This document shows positions 1 through 64,000 of a DNA stretch of 64,000 bases, in pieces (position 1 is the first letter of the stretch; every line of letters starts with the position of its first letter). The translations under genes were made by a program, and so were the position numbers. The notes under the pieces are model-generated. The model worked only from the letters and a program-made list of their open reading frames with translations, ran no database searches and had not been told where the DNA came from. The stretch comes from Anaeramoeba ignava BMAN (Eukaryota > Protista > Anaeramoebae): NCBI GenBank assembly GCA_028826165.1, contig JAPDFW010000109.1, forward strand, positions 134,388-198,387, in the 5' to 3' direction.

Positions 1-1
1 T

Positions 2-106
2 GGTCAATATTTTCCATCAACTGGAGTATTTTTATCGTTTGAACAATGGGAAGAATTAAAAGAAGTTGAAGATGGGGTTAAAGATGCATACGAGAAAATG
101 AAATGA
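2..106 (+). CDS. SUB1: 3' end of PC4/Sub1-family ssDNA-binding transcriptional coactivator (partial)
   Basis: Frame from nt 2 reads GQYFPSTGVFLSFEQWEELKEVEDGVKDAYEKMK*, resembling the PC4 C-terminal GxxxPxxKGIxLxxEQWxxLK motif; stop TGA at 104-106. Confidence 0.6.
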   Translation, partial: GQYFPSTGVFLSFEQWEELKEVEDGVKDAYEKMK

Positions 107-304
107 AATGATTTTCTTTTTTTTTTTAATTAAAATATTCTCTCAAATTTTTTATCAAATATTGAATTTGGATTGAAATTGAAACTTTTACAAACTATTT
201 ACTTTCAAATTAATTGAAAAATTTTTACAAACTATTTACTTCCAAATTAATTAAAATTTATTCAAAATATTATTTACTTCCAAATTCTTTCTTTTTATAA
301 ATTT

Positions 305-1720
305 TCAAATCAAATTTAAATTTATATTATTAATCAATTTCTCTTCAATTCTAATTCTTGTTTTGTTAAAATTTGTTTGTATTTCTGGAAATTGCTCTTC
401 AGGAAAAATTATATTCAAACATTCTTTTCGAAAAGAGAAATCAAAGGAACGAGAAATTATTCTTGTGAATGAAAATGAGACTGTTGATGAAATTTCTCGA
501 ATTTTTTGTGTTTTTTTGCTTCCATTGATCCTTTTTTTTGTAACAACAATCTTCTTTTCTTTGAATAATTTTCCTAAACTTTGAGAAATGGAATTATCCA
601 AAATGGGAATAAATTCAGTTTTTTGGTTTTGTAAATTTTGGAAAGGAAGTTGATTTTCTATTTGAATATTTAGGAAACATATTAGATTAGAGTTGGCAGA
701 ATTAAAAGGAGATGAAATTGGAAATGAAATTGGAGACAAATACAATTCGTTGAAATATTGTGGGAAACACTTTTTTGGATTGAGTAAACTTATTCCAAAT
801 TTCCACCAACTAAAATGAGTTTCGAGAAAATCCTGAAAAAATTCAGAAATGGTTGATTCGTTATTTTGAAAAAAAGGGAATGGTTGATTATTGATATAAA
901 TTTGGATAATTAAATTTTGGTGATTTGATCCATTTTTAAAAAGAAAACAATAAGATTGACAAGTAATTTTTTCTGATGAAGAGATTGAATGGAAAATTTT
1001 TGGTTTTTTGGATAAGTTTTGCTGTTCAACTTCAAAAAGATCTAAAATTCCTTTTTTCCAAAAGAGTGGAACATTTTGAGAATTTTGATTTTTAGATTTT
1101 TGAGTTATTTTTTCGAATTGGAAAAGGGAATCAAAGAATTCAATCTGGAAAATGGTTTTTGGATTAGGAATTTTGAACAAAAGAAGAATTTTTTTAATAT
1201 TCTGGATTAATAAAGGAAGATTTTTATCTTTTGGATTTGAAATTCTAAAGGAAATTGAATTTGAATTTGAATTTGAATTTGAATTTGAATTTAAGAATCT
1301 TTTTGAAATTAATTTAAAATCATTTGAATCTTTTAAAAATTGATAAGAATTTTGAATTTTTTTTCCTTTAAAAATGGAAATGATTTGAAAAATTTTTTCT
1401 TGATTAATTGATTTTTGATAAATTTCTTTCATTAATATTTTTAAATTTTCTTCATTAAAAATTTGGGAATTATTTGTAATTTTTGTTTTAACTTTAAATT
1501 GGATTGAATCTTCTAAGTTTATTAAAGAAATTTTAATTAATTTGAATTTAATTTTGAAAGGGTTTGAATTTTCTTGTTTTTTTTGAAATAAAAAAGAAAG
1601 AATTTTTTCAATTAAAAAGAAAATGAATGATTGAAAATTGATTTTATATTTCCAAATAAAAAAAGGGTTTTTGAATTGATTTTGATGAAACAATGAATTA
1701 TTAGAATTTTTTCCAAACAT
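305..1720 (-). CDS. TOP6BL: Putative TopoVIB-like (TOP6BL/MTOPVIB) meiotic Spo11 partner
   Basis: 471-aa single ORF. FSWWKFGISL resembles the transducer WxxYG(L/I) motif. The C-terminal ISSTVSFSFTRIISRSFDFSFRKECLNII resembles the I/LxxSxDxxFRxxCL helix of TOP6BL/MTOPVIB proteins. Confidence 0.6.
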   Translation of the reverse strand: MFGKNSNNSLFHQNQFKNPFFIWKYKINFQSFIFFLIEKILSFLFQKKQENSNPFKIKFKLIKISLINLEDSIQFKVKTKITNNSQIFNEENLKILMKEIYQKSINQEKIFQIISIFKGKKIQNSYQFLKDSNDFKLISKRFLNSNSNSNSNSNSISFRISNPKDKNLPLLIQNIKKILLLFKIPNPKTIFQIEFFDSLFQFEKITQKSKNQNSQNVPLFWKKGILDLFEVEQQNLSKKPKIFHSISSSEKITCQSYCFLFKNGSNHQNLIIQIYINNQPFPFFQNNESTISEFFQDFLETHFSWWKFGISLLNPKKCFPQYFNELYLSPISFPISSPFNSANSNLICFLNIQIENQLPFQNLQNQKTEFIPILDNSISQSLGKLFKEKKIVVTKKRINGSKKTQKIREISSTVSFSFTRIISRSFDFSFRKECLNIIFPEEQFPEIQTNFNKTRIRIEEKLINNINLNLI

Positions 1721-1789
1721 TTTTTTTTTAAGAAGAAAACAAAAAAAATGAAATAAAAAAATAAAGAAAAATTTGAAATTTTATTTGAA

Positions 1790-3022
1790 ACAAAAACAAT
1801 TGAAATTGAAATTAAAACAACATTTGAAATTGAAATCAAAATAAATAAATAAAAGTGGAATGAAAATTTTAATCAAAAATAAAATAATCAAAAACAAAAA
1901 CAAAAACATTTGAAATTGAATTTGAAATTGAATTTGAAATTAAATTTGAAATTGAATTTGAATTTAAAATTAAATTTGAATTTGAAATTGAATTTGAATT
2001 TGAAATTAAAATAAATAAAAGTGGAATGAAAATTTTAATCAAAAATAAAATAATCAAAAACAAAAACATTTGAAATTGAATTTGAAATTGAAATTGAATT
2101 TGAAATTAAAATAAATAAAAGTGGAATGAAAATTTTAATCAAAAATAAAATAATCAAAAACAAAAACAAAAACATTTGAAATTGAAATTAAATTTGAAAT
2201 TGAAATTGAAATTAAATTTGAAATTGAATTTGAATTTGAAATTGAATTTGAATTTGAAACTGAATTTGAAATTGAAATTGAATTTGAATTTGAATTTGAA
2301 TTTGAATTTGATTTTGAAATTAAATTTGAAATTAAATTTGAAATTGAATTTGAATTTGAAATTGAAATTGAATTTGAAATTGAAATCAAAATAAATAAAT
2401 AAATAAAAGTGGAATGAAAATTTTGATCAAAAATAAAATAATCAAAAACAAAAACATTTGAAATTGAAATTTGAAATTGAATTTGAATTTGAAATTGAAT
2501 TTGAATTTGAAATTGAAATTGAAATTAAAACAACATTTGAAATTGAAATTGAAATTGAAATTGAAATCAAAATAAATAAATAAATAAAAGTGGAATGAAA
2601 ATTTTGATCAAAAATAAAATAATCAAAAACAAAAACATTTTAAATTAAATTTGAAATTGAAATTGAAATTTGAAATTGAAATTGAAATTGAAATTAAAAC
2701 AACATTTGAAATTGAAATCAAAATAAATAAATAAAAGTGGAATGAAAATTTTAATCAAAAATAAAATAATCAAAAACAAAAACATTTGAAATTGAAATTT
2801 GAAATTGAAATTAAATTTGAAATTGAAATTAAATTTGAAATTGAATTTGAAATTGAAATTGAATTTAAAATTGAAATTGAATTTGAAATTGAAATTGAAT
2901 TTAAAATTGAAATTGAATTTGAAATCAAAATAAATAAATAAATAAAAGTGGAATGAAAATTTTAATCAAAAATAAAATAATCAAAAACAAAAACATTTGA
3001 AATTAAATTTGAAATTGAATTT

Positions 3023-3057
<35 letters not shown>

Positions 3058-3365
3058 TTTGAAATTGAAATTGAAATTGAATTTGAATTTGATTTTGAAT
3101 TTGAATTTGAATTTGAATTTGATTTTGAAATTTGATTTTGAAATTGAAATTAAATTTGAAATTGAATTTGAATTTGAAATTGAATTTGAATTTGAAATTG
3201 AATTTGAAACTTGAATTTGAAATTGAAATTGAAATTGAATTTGAATTTGAATTTGATTTTGAAATTAAATTTGAAATTAAATTTGAAATTGAAATTGAAT
3301 TTGAAATTAAAACGACATTTGAAATTGAAATTGAATTTGAAATTAAAAGAAAAGTGGAATGAAAA
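1790..3365. repeat. Composite tandem repeat: constant ~60-bp block plus variable-length (TTGAAA/TTGAAT)n tracts
   Basis: The block aaataaaaGTGGAAtgaaaatttt(a/g)atcaaaaataaaataatcaaaaacaaaaacattt recurs with GTGGAA at 1855, 2021, 2121, 2409, 2590, 2737, 2948 and (partial) 3354. Confidence 0.9.
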
Positions 3366-3571
3366 TAAAAAAAAAATAAAATTTCTCCTTTTTGTTTTTT
3401 TAAATTTTTTTTTTTCTCCTTTTTTTTTCTTAAATTCCATTTTTTTTTAATTAAATTTTTTTTTTTCATTTTTTTCATTTTTTTTTAATTAAAAAAAACA
3501 AAAGCAAAAAAAAAAAAAAATTTAAATTAAAAAAGGAAAAAAAAAAATTTAATAAACAAAAACACAAAAAA

Positions 3572-5960
3572 ATGACTGATGAGAGTTCAGATCTTAATAC
3601 TTCTAGCGATGAAGATGAAGGTATAAATAGAACAAAAAAAGACAAAATCAAACTTGAAACGCATAAAGAAGGAAAAACAAAAGAATTAATTGATTATTTA
3701 GCCAAATTACAAACAATATTTAAGGAACAAAAAGAAATAAAAAACCGACAAAAAGAAATTCCAAATGAAATAAAGGATTTTGATTTAACAAAACAAAAGG
3801 AATTCCAGCATTTGAAAGACTTTTTGGGAATTTTGTCAAATGAAAAAATACTGGAAAACGAATCAATGAATTTATTTGTTAATTCAATTGATAGTGACTT
3901 GATTTATTGGATCCAAAAAATAAATGAATACCAAGAATTTCTTGAAGAAAAAAAAGACAAAAAAAAAGATGAAAAAACTAAAGCTGAGCAAAAAAAACTC
4001 CGTCAAATCAAAAAGGATATTGAAAAGCTCAAAAAATATTCGGCAAGTTACAAAAAATCAACTCATCCATTTATTCAACTTGAACAGGCAAATTCTTTAA
4101 TGGATGAAGTGCGAAAATTTAAGGAATTGAATGACATGTTTTCAAAGCAAAGTGAATCTTGCTTTGAAAATTTATTTGGTTTTTATTTATTAAAGGAGTT
4201 GCAACAAATTATGAAAGAAAAACATTCTTGGTCGCAGTTCTTTTACAATTCAATCCAAAAAAAAATTTTAGCGTTGATATCAAAAGGCAAACAAAAACAA
4301 GAACCAAAAATCAAAGACGAGCAAAAGACTTTAATTCGTGATTACAATATGAATTTAACAAAATGTCAAATCAACAAATCTTTAATGAAAAACAATATCA
4401 AGCTGGGAATTGAAAATGAAACAGTTTCTTTGAAACTTTCTAAAGAAATTGACAAAAAAAAAAGCAGTTATGATAAAATCAGTTTGTCAAGCGGTGATAT
4501 TTCATTGTTCAAATCATTTAAGAATTTAGATTTAAAAAATGACAAGCCAAAATTTAATTATTCAAAGGAAATGCCCAGTAATTTAGAAAATCACAGAAAA
4601 TTTTCAAATTTACCAAAAGACATTAAAAATCTGAAAGCACTTCCAGAGGATATAGAAGCACAATTTAATAAAGAATTCCAACAACTTTCTAGGAATGATG
4701 AAACCGATCTTGTTCGTTCTACTAGCTTAACTGATCTGAATTTTACTAAAAAGCTTCTCCCACATTTAATTTTTTCACATCCAGTTTTGTTAGACTTGAA
4801 CATGTTTGGATATTCTCAAAAAAGCAAGAAAAAACTATTTATCAGCTATCCATTCTATCAAAAAACATTCAAACTCTTAATTGAATCAGAAAAGTATTCG
4901 GATTTTTCAATGATTTTATATGTTCGTCAGATTCTCTCTTTTCTGGAGTATTTGAACTCAAAGGATTGCTTCCTAAATGTGGATCCATCTCATTTTGTAA
5001 TTGATGAAGAACATCAATCAATCTATCTTTATGATTTAACCAACTTAACATTTTTAGAAGAAAAACAACAAGAACAAGAACAACAAGATAAAAAAGGAAA
5101 AAAAGGAAAAAAAGGAAAAAAAGGAAAAAAAGATAAGAGTAAAGATAAGAATAATGAACAAGAGGATCAAAAAGCTGTCAAAGAAAAACTGGAAGAAGAA
5201 CAAGAAGAGTCTCTGAAAAAACTTTTTGAAATCATCCCACTTTTTAAACAGCCAGAATTCCAAATTATTAAAGAAAAAATTTCATCGCCATCTTCTCTTC
5301 TCAAGTTGGATTTCTTTAACAATTTTTTACCTTTCCCATATCTTCCTGTTAACGACACAGATTTATGGAAACCAAAAGAACTTTTACCACCAAATCCTTT
5401 ATATTATCAAATCAAAGACATGGTTTATTCTTCTGCTTTATCTTTTGAAGGCAATTTATCACTTAATCCTTTTTTTAAGATCATTTCAGTTAAAATGATT
5501 GGAAATCCAAAAACTTGGAATGATTATTTCATTTATAAAATCCAGAACAAAAAAGAACTAGAAGAAAGCAAAAACAATGAAAACAAAAAGAAAAAGAAAG
5601 AAAAAGAAATTGATTCTGCTTTTAAAATTAATGATTTTGGAGAGTTTTATTTATTTCATGGGAGCTTTATTTGATGATTTACGTTTGTTTTCTTCTTTTG
5701 CTAATCAAACTTTAAAAAATTCCATTTCAATTCCTTCTGGTTTTCAATTTTCGGATAATTTTTCTTTTATTACAAAACAAGCTGTTTCTAATTTTGATTC
5801 AAAAGTTTTTTATGTTCAATTATGTCGTGTTGTTTTGGGTCAAGATTATTTATCTCAAGTTAAAGAACAAAGAATTTGGGAAATTTATCATTCTAATCAA
5901 TTTTATCCTGAATTTGAAATTGCTTATCAGATTCATATTCCTGAAAAACACAAGAAATAA
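3572..5960 (+). CDS. Coiled-coil + pseudokinase + C-terminal PARP-like ADP-ribosyltransferase domain protein (one frameshift at ~5660)
   Basis: ORF 3572..5674 has a kinase-like core (SHPVLLDL...LFISYPFY...RQILSFLEYLNSK...NVDPSHFVI...IYLYDL) and then YLFHG. Removing one G from catggga joins ORF 5577..5960 (FHGALFDDLR...GFQFSDN...LCRVVLG...IWEIYHSNQFYPEFEIAY), which fits the PARP catalytic fold. Confidence 0.7.
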
Positions 5961-6069
5961 TTCTTTTTTTTTCTTTTCTTTTCTTTTCTTTTCTTTTTCT
6001 TTTCTTTTCAATTCAATTCAATTTTTTTCAATTCAATTTTCAATTCAATTTTCAATTCAATTTTCAAAA

Positions 6070-9000
6070 TTTTAAAAAAAAAATAAAAATAAAAATAAAA
6101 AGATTAAAATTAAATTATTTATTCCACTTTTTTTTGAATTAAATTTATTTTATTTTTGAATAAGTTTTAAATTAATATTAATAAAAAAAAGAATAAATTT
6201 AAATCATTTTGAATAAGTTTTAAATAAATTAATAAATAAAAATAAAAATTAAAAAAAATTAAAATTAAATTATTTAATCTAATTTTTGAATAATAAAAAG
6301 AATTAAATTAAATTTACTTTTTGAATAAATTTATTTTATTTTTGAATAAGTTTTAAATTAATATTAATAAAAAAAAGAATAAATTTAATTCATTTTGAAT
6401 AAGTTTTAAATAAATTAATAAATAAAAATAAAAAGATTAAAATTAAATTATTTATTCCACTTTTTTTTGAATTAAATTTATTTTATTTTTGAATAAAAAG
6501 ATTAAAATTTTATAAATTACTTTTTGAATTAAAAATTAATTTTTGAATAAGTTTTAAATTAATTTAATAAAAAGAATTTTTAAATTAATTTGAATAATTT
6601 TTGAATAAAAATAAAAAGATTAAAATTAAATTATTTATTCCACTTTTTTTTTTGAATTAAATTTAATTTATTTTTAAATAAGTTTTAAATTAATATTAAT
6701 AAAAAAAAGAATAAATTTAAATCATTTTAAATAAGTTTTAAATAAAAAAAAAAAGAAAAAAAGAATAAAAAAAAATGACAGCAATGGGATTCGAACCCAC
6801 GTCCTTACGGAATAGCGCCTTAAGCTACCGCCTTAGACCACTCGGCCATACTGTCTTTATTTTATTTAAATTTTTTTTTTAAAATTTTATCTATTTATTC
6901 TATTCTTTTTATTTTTTATTTATTTTAATTATAAAAATATAAATGAAATTAAATATAATTAAATTAAATAGTATTTATAATTATTTATTAAATTATCTGA
7001 ATAAAATAAATTTATTATTAAAATAGATTAAATTATATTTTATTCAATTTAAATTATTTATTCCACTTTTTTTCAATTTAATAATAAAAATATAAATCAA
7101 ATTAAATATAATTAAATTAAATATTATTTATAATTATTTATTAAATTATCTGAATAAAATAAATTTATTATTAAAATAGGTTAAAATTATATTTTATTCA
7201 ATTTAAATTATTTATTCCACTTTTTTTCAATTTAATTATAAAAATATAATCCGAAATTAAATATAATTAAATTAAATAGTATTTATAATTATTTATTAAA
7301 TTATCTAAATAAAATAAATTTATTATTAAAATATATTAAATTATATTTTATTCAATTTAAATTATTTATTCCACTTTTTTCAATTTAATAATAAAAATAT
7401 AAATCAAATTAAATATAATTAAATTAAATATTATTTATAATTATTTATTAAATTATCTAAATAAAATAAATTTATTATTAAAATAGATTAAAATTATATT
7501 TTATTCAATTTAAATTATTTATTCCACTTTTTTTTAAATTTAATAATAAAAATATAAATGAAATTAAATATAATTGAATTAAATAGTATTTATAATTATT
7601 TATTAAATTATCTAAATAAAATAAATTTATTATTAAAATAGATTAAATTATATTTTATTTTAATTTAAATTATTTATTCCACTTTTTTTCAATTTAATAA
7701 TAAAAATATAAATTAAATTAAATATAATTAAATTAAATATTATTTATAACTATTTATTAAATTATTTAAATAAAATAAATTTATTATTAAAATAAGATTA
7801 AAATTATATTTTATTCAATTTAAATTATTTATTCCACTTTTTTTTGAATTAAATTTAATTAATTTTAAAATAAGTTTTAAATTAAATTAAATTATTTATT
7901 CCACTTTTTGAATTAAATTTAATTAATTTTAAAAATAAAAAGATTTTTAAATTAATATTAATAAAAAGAATAAATTTAAATCATTTTAAATAAGTTTTAA
8001 ATAATAAAAAAAAGAATAAATTTAATTCATTTTGAATAAGTTTTAAATAAATTAATACCGTAAAATAAAAGATTAAAATTAAATTATTTATTCCCTTTTT
8101 GAATTAAATTTATTTTTTTAATTTTTAAAATTTTAAATCTATTTATTAAAAATTTTAATTTTAATTTATTTTAATAAGTTAAAAATAAAATGAAAAATTA
8201 AATAAAATTGAATTAAATAGTATTTATAATTATTTATTAAATTATCTAAATAAAATAAATTTATTATTAAAATTTTATTAAAATTTATTTTATTCAATTT
8301 ATTTCTTTATTTTATTTTTTCAATTTTAATAATAAAAATATAATCCAAATTAAATATAATTAAATTAAATATTATTTATAATTATTTATTAAATTATCTA
8401 AATAAAATAAATTTATTATTAAAATAGGTTAAATTATATTTTATTCAATTTAAATTATTTATTCCACTTTTTTTCAATTTAATAATAAAAATATAAATCG
8501 AAATTAAATATAATTGAATTAAATATTATTTATAATTATTTATTAAATTATCTGAATAAAATAAATTTATTATTAAAATAGATTAAATTATATTTTATTC
8601 AATTTAAATTATTTATTCCATTTTTTTTCAATTTAATAATAAAAATATAAATGAAATTAAATATAATTGAATTAAATATTATTTATAATTATTTATTAAA
8701 TTATCTAAATAAAATAAATTTATTATTAAAATATATTAAATTATATTTTATTTTAATTTAAATTATTTATTCCATTTTTTTTTTATTTATTTTAATAATA
8801 AAAATATAAATCAAATTAAATATAATTGAATTAAATATTATTTATAATTATTTATTAAATTATCTGAATAAAATAAATTTATTATTAAAATAAGATTAAA
8901 TTATATTTTATTCAATTTAAATTATTTATTCCACTTTTTTTCAATTTAATAATAAAAATATAATCCAAATTAAATATAATTAAATTAAATATTATTTATA

Positions 9001-10470
9001 ATTATTTATTAAATTATTTAAATAAAATAAATTTATTATTAAAATAGATTAAAATATATATTTTATTTAATTTAAATTATTTATTCCACTTTTTCAATTT
9101 AATAATAAAAATATAAATCAAATTAAATATAATTAAAATTTTTAAATAAATATTTATAAAATTATTTAAATAAAATAATTTTTGAATAAGTTTTAAAAAT
9201 AAATTAATAAATAAAAATTTTATTTAAATTTAAATTATTTATTCCACTTTTTTTTAATTAATAAAAATATAATTTTAAATAAAATATTTAAATTAAAAGT
9301 ATTAATAAATTTAATAAATTTAAATAATTTAAAATAATTTTAAATAAAAAGATTAAAAAATATTTTATTCAAAAAAATTATTTATTCACTTTTTCAATTT
9401 AATAATAAAAATATAATCCAAATTAAATATAATTAAATTAAATATTATTTATAATTATTTATTAAATTATTGAATTTAAATTTATTTTTAAAATTATATC
9501 TAAATTATATTTTTTATAAATTTAAATTTTTATTTAATAATAAAAAATATAAATGAAATTAAATATAATTGAATTAAACATTATTTATAATTATTTATTA
9601 AATTATCTAAATAAAATAAATTTATTATTAAAAATAAGATTAAAATTATATTTTATTCAATTTAAATTATTTATTCCACTTTTTTTAAATTTAATAATAA
9701 AAATATAAACCAAATTAAATATAATTGAATTAAATATTATTTATAATTATTTATTAAATTATCTAAATAAAATAAATTTATTATTAAAATATATTAAATT
9801 ATATTTTATTCAATTTAAATTATTTATTCCACTTTTTTTGAATTAAATTTAATTAATTTTTGAATAAGTTTTAAATTAATAATAAAAAGAATAAATTTAA
9901 ATCATTTTAAATAAGTTTTAAATAAAAAAAGAATAAAAATTATTTATTAAATTATCTAAATAAAATAAATTTATTATTAAAATAGATTAAAATATATTTT
10001 ATTTAAATTTTTAAAATTTTATCTATTTATTCTATTCTTTTTATTTTTATTTATTTTAATTATAAAAATATAAATCAAATTAAATATAATTAAATTAAAT
10101 ATTATTTATAATTATTTATTAAATTATTTAAATAAAATAAATTTATTATTAAAATAGATTAAAAATATATTTTATTTTAATTTAAATTATTTATTCCATT
10201 TTTTTCAATTTAATAATAAAAATATAATTCAAATTAAATATAATTAAATTAAATATTATTTATAATTATTTATTAAATTATCTAAATAAAATAAATTTAT
10301 TATTAAAATAGATTAAATTATATTTTATTTAATTTAAATTATTTATTCCACTTTTTTTTGAATTTAATAATAAAAATATAATTCAAATTAAATATAATTA
10401 AATTAAATATTATTAATAATTATTTATTAAATTATCTAAATAAAATAAATTTATTATTAAAATAATATTA
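6070..10470. repeat. AT-rich satellite, ~154-bp monomer, with higher-order structure
   Basis: The marker attccact occurs at 7061, 7215, 7369, 7522, 7677 and 7832 (spacing 153-155 bp) and continues through 8.4-10.4 kb. A related unit occupies 6070-6775. Confidence 0.9.
6776..6855 (-). tRNA. trnL-AAG: tRNA-Leu(AAG)
   Basis: Reverse complement is GACAGTATGGCCGAGTGGTCTAAGGCGGTAGCTTAAGGCGCTATTCCGTAAGGACGTGGGTTCGAATCCCATTGCTGTCA: 7-bp acceptor stem, D loop with GG, anticodon loop TTAAGGC, long variable arm, GGTTCGAATCC T arm, followed by a T-run (Pol III terminator). Confidence 0.97.
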
Positions 10471-10567
10471 AAATGCTCCTTTTTTTTTATTTTGGTTTGT
10501 TGTTGATCTTTTGAAAATAAAATAAATTGAAAAAATAAAAATAAAAAAATAAAAAAAAAGATTTGAA

Positions 10568-13500
10568 TTAATTTTTGGATTTGACTTTTGATTTAATCGC
10601 AAATAATTCTTCAATTTTCTCTGCAGTTTTAATACCCAGTCTTCCATCAGGAAAAATATTTGAAGAGACTTGGAAATGCTTAATCAATTCAACAAGAAAA
10701 GAAGGTTCTTTAATAACATTATGATCAGTTGAAAAACCAAGATTTGATAATTTGGAACAAATATTTTGAAGAGTGTTTTTAATTTGAGAAAATAAATTAA
10801 AATTCAATTCTTGATCGATTCTTTTATTCAAATAAGAAATTTTATTTTGAGTTTGTTTCCCTTTATTTTTAAGAAATCGTGTTTTAAATCCTTGAATTCC
10901 TAATAAAGTAACATCATTCAAAACACCATCAATTTTTGAAATTGAGGGAAATAAATCCAAATGTTGAAGAGAAACTTGCAGTTCCAAAACTAAATCATTT
11001 ACAGCTTGATTAATTGGAATATTTTTTGATATTTGATAATCTTTTCGAAATTTTTCTTCAAGATCTTCAATTTTTTCAATTTTTCGAATTAAATTTTTTT
11101 CCGAATTTCCAACTAATCTGATAAGATTTAAATTGAGATTAATCAATGGTTGATCTTGTTCAAAATCACCAGATGGAATAAGAAATAATGTTTGATTGTC
11201 ACTAGTGAAGGAAGTTGAATTAGAAATTAAAATGTTTCCTTCTGGTAATTCTGCTAAATAAAGTTCAGGAATATCAAATGAAAAAAACATTTTGTTGATT
11301 AACGCTTGTTGTGATTCTGTTGTGTTTGAGTCAAAATTGATAATGCATGCTTTTACTTTATCTTCTTTGTTTCCTGTATGATATACGAATGTGGAAAAGA
11401 ATTTTATAACATTTACATTCCTAATTTTAAATTTTAAATTTGAATTTTAATTTTAATTTGAATTTAAATTTTGAAATGAATTTAAATTTCAATATGAATT
11501 TAAATTTTAAAATGAATTTAAATTTCAATATGGATTTAAATTTTAAAATGAATTTTAATTTGAATTTAAATTTTAATTTTAAAATGAATTTAAATTTTAA
11601 TTTGGATTTAAATTTTAATTTAAATTTTAATTTTAAAATGAATTTAAATTTTAATTTGGATTTAAATTTTAAAATGAATTTTAATTTTAAAATAAATTTA
11701 AATTTTAAAATGAATTTAAATTTTAAAATGAATTTAAATTTTAAAATGGATTTTAATTTCAATATGAATTTAAATTTTAAATTTAAATTTTGAAATGAAT
11801 TTTAATTTTAAAATGAATTTTAATTTTAAAATGGATTTTAATTTCAAAATGGATTTAAATTTTAAAATGGATTTAAATTTTAAAATGAATTTAAATTTTA
11901 ATACCATTCCGCTATACTATAAAGTTGATATCCTTCAAGAATAAATGTTTCAGTTTGAATTTTCATATAAGGTGTTTTTGAAGCTAATTCTTTAAATTTT
12001 GTTGGTTCAAAAACTATTAAATTTCGATTAATAACATTAAGAGAACATTTTTGAAGTTTGTCTGCTGATAAATTTTCAATAAAATTTGCTGATAAATCAA
12101 CAGAAACAAGATAATAGCCAAGTTCTGTATTAAGGAAATCTTCATCACAAAATTCGTTTATGAATGAAATTGTTCTAAAATTTATTTAAATTTTTTTTTG
12201 ATTTGAATTTGATTTTTATTTTGAGTTTTTTTGATATAATACGTTCTTAAATTTGAAATCCCAGCTTTTATTATAACAAAATTTAAAACATCAACAAAAT
12301 CATCAGCTCCTACAGTTATATTTGGACTACGAGAAGAGATCTTTTGATAATTAAATATAGTTTAATATTAATTTTATATTTAATTTTATATTTAATTTTA
12401 TATCTAATTTTATATTTAATTTTATATTTAATTTCGTATTTAATTTTATATTTAATTTTATATCTATTTTTATATCTAATTTTAATATTTAATTTTATAT
12501 TTAATTTTATATTTAATTTTATATTTAATTTTATATTTAATTTTATATTTAATTTTATATCTAATTTTATATTTAATTTTATATTTAATTTTATATCTAT
12601 TTTTATATCTATTTTTATATTTAATTTTATATTTAATTTTATATTCAATTTTATATCTATTTTTATATCTATATTTTATATTTAATTTTATATCTAATTT
12701 TATATTTAATTTAATATCCAATTTAATATTTAATTTTATATTCAATTTTATATTCAATTTTATATTCAATTTTATATTCAATTTTATATCTATTTTTATA
12801 TTTATTTTATAAACCTGATTATAAATAGCTTGTGATGCATTTAAAATTGTGTATAATTTATCTGTTGGTGTTGATGAGAATGGTAATGTTTTCATAAAAG
12901 AAATTGCATCTATAAATGGGATCAATTCTGATGATTGTATTTTTGGACTTATATGTAATTGTTCTTGGACAATATTAGCAAATGAACAACATTTTTTGAA
13001 TATAATATCATCTTTTTCTTTTGTTAAAACTTGTTCAAGACAAGTTTTATAAATTTTTGGAAAAATATAATTTTCTAAAGCAATTTTAACATCATCTTCT
13101 TGATTTTCAGTATCATCTTGTAATTCAAGATATTCGCTGGTGATTTGATTAATAAAATCCTAATAATTTTGAATTTAATAATTTGAATTTTGAATTTTGA
13201 ATTTTGAATTTAATAATTTGAATTTTGATTTTAATAATTTGAATTTTGAATTTAATAATTTGAATTTTGAATTTTGAATTTAATAATTTGAATTTTGATT
13301 TTGATTTTGAATTTTGAATTTTGAATTTTGAATTTTGAATTTTGATAATTTGAATTTTGATTTAATAATTTGAATTTTGAATTTAATAATTTGAATTTTG
13401 AATTTAATAATTTGAATTTTGATTTTGATAATTTGAATTTTGATTTAATAATTTGAATTTTGAATTTTGATTTTTGAATTTTAAATTTCCTTGTTTATAC

Positions 13501-15202
13501 TCTAACAGGAGGAATATTAAGATTTTTTTGATTAAAATTTTGGATATAATCATCAATAATTAATTTAGTTTTTCCTTGATTAAAACTCAAAATTAAATCG
13601 ATTAATTTTTTTTCTTGAATTTTTTTAAGAGAAGAAGCAATTTTATTCCTAATAACAATAAGTTGAGAAATCTAAAAGAAAAAATAAAATTGATTTAAAT
13701 TAAATTGATTTAAATTAAATTTATTTGAATTAAATTGATTTGAATTAAAATTATTTGAATTAATTTTATTTGAATTAAATTATTTGAATTAAAATTATTT
13801 GAATTAAATTGATTTGAATTAAATTGATTAGTAAATTAAATTGATTTGAATTAAATTGATTTGAATTAAATTGATTTGAATTAAATTGATTTGAATTAAA
13901 TTGATTTAAATTTAAATTGATTTGAATTAAATTGATTTAAATTAAATTGATTTGAATTAAATTGATTTTGAATTAAAATTTTCGGATTTGAATTAAATTG
14001 ATTTTTATTTAAATTAAATTGATTTGAATTAAATTGATTTGAATTAAAATTGATTTGAATTAAATTTGGATTTGAATTAAATTGATTTGAATTAAATTTG
14101 AATTAAAATTGATTTGAATTTGATTTATTTGAATTAAATTATTTTTAAAATTGAATTATTTTGAATTAAAATTGATTTTTATTTTGAATTTAAATTGATT
14201 TTGATTTAAATGATTTGAATTTGATTTGAATTAAATTGATTTGAATTAAATTGATTTGAATTAAATTGATTTGAATTTGAAATTGAATTGATTTGAATTT
14301 GAATTAAAATTGATTTGAATTTTGATTTGAATTAAAATTGATTTGAATTTGAATTTATTTGAATTAAAATTATTTGAATTAAATTGATTTGAATTAAATT
14401 GATTTGAATTAAATTGATTTGAATTAAATTGATTTGAATTAAAATTTATTTAAATTAAAATTTATTTTAAATTAAATTGATTTGAATTAAATTGATTTGA
14501 ATTAAATTAAATTTATTTTTAAAATTTTAAAATTGATTTAAAATTGATTTAAAAATTATTTAAATTAAAATTGATTTGGAATTAAATTTTATTTAAATTA
14601 ATTTAAATTATTTAAATTGAATTAATTTGAATTAAAATTGATTTGAATTGAAATTTATTTGGATTAAATTGATTTGAATTAAATTGATTTGAATTAATTT
14701 TATTTGAATTAAATTGAATTAAAATTTTATTTGAATTACTTTTTTATCTTTCAAAAGATTTGGATCATCATTTTTTTTTGATAATTCAAGTAGTTCTCCT
14801 TCTAATCTTAAAATTTTTGCTTGAGTAAAAATAACATCACGATTTGTATTTAATTGTCTTAAAAATTCTTGAACATCAAATTTTTTTTCAACTTGATTCT
14901 TTTGGATTATTTGAATTTTTTGAACAACTCGATTTAAACGAAATTTTTCTTTTTCAATTTTTAATTCTATTATATCTTTTTTCAAATTATAAATTTGATC
15001 CTGATTTATTTTGAATTATTGATTAATTTCTAATTTATTAATCCAAAATTATTTTTTTTTTGATAGAATTCGTTTTTTTTTTTACTTTTTTTTTTTGTTT
15101 TTCAAGTTTTTTTAAATCATCTTTAAGTGATTCAATAATTGATTCTGAATTTCCTTTAAAAGCGAACAATGATTTGTATTCAACTTTTTCTTGTTGACTC
15201 AT
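10568..15202 (-). CDS. VPS9-domain (Rab5-family GEF) protein fused to an STB6-like domain; 7 exons, 704 aa
   Basis: Exons 15202-15086, 15000-14740, 13671-13501, 13159-12815, 12340-12243, 12174-11905, 11420-10568; all introns GT-AG and phase-consistent (2115 nt). VPS9 motifs: TPTDKL, GADDFVDVLNFVIIKA, ELGYYL. STB6-like motifs: GYQLYSIAEW...YHTGN, GNILISN...IPSGD, AVNDLVLELQVSL...DGVLND. Confidence 0.85.
11421..11904 (-). repeat. Intron filled with ~18-bp repeat (ttttaaaatgaatttaaa)n
   Basis: GT at 11904 and AG at 11422-11421; the interior is a degenerate tandem repeat. Confidence 0.85.
12341..12814 (-). repeat. Intron filled with 12-bp repeat (attttatattta)n
   Basis: GT-AG intron of the VPS9 gene; the interior is a tandem 12-mer. 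Confidence 0.85.
13160..13500 (-). repeat. Intron filled with (tgaattt)n-type 7-mer repeat
   Basis: GT-AG intron of the VPS9 gene. Confidence 0.85.
13672..14739 (-). repeat. 1068-bp intron filled with 15-bp repeat (ttgaattaaattgat)n
   Basis: GT-AG intron of the VPS9 gene. Confidence 0.85.
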
Positions 15203-15619
15203 TTTATTTTTGTTTAGAAAAAAATGAAAAAAAAATAAAAAAATAAAGAAGAAAAATTTCTATTTTGTTTTTTTTCTCCTTTTTAATTTAAATTTATTTA
15301 ATTAATTTATTAACTTTTGTTCCACTTTTTTTATAAATTTATTTATAATTTATTTAATTTATTAACTTTTGTTCCACTTTTTTTATAAATTTATTTATTC
15401 TATTCAATTTAAATTTATTTATTCTATTCAATTAATTTAAATTTATTTTCAATTTATTAACTTTTGTTCCACTTTTTTTATAAATTTATTTTATTCAATT
15501 AATTTAAATTTTTTTATAAATTTATTTCTTTTTTTATAAATTTATTTCTTTTTTTATAAATTTATTTCTTTCATATTATTTTATATTCTTTATAAAATTC
15601 GTTTATAATCTTATATTAA

Positions 15620-18507
15620 TTAAACTAAAATAAGAAGTGTTTTTTGAAGAAGTTTAATCCTTTTCTTAATTAAAATCCGTATTTCATTTAATTTCTCTTT
15701 TTCAGGAAATAATATCGAAACAAGTTCATGTTCATGTTTGATCTCAGATTCTAAAAAAATAAATAAAGATTGCTTGAGATTAATTAATTGAGGAACAGAA
15801 GAAACTCTTTGAAAAGCAACCATAATTGACTTTAGATCTGATGAAGATAAGATCAAAATAAAAAGCAATTTGAAAAAAACAATTCCTTTTTCTTTAAGTT
15901 GTGAAAAATCAACAACTTTCAAAATCACAAGTGATAGAGAATTCATTAAGATAAGATTAGCTAATAATTTTGCAGAGTTGATAACTCGTCGAATTTCTAA
16001 TTCATCAAGTTGCTTAAATTGATCCCAAAAAGAAAACTGGAAAGTTTGTTTGAAATTATGATCATATTCACATAATTTTGATGATAAATAAGCATAGTAA
16101 GGGTTATAACCTTTTTCTTGAGCACAACACTCAATAATAACACGAACAATCTCGCGTTCTTGTTTTCCTTTCAATCCCAATTTCACTAATTTTTCAAATG
16201 AATCCAAATAATCTTCGGATGTAACTACAACTGTAAAAATTGCTCTTCGAATATCTGTGTTCATTCTTTGGTTTTTCATAAGCAATTCCAAATCCTTTCC
16301 ATTCAAAGTTGTTTCTGAATTTTTAATATTTGGATTTAAATCTGAATTTTTAATATCTGAATTTTTAATATTTGAATTTGAATCTGAATTTGGATTTTGA
16401 TTTGATTCGTTTTTCCATGCTGTTCCTGTAATCCACCATCTTCCATTCGTTTTTGATTCCATAAAATCTTTATATGGAATACCCATTGGTTGGTCATATT
16501 TGGAAAAGTTTTGATTTTTTGTTTCAAGTGAAGAAATTGTTGATTTAATTGTTGATTGAAGCAATTTGATTTCTGCTTGTTCTGCGTAATTAAATTTGTT
16601 TTGTTTATTTTTAAGATCATAAATAGTATCAAGCATAAAATCAACGCGATGAGAAAAAATAGATTCATCTTCACTATCATTTTCACTATCATTTTCATTA
16701 TCATCTTTTTTATTGTCTTTTTCTTCATTCTTTTTCTCAATTACTTTCTGTTGAATACTTAAAACAATTTCTTTTAATGCTGTTGGATCTTCTCCTCTTA
16801 AATTTGGCCCACAACTTCGAATCAATGCAAGTAATAATTCAATATCAATTGGAGAAAATTTCTCAATCAAATTGCGAATAATATCATAAATCAATTTGCA
16901 ATCCATAATCCCGAAAATATACGAATTTGCAATTAATAACACTAAATTTTTTGCTGTTTTCTTTTCTTGTTCTTTCCATTTTTTATCAAATTTTCTGACA
17001 ATTTTCTCCAAAATAAAAGAGCTCACTTGAGTTCCCATTTGGGAGTGTAATATCGCAATTAAAGCTGCATATATTGCAATAAAATGACTTAACAAAGCAG
17101 AATTTATTCCAATTTGTGATAAAATTAAACTTGAAAGTGATCTATTAACATAATTTTTGGGATTTTCTTGATATAAACGAAGTATTTCTTGCGAAATTAA
17201 TTGTAAATTTGCATTTGTTAATTTGTTAAATGCTCTTCTTGTGAGTTTTAATACTTCTTCATATAATTCATCCTTCACAAATTTCTTAGATTTAGTGATA
17301 TTTGTTTGAATGTCTTGGTCTTGTTGATTTTGAGTCGAAAAATTATCTCCATAAATTTTGGATTTTTGAGTTGATTCAATTTCAATGAAAATTGGTTTCT
17401 TTTGTGAAATTTGTTTTGGAATTGGTATAACTTCTTCTTCGTTTTGAAATTTGACTGATTTAGTGATTTCCTTTTTCTTTTTCTTTTTCTTTTTCTTTTG
17501 TTTTTCTTTTGATTTTGATTTTGATTTTGATTTTGATTTTGATTTTGATTTTGATTTTGATTTTGATTTTCGTTTTCATTTTCATTTTCATTTTGAATTT
17601 GATTTTGATTTTGATTTTGATTTTTATTTTGAAAAACTGATAAATCTTTAAGAAGAAAATCAAGTCCATCTTTTTCTAATTCTTGCATAATTTTATCATC
17701 ATCATCATCATCTGTAAATCCAAGATTTTTTTCCATTTCTTGAATTACTTTTTCATCAGGATCAAATGAAATTAAATTTTGTTTATTTTGTTTATATTTT
17801 GGATTTTTACTTAAAATTCCTTTTGTTTGATTTTGATTTTTATTTTTGATTTTGATTTTGATTTTGATTTTGATTTTGATTTTGATTTTGATTTTGATTT
17901 TGATTTTGATTTTGATTTTGATTTTGATTTTGATTTTGATTTTGATTTTGATTTTGATTTTGATTTTGATTTTGATTTTGATTTTGATTTTGATTTTGAT
18001 TTTGATTTTTATTTTGAAAAACTGATAAATCTTTAAGAAGAAAATCAAGTCCATCTTTTTCTAATTCTTGCATAATTTTATCATCATCTCCATCTGTAAA
18101 TCCAAGATTTTTTTCCATTTCTTGAATTACTTTTTCATCAGGATCAAATGAAATTAAATTTTGTTTATTTTGTTTATATTTTGGGTTTTTACTTAAAATT
18201 CCTTTTGTTTGATTTTTATTTTGATTTTGATTTTGAGTTTGATTTTGATTTTGATTTTGATTTTCATTTTCAATTTGATTTTGATTTTGATTTTGATTTT
18301 GATTTTTATTTTTTTATTTTGATTTTTATTTTTGTTAATTTTTGATTTTGACTTTTTTGATTGATGATTTTGAAGCCAAATTTGATGTTTTCGTTTTTTT
18401 TTGGTTAATCTTTGATGTTTTCTTTGAAATTTTCTACTTTTTGTATTTGGTTTTTTTTTATTGAAATTTCTTGAAATTTTATTAAAATTTTTTTGATAAA
18501 AATTCAT
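15620..18507 (-). CDS. NOM1: Nucleolar MIF4G/MA3 domain protein NOM1/Sgd1 (N-terminus frameshifted and internally duplicated)
   Basis: MIF4G (FNKLTNANL...DIELLLALIRSCGPNLRGEDP), GRWWITGTAW, and MA3 (QRMNTDIRRAIF...SEDYLDSFEKL...QEREIVRVIIECCAQEKGYNPYY). Upstream frames carry EMEKNLG...DGLDFLL and a basic N-terminus from the ATG at 18507. Confidence 0.9.
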
Positions 18508-18584
18508 TAAATTTTATTTTTTTTTAATTATTTTTTTGAAAAAGAAAAAAATGAAAAAAAATGAAAATAAAAAAATTTTTTTTT

Positions 18585-19792
18585 TTAATTTTTCGTTTTA
18601 AATTCTTCATAAATTCTTAATAAAGATAAAATTTTTTGAGATAAATCAATTCTTTTAATTTCTAATTCTGTACATTCAGCTTTTAAACTTTCAAAATTTC
18701 TTTGAGAATCAGAAATTTGATAATTCATTTCTTTTGATAAATTTTGAGAATAATTTTGATATTCTTGAATTTTAATTTTTCTTTGATTTGTTAATAAAAA
18801 AATATCATTTTCAATTTCTTCAATTGATTTTTTTTGAAATTGATTTTGGTTTTGGAATTGATTTTGAAATTGATTTTGGTTTTGATTTTGAGATTGAAAT
18901 TGATTTTGATATTGATTTTCATTTTCATTTTCATTTTCATCTTCATCTTTCAATTCATTTTCGAATTCAATTTGATTTAAATTTTGAAATTGATTTTGAT
19001 TTTGAAATTGATTTTCATTTTCATTTTCATTTTCATTTTGATATTGATTTTGATTTTGAAATTGATTTTGAAATTGATTTTGGAATTGATTTTGAAATTG
19101 ATTTTGAAATTGATTTAAATTTTCATTTTCATTTTCATCTTCATTTTCATTTTCATTTTCATTTTGATATTCATTTTGAAATTGATTTTCATTTTGGAAT
19201 TGATTTAAATTTTGAAATTGATTTTGAAATTGATTTTGATTTTGAAATTCAATTGATTTAAATTTTGATATTGATTTAAATTTTGATATTGATTTAAATT
19301 TTGATTTTGATTTAAATTTTCATTTTGATATTGATTTAAATTTTCATTTTCATTTTCATTTTCATTTTCATCTTTCAATTCATTTTCAAATTCAATTTGA
19401 TTTAAATTTTGAAATTGATTTTCATTTTCATCTTCATTTTGATATTCATTTTGAAATTGATTTTCATTTTGGAATTGATTTACATTTTGAAATTGATTTT
19501 GAATTTGATTTTGAAATTGATTTTGAAATTGATTTTCATTTTGAAATTGATTTTGATTTAAATTTTGAAATTGATTTTGAAATTGATTTTGATTTTGGAA
19601 TTGATTTAAATTTTGAAATTCATTTTCATTTTGATATTGATTTTGTTTTAAATTTTGAAATTGATTTTGATTTTGAAATTGATTTTGATTTTGATTTTGA
19701 TTTTGATTTTGAAATTGATTTTCTTTTAAATTTTGAATTGGAGTTTGATTTGATTTGAGATTTGATTTAAGATTTGATTTAAATTTAAACAT
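18585..19792 (-). CDS. Hypothetical N/Q/E/F-rich low-complexity protein with a C-terminal coiled coil (frameshifted)
   Basis: ORFs 19205..19792 and 18585..18953 share NQFQNQ/ENENEN repeats; there is a unique ~80-aa helical C-terminus (SIEEIENDIF...IYEEFKTKN). Confidence 0.55.
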
Positions 19793-20042
19793 TTTAATTA
19801 TTTTTGGAAAGAAAAAAAATGATTTTAATTTATTGAAAATTTTTTTTTATTTTTTTTTTTGGTTTTATTTGATAAAAAATCAAAAATCAAAAATCAATTT
19901 GAAAACAAAATTTCTTTTTTTTGAGTAAAGAAAAAAAAATAACAAATCAAATCAATTCAAATCAAATCTGCAAATAAAATGAACTAAAATATTCCATTTT
20001 GAAATTAATTTTAATTTTGAGTAAAAAAGAAGAATAAAAATT

Positions 20043-20331
20043 TCAATCATCATCATAATCTTCATCATCTTCATCATCAGGAAAAATACTTTTATCTTTA
20101 TTTATACTTTTACTTTTATTTTTATCTTTATTTTTATCTTTATCTTTATCTTTATCTTTATCTTTATTTTTATCTTTATCTAAACTACTTTCATCACTAA
20201 AAGAAGAGTTTTGAAAATTTTTACGAATAAAATCTGAATCTTGTAAATCATCATTTTCATTAATGCTTTCATGTTTTTGATCTTTTTCTTTTTCTTTTTC
20301 ATTTTCATTATTATCATTATTATCATTATTA

Positions 20332-20369
<38 letters not shown>

Positions 20370-23300
20370 GTTATTGTTATTTTGATTCTTATTCTTTTTT
20401 TGATTCTTATTCTTTTCAAAATGCTATTTAATTAATTTAATAAAAAAAATATAAATTTTTAAATTGAAAAAAAAAAGGGTTTTTGTTTGAATTGAATTTA
20501 AATTGTTTTGAAAAAAAAAATACACTATTTAAGATATCAAAAACAACTTCAGATAAAGGAACATTAACACCTCCTCTATTATAATATTGGATTATTTGAG
20601 AAATTTCATCAAAATTTTGTTGAGAATTTCCAAATGATATTTTCTTTTGTAAATGTTCTTTTGATTTTTTCATAAGTGATTTTTTCATAAGTGATTTTTT
20701 CATAAGTGATTTTTTCAGAATTGATTTTTTCATTTGCGAATCTTTTGATAAAATAATTGAATTTGAATTTTTATCATAATCCTGAATACTAATTTTGCCC
20801 TTTTGATTAGTAAGACCTAAATTTTGGAATAAAAGAAGAACTCCAGTTGATTCATTTGGAATCCATTTTGGATGATTTGCTTTGAAATTAACAATTGCTT
20901 TTTCAAGTTTCCCGTCAGGCGGTGCTAAATCAATTTGGGAACCATGTTGAGGCGCTCCATAAAGAGCATTTCCATGTAAAGTTAAGTCGAAAAGTGACCA
21001 AGAACAAACTTCACCAAGTTTTGGGTCAAAAGTGGTAATTTTTTGAAATTTCGATAAGAAATGTTCTGCTTGATCTGGAAAATACCAAATAAAAAAAACA
21101 GGCGCATAAAAAGCTGATAAAATTTCCCAAAACAAGGACAAGACAGTTGGAACAAATAGAGATTCAAGTTCGTTTTTGACTTCTGGTGTGTGCTCTTTAT
21201 TTCTCCATGCTTCCGGTCGATAATGTGTGTAAGTTGTTACTTTTTGCATTGCCTTAAGTGGATCGTATACTGTTGTGCTATTTGGAACCATTTGTTGTGA
21301 TACTGAATATATTATTGTTAATATTCCAATAAACCATGCTAAACTTTTATCTCCAAAAATATTGATTTCGAGCAAGAATTCAATATCAAAAAGAATACTA
21401 AGAATTGCGAAGATGATTAAAACTGATCCTGTAATAAAAACGATAAGTCTATTCAAAAAGATTTTATTAATTAATTAATTAATTAATATTTTTTTTTTTT
21501 TGGAAATTGATTTGAAATTTATTTCCATTTCATGTATTTTCAATTTTTGTTGTAATTTTTTTATTTTTGATTTTTTATTTTTTAACATGAAATTTTCTTT
21601 AATTTACTTTGCTATTGGAACTATAGTTGGTTGTGGGAATTGTTTTAAATAATTATCAGTTGGTTCATATGATAATCTAAGTCTTTTTTCGAAAATATGA
21701 GGAAGCTCATTTGGTTCTCTAATTTTCCATTTAGCTTGAGGAGACCATTGTCGAAAAAATAAAGCAGAAACATTTGAGCGAATCTAAATTAAAAGAGAAG
21801 TATTTTTTTTTAAATTATTGAAAAATTATTTTTTTTTATAAATTACTTCTTGTCCATATTTTAAAAACCAATAAATGAACATAAAAAAAGCAACAAAAGG
21901 AGAAATGATTAAAAAAATTATTCCATAATATTTAGAACGTTTTTGGATCCTAAAGAATTGATTGAAAAAAGATTTCAAAATGAATTTTAATTTCAAATTT
22001 TAATTTTAAATTTTTTACGTTTGAAGTTTTAATTTTCCATTAAGATAAACCCTTTTAACTGAACCATAATAATCAAATAAAGGATCAAAAGCAATTAAAT
22101 TTTGTAAGTATTCAAATGTTCTTGTTAAAGGAAAACGAAATTGAAATAATTTTTTATCATTCAATAAAACAATTTTATAATTATCTTTTTTCATAATTTT
22201 AGAAGCAATTGTTAATTCATCAATTTGACTCTGAAAAATGATTTTCTTTTGATAATTTATTAATTCTGTTACGACTTCTTGCCAATAAATTGTTTTTAAT
22301 TTATCCTAATTTAATTTATTTTTATTTTAATTTAATATTTTGATTTAATTTGATTTAATATTTTGATTTAATTTGATTTAATATTTTAATTTAATATTTT
22401 GATTTAATATTTTGATTTAATTTAATTTATTATTTTGATTTAATATTTATTTTGATTTATTATTTTGATTTAATATTTTAATTTATTTTGATTTAATATT
22501 TTGATTTAATATTTTAATTTATTTTGATGTATTATTTTAATTTATTTTGATGTATTATTTTGATTTATTTTGATTTAATTTGATTTAATATTTTGATTTA
22601 ATATTTTAATTTAATATTTTGATTTAATATTTTGATTTAATATTTTGATTTAATATTTTAATTTATTTTGATTTATTTTGATTTATTTTGATTTAATATT
22701 TATTTTGATTTAATATTTTGATTTAATATTTTGATTTAATATTTTAATTTATTTTGATTTAATTTATTATTTTGATTTAATATTTATTTTGATTTATTAT
22801 TTTGATTTAATATTTTTAATTTATTTTGATTTAATATTTTGATTTAATATTTTAATTTATTTTGATGTATTATTTTAATTTATTTTGATGTATTATTTTG
22901 ATTTATTTTGATTTAATTTGATTTAATATTTTGATTTAATATTTTAATTTAATATTTTGATTTATTTTGATGTATTATTTTGATTTAATTTGATTTATTT
23001 TGATTTAATATTTTGATTTAATATTTTAATTTAATATTTTGATTTAATATTTTGATTTAATATTTTAATTTAATATTTTGATTTATTATTTTGATTTAAT
23101 ATTTTGATTTATTTTGATTTATTTTGATTTAATATTTATTTTGATTTAATATTTATTTTGATTTAATATTTTAATTTATTTTGATTTATTTTGATTTATT
23201 TTGATTTAATATTTTGATTTATTTTGATTTATTTTGATTTAATATTTTAATTTAATATTTTTAATTTAATATTTTAATTTATTTTGATGTATTATTTTGA

Positions 23301-25636
23301 TTTAATTTGATTTAATTTGATTTAATATTTTTGATTTAATATTTTAATTTAATATTTTGATTTATTTTGATATTTTGATTTAATATTTTGATTTAATTTA
23401 ATATTTTAATTTAATATTTTGATTTATTATTTTTAATTTATTATTTTATTTTGATTTAATATTTTGATTTATTTTGATATTTTGATTTATTATTTTGATT
23501 TATTTTGATTTATTATTTTAATTTAATATTTTGATTTAATATTTTAATTTAATATTTTGATTTAATTTGATTTAATTTATTTTGATTTATTTTGATTTAA
23601 TATTTTGATTTAATATTTTTAATTTATTATTTTGATTTAATATTTTGATTTAATATTTTGATTTAATATTTTGATTTAATATTTTGATTTAATATTTTAA
23701 TTTAATATTTTGATTTAATATTTTAATTTATTTTGATTTAATATTTTGATTTAATATTTTGATTTAATATTTTGATTTAATATTTTAATTTATTATTTTA
23801 ATTTAATATTTTGATTTAATATTTTGATTTAATATTTTGATTTAATATTTTTAATTTAATATTTTTGATTTAATATTTTATTTTTATTTTGATTTAATAT
23901 TTTGATTTAATATTTTGATTTAATATTTTGATTTAATATTTTGATTTAATATTTTGATTTAATATTTTGATTTAATATTTTAATTTATTTTGATTTATTT
24001 TAATTTATTATTTTGATTTATTTTGATTTATTTTGATTTAATATTTTGATTTAATATTTTAATTTATTTTGATTTAATATTTTGATTTTATTTTGATTTA
24101 TTTTGATTTAATATTTATTTTGATTTAATATTTTAATTTATTTTGATTTATTTTGATTTATTTTTGATTTATTTTGATTTAATATTTTGATTTATTTTGA
24201 TTTAATATTTTGATTTATTATTTATTTTGATTTAATATTTTGATTTATTTTGATTTAATATTTTGATTTAATATTTTAATTTAATATTTTAATTTAATAT
24301 TTTAATTTAATATTTGATTTATTTTGATTTAATATTTTGATTTATTTTGATTTAATATTTTGATTTATTATTTTGATTTATTATTTTGATTTATTATTTT
24401 AATTTATTTTGATTTAATATTTTGATTTAATATTTTGATTTAATATTTTGATTTAATATTTTGATTTAATATTTATTTTGATTTAATATTTTAATTTATT
24501 TTGATTTAATATTTTGATTTAATATTTATTTTGATTTAATATTTTGATTTATTTTGATTTATTTTGATTTAATATTTATTTTGATTTAATATTTTAATTT
24601 ATTTTGATTTATTTTGATTTATTTGATTTATTTTGATTTAATATTTTGATTTATTTTGATTTAATATTTTGATTTATTATTTTGATTTATTTTGATTTAA
24701 TATTTTGATTTATTTTGATTTAATTTGATTTAATATTTTTATGTATTATTTTATTTTATTTGGTAAAAATAAAAACCTCTGTAATATGAAGACTGTTGTT
24801 ATAAAATTTCTTCATTTTATATAAAGAAGGAATAGAAATAAAAAATGTAACCAATTTAAAAATAAAAAGAATTGCAACTCCAAGTAAAAAAATCAATAAA
24901 AATAAAGAAAGACTATCCAAAAAAATAAATTAAATTAAATTAAATTAAAATAAATTAAAATAAAATAAATTAAAATAAATTAAAATAAAATGAATTAAAT
25001 AAAATAAAATAAATTAAATTAAATTAAATTAAAATAAATAAAATAAAATGAATTAAATAAAATAAAATTTTCAATTTGATTTTCAATTTGATATTCAATT
25101 TGAATAGGCTTTTAAATTTTAAATAGACAAACTTTCTAACAGCTTCTTTAAAAGGTCTCATTGCAGAATTAAATTCTTGGTTATGAACTTTTTTCCAATC
25201 AATGGATGCGCCAAAAAAGAAAACAAAAACTAATAAAAATAGAAAGTTTCTGAAAAAGGAAATTAATTAGAATCACAATTTAAAATTTTCTCAAAATGAT
25301 TTGCTTACAAACAATCAATGAACTTTGCAATAATTGTTCTTGTAAATCCTTGATAATAAAAATAATCATAAATGTAAAGAATTGTCAAGAAAAACAAAAA
25401 AAACAAAAAAAGAAATGAATAAAAAAAGAATGAGAAAATTTTTCATATATAAAAAGTTATATTGATTTTTTAAAGGATATTTTATAATAGAGGTTTTTGC
25501 TAAAGATGTGTGAATCAGTTTCTGTTGAAAAGTCGAAATTCGGAATTTTTTGTATTAAATCGCTATCATTTAAACTTGAATCATCTTTTGATTTATGATC
25601 AAGATTTGGTTCAAAATCTTGTAATTCAAAATCCAT
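20043..25636 (-). CDS. ATG9: Autophagy protein ATG9 (lipid scramblase); 9 exons, 781 aa
   Basis: Exons 25636-25481, 25373-25309, 25249-25133, 24912-24777, 22305-22019, 21949-21847, 21783-21608, 21448-20524, 20423-20043 (2346 nt, phase-consistent). Motifs: IYDYFYYQGF, WQEVV, IMKKDNY, RQWSPQAKWKIREPNELPHIFEKRL, THYRPEAW, GEVCSWSLFD...HGN, DGKLEKAIVNFKANHPKW. Confidence 0.95.
22306..24776 (-). repeat. 2471-bp ATG9 intron filled with (attttgatttaat)n 13-mer and 9-mer variants
   Basis: GT at 24776 and AG at 22307-22306; the interior is almost entirely tandem repeat. Confidence 0.9.
25374..25480 (-). other. U12-type (minor spliceosome) AT-AC intron, ATG9 intron 1
   Basis: 5' splice site ATATCCTTT; branch-point-like TTTCTTGAC with its A ~11 nt from the terminal AC. 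Splicing joins NLYYK|IYDYFYYQGF in frame; unspliced, exon 1 runs into TAA. Confidence 0.9.
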
Positions 25637-25759
25637 TTAAAAGAAAAAGAATAAAAAGGAAAAAAAAAATGAAAGAAAAAAAATGAAAAAATTAAATTAA
25701 AAAATTAAATTGAGAAAAATTTTTTTTTCATTTTTTTCTTCTTTTTTTTTTTTTTAATT

Positions 25760-27598
25760 ATGAATTTATTTGAAAAAAATAAAAATGATAAAAATGATTG
25801 TTTATTTTTCGGTTCAAATGAAAATCCAAAGCTTTTAAAATTGAAAGCAGAAATAATAAAAAATCCAATTCAATTTAAATTTGAAAATGAAAATGAAAAT
25901 GAAAATGAAAAACAAATTAAACAAATTAAACAAATTAAACAAATTGCATCAAGTTATTTTGGAACAATTTTCCTTTTTGAAAATGGAAAAGCAATAGAAT
26001 ATTTAAAAGATTCAAAACAAAATCCTGAAAAAATTCCAATTGAAAATATCAAGAAAGTAACTGTTGGTGGAAAAATTGAAGGTTTTTTAACTTCAGAAGG
26101 AATTGCATTTAAAAAAGAAAAAACAATTGAATCACAAAAAATAAAGGGTTATATCAATTTATCAGAATTAATTGAAGATCCAAATGATAGAGTAATTCAA
26201 GATATTGTTTGCGGTTCAAGATCAATTTACTTATTAACTTCAAATCAAAATGCTTATGGATTTGGATATAATGATTGTGGTCAACTTGGTTTTGATTCTG
26301 AAAAACTTCCAAAAGCAGAAAAACCAATTTTAATGATGAAAAATGTTTACAGAATCTTTTCAGGAATTTCTTCAGTTCATGTTTTTCTTTTGAATTCAAA
26401 TCAAGAATTATTTGGATGTGGATTTAACGGTCGTGGTCAACTTGGATTAGGCAAAAATCAATTAAAATCAAATGAATTAATCCAAATCCAAAATATTCCA
26501 AAAGGAAATATAATAGATATTCAATGTTCCAATTATTCTTCATTGATGCTGATTGAAGAAGATGATGATAGAAGAAAATTTTATTTATCGGGAAGCAAAG
26601 GTGAATTCTCAAAGATGATATCTGATGATGGCAAAGAAAACTCAATGGTGTTTAATGAGTTCAGATTAACTTTAGGAGAAAATGAGACAGAAAGATATTT
26701 GGATGACGAATTGGGAAATGATAATATTCTTGATTTTTCCGTTGGATATAATCATACTTTGGTTTTAACATATGGCGGAAAATTGTTTGGTTTTGGTGGA
26801 AACACTTCAGGTCAATTAGGAAGTGAGAAAACAAATGTATATAAGTTCATCACAAACGAAATCAAACTTCCTAAATTAAGATTTAATGAAGATACTTCTA
26901 ATTATCATGTTTCTTGTGGATTTAACAAATCATTTCTTTATTATTCTCGTTATTTTTCCAATCTTGAAGAAGATCTGATAAAATTATTTCAAAGAAAAGA
27001 ATTTTGTGATATTTCATTTAAAACAATCAATGGAGAAATAATTGAAGCTCATAAATTAATATTGAAATATAGATTAAAACATTATGAAGATGGAATTGAA
27101 AAACTTCAAGAAATTATTTCAAAAAAAACAACCAAAGAATCAAATCAAATATTTGAAATGATTTATTCAAACAGAATAATAAATCCAAAATTATATTCTG
27201 AAATTAAAGAAATTATAAATTCCAATGAAAAAATTGAAGAAACAATGAAAAGAATTTATTATTTAAATGAAAATGAAAATGATTTTATTATTGAAAGAAA
27301 AGAAAAACAATATAAATTTCCTAAATTAATATTAATAATGAGAAGTGAATTATATCGAGGAATGTTTTTATCTGTAACAGAAGATAAATCTAATAAAGTT
27401 ACAGATTATAGTGAATTAAGTAATAAATCATTTCAAATATTTGAATATTGGATTTATTCAAATCAAATTAAAGAAGGAATTCAAATTACACAAGAAATTA
27501 TTGATGAAATTCAAATAGGAATTGATTATTTTCAATTAAATCAAACAAATCCAAATTTATTTGATTTATTAATTAATAAATTTAATAATCAAAATTAA
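25760..27598 (+). CDS. RCC1-repeat/BTB protein, copy A (most divergent of the array)
   Basis: 612 aa; RCC1 repeats (GxNxxGQLG, SVGYNHTL) plus tandem BTB-like C-terminus (FCDISF...AHKLIL; LIMRSELYRGMF). Confidence 0.9.
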   Translation: MNLFEKNKNDKNDCLFFGSNENPKLLKLKAEIIKNPIQFKFENENENENEKQIKQIKQIKQIASSYFGTIFLFENGKAIEYLKDSKQNPEKIPIENIKKVTVGGKIEGFLTSEGIAFKKEKTIESQKIKGYINLSELIEDPNDRVIQDIVCGSRSIYLLTSNQNAYGFGYNDCGQLGFDSEKLPKAEKPILMMKNVYRIFSGISSVHVFLLNSNQELFGCGFNGRGQLGLGKNQLKSNELIQIQNIPKGNIIDIQCSNYSSLMLIEEDDDRRKFYLSGSKGEFSKMISDDGKENSMVFNEFRLTLGENETERYLDDELGNDNILDFSVGYNHTLVLTYGGKLFGFGGNTSGQLGSEKTNVYKFITNEIKLPKLRFNEDTSNYHVSCGFNKSFLYYSRYFSNLEEDLIKLFQRKEFCDISFKTINGEIIEAHKLILKYRLKHYEDGIEKLQEIISKKTTKESNQIFEMIYSNRIINPKLYSEIKEIINSNEKIEETMKRIYYLNENENDFIIERKEKQYKFPKLILIMRSELYRGMFLSVTEDKSNKVTDYSELSNKSFQIFEYWIYSNQIKEGIQITQEIIDEIQIGIDYFQLNQTNPNLFDLLINKFNNQN

Positions 27599-27995
27599 AA
27601 TTAAAATTAAAATTAAAATTAAAATTAAAATTAAAATTAAAATTAAAATTAAAATTAGAATAAATATTAAAATCAAAATCAAAATCAAAATTAAAATTAA
27701 AATTAAAATTCATTTATAAAATTAAAAATCAAAATTAAAATTAAAATTAAAATCGAAATTAAAATTAAAATTAAAATTAAAATTAAAATTAAAATTAAAA
27801 TTAAAATTAAAATTAAAATTAAAATTAAAATTAAAATTAAAATTAAAATTAAAATTAAAATTAAAATTAGAATAAATATTTAAATCAAAATCAAAATCAA
27901 AATCAAAATTAAAATTAAAATTCATTTATAAAATTAAAATTAAAATTCAAAATTAAAATTAAAATTAAAATTAAAATTAAAATTAAAATTAAAAT
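27599..27995 (+). repeat. (AAAATT)n microsatellite spacer
   Basis: Direct read; includes a short internal duplication. Confidence 0.9.
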
Positions 27996-28039
27996 ATTTT
28001 TTTCATTTTTTCATTTTTTTCATTTTTTTCTTTTCAAAA

Positions 28040-29818
28040 ATGAATGATTGTTTATTTTTTGGTTTAAATCAAGATCCAAAACTTATCAAAAATAAACCAG
28101 AAAAAATAACAAAACCAATTCAATTTAAATTTGAAAATGAAAATGAAAATGAAAATGAAAATGAAAAACAAATTAAACAAATTTCATCAAGTTATTTTTC
28201 AACAATTTTCCTTTTTAAAAATGGAAAAGCAATAGAATATTTAAATGAAGAAGATTCAAATCAAAATCCTCATAAAATTGAAATTGAAAATATTCAAAAA
28301 GTATCTGTTGGTTTTCAAAATGAAGCTATTTTAACATTAGAAGGAAATGTATTTGCCAAAGGAAAAGATATTAATCCAAATAATTCAAATCAATTTATCA
28401 ATATTTCATCATTAATTGAAGATAAAAATGATAGAATAATTCAAGATATTGTTTCTGGTTATCAATCAATTTACTTATTAACTTCAAATCAAAATGTTTA
28501 TGGAATTGGTTCAAATGATTATGGTCAACTTGGTTTTGATTCTGAAACACTTAAAAAAACAGAAAAACCAATTTTAATAATGAAAAATGTTTCTAAAATA
28601 TTTTCAGGAAGTTCTTCAGATTATGTTTTTCTTTTAAATTCAAATCAAGAATTATTTGGATGCGGAAATAATGATTTAGGTCAACTTGGATTAGGAGAAT
28701 CAAGAAAAGAAGAAACCAAAATCAAAGAATTAACCCGAATCCAAAATATTCCAAAAGGCAAAATAATTGATATTCATTGTGGCTTTGGTCATTCAATAAT
28801 GTTGATTGAAAATGAAAATGAAAATCCAAAAAGAAAAATTTATTCATGTGGATATTCTGGATATAATGGGCTTGGCGAAAATCAAGATACTTATAAATTT
28901 ACTGAAATCAAACCATCTTTATTCGAAAATGATGATAATATTCTTGATTTTTCTTGTGGAGATAACCATACTTTGATTTTAACTTCTAATTCAAAAATGA
29001 TAGGATTTGGAAATAATTGGTTTGGCCAATTAGGAACTGGAAATACAAATAATCAATTTATTCCAATTCAAATTGAACTTCCTAAATTAAGATTTAATGA
29101 AAATATTTCTAATTATCATATTTCTTGTGGATGCTACAAATCATTTCTTTATTATTCTCCTCCTTCTTTTTCCAATCTTGAAGAAGATTTGATAAAACTA
29201 TTTAGAAGAAAACAATTTTGTGATATTTCATTTAAAACAGAAAATGGAGAAATAATTGAAGCTCATAAATTAATATTGAAATATAGATTAAATCAAAATG
29301 AAAATCAAATTGAAAAACTTAAAGAAATTATTTCAAAAAAATCAATTAAAGAATCAAATCAAATATTTGAAATGATTTATTCAAACAATTCCAATATAAA
29401 TCCAATATTATATTCTGAAATTAAAGAAATTATAAATTCAAATGAAAAAATTGAAGAAACAATGAAAAGAATTTATTTAAATGAAAATGAAAATGAAAAA
29501 GATTTTATAATTGAAAGAAAAGAAAAACAATATAAATTTCCTAAATTAATATTAATAATGAGAAGTGAATTATATCGAGGAATGTTTTTATCTGTAACAG
29601 AAGATAAATCTAATAAAGTTACAGATTATAGTGAATTAAGTAATAAATCATTTCAAATATTTGAATATTGGATTTATTCAAATCAAATTAAAGAAGGAAT
29701 TCAAATTACAAAAAAAATAATTGATGAATTAGAAAGAGGAATTGATTATTTTCAATTAAATCAAACAAATCCAAATTTATTTGATTTATTAATTAATAAA
29801 TTTAATAATCAAAATTAA
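28040..29818 (+). CDS. RCC1-repeat/BTB protein, copy B
   Basis: Intact 592-aa ORF with the same architecture. Confidence 0.92.
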   Translation: MNDCLFFGLNQDPKLIKNKPEKITKPIQFKFENENENENENEKQIKQISSSYFSTIFLFKNGKAIEYLNEEDSNQNPHKIEIENIQKVSVGFQNEAILTLEGNVFAKGKDINPNNSNQFINISSLIEDKNDRIIQDIVSGYQSIYLLTSNQNVYGIGSNDYGQLGFDSETLKKTEKPILIMKNVSKIFSGSSSDYVFLLNSNQELFGCGNNDLGQLGLGESRKEETKIKELTRIQNIPKGKIIDIHCGFGHSIMLIENENENPKRKIYSCGYSGYNGLGENQDTYKFTEIKPSLFENDDNILDFSCGDNHTLILTSNSKMIGFGNNWFGQLGTGNTNNQFIPIQIELPKLRFNENISNYHISCGCYKSFLYYSPPSFSNLEEDLIKLFRRKQFCDISFKTENGEIIEAHKLILKYRLNQNENQIEKLKEIISKKSIKESNQIFEMIYSNNSNINPILYSEIKEIINSNEKIEETMKRIYLNENENEKDFIIERKEKQYKFPKLILIMRSELYRGMFLSVTEDKSNKVTDYSELSNKSFQIFEYWIYSNQIKEGIQITKKIIDELERGIDYFQLNQTNPNLFDLLINKFNNQN

Positions 29819-30130
29819 TAATTAAAATTAAAATTAAAATTAAAAATTAAAATCAAAATCAAAATTAAAATTAAAATTAAAATTAAAATTAAAATAAAAA
29901 TAAATTTAAAATTAAAAATCAAAATCAAAATTAAAATTAAAATTAAAATTAAAATCAAAATTAAAATTTAAAATTAAAATCAAAATTAAAATTAAAATTA
30001 AAATTAAAATTAAAATTAAAATTAAAATCAAAATTAAAATTAAAATCAAATTTAAAATTAAAATCAAAATTGAAATTAAAATTAAAATCAAAATTAAAAT
30101 TAAAATTAAAATTAAAATTAAAATTAAAAT
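29819..30130 (+). repeat. (AAAATT)n microsatellite spacer
   Basis: Direct read. Confidence 0.9.
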
Positions 30131-30174
30131 CCAAAAAATCATTTTTCATTTTTTCATTTTTTTTCTTTTCAAAA

Positions 30175-31967
30175 ATGAATGATTGTTTATTTTTTGGTTT
30201 AAATCAAGATCCAAAACTTATCAAAAATGAATCAATTAAAATAACAAAACCAATTCAATTTAAATTTGAAAATGAAAATGAAAATGAAAATGAAAATGAA
30301 AATGAAAATGAAAAACAAATTAAACAAATTTCATCAAGTAATTTTTCAACAATTTTCCTTTTTGAAAATGGAAAAGCAATAGAATATTTAAATAAAAAAG
30401 ATTCAAATCAAAATCCTGAAAAAATCCAAATTGAAATTGAAAATATTCAAAAAGTAACTGTTGGTTTTCAAAATGAAGCTATTTTAACAATAGAAGGAAA
30501 AGTATTTGCAAAAGGAAAAGATATTAATCCAAATAATTCAAATGAATTTATCAATATTTCATCATTAATTGAAGATAAAAATGATAGAATAATTCAAGAT
30601 GTTGTTTCTGGATACCAATCAATTTATTTATTAACTTCAAATCAAAATGCTTATGGAATTGGCTCAAATTTTTTTGGTCAACTTGGTTTTGATTCTGAAA
30701 GACTTAAAAAAACAGAAAAACCAATTTTAATGATGAAAAATGTTTCTAAAATATTTTCAGGAGATTCTTCATATTCTGTTTTTCTTTTAAATTCAAATCA
30801 AGAATTATTTGGATGCGGAAATAATTATTCTGGTCAACTTGGATTAGGAGAATCAGGAGAAGAAACAAAAATCAAAGAATTAACCAAAATACAAAATATT
30901 CCAAAAGGCAAAATAATTGATATTCAATGTGGCAATGCTCATTCAATAATGTTGATTGAAAATGAAAATCAAAATCAAAATGAAAAAGAAAACTTTATTC
31001 ATGTGGATATTATGAATATAATGGACTTGGCAAAAATGAAAATACTTATGAATTTACTGAAATCAAATCATCTTTATTTGAAAATGATAATATTCTTGAT
31101 TTTTCTTGTGGAGATAGCCATACTTTGATTTTAACTTCCAATTCAAAAATGATAGGATTTGGACATAATTGGTTTGGTCAATTAGGAACTGGAAATACAA
31201 ATAATCAATTAATTCCAATTCAAATTGAACTTCCTAAATTAAGATTTAATGAAAATATTTCTAATTATCATATTTCTTGTGGAAATGACAGATCATTTCT
31301 TTATTATTCTCCTTCTTTTTCCAATCTTGAAGAAGATTTGATAAAATTATTTGAAAGAAAAGAATTTTGTGATATTTCATTTAAAACCGAAAATGGAGAA
31401 ATAATTGAAGCTCATAAATTAATATTGAAATATAGATTAAATCAAAATCAAAATCAAAATGGAATTGAAAAACTTCAAGAAATTATTTCAAAAAAATCAA
31501 TTAAAGAATCAAATCAAATATTTGAAATGATTTATTCAAACAATTCTAAAATAAATCCAAAATTATATTCTGAAATTAAAGAAATTATAAATTCAAATGA
31601 AAAAATTGAAGAAACAATGAAAAGAATTTATTTAAATGAAAATGAAAATGATTTTATAATTGAAAGAAAAGAAAAACAATATAAATTTCCAAAATTAATA
31701 TTAATAATGAGAAGTGAATTATATCGAGGAATGTTTTTATCTGTAACTGAAGATAAATCTAATAAAGTTACAGATTATAGTGAATTAAGTAATAAATCAT
31801 TTCAAATATTTGAATATTGGATTTATTCAAATCAAATTAAAGATGAAATTCAAATTACACAAGAAATAATTGATGAAATTCAAATTGGAATTGATTATTT
31901 TCAATTAAATCAAACAAATCCAAATTTATTTGATTTATTAATTAATAAATTTAATAATCAAAATTAA
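30175..31967 (+). CDS. RCC1-repeat/BTB protein, copy C (1-nt frameshift in A-run ~30985)
   Basis: ATG at 30175 (MNDCLFFG); ORFs 30070..31128 and 31125..31967 together are collinear with copy B. Confidence 0.85.
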
Positions 31968-32218
31968 AATTAATAATTAAAATTAAAATTAAAATTAAAA
32001 TCAAAATTAAAATTAAAATTTAAATCAAAATCAAAATTAAAATTAAAATTAAAATCAAAATCAAAATTAAAATTAAAATTTAAATTAAAATTAAAATTAA
32101 AATTAAAATTAAAATTAAAATTAAAATTAAAATTAAAATTAAAATTAAAATTAAAATTAAAATCAAAATTAAAATCAAAATCAAAATTAAAATTAAAATT
32201 AAAATTAAAATTAAAATT
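31968..32218 (+). repeat. (AAAATT)n microsatellite spacer
   Basis: Direct read. Confidence 0.9.
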
Positions 32219-32255
32219 CCAAAAAAATTTTTTTTCATTTTTTTTCTTTTCAAAA

Positions 32256-34030
32256 ATGAATGATTGTTTATTTTTTGGTTCAAATCAAGATCCAATTCTT
32301 TTGGAAAATGAATCAAATATAATAACAAAACCAATTCAATTTAAATTTGAAAATGAAAATGAAAATGAAAATGAAAATGAAAAACAAATTAAACAAATTT
32401 CAACAGGTTTCTTTTCAACAGTTTTCCTTTTTGAAAATGGGAAAGCAATAGAATACTTCAAATATTCAAATCAAAATCCTCATAAAATTGAAATTGAAAA
32501 TATTCAAAAAGTAACTGTTGGTTATGCAAATGAAGCTATTTTAACAAAAGAAGGAAATGTATTTGCCAAAGGAAAAGATATTAATCTAAATAATTCAAAT
32601 GAATTTATCAATATTTCATCATTAATTGAAAATAAAAATGATAGAATAATTGAAGATGTTGTTTCTGGAGCTTTTTCAATTTACTTATTAACTTCAAATC
32701 AAAATGCTTATGGAATTGGTTCAAATGATTTTGGTCAAATTGGTTTTGATTCTGAAACACTTTATGAAACAGAAAAACCAATTTTAATGATGAAAAATGT
32801 TTCTAAAATATTTTCAGGAAATTCTTCAGCTCATGTTTTTCTTTTAAATTCAAATCAAGAATTATTTGGATGCGGAAATAATGATTTAGGTCAACTTGGA
32901 TTAGGAGAATCAAGAAAAGAAGAATCAAAAATCCAAAATTAACCAAAATCCAAAATATTCCAAAAGGCAAAATAATTGATATTCAATGTGGATATGGTCA
33001 TTCAATAATGTTGATTGAAGATGAAAATGAAAATGAAAATCCAAAAAGAAAACTTTATTCATGTGGAGATTATCAATATAATGGACTTGGCAAAAATGAA
33101 GATACTTATGAATTTACTGAAATCAAATCATCTTTATTTGAAAATGATGATGATATTCTTGATATTTCTTGTGGAAATGTTCATACTTTGATTTTAACTT
33201 CCAATTCAATATTAATTGGATTTGGAAATAATTGGTTTGATCAATTAGCAACTGGAGATACAGTTGAACAATCAATTCCAATTCAAATTGAACTTCCTAA
33301 ATTAAGATTTAATGAAAATATTTCTAATTATCATATTTCTTGTGGTGATGATAAATCATTTCTTTATTATTCTCCTCTTCCTTTTTCTAATCTTGAAGAA
33401 GATTTGATAAAATTATTTAGAAGAAAAGAATTTTGCAACATTTCATTTAAAACAGAAAATGGAGAAATAATTGAAGCTCATAAATTAATATTGAAATATA
33501 GATTAAATCAAAATGAAAATCAAATTGAAAAACTTCAAGAAATTATTTCAAAAAAATCAATTAAAGAATCAAATCAAATATTTGAAATGATTTATTCAAA
33601 CAGAATAATAAATCCAATATTATATTCTGAAATTAAAGAAATTATAAATTCAAATGAAAAAATTGAAGAAACAATGAAAAGAATTTATTTAAATGAAAAT
33701 GAAAATGAAAATGATTTTATAATTGAAAGAAAAGAAAAACAATATAAATTTCCTAAATTAATATTAATAATGAGAAGTGAATTATATCGAGGAATGTTTT
33801 TATCTGTAACTGAAGATACTTCAAATAAAGTTACAGATTATAGTGAATTAAGTAATAAATCATTTCAAATATTTGAATATTGGATTTATTCAAATCAAAT
33901 CAAAGATGAAATTCAAATTACACAAGAAATGATTGATGAAATTCAAATTGGAATTGATTATTTTCAATTAAATCAAACAAATCCAAATTTATTTGATTTA
34001 TTAATTAATAAATTTAATAATCAAAATTAA
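32256..34030 (+). CDS. RCC1-repeat/BTB protein, copy D (1-nt frameshift in A-run ~32936)
   Basis: ORFs 32256..32942 and 33008..34030; atccaaaattaacc here versus atccaaaaattaacc in paralogues. Confidence 0.85.
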
Positions 34031-34385
34031 AATCAAAATTAAAATTAAAATTAAAATCAAAATTAAAATTAAAATTAAAATTAAAATTAAAATTAAAATC
34101 AAAATTAAAATTAAAATTAAAATTAAAATTAAAATCAAAATTAAAATTAAAATTAAAATTAAAATTAAAATTAAAATTAAAATTAAAATTAAAATTAAAA
34201 TTAAAATTAAAATTAAAATTAAAATTAAAATTAAAATTAAAATTAAAAATTAAAATTAAAATTAAAATTAAAATTAAAATTAAAATTAAAATCAAAATTA
34301 AAAATTAAAATTAAAATTAAAATTAAAATTAAAATTAAAATTAAAATTAAAATTAAAATTAATAATCAAAATCAGAATTAAAATT
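34031..34385 (+). repeat. (AAAATT)n microsatellite
   Basis: Direct read. Confidence 0.9.
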
Positions 34386-34472
34386 AAAAAGAAAAAAAGG
34401 AAATTTTGATTGATTTTTTGTTTTTGAATTGAAAAAAAGGAAAAGAAAAAAAAGTAAAGAAAAGAAAAGAAG

Positions 34473-35591
34473 TTATTTTTTTTTATGGACAACACTCGGC
34501 CCAACTTCGATATATTGATCCTTTGAGATCCAGAGGTTTTCAGAAGTAAAAACTGAATTAAAAAGGGATCCACCAATCCATGAGAAGATTTTTCTGTTTG
34601 GGGAAGCATTTACAGAAATCCTTAGTTTACCCGAAAATAAAGAATCAAGTTCTTTCTGAAGTCTTTGTTGGAAATTAGGGAAAAAAGTAGTTCCACCTAC
34701 TAAAACAATATTTGCAGCAAGATCTTTTCGAACATCAACAGGAGTTTCCATAATTGAATTGTAAATCAATTGGTGAATTCCTTCAAAATCAAGACCCATT
34801 AATCTTGGATCAAATAAACCTTCACAACACTTGATTCTTTCATCTGAAAAAGTAATGATATCACCATTTTTGAGTTCGAATTCCTTTTCCAATTGTGATT
34901 TATTATTTTCTTTGATTTCTTCTTGATAATTCAAAGAACAATAACAAAATTTTTCTTTGATTTCCCTTGCAATTTCAATTTCAGCTGAAGTTTTGAATGA
35001 ATATCCTTTTTCTCCAAGTAAATTGATTAAATAATTGGTTATATCAGTGCCTGAGAAGTTGTATTGATGAATAGCTTGAGGGATTCCAAATCCTTGATAA
35101 AAAGGATGAGTACTTAAAATTCCATGTCCAATATCAACTATCATTTTTGTATCTCTTCCATGTGAAATTAATATCAAAGGCCCAGGATTTGTGATATGAA
35201 ATGAACGGAAACCAAATGTTTCAAACATAATTTGCGCCGTTTTTTCTCGAGATGCGTTTGGATTCATTAACGGCTCAGTTATCAAAATTGAATGATCTTT
35301 TGGATCAATTTTTAATTGGTTCAAAAAAATGTCATTCCAAATTTTTTCGATATTTCCCCAATCTTTGATAATTCCCCTTTCAATCGGATATGTTAAATTG
35401 AGTAATTCTCGTTGTTTTTGTGCTTCGTTTCCAATATATTCAGTTTCTTTTAATTCAGTTGTTTGTGTTGGATTTATTAAAGTTCCAATAATTGTTGATG
35501 AAAAGATTTTCGGTTTTACTTCTTGTTCAAATCCTGCTTTGATTTCAAATGTTCCGTTATCAAGAACAATTGCTTGAGTGATATTTTCCAT
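34473..35591 (-). CDS. Divergent actin / actin-related protein
   Basis: 372 aa; AIVLDNGT..IKAGF, YPIERGII.DW, ITEPLMNP..SREK.AQIMFETF, TSAEIEIAREIKEK, DVRKDL..NIVLVGGTT.FP, WIGGS. Confidence 0.93.
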   Translation of the reverse strand: MENITQAIVLDNGTFEIKAGFEQEVKPKIFSSTIIGTLINPTQTTELKETEYIGNEAQKQRELLNLTYPIERGIIKDWGNIEKIWNDIFLNQLKIDPKDHSILITEPLMNPNASREKTAQIMFETFGFRSFHITNPGPLILISHGRDTKMIVDIGHGILSTHPFYQGFGIPQAIHQYNFSGTDITNYLINLLGEKGYSFKTSAEIEIAREIKEKFCYCSLNYQEEIKENNKSQLEKEFELKNGDIITFSDERIKCCEGLFDPRLMGLDFEGIHQLIYNSIMETPVDVRKDLAANIVLVGGTTFFPNFQQRLQKELDSLFSGKLRISVNASPNRKIFSWIGGSLFNSVFTSENLWISKDQYIEVGPSVVHKKK

Positions 35592-35644
35592 GTAAAAAAA
35601 ATGAAAAAAATGAAAAAAAATTTGTTTCTTTTTTTTTTGTTTCT

Positions 35645-36324
35645 TTTTAATTTTAATTTTAATTTTTTATCCGATTTTAATTTTAATTTTTGATTTGAAT
35701 TTTAATTTTTAATTTTAATTTTAATTTTGATTTTAATTTTAATTTTGATTTTAATTTTAATTTTGATTTTGATTTTAAATTTAATTTTGATTTTAATTTT
35801 AATTATAATTTTAATTTTAATTTTAATTTTAATTTTAATTTTAATTTTAATTTTAATTTTAATTTTGATTTTAATTTTAATTTTAATTTTAATTTTAATT
35901 TTAATTTTGATTTTAATTTTAATTTTAATTTTAATTTTAATTTTAATTTTAATTTTAATTTTAATTTTAATTTTAATTTTTAATTTTAATTTTAATTTTA
36001 ATTTTAATTTTAATTTTAATTTTAATTTTAATTTTAATTTTAATTTTAATTTTGATTTTGATTTTAATTTTAATTTTGATTTTAATTTTGATTTTAATTT
36101 TAATTTTAATTTTAAATTTAATTTTGATTTTAATTTTAATTATAATTTTAATTTTAATTTTAATTTTAATTTTAATTTTAATTTTAATTCTGATTTTGAT
36201 TATTAATTTTAATTTTAATTTTAATTTTGATATTAATTTGAATTTTAATTTTATAAATGAATTTTAATTTTTAATTTTAATTTTAATTTTAATTTTAATT
36301 TTAATTTTGATTTAAATTTTAATT
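35645..36324 (-). repeat. (AAAATT)n microsatellite (minus-strand polarity)
   Basis: Reads (aatttt)n on the + strand. Confidence 0.9.
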
Positions 36325-38112
36325 TTAATTTTGATTATTAAATTTGTTAATTAATAAATCGAATAAATTTGGATTTGTTTGATTTAATTGAAAATAATCA
36401 ATTCCTGTTTCAATTTCATTAATTATTTCTTTTGTAATTTGAATTTCATCTTTAATTTGATTTGAATAAATCCAATATTCAAATATTTGAAATGATTTAT
36501 TACTTAATTCACTATAATCTCTAACTTTATTTGATTTATCTTCAGTTACAGATAAAAACATTCCTCGATATAATTCACTTCTCATTATTAATATTAATTT
36601 TGGAAATTTATATTGTTTTTCTTTTCTTTCAATTATAAAATCTTTTTCATTTTCATTTTCATTTAAATAAATTCTTTTAATTGTTTCTTCAATTTTTTCA
36701 TTTGAATTTATAATTTCTTTAATTTCAGAATATAATATTGGATTTATTATTCTGTTTGAATAAATCATTTCAAATATTTGATTTGATTCTTTAATTGATT
36801 TTTTTGAAATAATTTCTTTAAGTTTTTCAATTTGATTTTGATTTTGATTTTGATTTAATCTATATTTCAATATTAATTTATGAGCTTCAATTATTTCTCC
36901 ATTTTTGGTTTTAAATGAAATATCACAAAATTCTTTTCTTCGAGATAGTTTTATCAAATCTTCTTCAAGATTGGAAAAAGAAGGAGAATAATAAAGAAAA
37001 GATCTATCATTTCCACAAGAAATATGATAATTAGAAATATTTTCATTAAATCTTAATTTAGGAAGTTTAATTTGAATTGGAATTAATTGATCTTCTGTAT
37101 CTCCAGTTGCTAATTGATCAGAAAAATTATCTCCAAATCCAATCAATTTTGAATTAGAAGTTAAAATCAAAGTATGAGCATTTCCAACAGAAAAATCAAG
37201 AATATTATCATCATTTTCAAATAAAGATGATTTGATTTCAGTAAATTCATAAATATTTTCATATCTTCCAAGTCCATTATATTCATAAACTCCACACGAA
37301 TAAAGTTTTCTTTTTGGATTTTCATTTTGATTTTCATTTTCAATCAACATTATTGAATGATTAAATCCACATTGAATATCAATTATTTTGCCTTTTGGAA
37401 TATTTTGTATTTTGGTTAGTTCTTTGATTTTTGTTTCTTTTCTTGATTCTCCTAATCCAAGTTGACCTGAATAATTATTTCCGCATCCAAATAATTCTTG
37501 ATTTGAATTTAAAAGAAAAACATGAGCTGAAGAATCTCCTGAAAATATTTTAGAAACATTTTTCATCATTAAAATTGGTTTTTCTGTTTTTGGAAGTGTT
37601 TCAGAATCAAAACCAAGTTGACCATGTTCATTTGAACCAAATCCATAAGCATTTTGATTTGAAGTTAATAAGTAAATTGAATTTAATCCAGAAACAATAT
37701 CTTGAATTATTCTATCATTTGTATCTTCAATTAATGATGAAATATTGATAAATTCTTTTGGATTTTTTGGATTAATATATTTTCCTTTGGCAAATACTTT
37801 TCCTTCTATTGTTAAAATAGTTTCATTTTGATCACCAACAGTTACTTTTTGAATATTTTCAATTTGGATTTTTTCAGGATTTTGATTTGAATCATTTTCA
37901 TTTAAGTATTCTATTGCTTTTCCATTTTTAAAAAGGAAAATTGTTGAAAAATAACTTGTTGAAATTTGTTTAATTTGTTTTTCATTTTCATTTTCATTTT
38001 CATTTTCATTTTCATTTTCAAATTTAAATTGAATTGGTTTTGTTATTTTAATTGATTCATTTTTGATAAGTTTTGGAAATGAATTTGAACCAAAAAATAA
38101 ACAATCATTCAT
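36325..38112 (-). CDS. RCC1-repeat/BTB protein, copy E
   Basis: Intact 595-aa ORF. Confidence 0.92.
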   Translation of the reverse strand: MNDCLFFGSNSFPKLIKNESIKITKPIQFKFENENENENENENEKQIKQISTSYFSTIFLFKNGKAIEYLNENDSNQNPEKIQIENIQKVTVGDQNETILTIEGKVFAKGKYINPKNPKEFINISSLIEDTNDRIIQDIVSGLNSIYLLTSNQNAYGFGSNEHGQLGFDSETLPKTEKPILMMKNVSKIFSGDSSAHVFLLNSNQELFGCGNNYSGQLGLGESRKETKIKELTKIQNIPKGKIIDIQCGFNHSIMLIENENQNENPKRKLYSCGVYEYNGLGRYENIYEFTEIKSSLFENDDNILDFSVGNAHTLILTSNSKLIGFGDNFSDQLATGDTEDQLIPIQIKLPKLRFNENISNYHISCGNDRSFLYYSPSFSNLEEDLIKLSRRKEFCDISFKTKNGEIIEAHKLILKYRLNQNQNQNQIEKLKEIISKKSIKESNQIFEMIYSNRIINPILYSEIKEIINSNEKIEETIKRIYLNENENEKDFIIERKEKQYKFPKLILIMRSELYRGMFLSVTEDKSNKVRDYSELSNKSFQIFEYWIYSNQIKDEIQITKEIINEIETGIDYFQLNQTNPNLFDLLINKFNNQN

Positions 38113-38169
38113 TTTTAAAAAGAAAAAAATGAAAAAATGAAAAATGAAAAAATGAAAAAAAATATTTGG

Positions 38170-38589
38170 ATTTTAATTTTGATTTTGATTTTAATTTTAA
38201 TTTTAATTTTAATTTTAATTTTGATTTTAATTTTGATTTTAATTTTAATTTTAATTTTAATTTTAATTTTAATTTTAATTTTAATTTTAATTTTAATTTT
38301 AATTTTAATTTTAATTTTAATTTTAATTTTAATTTTAATTTTAATTTTGATTTTAATTTTAATTTTAATTTTAATTTTAATTTTAATTTTAATTTTAATT
38401 TTAATTTTAATTTTAATTTTAATTTTAATTTTTAATTTTAATTTTAATTTTAATTTTAATTTTAATTTTAATTTTAATTTTAATTTTAATTTTAATTTTT
38501 AATTTTAATTTTAATTTTAATTTTAATTTTAATTTTAATTTTAATTTTAATTTTAATTTTAATTTTAATTTTGATTTTAAATTTTGATT
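38170..38589 (-). repeat. (AAAATT)n microsatellite spacer
   Basis: Direct read. Confidence 0.9.
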
Positions 38590-40381
38590 TTAATTTTGAT
38601 TATTAAATTTTTTAATTAATAAATCAAATAAATTTGGATTTGTTTGATTTAATTGAAAATAATCAATTCCAATTTTAATTTCTTCAATGATTTCTTGTGT
38701 AATTTGAATTTCATCTTTAATTTGATTTGAATAAATCCAATATTCAAATATTTGAAATGATTTATTACTTAATTCACTATAATCTGTAACTTTATTAGAA
38801 GTATCATTTGTAACAGATAAAAACATTCCTCGATATAATTCACTTCTCATTATTAATATTAATTTTGGAAATTTATATTTCTTTTCTTTTCTTTCAATTA
38901 TAAAATCTTTTTCATTTTCATTTTCATTTAAATAAATTCTTTTAATTGTTTCTTCAATTTTTTCATTTGGAATTTATAATTTCTTTAATTTCAGAATATA
39001 ATATTGAATTTATAATTCTATTTGAATAAATCATTTCAAATATTTGATTTGATTCTTTAATTGATTTTTTTGAAATAATTTCTTGAAGTTTTTCAATTTC
39101 ATTTTGATTTTGATTTAATCTATATTTCAATATTAATTTATGAGCTTCAATTATTTCTCCATTTTCTGTTTTAAATGAAATATCACAAAATTCTTTTCTT
39201 TCAAATAATTTTATCAAATCTTCTTCAAGATTGGAAAAAGAAGGAGAATAATAAAGAAATGATTTGTTAGTTCCACAAGAAATATGATAATTAGAAATAT
39301 TTTCATTAAATCTTAATTTAGGAAGTTTAATTTGAATTGGAATTAAATGCCATTCTGTATCTCCAGTTCCTAATTGACCAAATTCATTATCTCCAAATCC
39401 AATTAATTTTCGTTTGGAAGTTAAAATCAAAGTATGAGCATTTCCAACAGAAAAATCAAGAATATTATTATCATTTTCAAATAAAGATGATTTGATTTCA
39501 GTAAATTCATAAGTATCTTCTTCATATTTGCCAAGTCCATTATAATCATAATTTCCACATGAATAAAGTTTTCTTTTTGGATTTTCATTTTCATTTTCAT
39601 TTTCAATCAACATTATTGAATAAGCACTTCCACATTGAATATCAATTATTTTGCCTTTTGGAATATTTTGGATTTTGGTTAATTCTTTGATTTTGGTTTC
39701 TTCTTTTCTTGATTCTCCTAATCCAAGTTGACCATCACCATTAAATCCGCATCCAAATAATTCTTGATTTGAATTTAAAAGAAAAACGTGTTTTGAAGAA
39801 TTTCCTGAAAATATTTTAGAAACATTTTTCATCATTAAAATTGGTTTTTCTGTTTTTTTAAGTCTTTCAGAATCAAAACCAAGTTGACCAAATAAATTGT
39901 CACCAAATCCATAAGCATTTTGATTTGAAGTTAATAAGTAAATTGAATCATCTCCAGAAACAATATCTTGAATTATTCTATCATTTTTATCTTCAATTAA
40001 TGATGAAATATTGATAAATTTTTTTGGATTATTTGGATTAATATCTTTTCCTTTGGCAAATACATTTCCTTCTATTGTTAAAATAGCTTCATTTTGAACA
40101 CCAACAGTTACTTTTTGAATATTTTCTTCAATTTGGATTTTTTCAATATTTTGATTTGAATCATTTTCATTTAAATATTCTATTGCTTTTCCATTTTTAA
40201 AAAGGAAAATTGTTGAATAATTTCCTGTTGAAATTTGTTTAATTTGTTTTTCATTTTCATTTTCATTTTCATTTTCATTTTCATTTTCAAATTTAAATTG
40301 AATTGGTTTTGTTATTTCGTATGATTTATTTTTGATAAGTTTTGGATATTGATTTAAACCAAAAAATATAATTTCATTCAT
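38590..40381 (-). CDS. RCC1-repeat/BTB protein, copy F (1-nt frameshift ~38968)
   Basis: ORFs 38963..40381 and 38590..38850 are collinear with paralogues. Confidence 0.85.
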
Positions 40382-40414
40382 TTTTGAAAAGAAAAAAAAT
40401 GAAAAAATGAAAAA

Positions 40415-40936
40415 TGAATTTTAATTTTAATTTTGATTTTAATTTTAATTTTAATTTTAATTTTGATTTTAATTTTAATTTTAATTTTAATTTTGATTTT
40501 AATTTTAATTTTAATTTTAATTTTAATTTTAATTTTAATTTTGATTTTGATTTTAATTTTGATTTTGATTTTAATTTTAATTTTAATTTTAATTTTAATT
40601 TTAATTTTGATTTTAATTTTAATTTTAATTTTAATTTTGATTTTAATTTTGATTTTAATTTTAATTTTGATTTTAATTTTAATTTTAATTTTAATTTTAA
40701 TTTTAATTTTAATTTTAATTTTAATTTTAATTTTAATTTTAATTTTAATTTTAATTTTAATTTTAATTTTAATTTTAATTTTAATTTTAATTTTAATTTT
40801 AATTTTAATTTTAATTTTAATTTTAATTTTAATTTTAATTTTAATTTTAATTTTAATTTTAATTTTAATTTTAATTTTAATTTTAATTTTAATTTTAATT
40901 TTAATTTTAATTTTGATTTTAATTTTAATTTTAATT
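40415..40936 (-). repeat. (AAAATT)n microsatellite spacer
   Basis: Direct read. Confidence 0.9.
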
Positions 40937-42729
40937 TTAATTTTGATTATTAAATTTTAATTAATAAATCAAATAAATTTGGATTTGTTTGATTTAATTG
41001 AAAATAATCAATTCCAATTTGAATTTCTTCAATTATTTCTTGTGTAATTTGAATTTCATCTTTAATTTGATTTGAATAAATCCAATATTCAAATATTTGA
41101 AATGATTTATTACTTAATTCACTATAATCTGTAACTTTATTAGATTTATCTTCAGTTACAGATAAAAACATTCCTCGATATAATTCACTTCTCATTATTA
41201 ATATTAATTTTGGAAATTTATATTTCTTTTCTTTTCTTTCAATTATAAAATCTTTTTCATTTTCATTTTCATTTTCATTTAAATAAATTCTTTTAATTGT
41301 TTCTTCAATTTTTTCATTGGAATTTATAATTTCTTTAATTTCAGAATATAATATTGGATTTATTATTCTGTTTGAATAAATCATTTCAAATATTTGATTT
41401 GATTCTTTAATTGATTTTTTTGAAATAATTTCTTGAAGTTTTTCAATTTGATTTTGATTTTGATTTAATCTATATTTCAATATTAATTTATGAGCTTCAA
41501 TTATTTCTCCATTTTCTGTTTTAAATGAAATATCACAAAATTCTTTTCTTTCAAATAATTTTATCAAATCTTCTTCAAGATTGGAAAAAGGAGGAGAATA
41601 ATAAAGAAATGATTTGTTAGTTCCACAAGAAATATGATAATTAGAAATATTTTCATTAAATCTTAATTTAGGAAGTTTAATTTGAATTGGAATTAAATGC
41701 CATTCTGTATCTCCAGTTCCTAATTGACCAAATAAATTATGTCCAAATCCAATTAATTTTGAATTAGAAGTTAAAATCAAAGTATGAACATTTCCAACAG
41801 AAAAATCAAGAATATTATCATCATTTTCAAATAAAGATGATTTGATTTCAGTAAATTCATAAGTATCTTCTCGATATTTGCCAAGTCCATTATATCGATA
41901 ATCTCCACATGAATAAAGTTTTCTTTTTGGATTTTGATTTTGATGTTCAATTTCAATCAACATTATTGAATAAGCACTTCCACATTGAATATCAATTATT
42001 TTGCCTTTTGGAATATTTTGGATTTTGGTTAATTCTTTGATTTTGGTTTCTTCTTTTCTTGATTCTCCTAATCCAAGTTGACCATCACCATTAAATCCGC
42101 ATCCAAATAATTCTTGATTTGAATTTAAAAGAAAAACATGATAAGATGAAATTCCTGAAAATATTTTAGAAACATTTTTCATCATTAAAATTGGTTTTTT
42201 TGTTTCTTTAAGTGTTTCAGAATCAAAACCAAGTTGACCAAATAAATTGTCACCAAATCCATAAACATTTTGATTTGAAGTTAATAAGTAAATTGAATTA
42301 TATCCAGAAACAACATCTTGAATTACTCTATCATTTGTATCTTTAATTAATGATGAAATATTGATAAATTCATCTGGATTATTTGGATTAATATATTTTC
42401 CTTTTGGCAAATACATTTCCTTCTTTTGTTAAAATAGCTTCATTTTGATCACTAACAGTTACTTTTTGAATATTTTCAATTTGGATTTTTGAAGGATTTT
42501 GATATGAATCATTTTCATTTAAATATTCTATTGCTTTTCCATTTTCAAAAAGGAAAATTGTTGCAAATATTCTTGTTGAAATTTGTTTAATTTGTTTTTC
42601 ATTTTCATTTTCATTTTCATTTTCATTTTCATTTTCAAATTTAAATTGAATTGGTTTTGTTATTTCGTATGATTTATTTTTGATAAGTTTTGGAAATGAA
42701 TTTAAACCAAAAAATATAATTTCATTCAT
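40937..42729 (-). CDS. RCC1-repeat/BTB protein, copy G (frameshifts ~42403 and near the 3' end)
   Basis: ORFs 42388..42729 and 40950..42416. Confidence 0.85.
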
Positions 42730-42774
42730 TTTTGAAAAGAAAAAAAATGAAAAATGAAAAAATGAATTTTGGAA

Positions 42775-43024
42775 TTTTAATTTTGATTTTAATTTTAATT
42801 TTAATTTTAATTTTAATTTTAATTTTAATTTTAATTTTAATTTTAAATTTAATTTTAATTTTAATTTTAATTTTAATTTTAATTTTAATTTTAATTTTGA
42901 TTTTGAATTTTAATTTTAATTTTAATTTTAATTTTGATTTTAATTTTAATTTTAATTTTAATTTTAATTTTAATTTTAATTTTAAATTTTAATTTTAATT
43001 TTAATTTTAATTTTAATTTTGATT
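42775..43024 (-). repeat. (AAAATT)n microsatellite spacer
   Basis: Direct read. Confidence 0.9.
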
Positions 43025-44794
43025 TTAATTTTGATTATTAAATTTTTTAGTTAATAAATCAAATAAATTTGGATTTGTTTGATTTAATTGAAAATAATCA
43101 ATTCCTGTTTCAATTTCATTAATTATTTCTTGTGTAATTTCAATTTCATCTTTAATTTGATTTGAATAAATCCAATATTCAAATATTTGAAATGATTTAT
43201 TACTTAATTCACTATAATCTGTAACTTTATTAGATTTATCTTCAGTTACAGATAAAAACATTCCTCGATATAATTCACTTCTCATTATTAATATTAATTT
43301 AGGAAATTTATATTGTTTTTCTTTTCTTTCAATAATAAAATCTTTTTCATTTTCATTTTCATTTAAATAAATTCTTTTCATTGTTTCTTCAATTTTTTCA
43401 TTTGAATTTATAATTTCTTTAATTTCAGAATATAATTTTGGATTTATTTTGGAATTATTTGAATAAATCATTTCAAATATTTGATTTGATTCTTTAATTG
43501 ATTTTTTTGAAATAATTTCTTTGAAGTTTTTCAATTTCATTTTGATTTTGATTTTTTAATCTATATTTCAATATTAATTTATGAGCTTCAATTATTTCTC
43601 CATTTTGTTTTTAAATGAAATATCACAAAATTCTTTTCTTCTAAATAATTTTATCAAATCTTCTTCAAGATTGGAAAAAGAAGGAGGAGAATAATAAAGA
43701 AATGATCTGTCATTTCCACAAGAAATATGATAATTAGAAATATTTTCATTAAATCTTAATTTAGGAAGTTTAATTTGAATTGGAATTAATTGATCTTCTG
43801 TATTTTCAGTTCCTAATTGACCTGAAAAATTTTTTCCAAATCCAATTAATTTTGAATTGGAAGTTAAAATCAAAGTATGATCTGCGCCACAAGAAAAATC
43901 AAGAATATTATCATCATTTTCAAATAAAGATGATTTGATTTCAGTAAATTTATAAGTATTTTCATATTTTCCAAGTCCATTTAATCGATAATCACCACAT
44001 GAATAAAGTTTTCTTTTTGGATTTTCATTTTCATTTTCATTTTCAATCAACATTATTGAATACATATATCCAGATTGAATATCAATTATTTTGCCTTTTG
44101 GAATATTTTGGATTTTGGTTAATTTTTGGATTTTTGATTCTTCTTTTCTTGATTCTCCTAATCCAAGTTGACCTGAATAATTATTTCCGCATCCAAATAA
44201 TTCTTGATTTGAATTTAGAAGAAAAACATGTTTTGAAATATTTCCTGAAAATATTTTAGAAACATTTTTCATCATTAAAATTGGTTTTTGTGTTATTAGA
44301 AGTGTTTCAGAATCGAAACCAAGTTGACCAAATAAATTGTCACCAAATCCATAAGCATTTTGATTTGAAGTTAATAAGTAAATTGAACTTAATCCAGAAA
44401 CAATATCTTGAATTACTCTATCATTTGTATCTTCAATTAATAATGAAATATTGATAAATTCTTTTATATTTTTTAGATTAACATTTTTTCCTTTGGCAAA
44501 TACATTTCCTTCTATTGTTAAAATAGCTTCATTTTGAAAACTGTTAAGAACTTTTTGAATATTTTCTTCAATTTGGATTTTTTCAGGATTTTGATTTGAA
44601 TCATTTAAATATTCTATTGCTTTTCCATTTTCAAAAAGGAAAATTGTTGAAAAATAACCTCCTGATGAAATTTGTTTAATTTGTTTTTCATTTTCATTTT
44701 CAAATTTAAATTGAATTGGCTTTATTATTTTTTCTGGTTCATTTTTGAAAAGTTTTGGATATTGATCTCTTCCAAAAAATATAATTTCATTCAT
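43025..44794 (-). CDS. RCC1-repeat/BTB protein, copy H (frameshifts ~43520-43610)
   Basis: ORFs 43592..44794 and 43025..43540. Confidence 0.85.
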
Positions 44795-44854
44795 TTTTGA
44801 AAAGAAAAAAAATGAAAAAAATATTTTTTAAAATTTTTTAAAATTTTTAAAATT

Positions 44855-47800
44855 TTAATCTAAATCCTTTAAAATTAAATCAATTATTGAATTTTGATTT
44901 AATTGATAATAATCTTTTAAATCAATAAATTCTTCAATAATAGATTGAGTAACTTTTGTATCATCAAATTTATCATGATAAAAGAAATAGATTAATTGAT
45001 TTATTGTCTCAAATGATTTTCGTGAATAATCATGAACTTTATTGGAAGAATCTTGAACATTTAATTGAAACATTCCTTTAAATAATTCACTTCTTATGAT
45101 TAATATTAATTTATGAACTTTAATCTCTTTTTTTTCGCAAATTATTGTAAAATCTTTTGTTTCGTTTTGTTCGTATAATTTTTCAAAATCTTTGATTATT
45201 CCTTCTCTTCCTTTTTTTGAGTCAATCCAATTTGAATCAAATCCAAGTTCTTTAAAAAGTTGTGAAATAATTTCTTTTTCTTTTTCTTGTTCTTTTTCTT
45301 TTCTTCTTCTTCTTTGACTGAATCGCTTGAATCGTTATCAGAATCTAGTTTCGGGAACATTTTTTCAAAATTTGTAAATCCTGTATAAAGAAAATCCAAA
45401 GCAATTCCGACTTCTTCTTTTGGCTTTTGGAAACAAATGCGAGCAAATCTCTGTAGAACGGATTCATCGTTGTTAAATCTTGTCAAAAGAATCAATTTAT
45501 GAGCTTTGAATTTGAAAGAATCAATTGATTGAATTTGGTAATCTGAAAAATTATCAGTTGATTTTAATAAATTGTTTAAATCTTGATTAAATGAATAAAG
45601 TTGGGAAAATAAATGGATAAATTGCTTTGTAATTTGCTTTCTTTCCAATTTGAAAATATTCGCATTGTTATCTAATAAGCATTTGATGACATTTTCGTTT
45701 GCGTTATGAATTGCTATTGAAAGAGCTGTTTCACTAGTATGTGTTACTGCATTAACATCAACTCCATTTCTAACCAAATATTGGATAATAGATAATGATA
45801 CATTATTCCAACAAGCAAAATGTAAAGGTGTTTGATTTCCATCAGCTCTCATATCAATATCAGCTCCTTTTGAAACTAAATACTGAATAACATCAAATGA
45901 ATTTTTTTGACAAGCAAGATGTAAGGCTGTTTCATTCCTATTATTTTTCTCATTGACATCAACCCCTTTTGAAATCAAATACTCGATAATTTCAATCGAT
46001 AAATGTCTCTGACAAGCTAAATGCAAAACCGTTTGATTTTGATAAGTTTTGGCATTTAGATCAACTCCTTTTTCCACAAGAAATTTGATGATTCCAAAAG
46101 ATGAATCATTTTGACAGGTAAAATGTAAAGCTGTTTGATTCCTATTGGTTACCACATTGATATCCGCTCCCTTTGAAATTAGGTATTGGATCGAGTCTAT
46201 CGAGTTGTTTTGTAGAGCAAAATGAAGTGGTGTTTGGTTTTCATTTGTTTTTGCGTTTATATCAAGTCCCTTTTCAACAAGAAACTTAATAGTTTCAAAA
46301 GATGAATTATTTCGACAAGCAAAATGCAAAGCTGTTTCATTTGAGTTCGTTTTTTCGTGGATATCAACTCCTTTTTCAACTAAATACTCAATAACTTCGA
46401 GCGAATTACTTTCACAAGCAAAATGTAAAGCTGTTTTGCCGAAATCTGTTTTTGCATTGATATAAAGTTCCTTTTCAACAAGATATTTCACAATTTCAAT
46501 TGAGGAACTACTTCGACAAGCAAAATGCAAAGCTGTTTCGTTGCGATTTGCTTTTGCATTGATATCAAGTCCTTTTGCAACCAAATATTGGATAATTTCA
46601 AGTGAACTATTTTCGCAAATATAATGCAAAATCGTGTGATTTCTGTTTGTTTTTGCATTGATATCAGCTCCTTTTTCAACCAAATATTGAATTGTTTCTA
46701 ATCTTCCGCCATCCCAACAGCCAAAATGCAAAGGTGTTTCGTTGTGAATCGTTTTTGCGTTGATATCAAACCCTCCTTCAACTAAATACTGGGTAATTTC
46801 AAATGAATTAAATTGCAAAGAATAATGCAAAGCTGTTTCATTCTGGTGATTTTTGGCATTTAGATCAACTCCTTTTTCGACAAGAAATTCGATGATTTCA
46901 AGTGAATTTGTTTGGCAGGCATAATGGAAAATTGTTTCGTTTTCATTTGTTTTTGCATTTATATCAAGTCCTTTTTCAATGAGAAATTTAACTGCATCTA
47001 GAGATCTATTTCTGCAAGCCAAATGCAAAGCCGTTTCATTCTGGTTGTTTTTTGTATTAATATCAGCTCCTTTTTCAACAAGAAATTTGATAACTCCAAA
47101 TGTATTGTATTCACAAGCTAAATGGAAGGCAGTTTTCTTTCCGCCTGTTTTTTGATCAATTTCAACATCGTTTTCAATCAAATACTGAATAATTGAGATG
47201 GATGCGCTATTTTGGCATGCCAGATGCAAAGATGTTTCATTATAGTTTGTTTTTGCATTGATATCAACTCCTTTTTCAACCAGATATTGGATAACTTCAA
47301 GTGAAAGGCTACTTTGAGAAGCATAATGCAAAACTGTTTCATTATAACTTGTTTTTTCGTTAATATCAAGTCCCTTTTCCACCAAATATTGAATGACATC
47401 AAGCGAGTTTTTTGGGGAAGCAAGATGCAAACTTGTCTCTCCCCATCTTGTTTTTGTATATATATCAACTCCCTTTTCAACAAGAAATTTGATCACAGCA
47501 AGTGAGTTTTTTTGGCAAGCAATATTCGAAGCTGTTTTCCCAAAATTGGTTCTTGCATGTAGATCAACTCCCTTTTCAACAAGAAATTTGATCACTTCAA
47601 GCGAGTTTTTTCCACATGCAAAATGCAAAGTGGTTTCATTTTTATTGGTTTTTGCTTTTATATCAAGTCCCTTCTCAACTAAATATTGGATCACTTCAAG
47701 CGAGTTTTTTTCACATGCAAAATGCAAAGCTGTTTTTCCAAAACTAGCCTTTTGATGTATATCAAATCCCTTTTCAACAAAAAATTTGATAACTTCAAGC

Positions 47801-48759
47801 GAATTACTTTTGCAAGCCAAATGTAAGACTGATTCATCTTGAGTTGTTCTTGGTTTTAAATCAGCTCCTTTTTGAATTAAATATTGGATAACTTCAAGTG
47901 AGTTTTTTCGACAAGCAGAATGCAAAAGTGATTTCCCAAGAGTTGTTTTTGAGTTTGCATCAAATCCCTTTTCAAAAAGAAAATTGATAACTTCAAGCGA
48001 ATTACTTTTGCAAGCAAAATGAAAGGGTGATTTGTTTTTGTTTGTTTTTGTTTTTAAATCAGCTCCTTTTTGAATTAAATATTGGATAACTTCAAGTGAG
48101 TTTTTTCGACAAGCAAAATGCAAAACTGATTCATGCAAATTTGTTTTTTGATTTACATCAAATTTTTTTTCAATCAAATATTGGACAACTTCAAGCGAGT
48201 TGTTTTTGCAAGCCAAATGCAAATTTGACATCACACTTTTCTCAAAAATTAATGAAGGAGTTGTTTTTTGATGAATATTCAATCCTTTCCCAATAAGAAA
48301 TTCAATAATTTGAATTGAATTGTATTGACAAGCATAATTTAAAAGTGTTCTTCCTTTTCTGTCTTTTGAATGAATATCCATCCCTTTTTCAACCAAAATT
48401 TCGATAATTTTCATTAAATCTTGATTATTTTTCGTATATTTTATTGCAAGATGCAAAATTGTTTTCCCTTTTCTATCGTTTGAATTCATGTTAATTCCTT
48501 TTCCAATCAATAATTCAATCATTTCAATTCCTGAATTATTTATAATTGCAATATGTAATTCATTTCTTCCTTTTTTATCAAATGAATTTGTTTTTATTCC
48601 TTTTGAAATTAATTCTTCAATAAAATCTTTGGAAACTTTTTTTTCAATTGCAAAATGTAAAATTGGTTTTTCTTCTTTTTCTAATTCTGTTTTTGGTATT
48701 GATTTTGTTTGCTTTAATAATTCAATGTTATTTTTTTCAATAATTTTGCGAATTTCCAT
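44855..48759 (-). CDS. Ankyrin-repeat (roughly 30 repeats) / tandem-BTB protein (frameshift ~45300)
   Basis: Repeated T(A/P)LH(F/L)AC...LVEKG.DIN.KT units, then FSDYQI...KAHKLILL. The alternate frame continues LGFDSNW...KDFTII...KVHKLILIIRSELFKGMF into ORF 44855..45073. Likely start is MEIRK at 48759. Confidence 0.88.
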
Positions 48760-48819
48760 TTTTGAGAAGAAAAAAAATGAAAAACGAAAATTCAAAAATC
48801 ATTTTTTTTCTTTTCTAAA

Positions 48820-50583
48820 ATGAATGAAATTTTATTTTTTGGTTCAAATTACAAACCAACAATAATAAAAAATGAAACAAATTTAATAACAAAGCCAATT
48901 CAATTTAAATTTGAAAATGAAAATGAAAATGAAAATGAAAAACAAATTAAACAAATTTCAACAAGTAATTTTTCAACAATTTTCCTTTTTGAAAATGGAA
49001 AAGCAATAGAATATTTAAATAAACCTGAAAAAATCCAAATTGAAAATATTCAAAAAGTATCTGTTGGTGATCAAAATGAAACTATTTTAACAATAGAAGG
49101 AAATGTATTTGCCAAAGGAAAAGATATTAATCCAAATTATCCAAAACAATTTATCAATATTTCATCATTAATTGAAGATACAAATGATAGAATAATTCAA
49201 GATATTGTTTCTGGAGCATATCAATCAATTTACTTATTAACTTCAAATCAAAATGTTTATGGAATTGGTTCAAATTATTTTGGTCAACTTGGTTTTGATT
49301 CTGAAACACTTAAAGAAACAAAAAAACCAATTTTAATGATGAAAAATGTTTCTAAAATATTTTTAGGAGATTCTTCAGCTCATATTTTTCTTTTAAATTT
49401 AAATCAAGAATTATTTGGATGCGGATTAAATATATATGGTCAACTTGGATTAGGAGAATCAAGAAAAGAAGAATCAAAAATCCAAAAATTAACCAAAATC
49501 CAAAATATTCCAAAAGGCAAAATAATTGATATTCAATGTGGATATTTTCATTCAATAATGTTAATTGAAAATGAAGATGAAAATCAAAATCCAAAAAGAA
49601 AACTTTGTTCATGTGGAAATTCTCAATATAATGGACCCGGCAAATATGAAGATACTTATGAATTTACTGAAATCAAATCATCTTTATTTGAAAATGATGA
49701 TGATATTCTTGATTTTTCTGTTGGATATAATCATACTTTGATTTTAACTTCCAATTCAAAATTAATTGGATTTGGAAATAATTATAATGGTCAATTAGGA
49801 ACTGGAAATATATATGATCAAAGAATTCCAATTCAAATTGAACTTCCTAAATTAAGATTTAATGAAAATATTTCTAATTATCATATTTCTTGTGGAAATG
49901 ATAGATCATTTCTTTATTATTCTTCTCCTCCTTCTTTTTCCAATCTTGAAGAAGATTTGATAAAACTATTTAAAAGAAAAGAATTTTGTGATATTTCATT
50001 TAAAACCAAAAATGGAGAAATAATCAAAGCTCATAAATTAATATTGAAATATAGATTAAATCAAAACCAAAATGGAATTGAAAAACTTCAAGAAATTATT
50101 TCAAAAAAATCAATTAAAGAATCAAATCAAATATTTGAAATGATTTATTCAAACAGAATAATAAATCCAATATTATATTCTGAAATTAAAGAAATTATAA
50201 ATTCAAATGAAAAAATTGAAGAAACAATGAAAAGAATTTATTTAAATGAAAATGAAAATGAAAAAGATTTTATAATTGAAAGAAAAGAAAAACAATATAA
50301 ATTTCCTAAATTAATATTAATAATGAGAAGTGAATTATATCGAGGAATGTTTTTATCTGTAACTGAAGATAAATCAAATAAAGTTACAGATTATAGTGAA
50401 TTAAGTAATAAATCATTTCAAATATTTGAATATTGGATTTATTCAAATCAAATTAAAGAAGGAATTCAAATTACACAAGAAATAATTAATGAAATTCAAA
50501 TTGGAATTGATTATTTTCAATTAAATCAAACAAATCCAAATTTATTTGATTTATTAATTAATAAATTTAATAATCAAAATTAA
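48820..50583 (+). CDS. RCC1-repeat/BTB protein, copy I
   Basis: Intact 587-aa ORF. Confidence 0.92.
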   Translation: MNEILFFGSNYKPTIIKNETNLITKPIQFKFENENENENEKQIKQISTSNFSTIFLFENGKAIEYLNKPEKIQIENIQKVSVGDQNETILTIEGNVFAKGKDINPNYPKQFINISSLIEDTNDRIIQDIVSGAYQSIYLLTSNQNVYGIGSNYFGQLGFDSETLKETKKPILMMKNVSKIFLGDSSAHIFLLNLNQELFGCGLNIYGQLGLGESRKEESKIQKLTKIQNIPKGKIIDIQCGYFHSIMLIENEDENQNPKRKLCSCGNSQYNGPGKYEDTYEFTEIKSSLFENDDDILDFSVGYNHTLILTSNSKLIGFGNNYNGQLGTGNIYDQRIPIQIELPKLRFNENISNYHISCGNDRSFLYYSSPPSFSNLEEDLIKLFKRKEFCDISFKTKNGEIIKAHKLILKYRLNQNQNGIEKLQEIISKKSIKESNQIFEMIYSNRIINPILYSEIKEIINSNEKIEETMKRIYLNENENEKDFIIERKEKQYKFPKLILIMRSELYRGMFLSVTEDKSNKVTDYSELSNKSFQIFEYWIYSNQIKEGIQITQEIINEIQIGIDYFQLNQTNPNLFDLLINKFNNQN

Positions 50584-51345
50584 AATTAAAATTAAAATTA
50601 AATTAAAATTAAAATTAAAATTAAAATTAAAATTAAAATTAAAATTAAAATTCAAAATTAAAATTAAAATCAAAATTAAAATTCAAAATTAAAATTCAAA
50701 ATTAAAATTAAAATTAAAATTAAAAATTAAAATCAAAAATCAAAATTAATATTAAAATTAAAATTAAAATTAAAATTAAAATCAAAATTAAAATTAAAAT
50801 TAAAAAATTAAAATTAAAATTAAAATTAAAATTAAAATTAAATTTAAAATTAAAATTAAAATTAAAATTAAAATTAAAAATTAAATTTAAAATCAAAATC
50901 AAAATTAAAATTAAAATTAAAATTAAATTTAAAATCAAAATTAAAATTAAAATTAAAATCAAAATTAAAATTAAAATTAAAATTAAAATTAAAATTAAAA
51001 TTAAAATTAAAATTAAAATTAAAATTAAAATTAAAATTAAATTTAAAATCAAAATCAAAATTTAAAATTAAAACCAAAATCAAAATTAAAATTAAAATTA
51101 AAATTAAAATCAAAATTAAAATTAAAATTAAAATTAAAATTAAAATTAAAATTAAAATTAAAATTAAAATTAAAATCAAAATCAAAATTTAAAATTAAAA
51201 TTGAAATCAAAATTAAAATCAAAATAAAAATTAAAATTAAAAATTAAAATTAAAATCAAAATCAAAATTAAAATTAAAATTAAAATTAAAATTAAAATTA
51301 AAATTAAAATCAAAATAAAAATAAAAATAATATTAAAATTAAAAA
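50584..51345 (+). repeat. (AAAATT)n microsatellite spacer
   Basis: Direct read. Confidence 0.9.
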
Positions 51346-51383
51346 TTCAAAAATCATTTTTTTTCATTTTTTTCTTTTCTAAA

Positions 51384-53138
51384 ATGAATGAAATTTTATT
51401 TTTTGGTTCAAATTACAAACCAACAATAATAAAAAATGAAACAGAAATAATAAAAAAACCAATTCAATTTAAATTTGAAAATGAAAATGAAAATGAAAAT
51501 GAAAAACAAATTAAACAAATTTCAACAAGTTATTTTTCAACAATTTTCCTTTTTGAAAATGGAAAAGCAATAGAATATTTAAATAAACCTGAAAAAATCC
51601 AAATTGAAGAAAATATTCAAAAAGTAACTGTTGGTTTTCAAAATGAAGCTATTTTAACAATAGAAGGAAATGTATTTGCCAAAGGAGAAGATATTAATCC
51701 AAATAACCTAAAAGAATTTAACAATATTTCATCATTAATTAAAGGTACAAATGATAGAATAATTGAAGATATTGTTTCTGGATACAATTCAATTTACTTA
51801 TTAACTTCAAATCAAAATGTTTACGGAATTGGTTCAAATTATTTTGGTCAACTTGGTTTTGATTCTGAAACACTTCAAAAAACAAAAAAACCAATTTTAA
51901 TGATGAAAAATGTTTCTAAAATATTTTCAGGAAATTCTTCAATTTCTCTTTTTCTTTTAAATTCAAATCAAGAATTATTTGGATGCGGATTAAATAGATA
52001 TGGTCAACTTGGATTAGGAGAATCAAGAAAAGAAGAATCAAAAATCCAAAAATTAACCAAAATCCAAAATATTCCAAAAGGCAAAATAATTGATATTCAA
52101 TGTGGATATTTTCATTCAATAATGTTGATTGAAAATGAAGATGAAAATCAAAATCAAAAAAGAAAACTTTATTCATGTGGATTTTCTGGAAATAATGGAC
52201 TTGACAAATATGAAAATACTTATGAATTTACTGAAATCAAATCATCTTTATTTGAAAATGATAATATTCTTGATTTTTCTGTTGGATATAATCATACTTT
52301 GATTTTAACTTCCAATTCAAAATTAATTGGATTTGGAAATAATTATAATGGTCAATTAGGAGGTGGAAATATATATGATCAAAGAATTCCAATTCAAATT
52401 GAACTTCCTAAATTAAGATTTAATGAAAATATTTCTAATTATCATATTTCTTGTGGAAATGATAGATCATTTCTTTATTATTCTTCTCCTCCTTCTTTTT
52501 CCAATCTTGAAGAAGATTTGATAAAATTATTTGAAAGAAAAGAATTTTGTGATATTTCATTTAAAACAGAAAATGGTGAAATAATTGAAGCTCATAAATT
52601 AATATTAAAATATAGATTAAATCAAAATCAAAATCAAATTGAAAAACTTCAAGAAATTATTTCAAAAAAATCAATTAAAGAATCAAATCAAATATTTGAA
52701 ATGATTTATTCAAACAAAATAATAAATCTAAAATTATATTCTGAAATTAAAGAAATTATAAATTCCAATGAAAAAATTGAAGAAACAATGAAAAGAATTT
52801 ATTTAAATGAAAATGAAAATGAAAAAGATTTTATAATTGAAAGAAAAGAAAAACAATATAAATTTCCTAAATTAATATTAATAATGAGAAGTGAATTATA
52901 TCGAGGAATGTTTTTATCTGTAACAAATGATACTTCTAATAAAGTTACAGATTATAGTGAATTAAGTAATAAATCATTTCAAATATTTGAATATTGGATT
53001 TATTCAAATCAAATTAAAGAAGAAATTCAAATTACACAAGAAATAATTGATGAAATGGAAAGAGGAATTGATTATTTTCAATTAAATCAAACAAATCCAA
53101 ATTTATTTGATTTATTAATTAGGAAATTTAATAATTAA
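51384..53138 (+). CDS. RCC1-repeat/BTB protein, copy J
   Basis: Intact 584-aa ORF. Confidence 0.92.
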   Translation: MNEILFFGSNYKPTIIKNETEIIKKPIQFKFENENENENEKQIKQISTSYFSTIFLFENGKAIEYLNKPEKIQIEENIQKVTVGFQNEAILTIEGNVFAKGEDINPNNLKEFNNISSLIKGTNDRIIEDIVSGYNSIYLLTSNQNVYGIGSNYFGQLGFDSETLQKTKKPILMMKNVSKIFSGNSSISLFLLNSNQELFGCGLNRYGQLGLGESRKEESKIQKLTKIQNIPKGKIIDIQCGYFHSIMLIENEDENQNQKRKLYSCGFSGNNGLDKYENTYEFTEIKSSLFENDNILDFSVGYNHTLILTSNSKLIGFGNNYNGQLGGGNIYDQRIPIQIELPKLRFNENISNYHISCGNDRSFLYYSSPPSFSNLEEDLIKLFERKEFCDISFKTENGEIIEAHKLILKYRLNQNQNQIEKLQEIISKKSIKESNQIFEMIYSNKIINLKLYSEIKEIINSNEKIEETMKRIYLNENENEKDFIIERKEKQYKFPKLILIMRSELYRGMFLSVTNDTSNKVTDYSELSNKSFQIFEYWIYSNQIKEEIQITQEIIDEMERGIDYFQLNQTNPNLFDLLIRKFNN

Positions 53139-53209
53139 AATTAAAATTAAAATTAAAATTAAAAATTTATTTTTTCATTTTTCATTTTTTCATTTTTTTC
53201 TTTTCAAAA

Positions 53210-55012
53210 ATGAATGATTGTTTATTTTTTGGTTACAATAACAATCCAAAACTAATCAAAAATAAATCATTAATAATAACAAAACCAATTCAATTTAAAT
53301 TTAAATTTGAAAATGAAAATGAAAATGAAAAACAAATTAAACAAATTAAACAAATTTCAACAGGTTATTCTGGAACAATTTTCCTTTTTAAAAATGGAAA
53401 AGCAATAGAATATTTAAGAGATTCAAAACAAAATCCATCAAAAATCCAAATTGAAGAAAATATTCAAAAAGTAACTTTTGGTGATGAAAATGAAGCTATT
53501 TTAACAAAAGAAGGAAAAGTATTTGCCAAAGGAGAAAATATTAATCCAAAAAATTCAAATGAATTTATCAATATTTCATCATTAATTGAAGATAAAAATG
53601 ATAGAATAATTCAAGATATTGTTTCTGGTGCATATCAATCAATTTACTTATTAACTTCAAATCAAAATGCTTATGGATTTGGTGACAATTTATATGGTCA
53701 ATTTGATTTTGATTCTAAAACACTTAAAAAAACAGAAAAACCAATTTTAATGATGAAAAATGTTTCTAAAATATTTTCAGGAAATACTTCAAATCATGTT
53801 TTTCTTTTAAATTCAAATCAAGAATTATTTGGATGCGGATATAATTATTTTGGTGAACTTGGATTAGGAGAATCAAGAAAAGAAGAAGAAATCCAAAAAT
53901 TAACCAAAATCCAAAATATTCCAAAAGGTAAAATAATTGATATTCAATCAGGGTTTAATCATTCAATAATGTTGATTGAAAATGAAAATGAAAATGAAAA
54001 TCAAAATCAAAATCAAAATGAAAATGAAAATCCAAAAAGAAAATTTTATTCATGTGGTGATTATCAATATAATGGACTTGGCAAAAATGAAAATACTTAT
54101 GAATTTACTGAAATCAAATCATCTTTATTTGAAAATGATTATATTCTTGATTTTTCTGTTGGAGGTAATCATACTTTGATTTTAACATCCAATTCAAAAT
54201 TAATAGGATTTGGATGGAATTTTTATGGTCAATTAGGAACTGGAGATACAAAATATCAATTAATTCCAATTCAAATTGAACTTCCTAAATTAAGATTTAA
54301 TGAAAATATTTCTAATTATCATATTTCTTGTGGAGAATACAAATCATTTCTTTATTATTCTCCTCCTTCTTTTTCCAATCTTGAAGAAGATTTGATAAAA
54401 TTATTTAGAAGAAAAGAATTTTGTGATATTTCATTTAAAACAGAAAATGGAGAAATAATTGAAGCTCATAAATTAATATTGAAATATAGATTAAATCAAA
54501 ATCAAAATGAAATTGAAAAACTTCAAGAAATTATTTCAAATAAATCAATTAAAGAATCAAATCAAATATTTGAAATGATTTATTCAAACAGAATTATAAA
54601 TCCAAAATTATATTCTGAAATCAAAGAAATTATAAATTTAAATGAAAAAAATGAAGAAACAATTAAAAGAATTTATTTAAATGAAAATGAAAAAGATTTT
54701 ATAATTGAAAGAAAAGAAAAACAATATAAATTTCCAAAATTAATATTAATAATGAGAAGTGAATTATATCGAGGAATGTTTTTATCTGTTACAGAAGATA
54801 CTTCTAATAAAGTTACAGATTATAGTGAATTAAGTAATAAATCATTTCAAATATTTGAATATTGGATTTATTCAAATCAAATTAAAGATGAAATTGAAAT
54901 TACACAAGAAATTATTCAAGAATTAGAAACAGGAATTGATTATTTTCAATTAAATCAAACAAATCCAAATTTATTTGATTTATTAATTAATAAATTTAAT
55001 AATCAAAATTAA
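53210..55012 (+). CDS. RCC1-repeat/BTB protein, copy K
   Basis: Intact 600-aa ORF. Confidence 0.92.
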   Translation: MNDCLFFGYNNNPKLIKNKSLIITKPIQFKFKFENENENEKQIKQIKQISTGYSGTIFLFKNGKAIEYLRDSKQNPSKIQIEENIQKVTFGDENEAILTKEGKVFAKGENINPKNSNEFINISSLIEDKNDRIIQDIVSGAYQSIYLLTSNQNAYGFGDNLYGQFDFDSKTLKKTEKPILMMKNVSKIFSGNTSNHVFLLNSNQELFGCGYNYFGELGLGESRKEEEIQKLTKIQNIPKGKIIDIQSGFNHSIMLIENENENENQNQNQNENENPKRKFYSCGDYQYNGLGKNENTYEFTEIKSSLFENDYILDFSVGGNHTLILTSNSKLIGFGWNFYGQLGTGDTKYQLIPIQIELPKLRFNENISNYHISCGEYKSFLYYSPPSFSNLEEDLIKLFRRKEFCDISFKTENGEIIEAHKLILKYRLNQNQNEIEKLQEIISNKSIKESNQIFEMIYSNRIINPKLYSEIKEIINLNEKNEETIKRIYLNENEKDFIIERKEKQYKFPKLILIMRSELYRGMFLSVTEDTSNKVTDYSELSNKSFQIFEYWIYSNQIKDEIEITQEIIQELETGIDYFQLNQTNPNLFDLLINKFNNQN

Positions 55013-55079
55013 AATTAAAATCAAAATTAAAATTAAAATTAAAAAAAATTTTTTTCATTTTTCATTTTTCATTTTAAAA

Positions 55080-57941
55080 ATGAAATCATTAGTTTATGGA
55101 TGGGGTTCTAATTCATATGGACAAATACCACATGGAAAAGAACAAAAATCAATTAATACTCCTGTGAAAATTAAAACATTTCAAAAACAAAGAATTATTC
55201 AAATAGTACCAAGTGAAAGAACCACCATTTTTCTTAATTATAATGGAGAAATTTTTGAATTTGGAGATGATGAATTTCCAATTATTCATACAATTAAAAA
55301 GAGAAAAACTATTAAAAAACTTTCTGCTGGAAATTCCCATTTTTTTATTTTAACAAGTGAATTCATTTATTCGTACTTTTTTTTTTGAAAATATTTAAAT
55401 TCAAAAAATATTTAATTCAAAAAATATTTAATTATAAAAAATATTTCAAAAAATATTAAATTCAAAAATATTTAATTCAAAAATATTCAATTCAAAAATA
55501 TTTCATAAAATATTTAATTCATAAAATATTTCATAAAATATTTAATTCAAAAATATTTAAATTTGAAAATATTTAAAAATATTTAAATTCAAAAATATTT
55601 AATTCAAAAATATTTAATTCAAAAATATTTAAATTCAAAAATATTTAAAATAAAATATTTAATCCAAAAAATATTAAATTCAAAAATATTTTAATATAAA
55701 AAATATTCAAAATAAAATATTTAAATTTGAAAATATTTTTAATATAAAAATATTCAAAATAAAATATTTAAATATGAAAATATTTCAAAAATATTAAATT
55801 CATAAAATATTCAAAATAAAATATTTAATTCAAAAATATTAAATTCATAAAATATTTAAAAATATTTAAATCCAAAAATATTTAATTCAAAAATATTTAA
55901 TTCAAAAATATTTATTTCATAAAATATTTAAATTCAAAAATATTTAAATTCAAAAATATTTCATAAAAATATTTAATTCAAAAATATTTAAAATAAAATA
56001 TTTAATTCAAAAAATATTTAAATTCAAAAATATTTAATTCAAAAATAAAATATTTAAATTCAAAAATATTAAATTCAAAAATATTAAATTCAAAAATATT
56101 TAAAATAAAAATATTTAATCCAAAAATATTTAAATTCAAAAATAAAATATTCAAATTCAAAAATATTCAAACTAAAAATATTTAAATTTGAAAATATTCA
56201 AAATAAAATATTTAAATTTGAAAATATTCAAAATAAAATATTCAAAATAAAATATTCAAAATAAAATATTCAAATTCAAAAAATATTTAATTCAAAAAAT
56301 ATTTAATTCATAAATATTTAAAAAAAATATTTAAATCCAAAAAATATTTAATAAAAATATTTAAATTCAAAAATATTTAAATCCAAAAATATTTATTTCA
56401 TAAAATATTTAAATTTGAAAATATTTAAAAAAAAATATTTAAATTTATATTTAAATCCAAAAAATATTCAAAAAAAAATATTCAAATCTTTAAATTTAAA
56501 AAATATTAAATATAAAAGTTGGGGAAGTAATAAATTTGGACAGCTTGCATTACCAGAAGATTATCGAAGCTATGTAGGAACACCAACACAAAATCGTTTT
56601 TTCTTTGAAAAAGCAATATCAGTTCACGATATTATATGTGGAAAAAATCAAACATATTTTATCACAAACAACTGTCAACTTTACAGTTGTGGTGCAAATC
56701 AAAACGGACAACTTGGAGTAGCCACTATTCCTAGTTCAAACAGACCACTTCTTTGCGCAAATAATGTTCAGAGAGTATTTTCCGGATTGAGTTCAGAGTT
56801 TTTCTATTTCCAAGACTTAAACGGCCAATTATTTTCTTGTGGACTCAATTTACAAGGCCAACTTTCACTTAATCACCAAAAAAATATAAGCATTCCAAAC
56901 AAAATCATAACAGAAAACAATCCAAAATTCCCAATCGGCGCAATCCTCAAAATAGCTACAGGACAAAACCATAGTTTCCTTCTTGCGCAAAGAAAAACAA
57001 CCTCCTCAAATCCTGAGAATTTTGTTTATTTTGTTGGATCAAATCAAAAACTCATTTTTTCAGTTGTTGATTTTCTTGTGAATAAAAATATCACTGATAT
57101 TTCTTCATCATCAACTCATTCACTTGCAATCACAAGTCAAAATGATGTTTATATTTGGAAAGCGGGAGAGCCAATAGATAAATTCCACGAAATGGTCATT
57201 GATCCAAACATTTCGTTTGAAAACCACTCAATCAAAGTTGTTTGTGGTGAAGACACTTCATTTGTGTTTTCTTTAGTTTCCAAAAGTTTGATTTCTGACT
57301 TCCAGAATTTGTTAGAAAGAAAGGAATTCACTGATATTGAAATACCCACAAACTCACAAAAAATACCTGCGCATCGACTGATAATTGAGCTTCGAATCGG
57401 GAAAGAAAATGTTTCCAAATTGATCCAAATTTCATACTCAAAATCAACATTTGAAGTTTTTGATTTCCTCAGTTTTATCTACAGTGGAATATCAAATAGC
57501 ACTATAATACCAATAGCCAAGCAACTCGGATTCGACGAGAATTGGGTCGCAAATAAATCTGGCAAGAAAGGTCTAATTCGCGATTTGGAACGCTTGTATT
57601 CTGACGAAGACTCAAAGGACTTCATCATTATTGCTCAGGAAAAAATCAAAGTTCATCGATTAATTCTTATTGCAAGAAGTGATTTGTACAGAGGAATGTT
57701 CTTGAATGTTAACGATAGCTCGAATTGTGTGAATGACTATAGCGGAAGAAGTGCTCATAGTATCAAACAAGTTATCCAATTTTTGTATCTGAATAAAATT
57801 GATGAAGATCTTTCTGTTGAAATTGTTGATGAACTTTTTGATGCTTCTGAATATTATCAATTAAATGATCTCCTTTATTTTAATTTAATAATTGATAAAA
57901 TTCGTCAAAAACAAATTAGAGAAAAGAAAAGAGAATTTTAA
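55080..57941 (+). CDS. Divergent RCC1-repeat/BTB protein of a different subfamily; 2 exons
   Basis: Exons 55080-55372 and 56519-57941. Removing the GT(55373)-AG(56518) intron gives LTSEFIYS-WGSNKFGQL. C-terminal EFTDIEI...AHRLII and VHRLILIARSDLYRGMF. Confidence 0.85.
55373..56518 (+). repeat. 1146-bp intron filled with (aaaatatttaaattc)n-like repeat
   Basis: GT-AG boundaries; degenerate tandem repeat interior. Confidence 0.85.
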
Positions 57942-58047
57942 AAAAAAACTGAAAAAAAAATAGTTTTATTTTTTCTTTTTTTAAAAAAGCAAAAAAAAAG
58001 TGGATCAAAAAAAAAAATTTTTTTTTTTTCAAGTTTTGTTTTTTGAA

Positions 58048-60906
58048 TTAATCAAGATTTTCTTGATCACTTGAAATTAATCTTTCTTGAGCTAAATTCA
58101 TATCTTGATGAATTTCTTTATGATGAGATTTCTTTTTACGAATCAAAACAATAGCAATAATAACTATTGCAATTACAACAATAGGAACAATAACAGCTGC
58201 TGCAATTACTCCTGCTTTACTAGAACTAGAAGTAGATGTAGATGGATTTGGTGGAAATATTTGTACCAAAGAAGTTGAAGGAGAACCAGAATAATTACTT
58301 ACTGAGCAATTATCAAGTGCTGATGCAAAAACTGAAATCAAATAAACTTCTCCTTCTTTTAAATTGTTTTGTGTAAATTCTGTTTGATTTGAATTTAAAA
58401 ATTCTGTTGTTGAATTGCAACTGAAACAATATCCTTTTAATCCTTCTGATAATAATAATCCATTCCAATTACATTTAATTGATGTATCTATTGCTGAGCA
58501 ACTTAATGATTCAATATTTCCTAATTTTGCAATCATTGAAACTGATGAACTTGATGGTCCTAATAATGATATATTACATGTTGATTCTGAACATCCACTA
58601 ATTAAAATAGTATAAAGAACATTTCCTGGAATATTATCTTTAACTCCATAAACATTTTCTCCACTTTCATTAATTTGATCAAAATGATTCCATGTGTTTC
58701 CATTATCAATAGAAATTAAATATCCATAATTTCTTTCAATTTTACTAAAGTTAATTTGGAATTCTTGAATTCCTCCATTCCAATATAAAATATTTGGTTT
58801 TGTTAATTTTGTTTTGATATTAATTGTTGAAATATCTCCACAATTTGAATTGGAATCACATGCTGAAACATTAATTGTATATTCTTCATTTGGAATTAAT
58901 GCTGTGAAATTATATGATGTTGTTGTAATTTGAATTGAATTTGAATCATTTGAATCATTTGATGAATATGAAAAAGTATAATTTGTTGGAATTCTTGAAC
59001 CTGAAGGTTGATTCCAATTACATTCAATATTAATTGAATTTGAAATTGAACAACTTAAATTGTAAACTTTCCCAAATAAAGTAAATATTGAATTTGAAAC
59101 AATTTCTCCTTGATTTTGATTTAAACATTCTTCATTTGAACAACTCCAAATTGAAACTGAATAATTTGTGTTTGATAATAAATTTGAAGTTAGAATTGCA
59201 GATTTTGAGGAATTTGGGAATGATAATTGAGTTTGATTTGAAGAATTTGATTGATATGAAATGATATAATGATCAAGTTTTGGAGTTGAATTAACAAGAG
59301 GCACATCAGGATAATCCCAAGAAACAGAAATTTGAGAATTTAATAAAGCAGAAAGTGATAAATTCTTAACAGAATCAATTCTTGTTGTTAAATTCCAAGG
59401 ATTAGAAGCATCACCACAAACATTCATAAAAGAATCACAAGCACGAATTTGGATTGAATAATCAACATTTCCAGAAATATTGGGATATTGAGAAGAATTG
59501 AATAATTGAGAATAAATTGAATTGTTCAAAAGAGGATTTTGAATTGAAATCCATTGTTGATCATAATAAATTTGATAATCAACATTTGAACCAATAATTT
59601 GATTCCAATAGCAAGCAAATTGAGAAAATAAAGAAACACAACTTTGAATATTAACTTGGGGAATAGAGGAGGAATTAGTAAAAACATAGGATTTCCCTTG
59701 TAAAGAATTATTATTCACATTTGCATGAGAAGCACCAACAATAAAGGATGAATTATAGAGAGCAACACTTTTGCCAAAATAGTCACCATTTGTACCATCA
59801 CTTGGAAATAATGATAATTGTTGAGTCCAAACAGAATCCATTTTTTCAAAAACATAACCTTTCCCATTTGATCCTTCTGAAAGTTTTTGATATCCATAAG
59901 AACCAACAATACTCAAATTCCCGAAAATAGCTGAACTAACACCAAAAGAGGCAAAATTTGAGTCATTTGGAATAAGGATTTGGCTTTGAATCCAATTTGA
60001 ACCATTCATTTCAAAAAGATAAGCTTTCCCTTTGTTAGAGGAGTTTGTGTAAACAACACCAGGTGCTCCAATTATAATGGAATCATCTTGAGAAATTCCA
60101 ACTGAATATCCAAAATAGTCACTATAAGAACCATCACTAGCTGTCAAAATTTGCTTTTCAATCCAATTTGTTCCGTTATTTTGAAAAATATAAGATTTTC
60201 CTTGTGAAAGATTAGCGCCAACATTTGCATAAGGTGCGCCAATAATTGTGTAATTTCCAGAAATTGAAAGTGAATATCCAAAATTACTTCCAGCATTTCC
60301 ATCACTAGCTGTCAAAATTTCTTGTTGAATCCAATTTGTTCCGTTATTTTGAAAAATATAAGCTTTTCCTTGATAAGTATTATTACTAAGATTTGCATAA
60401 GGCGAACTAATAATAATATAATTAACATCTTGAGAAATTCCAACTGAATATCCAAAATTATCACCTGAATTACCATCACTAGCTGTCAAAATTTGCTTTT
60501 CAATCCAATTTGTTCCGTTATTTTGAAAAATATAAGCTTTTCCTTGATTTGAAGTATTCCATAAATTTGCTGAATAAGCGCCAACAATAATATAATTTTC
60601 ATCTTGAGAAATTTGAACAGAAAATCCAAAATTATCGCCTGAATTACCATCACTAGCTGTCAATGTCAGATATTGAACCCAATTTGAACCATTTTTTTGG
60701 AAAATATAAACTTTTCCTTGTTCAGGATTATTTCCAACTTGTGAATTTGGTGAACCAATAACTACATAATTTTGAGTAATTGAAACTGATTTTCCAAAAT
60801 TATCATTCAATTCACCATCATTTGAAATTAATTGAGTTTCATTTACAAATAATTGAGTTTTTATTAAAAAGAAAAGAAGTTGAAATAAGATTAAATTTTT
60901 AATCAT
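58048..60906 (-). CDS. Type I membrane protein: signal peptide, ~7 FG-GAP repeats (beta-propeller), fibronectin type III-like repeats, TM helix, short tail
   Basis: 952 aa; repeated LTASDG..GD.FGYSV.IS...IIIGAP...QGKAYIF; FN3-like ISVSWDYP...YIISY...NTNYSVSIWS; TM GVIAAAVIVPIVVIAIVIIAIVLI followed by RKKK. Confidence 0.9.
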   Translation of the reverse strand: MIKNLILFQLLFFLIKTQLFVNETQLISNDGELNDNFGKSVSITQNYVVIGSPNSQVGNNPEQGKVYIFQKNGSNWVQYLTLTASDGNSGDNFGFSVQISQDENYIIVGAYSANLWNTSNQGKAYIFQNNGTNWIEKQILTASDGNSGDNFGYSVGISQDVNYIIISSPYANLSNNTYQGKAYIFQNNGTNWIQQEILTASDGNAGSNFGYSLSISGNYTIIGAPYANVGANLSQGKSYIFQNNGTNWIEKQILTASDGSYSDYFGYSVGISQDDSIIIGAPGVVYTNSSNKGKAYLFEMNGSNWIQSQILIPNDSNFASFGVSSAIFGNLSIVGSYGYQKLSEGSNGKGYVFEKMDSVWTQQLSLFPSDGTNGDYFGKSVALYNSSFIVGASHANVNNNSLQGKSYVFTNSSSIPQVNIQSCVSLFSQFACYWNQIIGSNVDYQIYYDQQWISIQNPLLNNSIYSQLFNSSQYPNISGNVDYSIQIRACDSFMNVCGDASNPWNLTTRIDSVKNLSLSALLNSQISVSWDYPDVPLVNSTPKLDHYIISYQSNSSNQTQLSFPNSSKSAILTSNLLSNTNYSVSIWSCSNEECLNQNQGEIVSNSIFTLFGKVYNLSCSISNSINIECNWNQPSGSRIPTNYTFSYSSNDSNDSNSIQITTTSYNFTALIPNEEYTINVSACDSNSNCGDISTINIKTKLTKPNILYWNGGIQEFQINFSKIERNYGYLISIDNGNTWNHFDQINESGENVYGVKDNIPGNVLYTILISGCSESTCNISLLGPSSSSVSMIAKLGNIESLSCSAIDTSIKCNWNGLLLSEGLKGYCFSCNSTTEFLNSNQTEFTQNNLKEGEVYLISVFASALDNCSVSNYSGSPSTSLVQIFPPNPSTSTSSSSKAGVIAAAVIVPIVVIAIVIIAIVLIRKKKSHHKEIHQDMNLAQERLISSDQENLD

Positions 60907-61088
60907 TTTATTTTTATAAGAAAAATTGGAAAAATTGGAAGAATGAAAAATGAAAAATTTTTATTTATTTTTATTTTTGGCCACTAAATAATAATTAGTC
61001 ATTATTTAATAAAAATTTTTCATTTTTAAATTTCATTTTTCTTTTCTTTTTTTTATTCTATTTAATAAATTAAAAAGCAAAAATAAAA

Positions 61089-63841
61089 ATGAATAATAAA
61101 ACTTTATTTTCATTTCTAACTTTAATTTTAATACTTTTTAATTATTCAATTTCAACAACAGGATTAATTTGGACACAAACAGGAATATTAATTTCAAATG
61201 ATGGACAAACAAATGATGATTTTGGACAATCAGTTTCAATGTCAGAAAATTATGCAGTTATTGGTTCACCAAAATCTCAAGTTGGAAACAACACAGAACA
61301 AGGAAAAGTCTATCTTTTTCAAAATAACAGTTCAAATTGGGTTCAATATCGACATTGACAGCTAGTGATGGTAATTCAAGTGATAATTTTGGATTTTCTG
61401 TTTCAAATTTCTCAAGATGAAAATTATATTATTGTTGGTGCTTTTGCCGCCAAAGTCGGAAGTAATTATTATCAAGGAAAAACTTATGTTTTTCAAAATT
61501 TGGATAAAATTGGATTGAAAAAAATTTTGACGTAGTAATGATAAATTTGGTGATTTTTGGATTCAATTGGAATTTCTCAAGATGATAATTATATTATTGT
61601 TGGTGCTTATGCTGCTCAAAGTTGAAATTATTCTGAGCAAGGAAAAGCTTATATTTTCCAAAATAACGGAAACAAATTTTGAAAAGCAAAGTGTTGGTAT
61701 TTCTCAAATCGTTTTTGGTTGGGTGTTGGTATAATTTCTAGAAAGAAATTTGCTATAATTCCGTTTGCACCCAATGTTGTGAACTCTTCTGAACAAGGAA
61801 AATCTTATGTTTTTGAAAAATAACGGAACAAAATTGAAAATCAAATTTTGAGCAACCTGACAGCTAATGTTAATTTAGTGATAATTTTGGATATTCGTTG
61901 GAATTTCTCGGAGTAAGAATTATCTTATTGTTGGTTCTCCTTTTATAAAATGTTTCAGATAAATTTTATCAGGGAAAGCTTATCTTTTTGAAATGAATGG
62001 TTCAAATTGGATTCAACAAGAAATTTTGACAGCTAGTGATGGAAATGCTGGTGATTTTTGGACTTTCTGGTTCAAATTTCTTCTAATTTCTCAATTATTG
62101 GTGCTCCTTATGCAACTGCTAACAATAATACTTATCAGGAAAAGCTTATATTTTTCAAAATAATGGCTCAGCTTGGAATGATGAAACAATTTTATTTTTC
62201 AAGTGATGGCCAAATTGTGACTATTTTGGTAAAAAGCGTAAATCTCTATATATTCATCCTTTATTGTTTGGTGCTTCTCATGCAAATGTGAATAATAATT
62301 CTTTCCGAAATGGAAATCTATGTTTTTACTACTTCTTCTTCCATTCCTCAAGTTAGTATTCAAAGTTGTGTTTCTTTATTTTCTCAATTTACTTGCTGGA
62401 AATCAAATTATTGGTTCAAATTTTTGATTATCAAATTTATTGATCAACAATGGATTTCACCAAAAATCCTCTTTTGAACAATTCAATTTATTCTCAATTA
62501 TTCAATTCTTCTCAATATCCCAATATTTCTGAAATGTTGATTATTCAATCCAAATTCGCGCTTGGCGATTCTTTTTATGAATGTGTTTTTGGTGATGCTT
62601 CTAATCCATGAATTTAACTGTGAATTGATTCTGTTAAGAATTGTATCATTTCTCTTTTAACAAAAATTATTGCTAAATTTCGTTTTGGGATTATCCTATT
62701 CTTTTAATTCAACTCCAAAAACCGATCATTGCATCATTTCATATCAATCAAACTTTTTCAAATCAACTCAATATCATTCCCCTTTTCAAAATTCGCGTAA
62801 TTTAACCTCAATTATTATCAAACACAAATTATTCAGTTTCAATTTGTTGTTCAAAATGAAGAATGTTTAAAATCAAAATCAAGGAGAATTGTTTATTTGG
62901 AAAATATTTACAATTGGAAGAAAAGTTTACAATTTCAATTCAAAGCCATTAAGTAATATTGAATGTAATTGGGCTTCAGGTTCAAGAATTCCAAATAAAA
63001 TGCTTTTTCATATTCATCAAATGATTCAAATGATTCAAATTCAATTAAATTACAACAACATCATGCGGCATTAATTCCAAAATGAAGAATATAAATTATC
63101 AAGCATATGATTCCAATTCAATTGTTGGAGATATTTCAATAATCAATATTAAAAACAAAAGAAACAAAACCAAAATATTTTATATATGGAAATAGAATTC
63201 AAGAATTCCAAATTAACTTAGTAAAAGCCCAGGATATTTAATTTCATTGACAATAGAAACATGGAATCATTTGATCAGAAATTAATGAAAGTGAGAAAAT
63301 GTTTATGAATTAAAGATAATGACTGTTCAGGAAATTTTTATGATTATTTTAATTAGTGATTCAGAATCAACATGTAATATATCATTATTAGGGCGTCAAT
63401 TCATCGGTATCAGTTTCCAATTTGCAAAATAAAATATTGAATCGTGGTAAAGAGACACCAAAATGTAATTGAAAATGGATTATCAGAAGGTAGTGGTTAG
63501 CAACAAGAGAATTTCTAAATTCAAATCAAAACAGAATTTACACACAAAAGAAGGAGAAGTTTATTTGATTAGCTTTTTGCATCAGCACTTGAAATATTAT
63601 TTAGCAATAGTTATTCTGTTTTCTTCCTAATGTCTTGCTGTTTTGACTGTTTCGGTTCCAAACTACAAGTTCTGGTTCTAGCAAAGCGGGGAGCTAATTG
63701 GCAGCTGTTATTGTTCCTATTATTGCAACCAATTGTATTATTGCTATTGTTTTGATTCAAAAGAAACAACAAATATATATGATCAACTTTCTCAAAATAA
63801 ACTTTTAGTTTCACATGATGATAAATCGAGAATTTGATTAA
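61089..63841 (+). pseudogene. Inverted (head-to-head) paralogue of the FG-GAP/FN3 membrane protein, heavily frameshifted (pseudogene or low-quality assembly)
   Basis: Intact first ~85 codons (ISNDGQTNDDFGQSVS...QGKVYLFQ), then collinear nucleotide similarity to the 58048..60906 gene through the TM-coding region, with many indels. Confidence 0.7.
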
Positions 63842-64000
63842 TTCAAATAAAAATTTGGTGCGTTTAAATCAAATCAATTTAAAACCAAATCAAAAATAAA
63901 TCAAAATACGAATTCAATTCAATTAATTTTATCAATTCAATTTAATTCCAATCAAATAAACTCAAAAAGTAAATTTAATTTAGACACTTAATTTCATCAA

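Follow-up and report, generated by a model that had tools for sequence, protein, structure and literature searches.

The question raised by this locus is whether a 107-nt segment close to the start of the autophagy gene ATG9 of Anaeramoeba ignava BMAN, a protist with very AT-rich DNA, is an intron of the U12-type AT-AC class and whether the organism has a minor spliceosome that could remove it. The gene lies on the minus strand of the window, which is the whole 64,000-nt stretch of DNA that was analysed and to which all coordinates refer. From the splice signals, the reading frames and the comparison with related genes described below, we consider it highly probable that the segment 25480-25374 constitutes intron 1 of ATG9 and truly belongs to the U12-dependent AT-AC type, and we infer from its sequence both that it is spliced and that its splicing depends on the minor spliceosome.

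Exon-intron structure of ATG9

The gene is a member of the ATG9 family, with significant and collinear matches along its exons to Pfam family PF04109 and to a profile built from 68 ATG9 homologues (Table 1). The spliced model was searched exon by exon with the exons unjoined. The core exons match PF04109 at 45.3 and 122 bits and the profile at positions 155-255, 262-299, 298-356 and 353-563, while exon 4 covers positions 106-154 (27.4 bits). Exon 2 opens with the conserved ATG9 motif IYDYFYYQGF and corresponds to positions 48-68 (consensus vYkYyeekGf...), the first aligned base being exactly 25373; past intron 2 the match picks up again at position 70, at 25248. The best relative is the ATG9 of the sister species Anaeramoeba flamelloides (181 bits, 37% identity), which bears out the guess of the first-pass annotation, made from this DNA without database searches, that the organism might be a metamonad. 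Of the 14 other introns modelled there as ordinary GT-AG, introns 2, 3 and 4 of this gene were checked, and all three are of that type.

Table 1. Coordinates of the ATG9 gene, of the predicted splice signals of its first intron and of neighbouring features in the window.
Feature	Position	Strand	Remarks
ATG9 exon 1	25481..25636	-	ATG at 25636; 52 codons; translation ends ...SKNLYYK
ATG9 intron 1, predicted U12-type AT-AC	25374..25480	-	107 nt; 16% GC; phase 0; AG absent
5' splice site ATATCCTTT	25472..25480	-	perfect U12-type donor, fits /RTATCCTT
Branch site TTTCTTGAC	25384..25392	-	putative branch A 25385, 11 nt upstream of 3' terminal base
3' terminal AC	25374..25375	-	
ATG9 exon 2	25309..25373	-	IYDYFYYQGFTRTIIAKFIDC plus first 2 nt of Leu codon
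ATG9 intron 2	25250..25308	-	ordinary GT-AG (GTAAGC...TTTTCAG)
ATG9 exon 3	25133..25249	-	first transmembrane helix, ...GASIDWKKV...; 3' end approximate
ATG9 exon 4	24777..24912	-	boundaries inferred from AG 24914-24913 and GT 24776-24775
ATG9 intron 4	22306..24776	-	GT-AG; 2471 nt; extremely AT-rich, many short tandem repeats
Repeat	23151..23261		inside ATG9 intron 4
ATG9 core exons	20440..22305	-	~22305-22018, 21999-21829, 21783-21607, 21474-20440; short introns between; boundaries approximate
Adjacent divergent gene	25760 (start)		~120 nt upstream of ATG9

The first-pass annotation had described an exon 1 of 52 codons ending in NLYYK, followed by a 107-nt segment devoid of AG, and these boundaries were recovered to the nucleotide. 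Read without splicing, the frame of exon 1 runs for only 7 codons (ISFKKSI) into the segment before it stops. Exon 2 contains no in-frame ATG and its frame is closed upstream by a stop at 25445-25443. On the minus strand there is no AG from this stop to 25373, and thus no AG acceptor can serve exon 2 in frame. In the gene model predicted from these frames, only removal of the segment connects an exon that begins with ATG to the conserved N-terminal part of ATG9. It is a phase 0 removal that brings exon 2 (profile position 48 onward) directly against exon 1, and the earlier proposal that the conserved N-terminal motif is thereby rebuilt agrees with both the profile and the protein of A. flamelloides. 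The latter encodes ...NKLPRIYKYYYSKGL... without interruption, with an identical IY-to-DW spacing of 40 residues; the end of exon 1 aligns with its ...NKLPR, which directly precedes IYKYYY, and the residues at the junction agree (K/IY vs R-IY). A. flamelloides ATG9 has four introns, all GT-AG, one of them at the same position as A. ignava intron 2. At the site homologous to the AT-AC intron it has none, and therefore conservation of intron position, a comparison proposed in the first-pass annotation, lends no support.

These data also bear on the possibility that the gene model is wrong, namely that exon 1 is noncoding, that ATG9 starts elsewhere, either at a downstream ATG or in an upstream exon, and that the U12-like motifs belong to untranslated or intergenic sequence. 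Neither the ATG9 profile nor Pfam matches exon 1 alone significantly, its length being insufficient for scoring, and the close divergent neighbour starting at 25760 would also fit such a reading. However, the next in-frame ATG is located in exon 3 and its use would sacrifice the vYkYy..Gf motif together with the start of the first transmembrane helix. Moreover, exon 2 is without any AG acceptor, the 52-codon ATG-initiated frame leads exactly up to a perfect U12 donor and the junction residues match those of A. flamelloides, so that we regard a wrong gene model as very improbable.

Splice signals and further AT-AC introns

Judged by its nucleotides, the segment has every sequence feature of a U12-type AT-AC intron, and donor, branch site and AC terminus all fit the class to which the first-pass annotation had assigned it. 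The octamer TTCTTGAC at 25391-25384 differs from TCCTTRAC by one C-to-T change that is wobble-compatible, and the branch site is followed by aattctttAC up to the 3' end of the intron. Taken alone, the donor nonamer ATATCCTTT is not rare, with 4 copies in the window vs 2.3 expected, a frequency that would be compatible with a chance co-occurrence of the motifs in AT-rich sequence and no role in splicing. But no open frame leads up to any of the other three copies, which also lack any branch-site or AC context. Not to be expected by chance is the joint occurrence of an open reading frame reaching exactly to the donor, a correctly spaced branch site and an AC by which both frame and motif are restored; from base composition, the joint probability of a donor, a right-distance branch site and a frame-restoring AC is estimated at <1e-6 per gene. 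Since six further conserved genes show this architecture too, the profile matches continuing exactly across the intron, we consider a chance origin extremely improbable.

Searched across the genome, the paired donor and branch pattern gave 27 matches (~16 unique) compared with 1 in a reversed control. Six further AT-AC introns are flanked on either side by long open frames and combine ATATCCTTT, TTYCTTGAC and a terminal AC. They are located in genes for E2, two Ank-DHHC paralogues, ORC3, GOST_TM and apyrase. The two Ank-DHHC paralogues carry the intron at identical position and phase, and in GOST_TM and apyrase the intron falls exactly between profile positions 142 and 143 and between positions 226 and 227, respectively. 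An in-frame AT-AC intron of 108 nt is also present in SRP68. In at least seven AT-AC introns, that of ATG9 included, TTYCTTGAC lies 11-20 nt from the 3' end.

The core claim, that A. ignava has AT-AC introns and a minor spliceosome, had been made before. Jerlstrom-Hultqvist et al. (2024 Nat Commun, Supplementary Note 1/Table S3B; PMC11550330) described 33 AT-AC introns in A. ignava BMAN as well as 32 U12-type (G/A)TATCCTTT donors (27 with A, 5 with G), from which a minor spliceosome was inferred; they stated that there is no conserved branch point and none resembling a known motif, and reported neither snRNAs nor proteins (PMC11550330). In all likelihood these 33 include the intron of ATG9. 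The concern raised in the first-pass annotation that gene callers restricted to GT-AG introns would mis-annotate the gene is therefore largely moot for the published annotation, which evidently called AT-AC introns. A correct ATG9 N-terminus requires the AT-AC intron to be modelled.

Candidate RNAs and proteins of the minor spliceosome

The search for minor-spliceosome snRNAs and proteins proposed in the first-pass annotation was rewarded in part. Covariance models gave a U6atac candidate (G000:C71:58882-58994) with 29.9 bits (E 2.7e-4), 3 below the Rfam gathering score of 33, and a U11 candidate (G000:C1:50977-51083) with 26 bits vs a gathering score of 39 (E ~0.2). The U6atac candidate contains the U6atac-specific AAAGGAGAGAUGGUUAGCA core and is a separate gene from the canonical U6 (88.3 bits); it is without ~10 nt of the U4atac-pairing region in the Rfam model. 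The U11 candidate is intergenic, has a fold z-score of -5.1 and shows the layout of 5' AAAGGA, four-way junction, AUCAA loop, Sm-like site and 3' hairpin. Both candidates contain an AAAGGA to which the donor ATATCCTTT is complementary.

U12 snRNA was not found with covariance model RF00007, either at default thresholds or at E<=10, or with pattern searches, and U4atac was not found with RF00618 and a pattern search. This negative result is weak because only ~45 of thousands of pre-filter candidates were scored. The U12 patterns GCCTTAAACTNATGAGTAAGGAAAA (<=3 mismatches), AAACNAATGAGTAAGRAA (<=2 mismatches), GAGTAAGGAAA and TAAACN{1,6}TGAGTAAG gave no more matches than controls, none of them U12-like. 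Every individual candidate was rejected: for U12, L012 (20.3 bits) is located inside a 303-aa Ank/TM ORF of the opposite strand, L013 represents the beginning of a coding sequence for a GTPase, and the good-looking L066 consists of an ordinary GAG/GTAAGG donor and a T-run within that intron. For U4atac, RF00618 gave the candidate L056, but this is the major U4, which scores higher on the U4 model and the 5' end of which pairs with U6 via a compensatory change; the pattern TGCTAACCN{30,60}ATTTTTG has a sole match, which falls within coding-like sequence and is left uncalled by the model. Pairing of the major U4 with U6 is significant, with 1 of 300 shuffles as good, whereas a hybrid of U4 with the U6atac candidate is unsupported (38 of 300).

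Among the proteins, SNRNP25 (25K) was recognized in Pfam with 57 bits and matches the human 25K chain 8r7n_B end to end (E 1.2e-9), PDCD7/59K was found with 71.8 bits and CENATAC/CCDC84 with 37.7 bits. On these matches, the genome encodes three minor-spliceosome-specific proteins, of which 25K and 59K belong to the U11/U12 di-snRNP. The families zf-U11-48K, the zinc finger of 48K, and zf-SCNM1 had no match in the genome, and a PDB sequence search with the PDCD7 and CENATAC pieces was without match. The earlier conclusion that the organism has a working minor spliceosome is thus strengthened by the six further introns, the U6atac and U11 candidates and the genes for 25K, 59K and CENATAC, and left without a counterpart in our searches for U12, U4atac and 48K.

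We propose that the AAAGGA at the 5' end of U11 snRNA would pair with UCCUUU of the donor, and that U12 would pair with the branch site TTCTTGAC, leaving the A at 25385 bulged. U6atac would then displace U11 at the donor through its own AAAGGAGAGA, and two transesterifications would join 25481 to 25373 in phase 0, yielding ...NLYYK-IYDYFYYQGF....

Alternatively, the AT-AC intron could be real but spliced by the major spliceosome, or by a hybrid or streamlined one without dedicated U12 and U4atac snRNAs of the kind that has been suggested for certain divergent protists. Such a machinery would be in line with the failure of the covariance-model and pattern searches to find U12 and U4atac genes and with the missing ~10 nt in the U6atac candidate; snRNAs with hybrid U2/U12 features exist in Giardia (PMC6679479), and U4/U6atac hybrids have been discussed by Olthof et al. 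(PMC11347168). However, U6 and the U6atac-like RNA are encoded by separate genes, the genome also has a U11-like RNA and the 25K and 59K proteins, and its introns carry the branch site recognized by U12. Furthermore, U4 pairs with U6 and not with the U6atac candidate in the shuffling comparison, and the limited number of scored snRNA candidates reduces the weight of their apparent absence. We consider removal by a major or hybrid spliceosome clearly unlikely. Likewise unlikely, to a slightly lesser degree, is that A. ignava has a streamlined minor spliceosome keeping U11, U6atac, 25K, 59K and CENATAC for ~30 almost purely AT-AC, AG-free introns, with U12 and U4atac either too divergent to be recognized by family models and conserved-core patterns or with other RNAs in their place. 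If true, this would be a new minor-spliceosome architecture in a lineage near the proposed eukaryote root.

Comparison with known splicing systems

The canonical U12-type AT-AC consensus of animals, plants, some fungi and amoebozoans is /ATATCCTT ... TCCTTRAC ... AC. The ATG9 intron has the identical donor, a near-identical branch site, a branch-to-3' distance of 11 nt and the AC end, and like canonical U12 introns it is a single such intron amid ordinary GT-AG introns of the same gene. In most studied species the GT-AG subtype of U12 introns predominates. In contrast to canonical U12 introns, every case found in A. ignava is AT-AC, has G at the R position (CTTGAC) and is free of AG. The ATG9 intron belongs to the same class as the AT-AC introns published for A. 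ignava BMAN (PMC11550330); what differs from that report is the presence of TTYCTTGAC in at least seven introns, the U6atac and U11 candidates and the genes for 25K, 59K and CENATAC. Our contribution is modest: we show that at least seven introns carry a canonical branch site and present, in the form of candidates, the first evidence for the RNAs and proteins of the machinery.

Among the metamonads, Anaeramoebae are a free-living and deep-branching group. The parasites Giardia, Spironucleus and Trichomonas, which belong to the same supergroup Metamonada, have a single reduced spliceosome with hybrid U2/U12-like snRNAs and are the only metamonads with characterised splicing systems (Hudson et al. 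2019, PMC6679479). Unlike them, A. ignava has canonical U6 and U4 besides U6atac-like and U11-like genes and U11/U12-specific proteins, an inventory pointing to two separate splicing systems. In a recent survey, none of the analysed 'excavates' yielded strong evidence of a minor spliceosome (PMC11347168). A working minor spliceosome in Anaeramoebae, if confirmed, would add a further major eukaryotic branch to those known to have the system. The origin of the minor spliceosome is commonly placed in or before the last eukaryotic common ancestor, and its presence in deep-branching metamonads would strengthen this inference of the ancestral state, particularly if the root of eukaryotes lies among excavates.

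A very probable AT-AC intron of ATG9

The ATG9 gene, as modelled, opens with an ATG at 25636 on the minus strand and an exon of 52 codons (last residues ...SKNLYYK), followed by a 107-nt segment that starts with ATATCCTTT and ends with aattctttAC. A branch-site match, TTTCTTGAC, is located at 25392-25384 (minus strand); its branch A (25385) is 11 nt away from the final base. No AG occurs in the segment, and the unspliced frame of exon 1 reaches a stop 7 codons past the donor. Segment length, exon 1 with its NLYYK end, lack of AG and read-through were all exactly as described in the first-pass annotation. Exon 2 opens with ATT TAT GAT, encodes IYDYFYYQGFTRTIIAKFIDC and is followed by an ordinary intron (GTAAGC...TTTTCAG). 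Because the reading frame of exon 2 has a stop at 25445-25443 and AG is absent between this stop and 25373, no GT-AG intron can supply exon 2 in frame.

The core exons match Pfam ATG9 (PF04109) with 122 and 45 bits. Homologues were searched with 240 aa of the core exon, and a profile built from 68 full-length relatives was run on every stop-free minus-strand segment individually, with the exons unjoined. Exon 2 matched profile positions 48-68 (consensus vYkYyeekGf...) from its first base, exon 3 continued at position 70 (at 25248, past a split Leu codon), and the later exons were collinear (106-154, 155-255, 262-299, 298-356 and 353-563). Removal of the segment rebuilds the conserved N-terminal motif. 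Exon 1 alone, too short and too poorly conserved, gave no profile score; an erroneous gene model takes a part of the small probability that we leave to other readings.

Intron 4 is very long for A. ignava, where the modal intron has 76 nt and the longest 4168 nt (PMC11550330). It has ~8% GC and short tandem repeats reading as IKILNQN-like strings, and is repetitive at 23151-23261. On the opposite strand, a 612-aa intronless ORF (25760-27598, plus), which from the appearance of its sequence looks like RCC1 repeats with a BTB domain, begins only ~120 nt ahead of the ATG of ATG9, so that the two divergent genes have a very short promoter region in common.

By itself the donor nonamer is no rarity, with four copies in the window versus 2.3 expected from shuffles, and coincidence takes another part of that small probability. 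The remaining three copies (4020 minus, 35001 plus and 58429 plus) have neither an open frame ending there nor an intron context. The ATG9 donor stands apart from them by a combination of features: a frame of 52 codons opened by an ATG stops exactly on it, a branch-site match lies at a U12-typical distance from the 3' end, the AC brings back both frame and conserved motif, and the exon 2 frame is closed upstream without a usable AG. Together with six similar introns and candidates for the machinery, these signals and the frame logic support the proposed U12-type AT-AC reading, and we consider it very probable that 25480-25374 is a genuine U12-dependent intron.

Gene model of the 5' part of ATG9 (window coordinates) and further AT-AC introns in the assembly (L numbers, individual loci)
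Feature	Location	Strand	Length and phase	Remark
ATG9 exon 1	25636-25481	-
ATG9 AT-AC intron	25480-25374	-
ATG9 exon 2	25373-25309	-
ATG9 intron 2	25308-25250	-
ATG9 exon 3	25249-25133	-
ATG9 intron 3	25132-24913	-
ATG9 exon 4	24912-24777	-
ATG9 intron 4	24776-22306	-	2471 nt	repeat-rich; core exons come after
UBE2W-like E2	L003		89 nt, phase 2	...PVH then PHIYSNGHICLDIL restored; UQ_con 53-69 and 73-129
Ank-DHHC palmitoyltransferase a	L007		105 nt, phase 1	position and phase as in paralogue b
Ank-DHHC palmitoyltransferase b	L047		85 nt, phase 1	position and phase as in paralogue a
ORC3	L039		82 nt, phase 2	ORC_WH_C matched by both halves
GOST seven-TM protein	L043		80 nt, phase 0	between profile positions 142 and 143
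Apyrase	L046		95 nt, phase 0	between profile positions 226 and 227

AT-AC introns across the assembly

In the whole assembly (42.8 Mb, ~18-19% GC), RTATCCTTT followed by TYCTTRAC at 60-90 nt gave 7 matches versus 1 in a reversed control, and at 30-60 nt 20 matches versus 0. The motif count is inflated by one repeat family, which contributes 11 of these 20. AT-rich matches were tested for open frames on either side after removal of AT...AC, and the flanking exons were named by Pfam; six introns besides that of ATG9 passed. Each of the seven opens with ATATCCTTT and closes with AC, lacks any AG and has 10-19% GC. Their branch sites all read TTYCTTGAC, the branch A being 11-20 nt from the 3' end and R being G throughout (CTTGAC), and every donor found is A-type. 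SRP68 has an in-frame AT-AC intron of 108 nt with an only degenerate branch region.

Two AT-rich loci, L004 (contig C79, 162235-162322) and L049 (C93, 694041-694116), have ATATCCTTT with TTCCTTGAC or TTCTTGAC after it and may represent additional U12-type introns whose 3' ends are unusual. In L004, a 30-codon open frame precedes and the first AC is ~37 nt downstream. The dispersed repeat family (L034, L035, L037, L038, L041, L042, L044, L045, L048, L050 and L052) is spread over 9 contigs in at least 11 copies with a near-identical 63-nt stretch, ATATCCTTTTTTCATTTTAGAAAAAAAATCATTATCATTTATCCATTCTTGTAATTTCTTAAC (e.g. C2, 502005-502067), and may be part of a multicopy gene or mobile element on the other strand.

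Candidate components of a minor spliceosome

The first-pass annotation had proposed looking for minor snRNAs and minor-spliceosome proteins, and candidates for some of each were found. With the Rfam U6atac model, a single locus (C71, 58882-58994) scored 29.9 bits, below the gathering score of 33 (E 2.7e-4), and contains the U6atac-specific core AAAGGAGAGAUGGUUAGCA. Since canonical U6 (88.3 bits) lies on another contig, the genome would have two distinct U6-class genes. A U11 candidate (C1, 50977-51083; 26 bits, E 0.2) lies in ORF-free DNA; its free 5' end has AAAGGA, the complement of the donor UCCUUU, and a closing stem surrounds three hairpins with AUCAA in the third loop; an Sm-like stretch comes next, then a hairpin at the 3' end. 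When the candidate is lengthened to include this hairpin (L058:1501-1665, ~C1:50977-51141), its fold has z = -5.1, and none of 200 shuffles was as good.

U12 and U4atac were not found in model and pattern searches of the assembly, a weak negative because only ~45 of several thousand pre-filter candidates were scored. All candidates for them were coding sequence or ordinary intron. The U12-model match at L012 (C58) is spurious, on the strand opposite a 303-aa open frame (L012:846-1757, plus) with ankyrin repeats and then transmembrane segments, probably another Ank-DHHC-type gene. The top U4atac-model match is the major U4 (L056:1509-1648, C95; 49% GC versus 19% for the genome), which scores higher on the U4 model. 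Its 5' end, UUGCACAGG, pairs with the major U6 (L032; C70, 323239-323347), which has CCCCUGUGCAAGG versus the Rfam consensus CUGCGCAAGG; this compensatory change keeps U4/U6 stem II. Splicing by a hybrid or the major spliceosome takes the last part of the small probability left to other readings. Pairing of U4 with U6atac as a hybrid found no support, being equalled by 38 of 300 shuffles, versus 1 of 300 for U4/U6.

Among the proteins, SNRNP25 is represented by a 145-aa ORF with a Pfam Ubiquitin_4 domain (57 bits); the ORF matches, end to end, chain 8r7n_B (human U11/U12-25K) of the U11 snRNP structure (E 1.2e-9). PDCD7 (U11/U12-59K) and CCDC84/CENATAC scored 71.8 and 37.7 bits, while zf-U11-48K, the 48K zinc finger, and zf-SCNM1 had no match in the assembly. 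The six further introns, the U6atac and U11 candidates, 25K, 59K and CENATAC support a working minor spliceosome.

Comparison with Anaeramoeba flamelloides and known systems

The closest ATG9 relative is that of A. flamelloides (181 bits, 37% identity; all others ≤142 bits). For A. ignava BMAN, 80.65% A+T, 32,108 introns (0.74 per kb), a genome about one sixth of that of A. flamelloides and 37.3% mean amino-acid identity to it are reported (PMC11550330). This points to A. ignava, or a species very close to it, as the organism, though short of proof. We mapped the A. flamelloides ATG9 protein onto its own genomic locus (JAOAOG010000155.1). Exon 1 codes for residues 1-81 unbroken, containing ...NKLPRIYKYYYSKGL..., and thus has no intron at the homologous site, while the next intron has the same position as intron 2 of the window. 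Judged from these sequences, the position of the AT-AC intron, for which a comparison with orthologues had been suggested, is not conserved between the two species. The proposed junction between K and IY (R-IY in A. flamelloides) is supported by this comparison, in which the distance from IY to DW is 40 residues in both. All four A. flamelloides ATG9 introns are GT-AG, in agreement with the zero AT-AC introns counted in that species (PMC11550330). The 666-aa protein covers 10.6 kb (L033, gene 3001-13578) due to an ~8 kb intron between residues 120 and 122, and its cluster comprises four near-identical copies from two assemblies.

The central inference, a minor spliceosome in A. ignava, was already published with the genome: the supplement lists 33 AT-AC introns and 32 introns starting with (G/A)TATCCTTT, which "strongly suggest" a minor spliceosome, and is silent on snRNAs and proteins (PMC11550330). 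In the literature searched, we found no main-text mention tying Anaeramoeba to it. Olthof et al. (2024) reported strong evidence of minor introns, or of minor snRNAs, in none of the Excavata they analysed (PMC11347168), Larue and Roy (2023) do not mention metamonads in their main text, and diplomonad and parabasalid spliceosomes are reduced and hybrid-looking (Hudson et al. 2019, PMC6679479). New here are the first candidates for U6atac, U11, 25K, 59K and CENATAC, and the absence of the ATG9 intron from A. flamelloides. Also new is that at least seven AT-AC introns have a canonical branch site; this contradicts the supplement, which states that a conserved branch point is absent and that none resembles the known motif (PMC11550330). 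While A. ignava has 27 A-type and 5 G-type donors, those of A. flamelloides are only G-type (GT-AG) (PMC11550330), which suggests a shift of minor-intron subtype between the two species.
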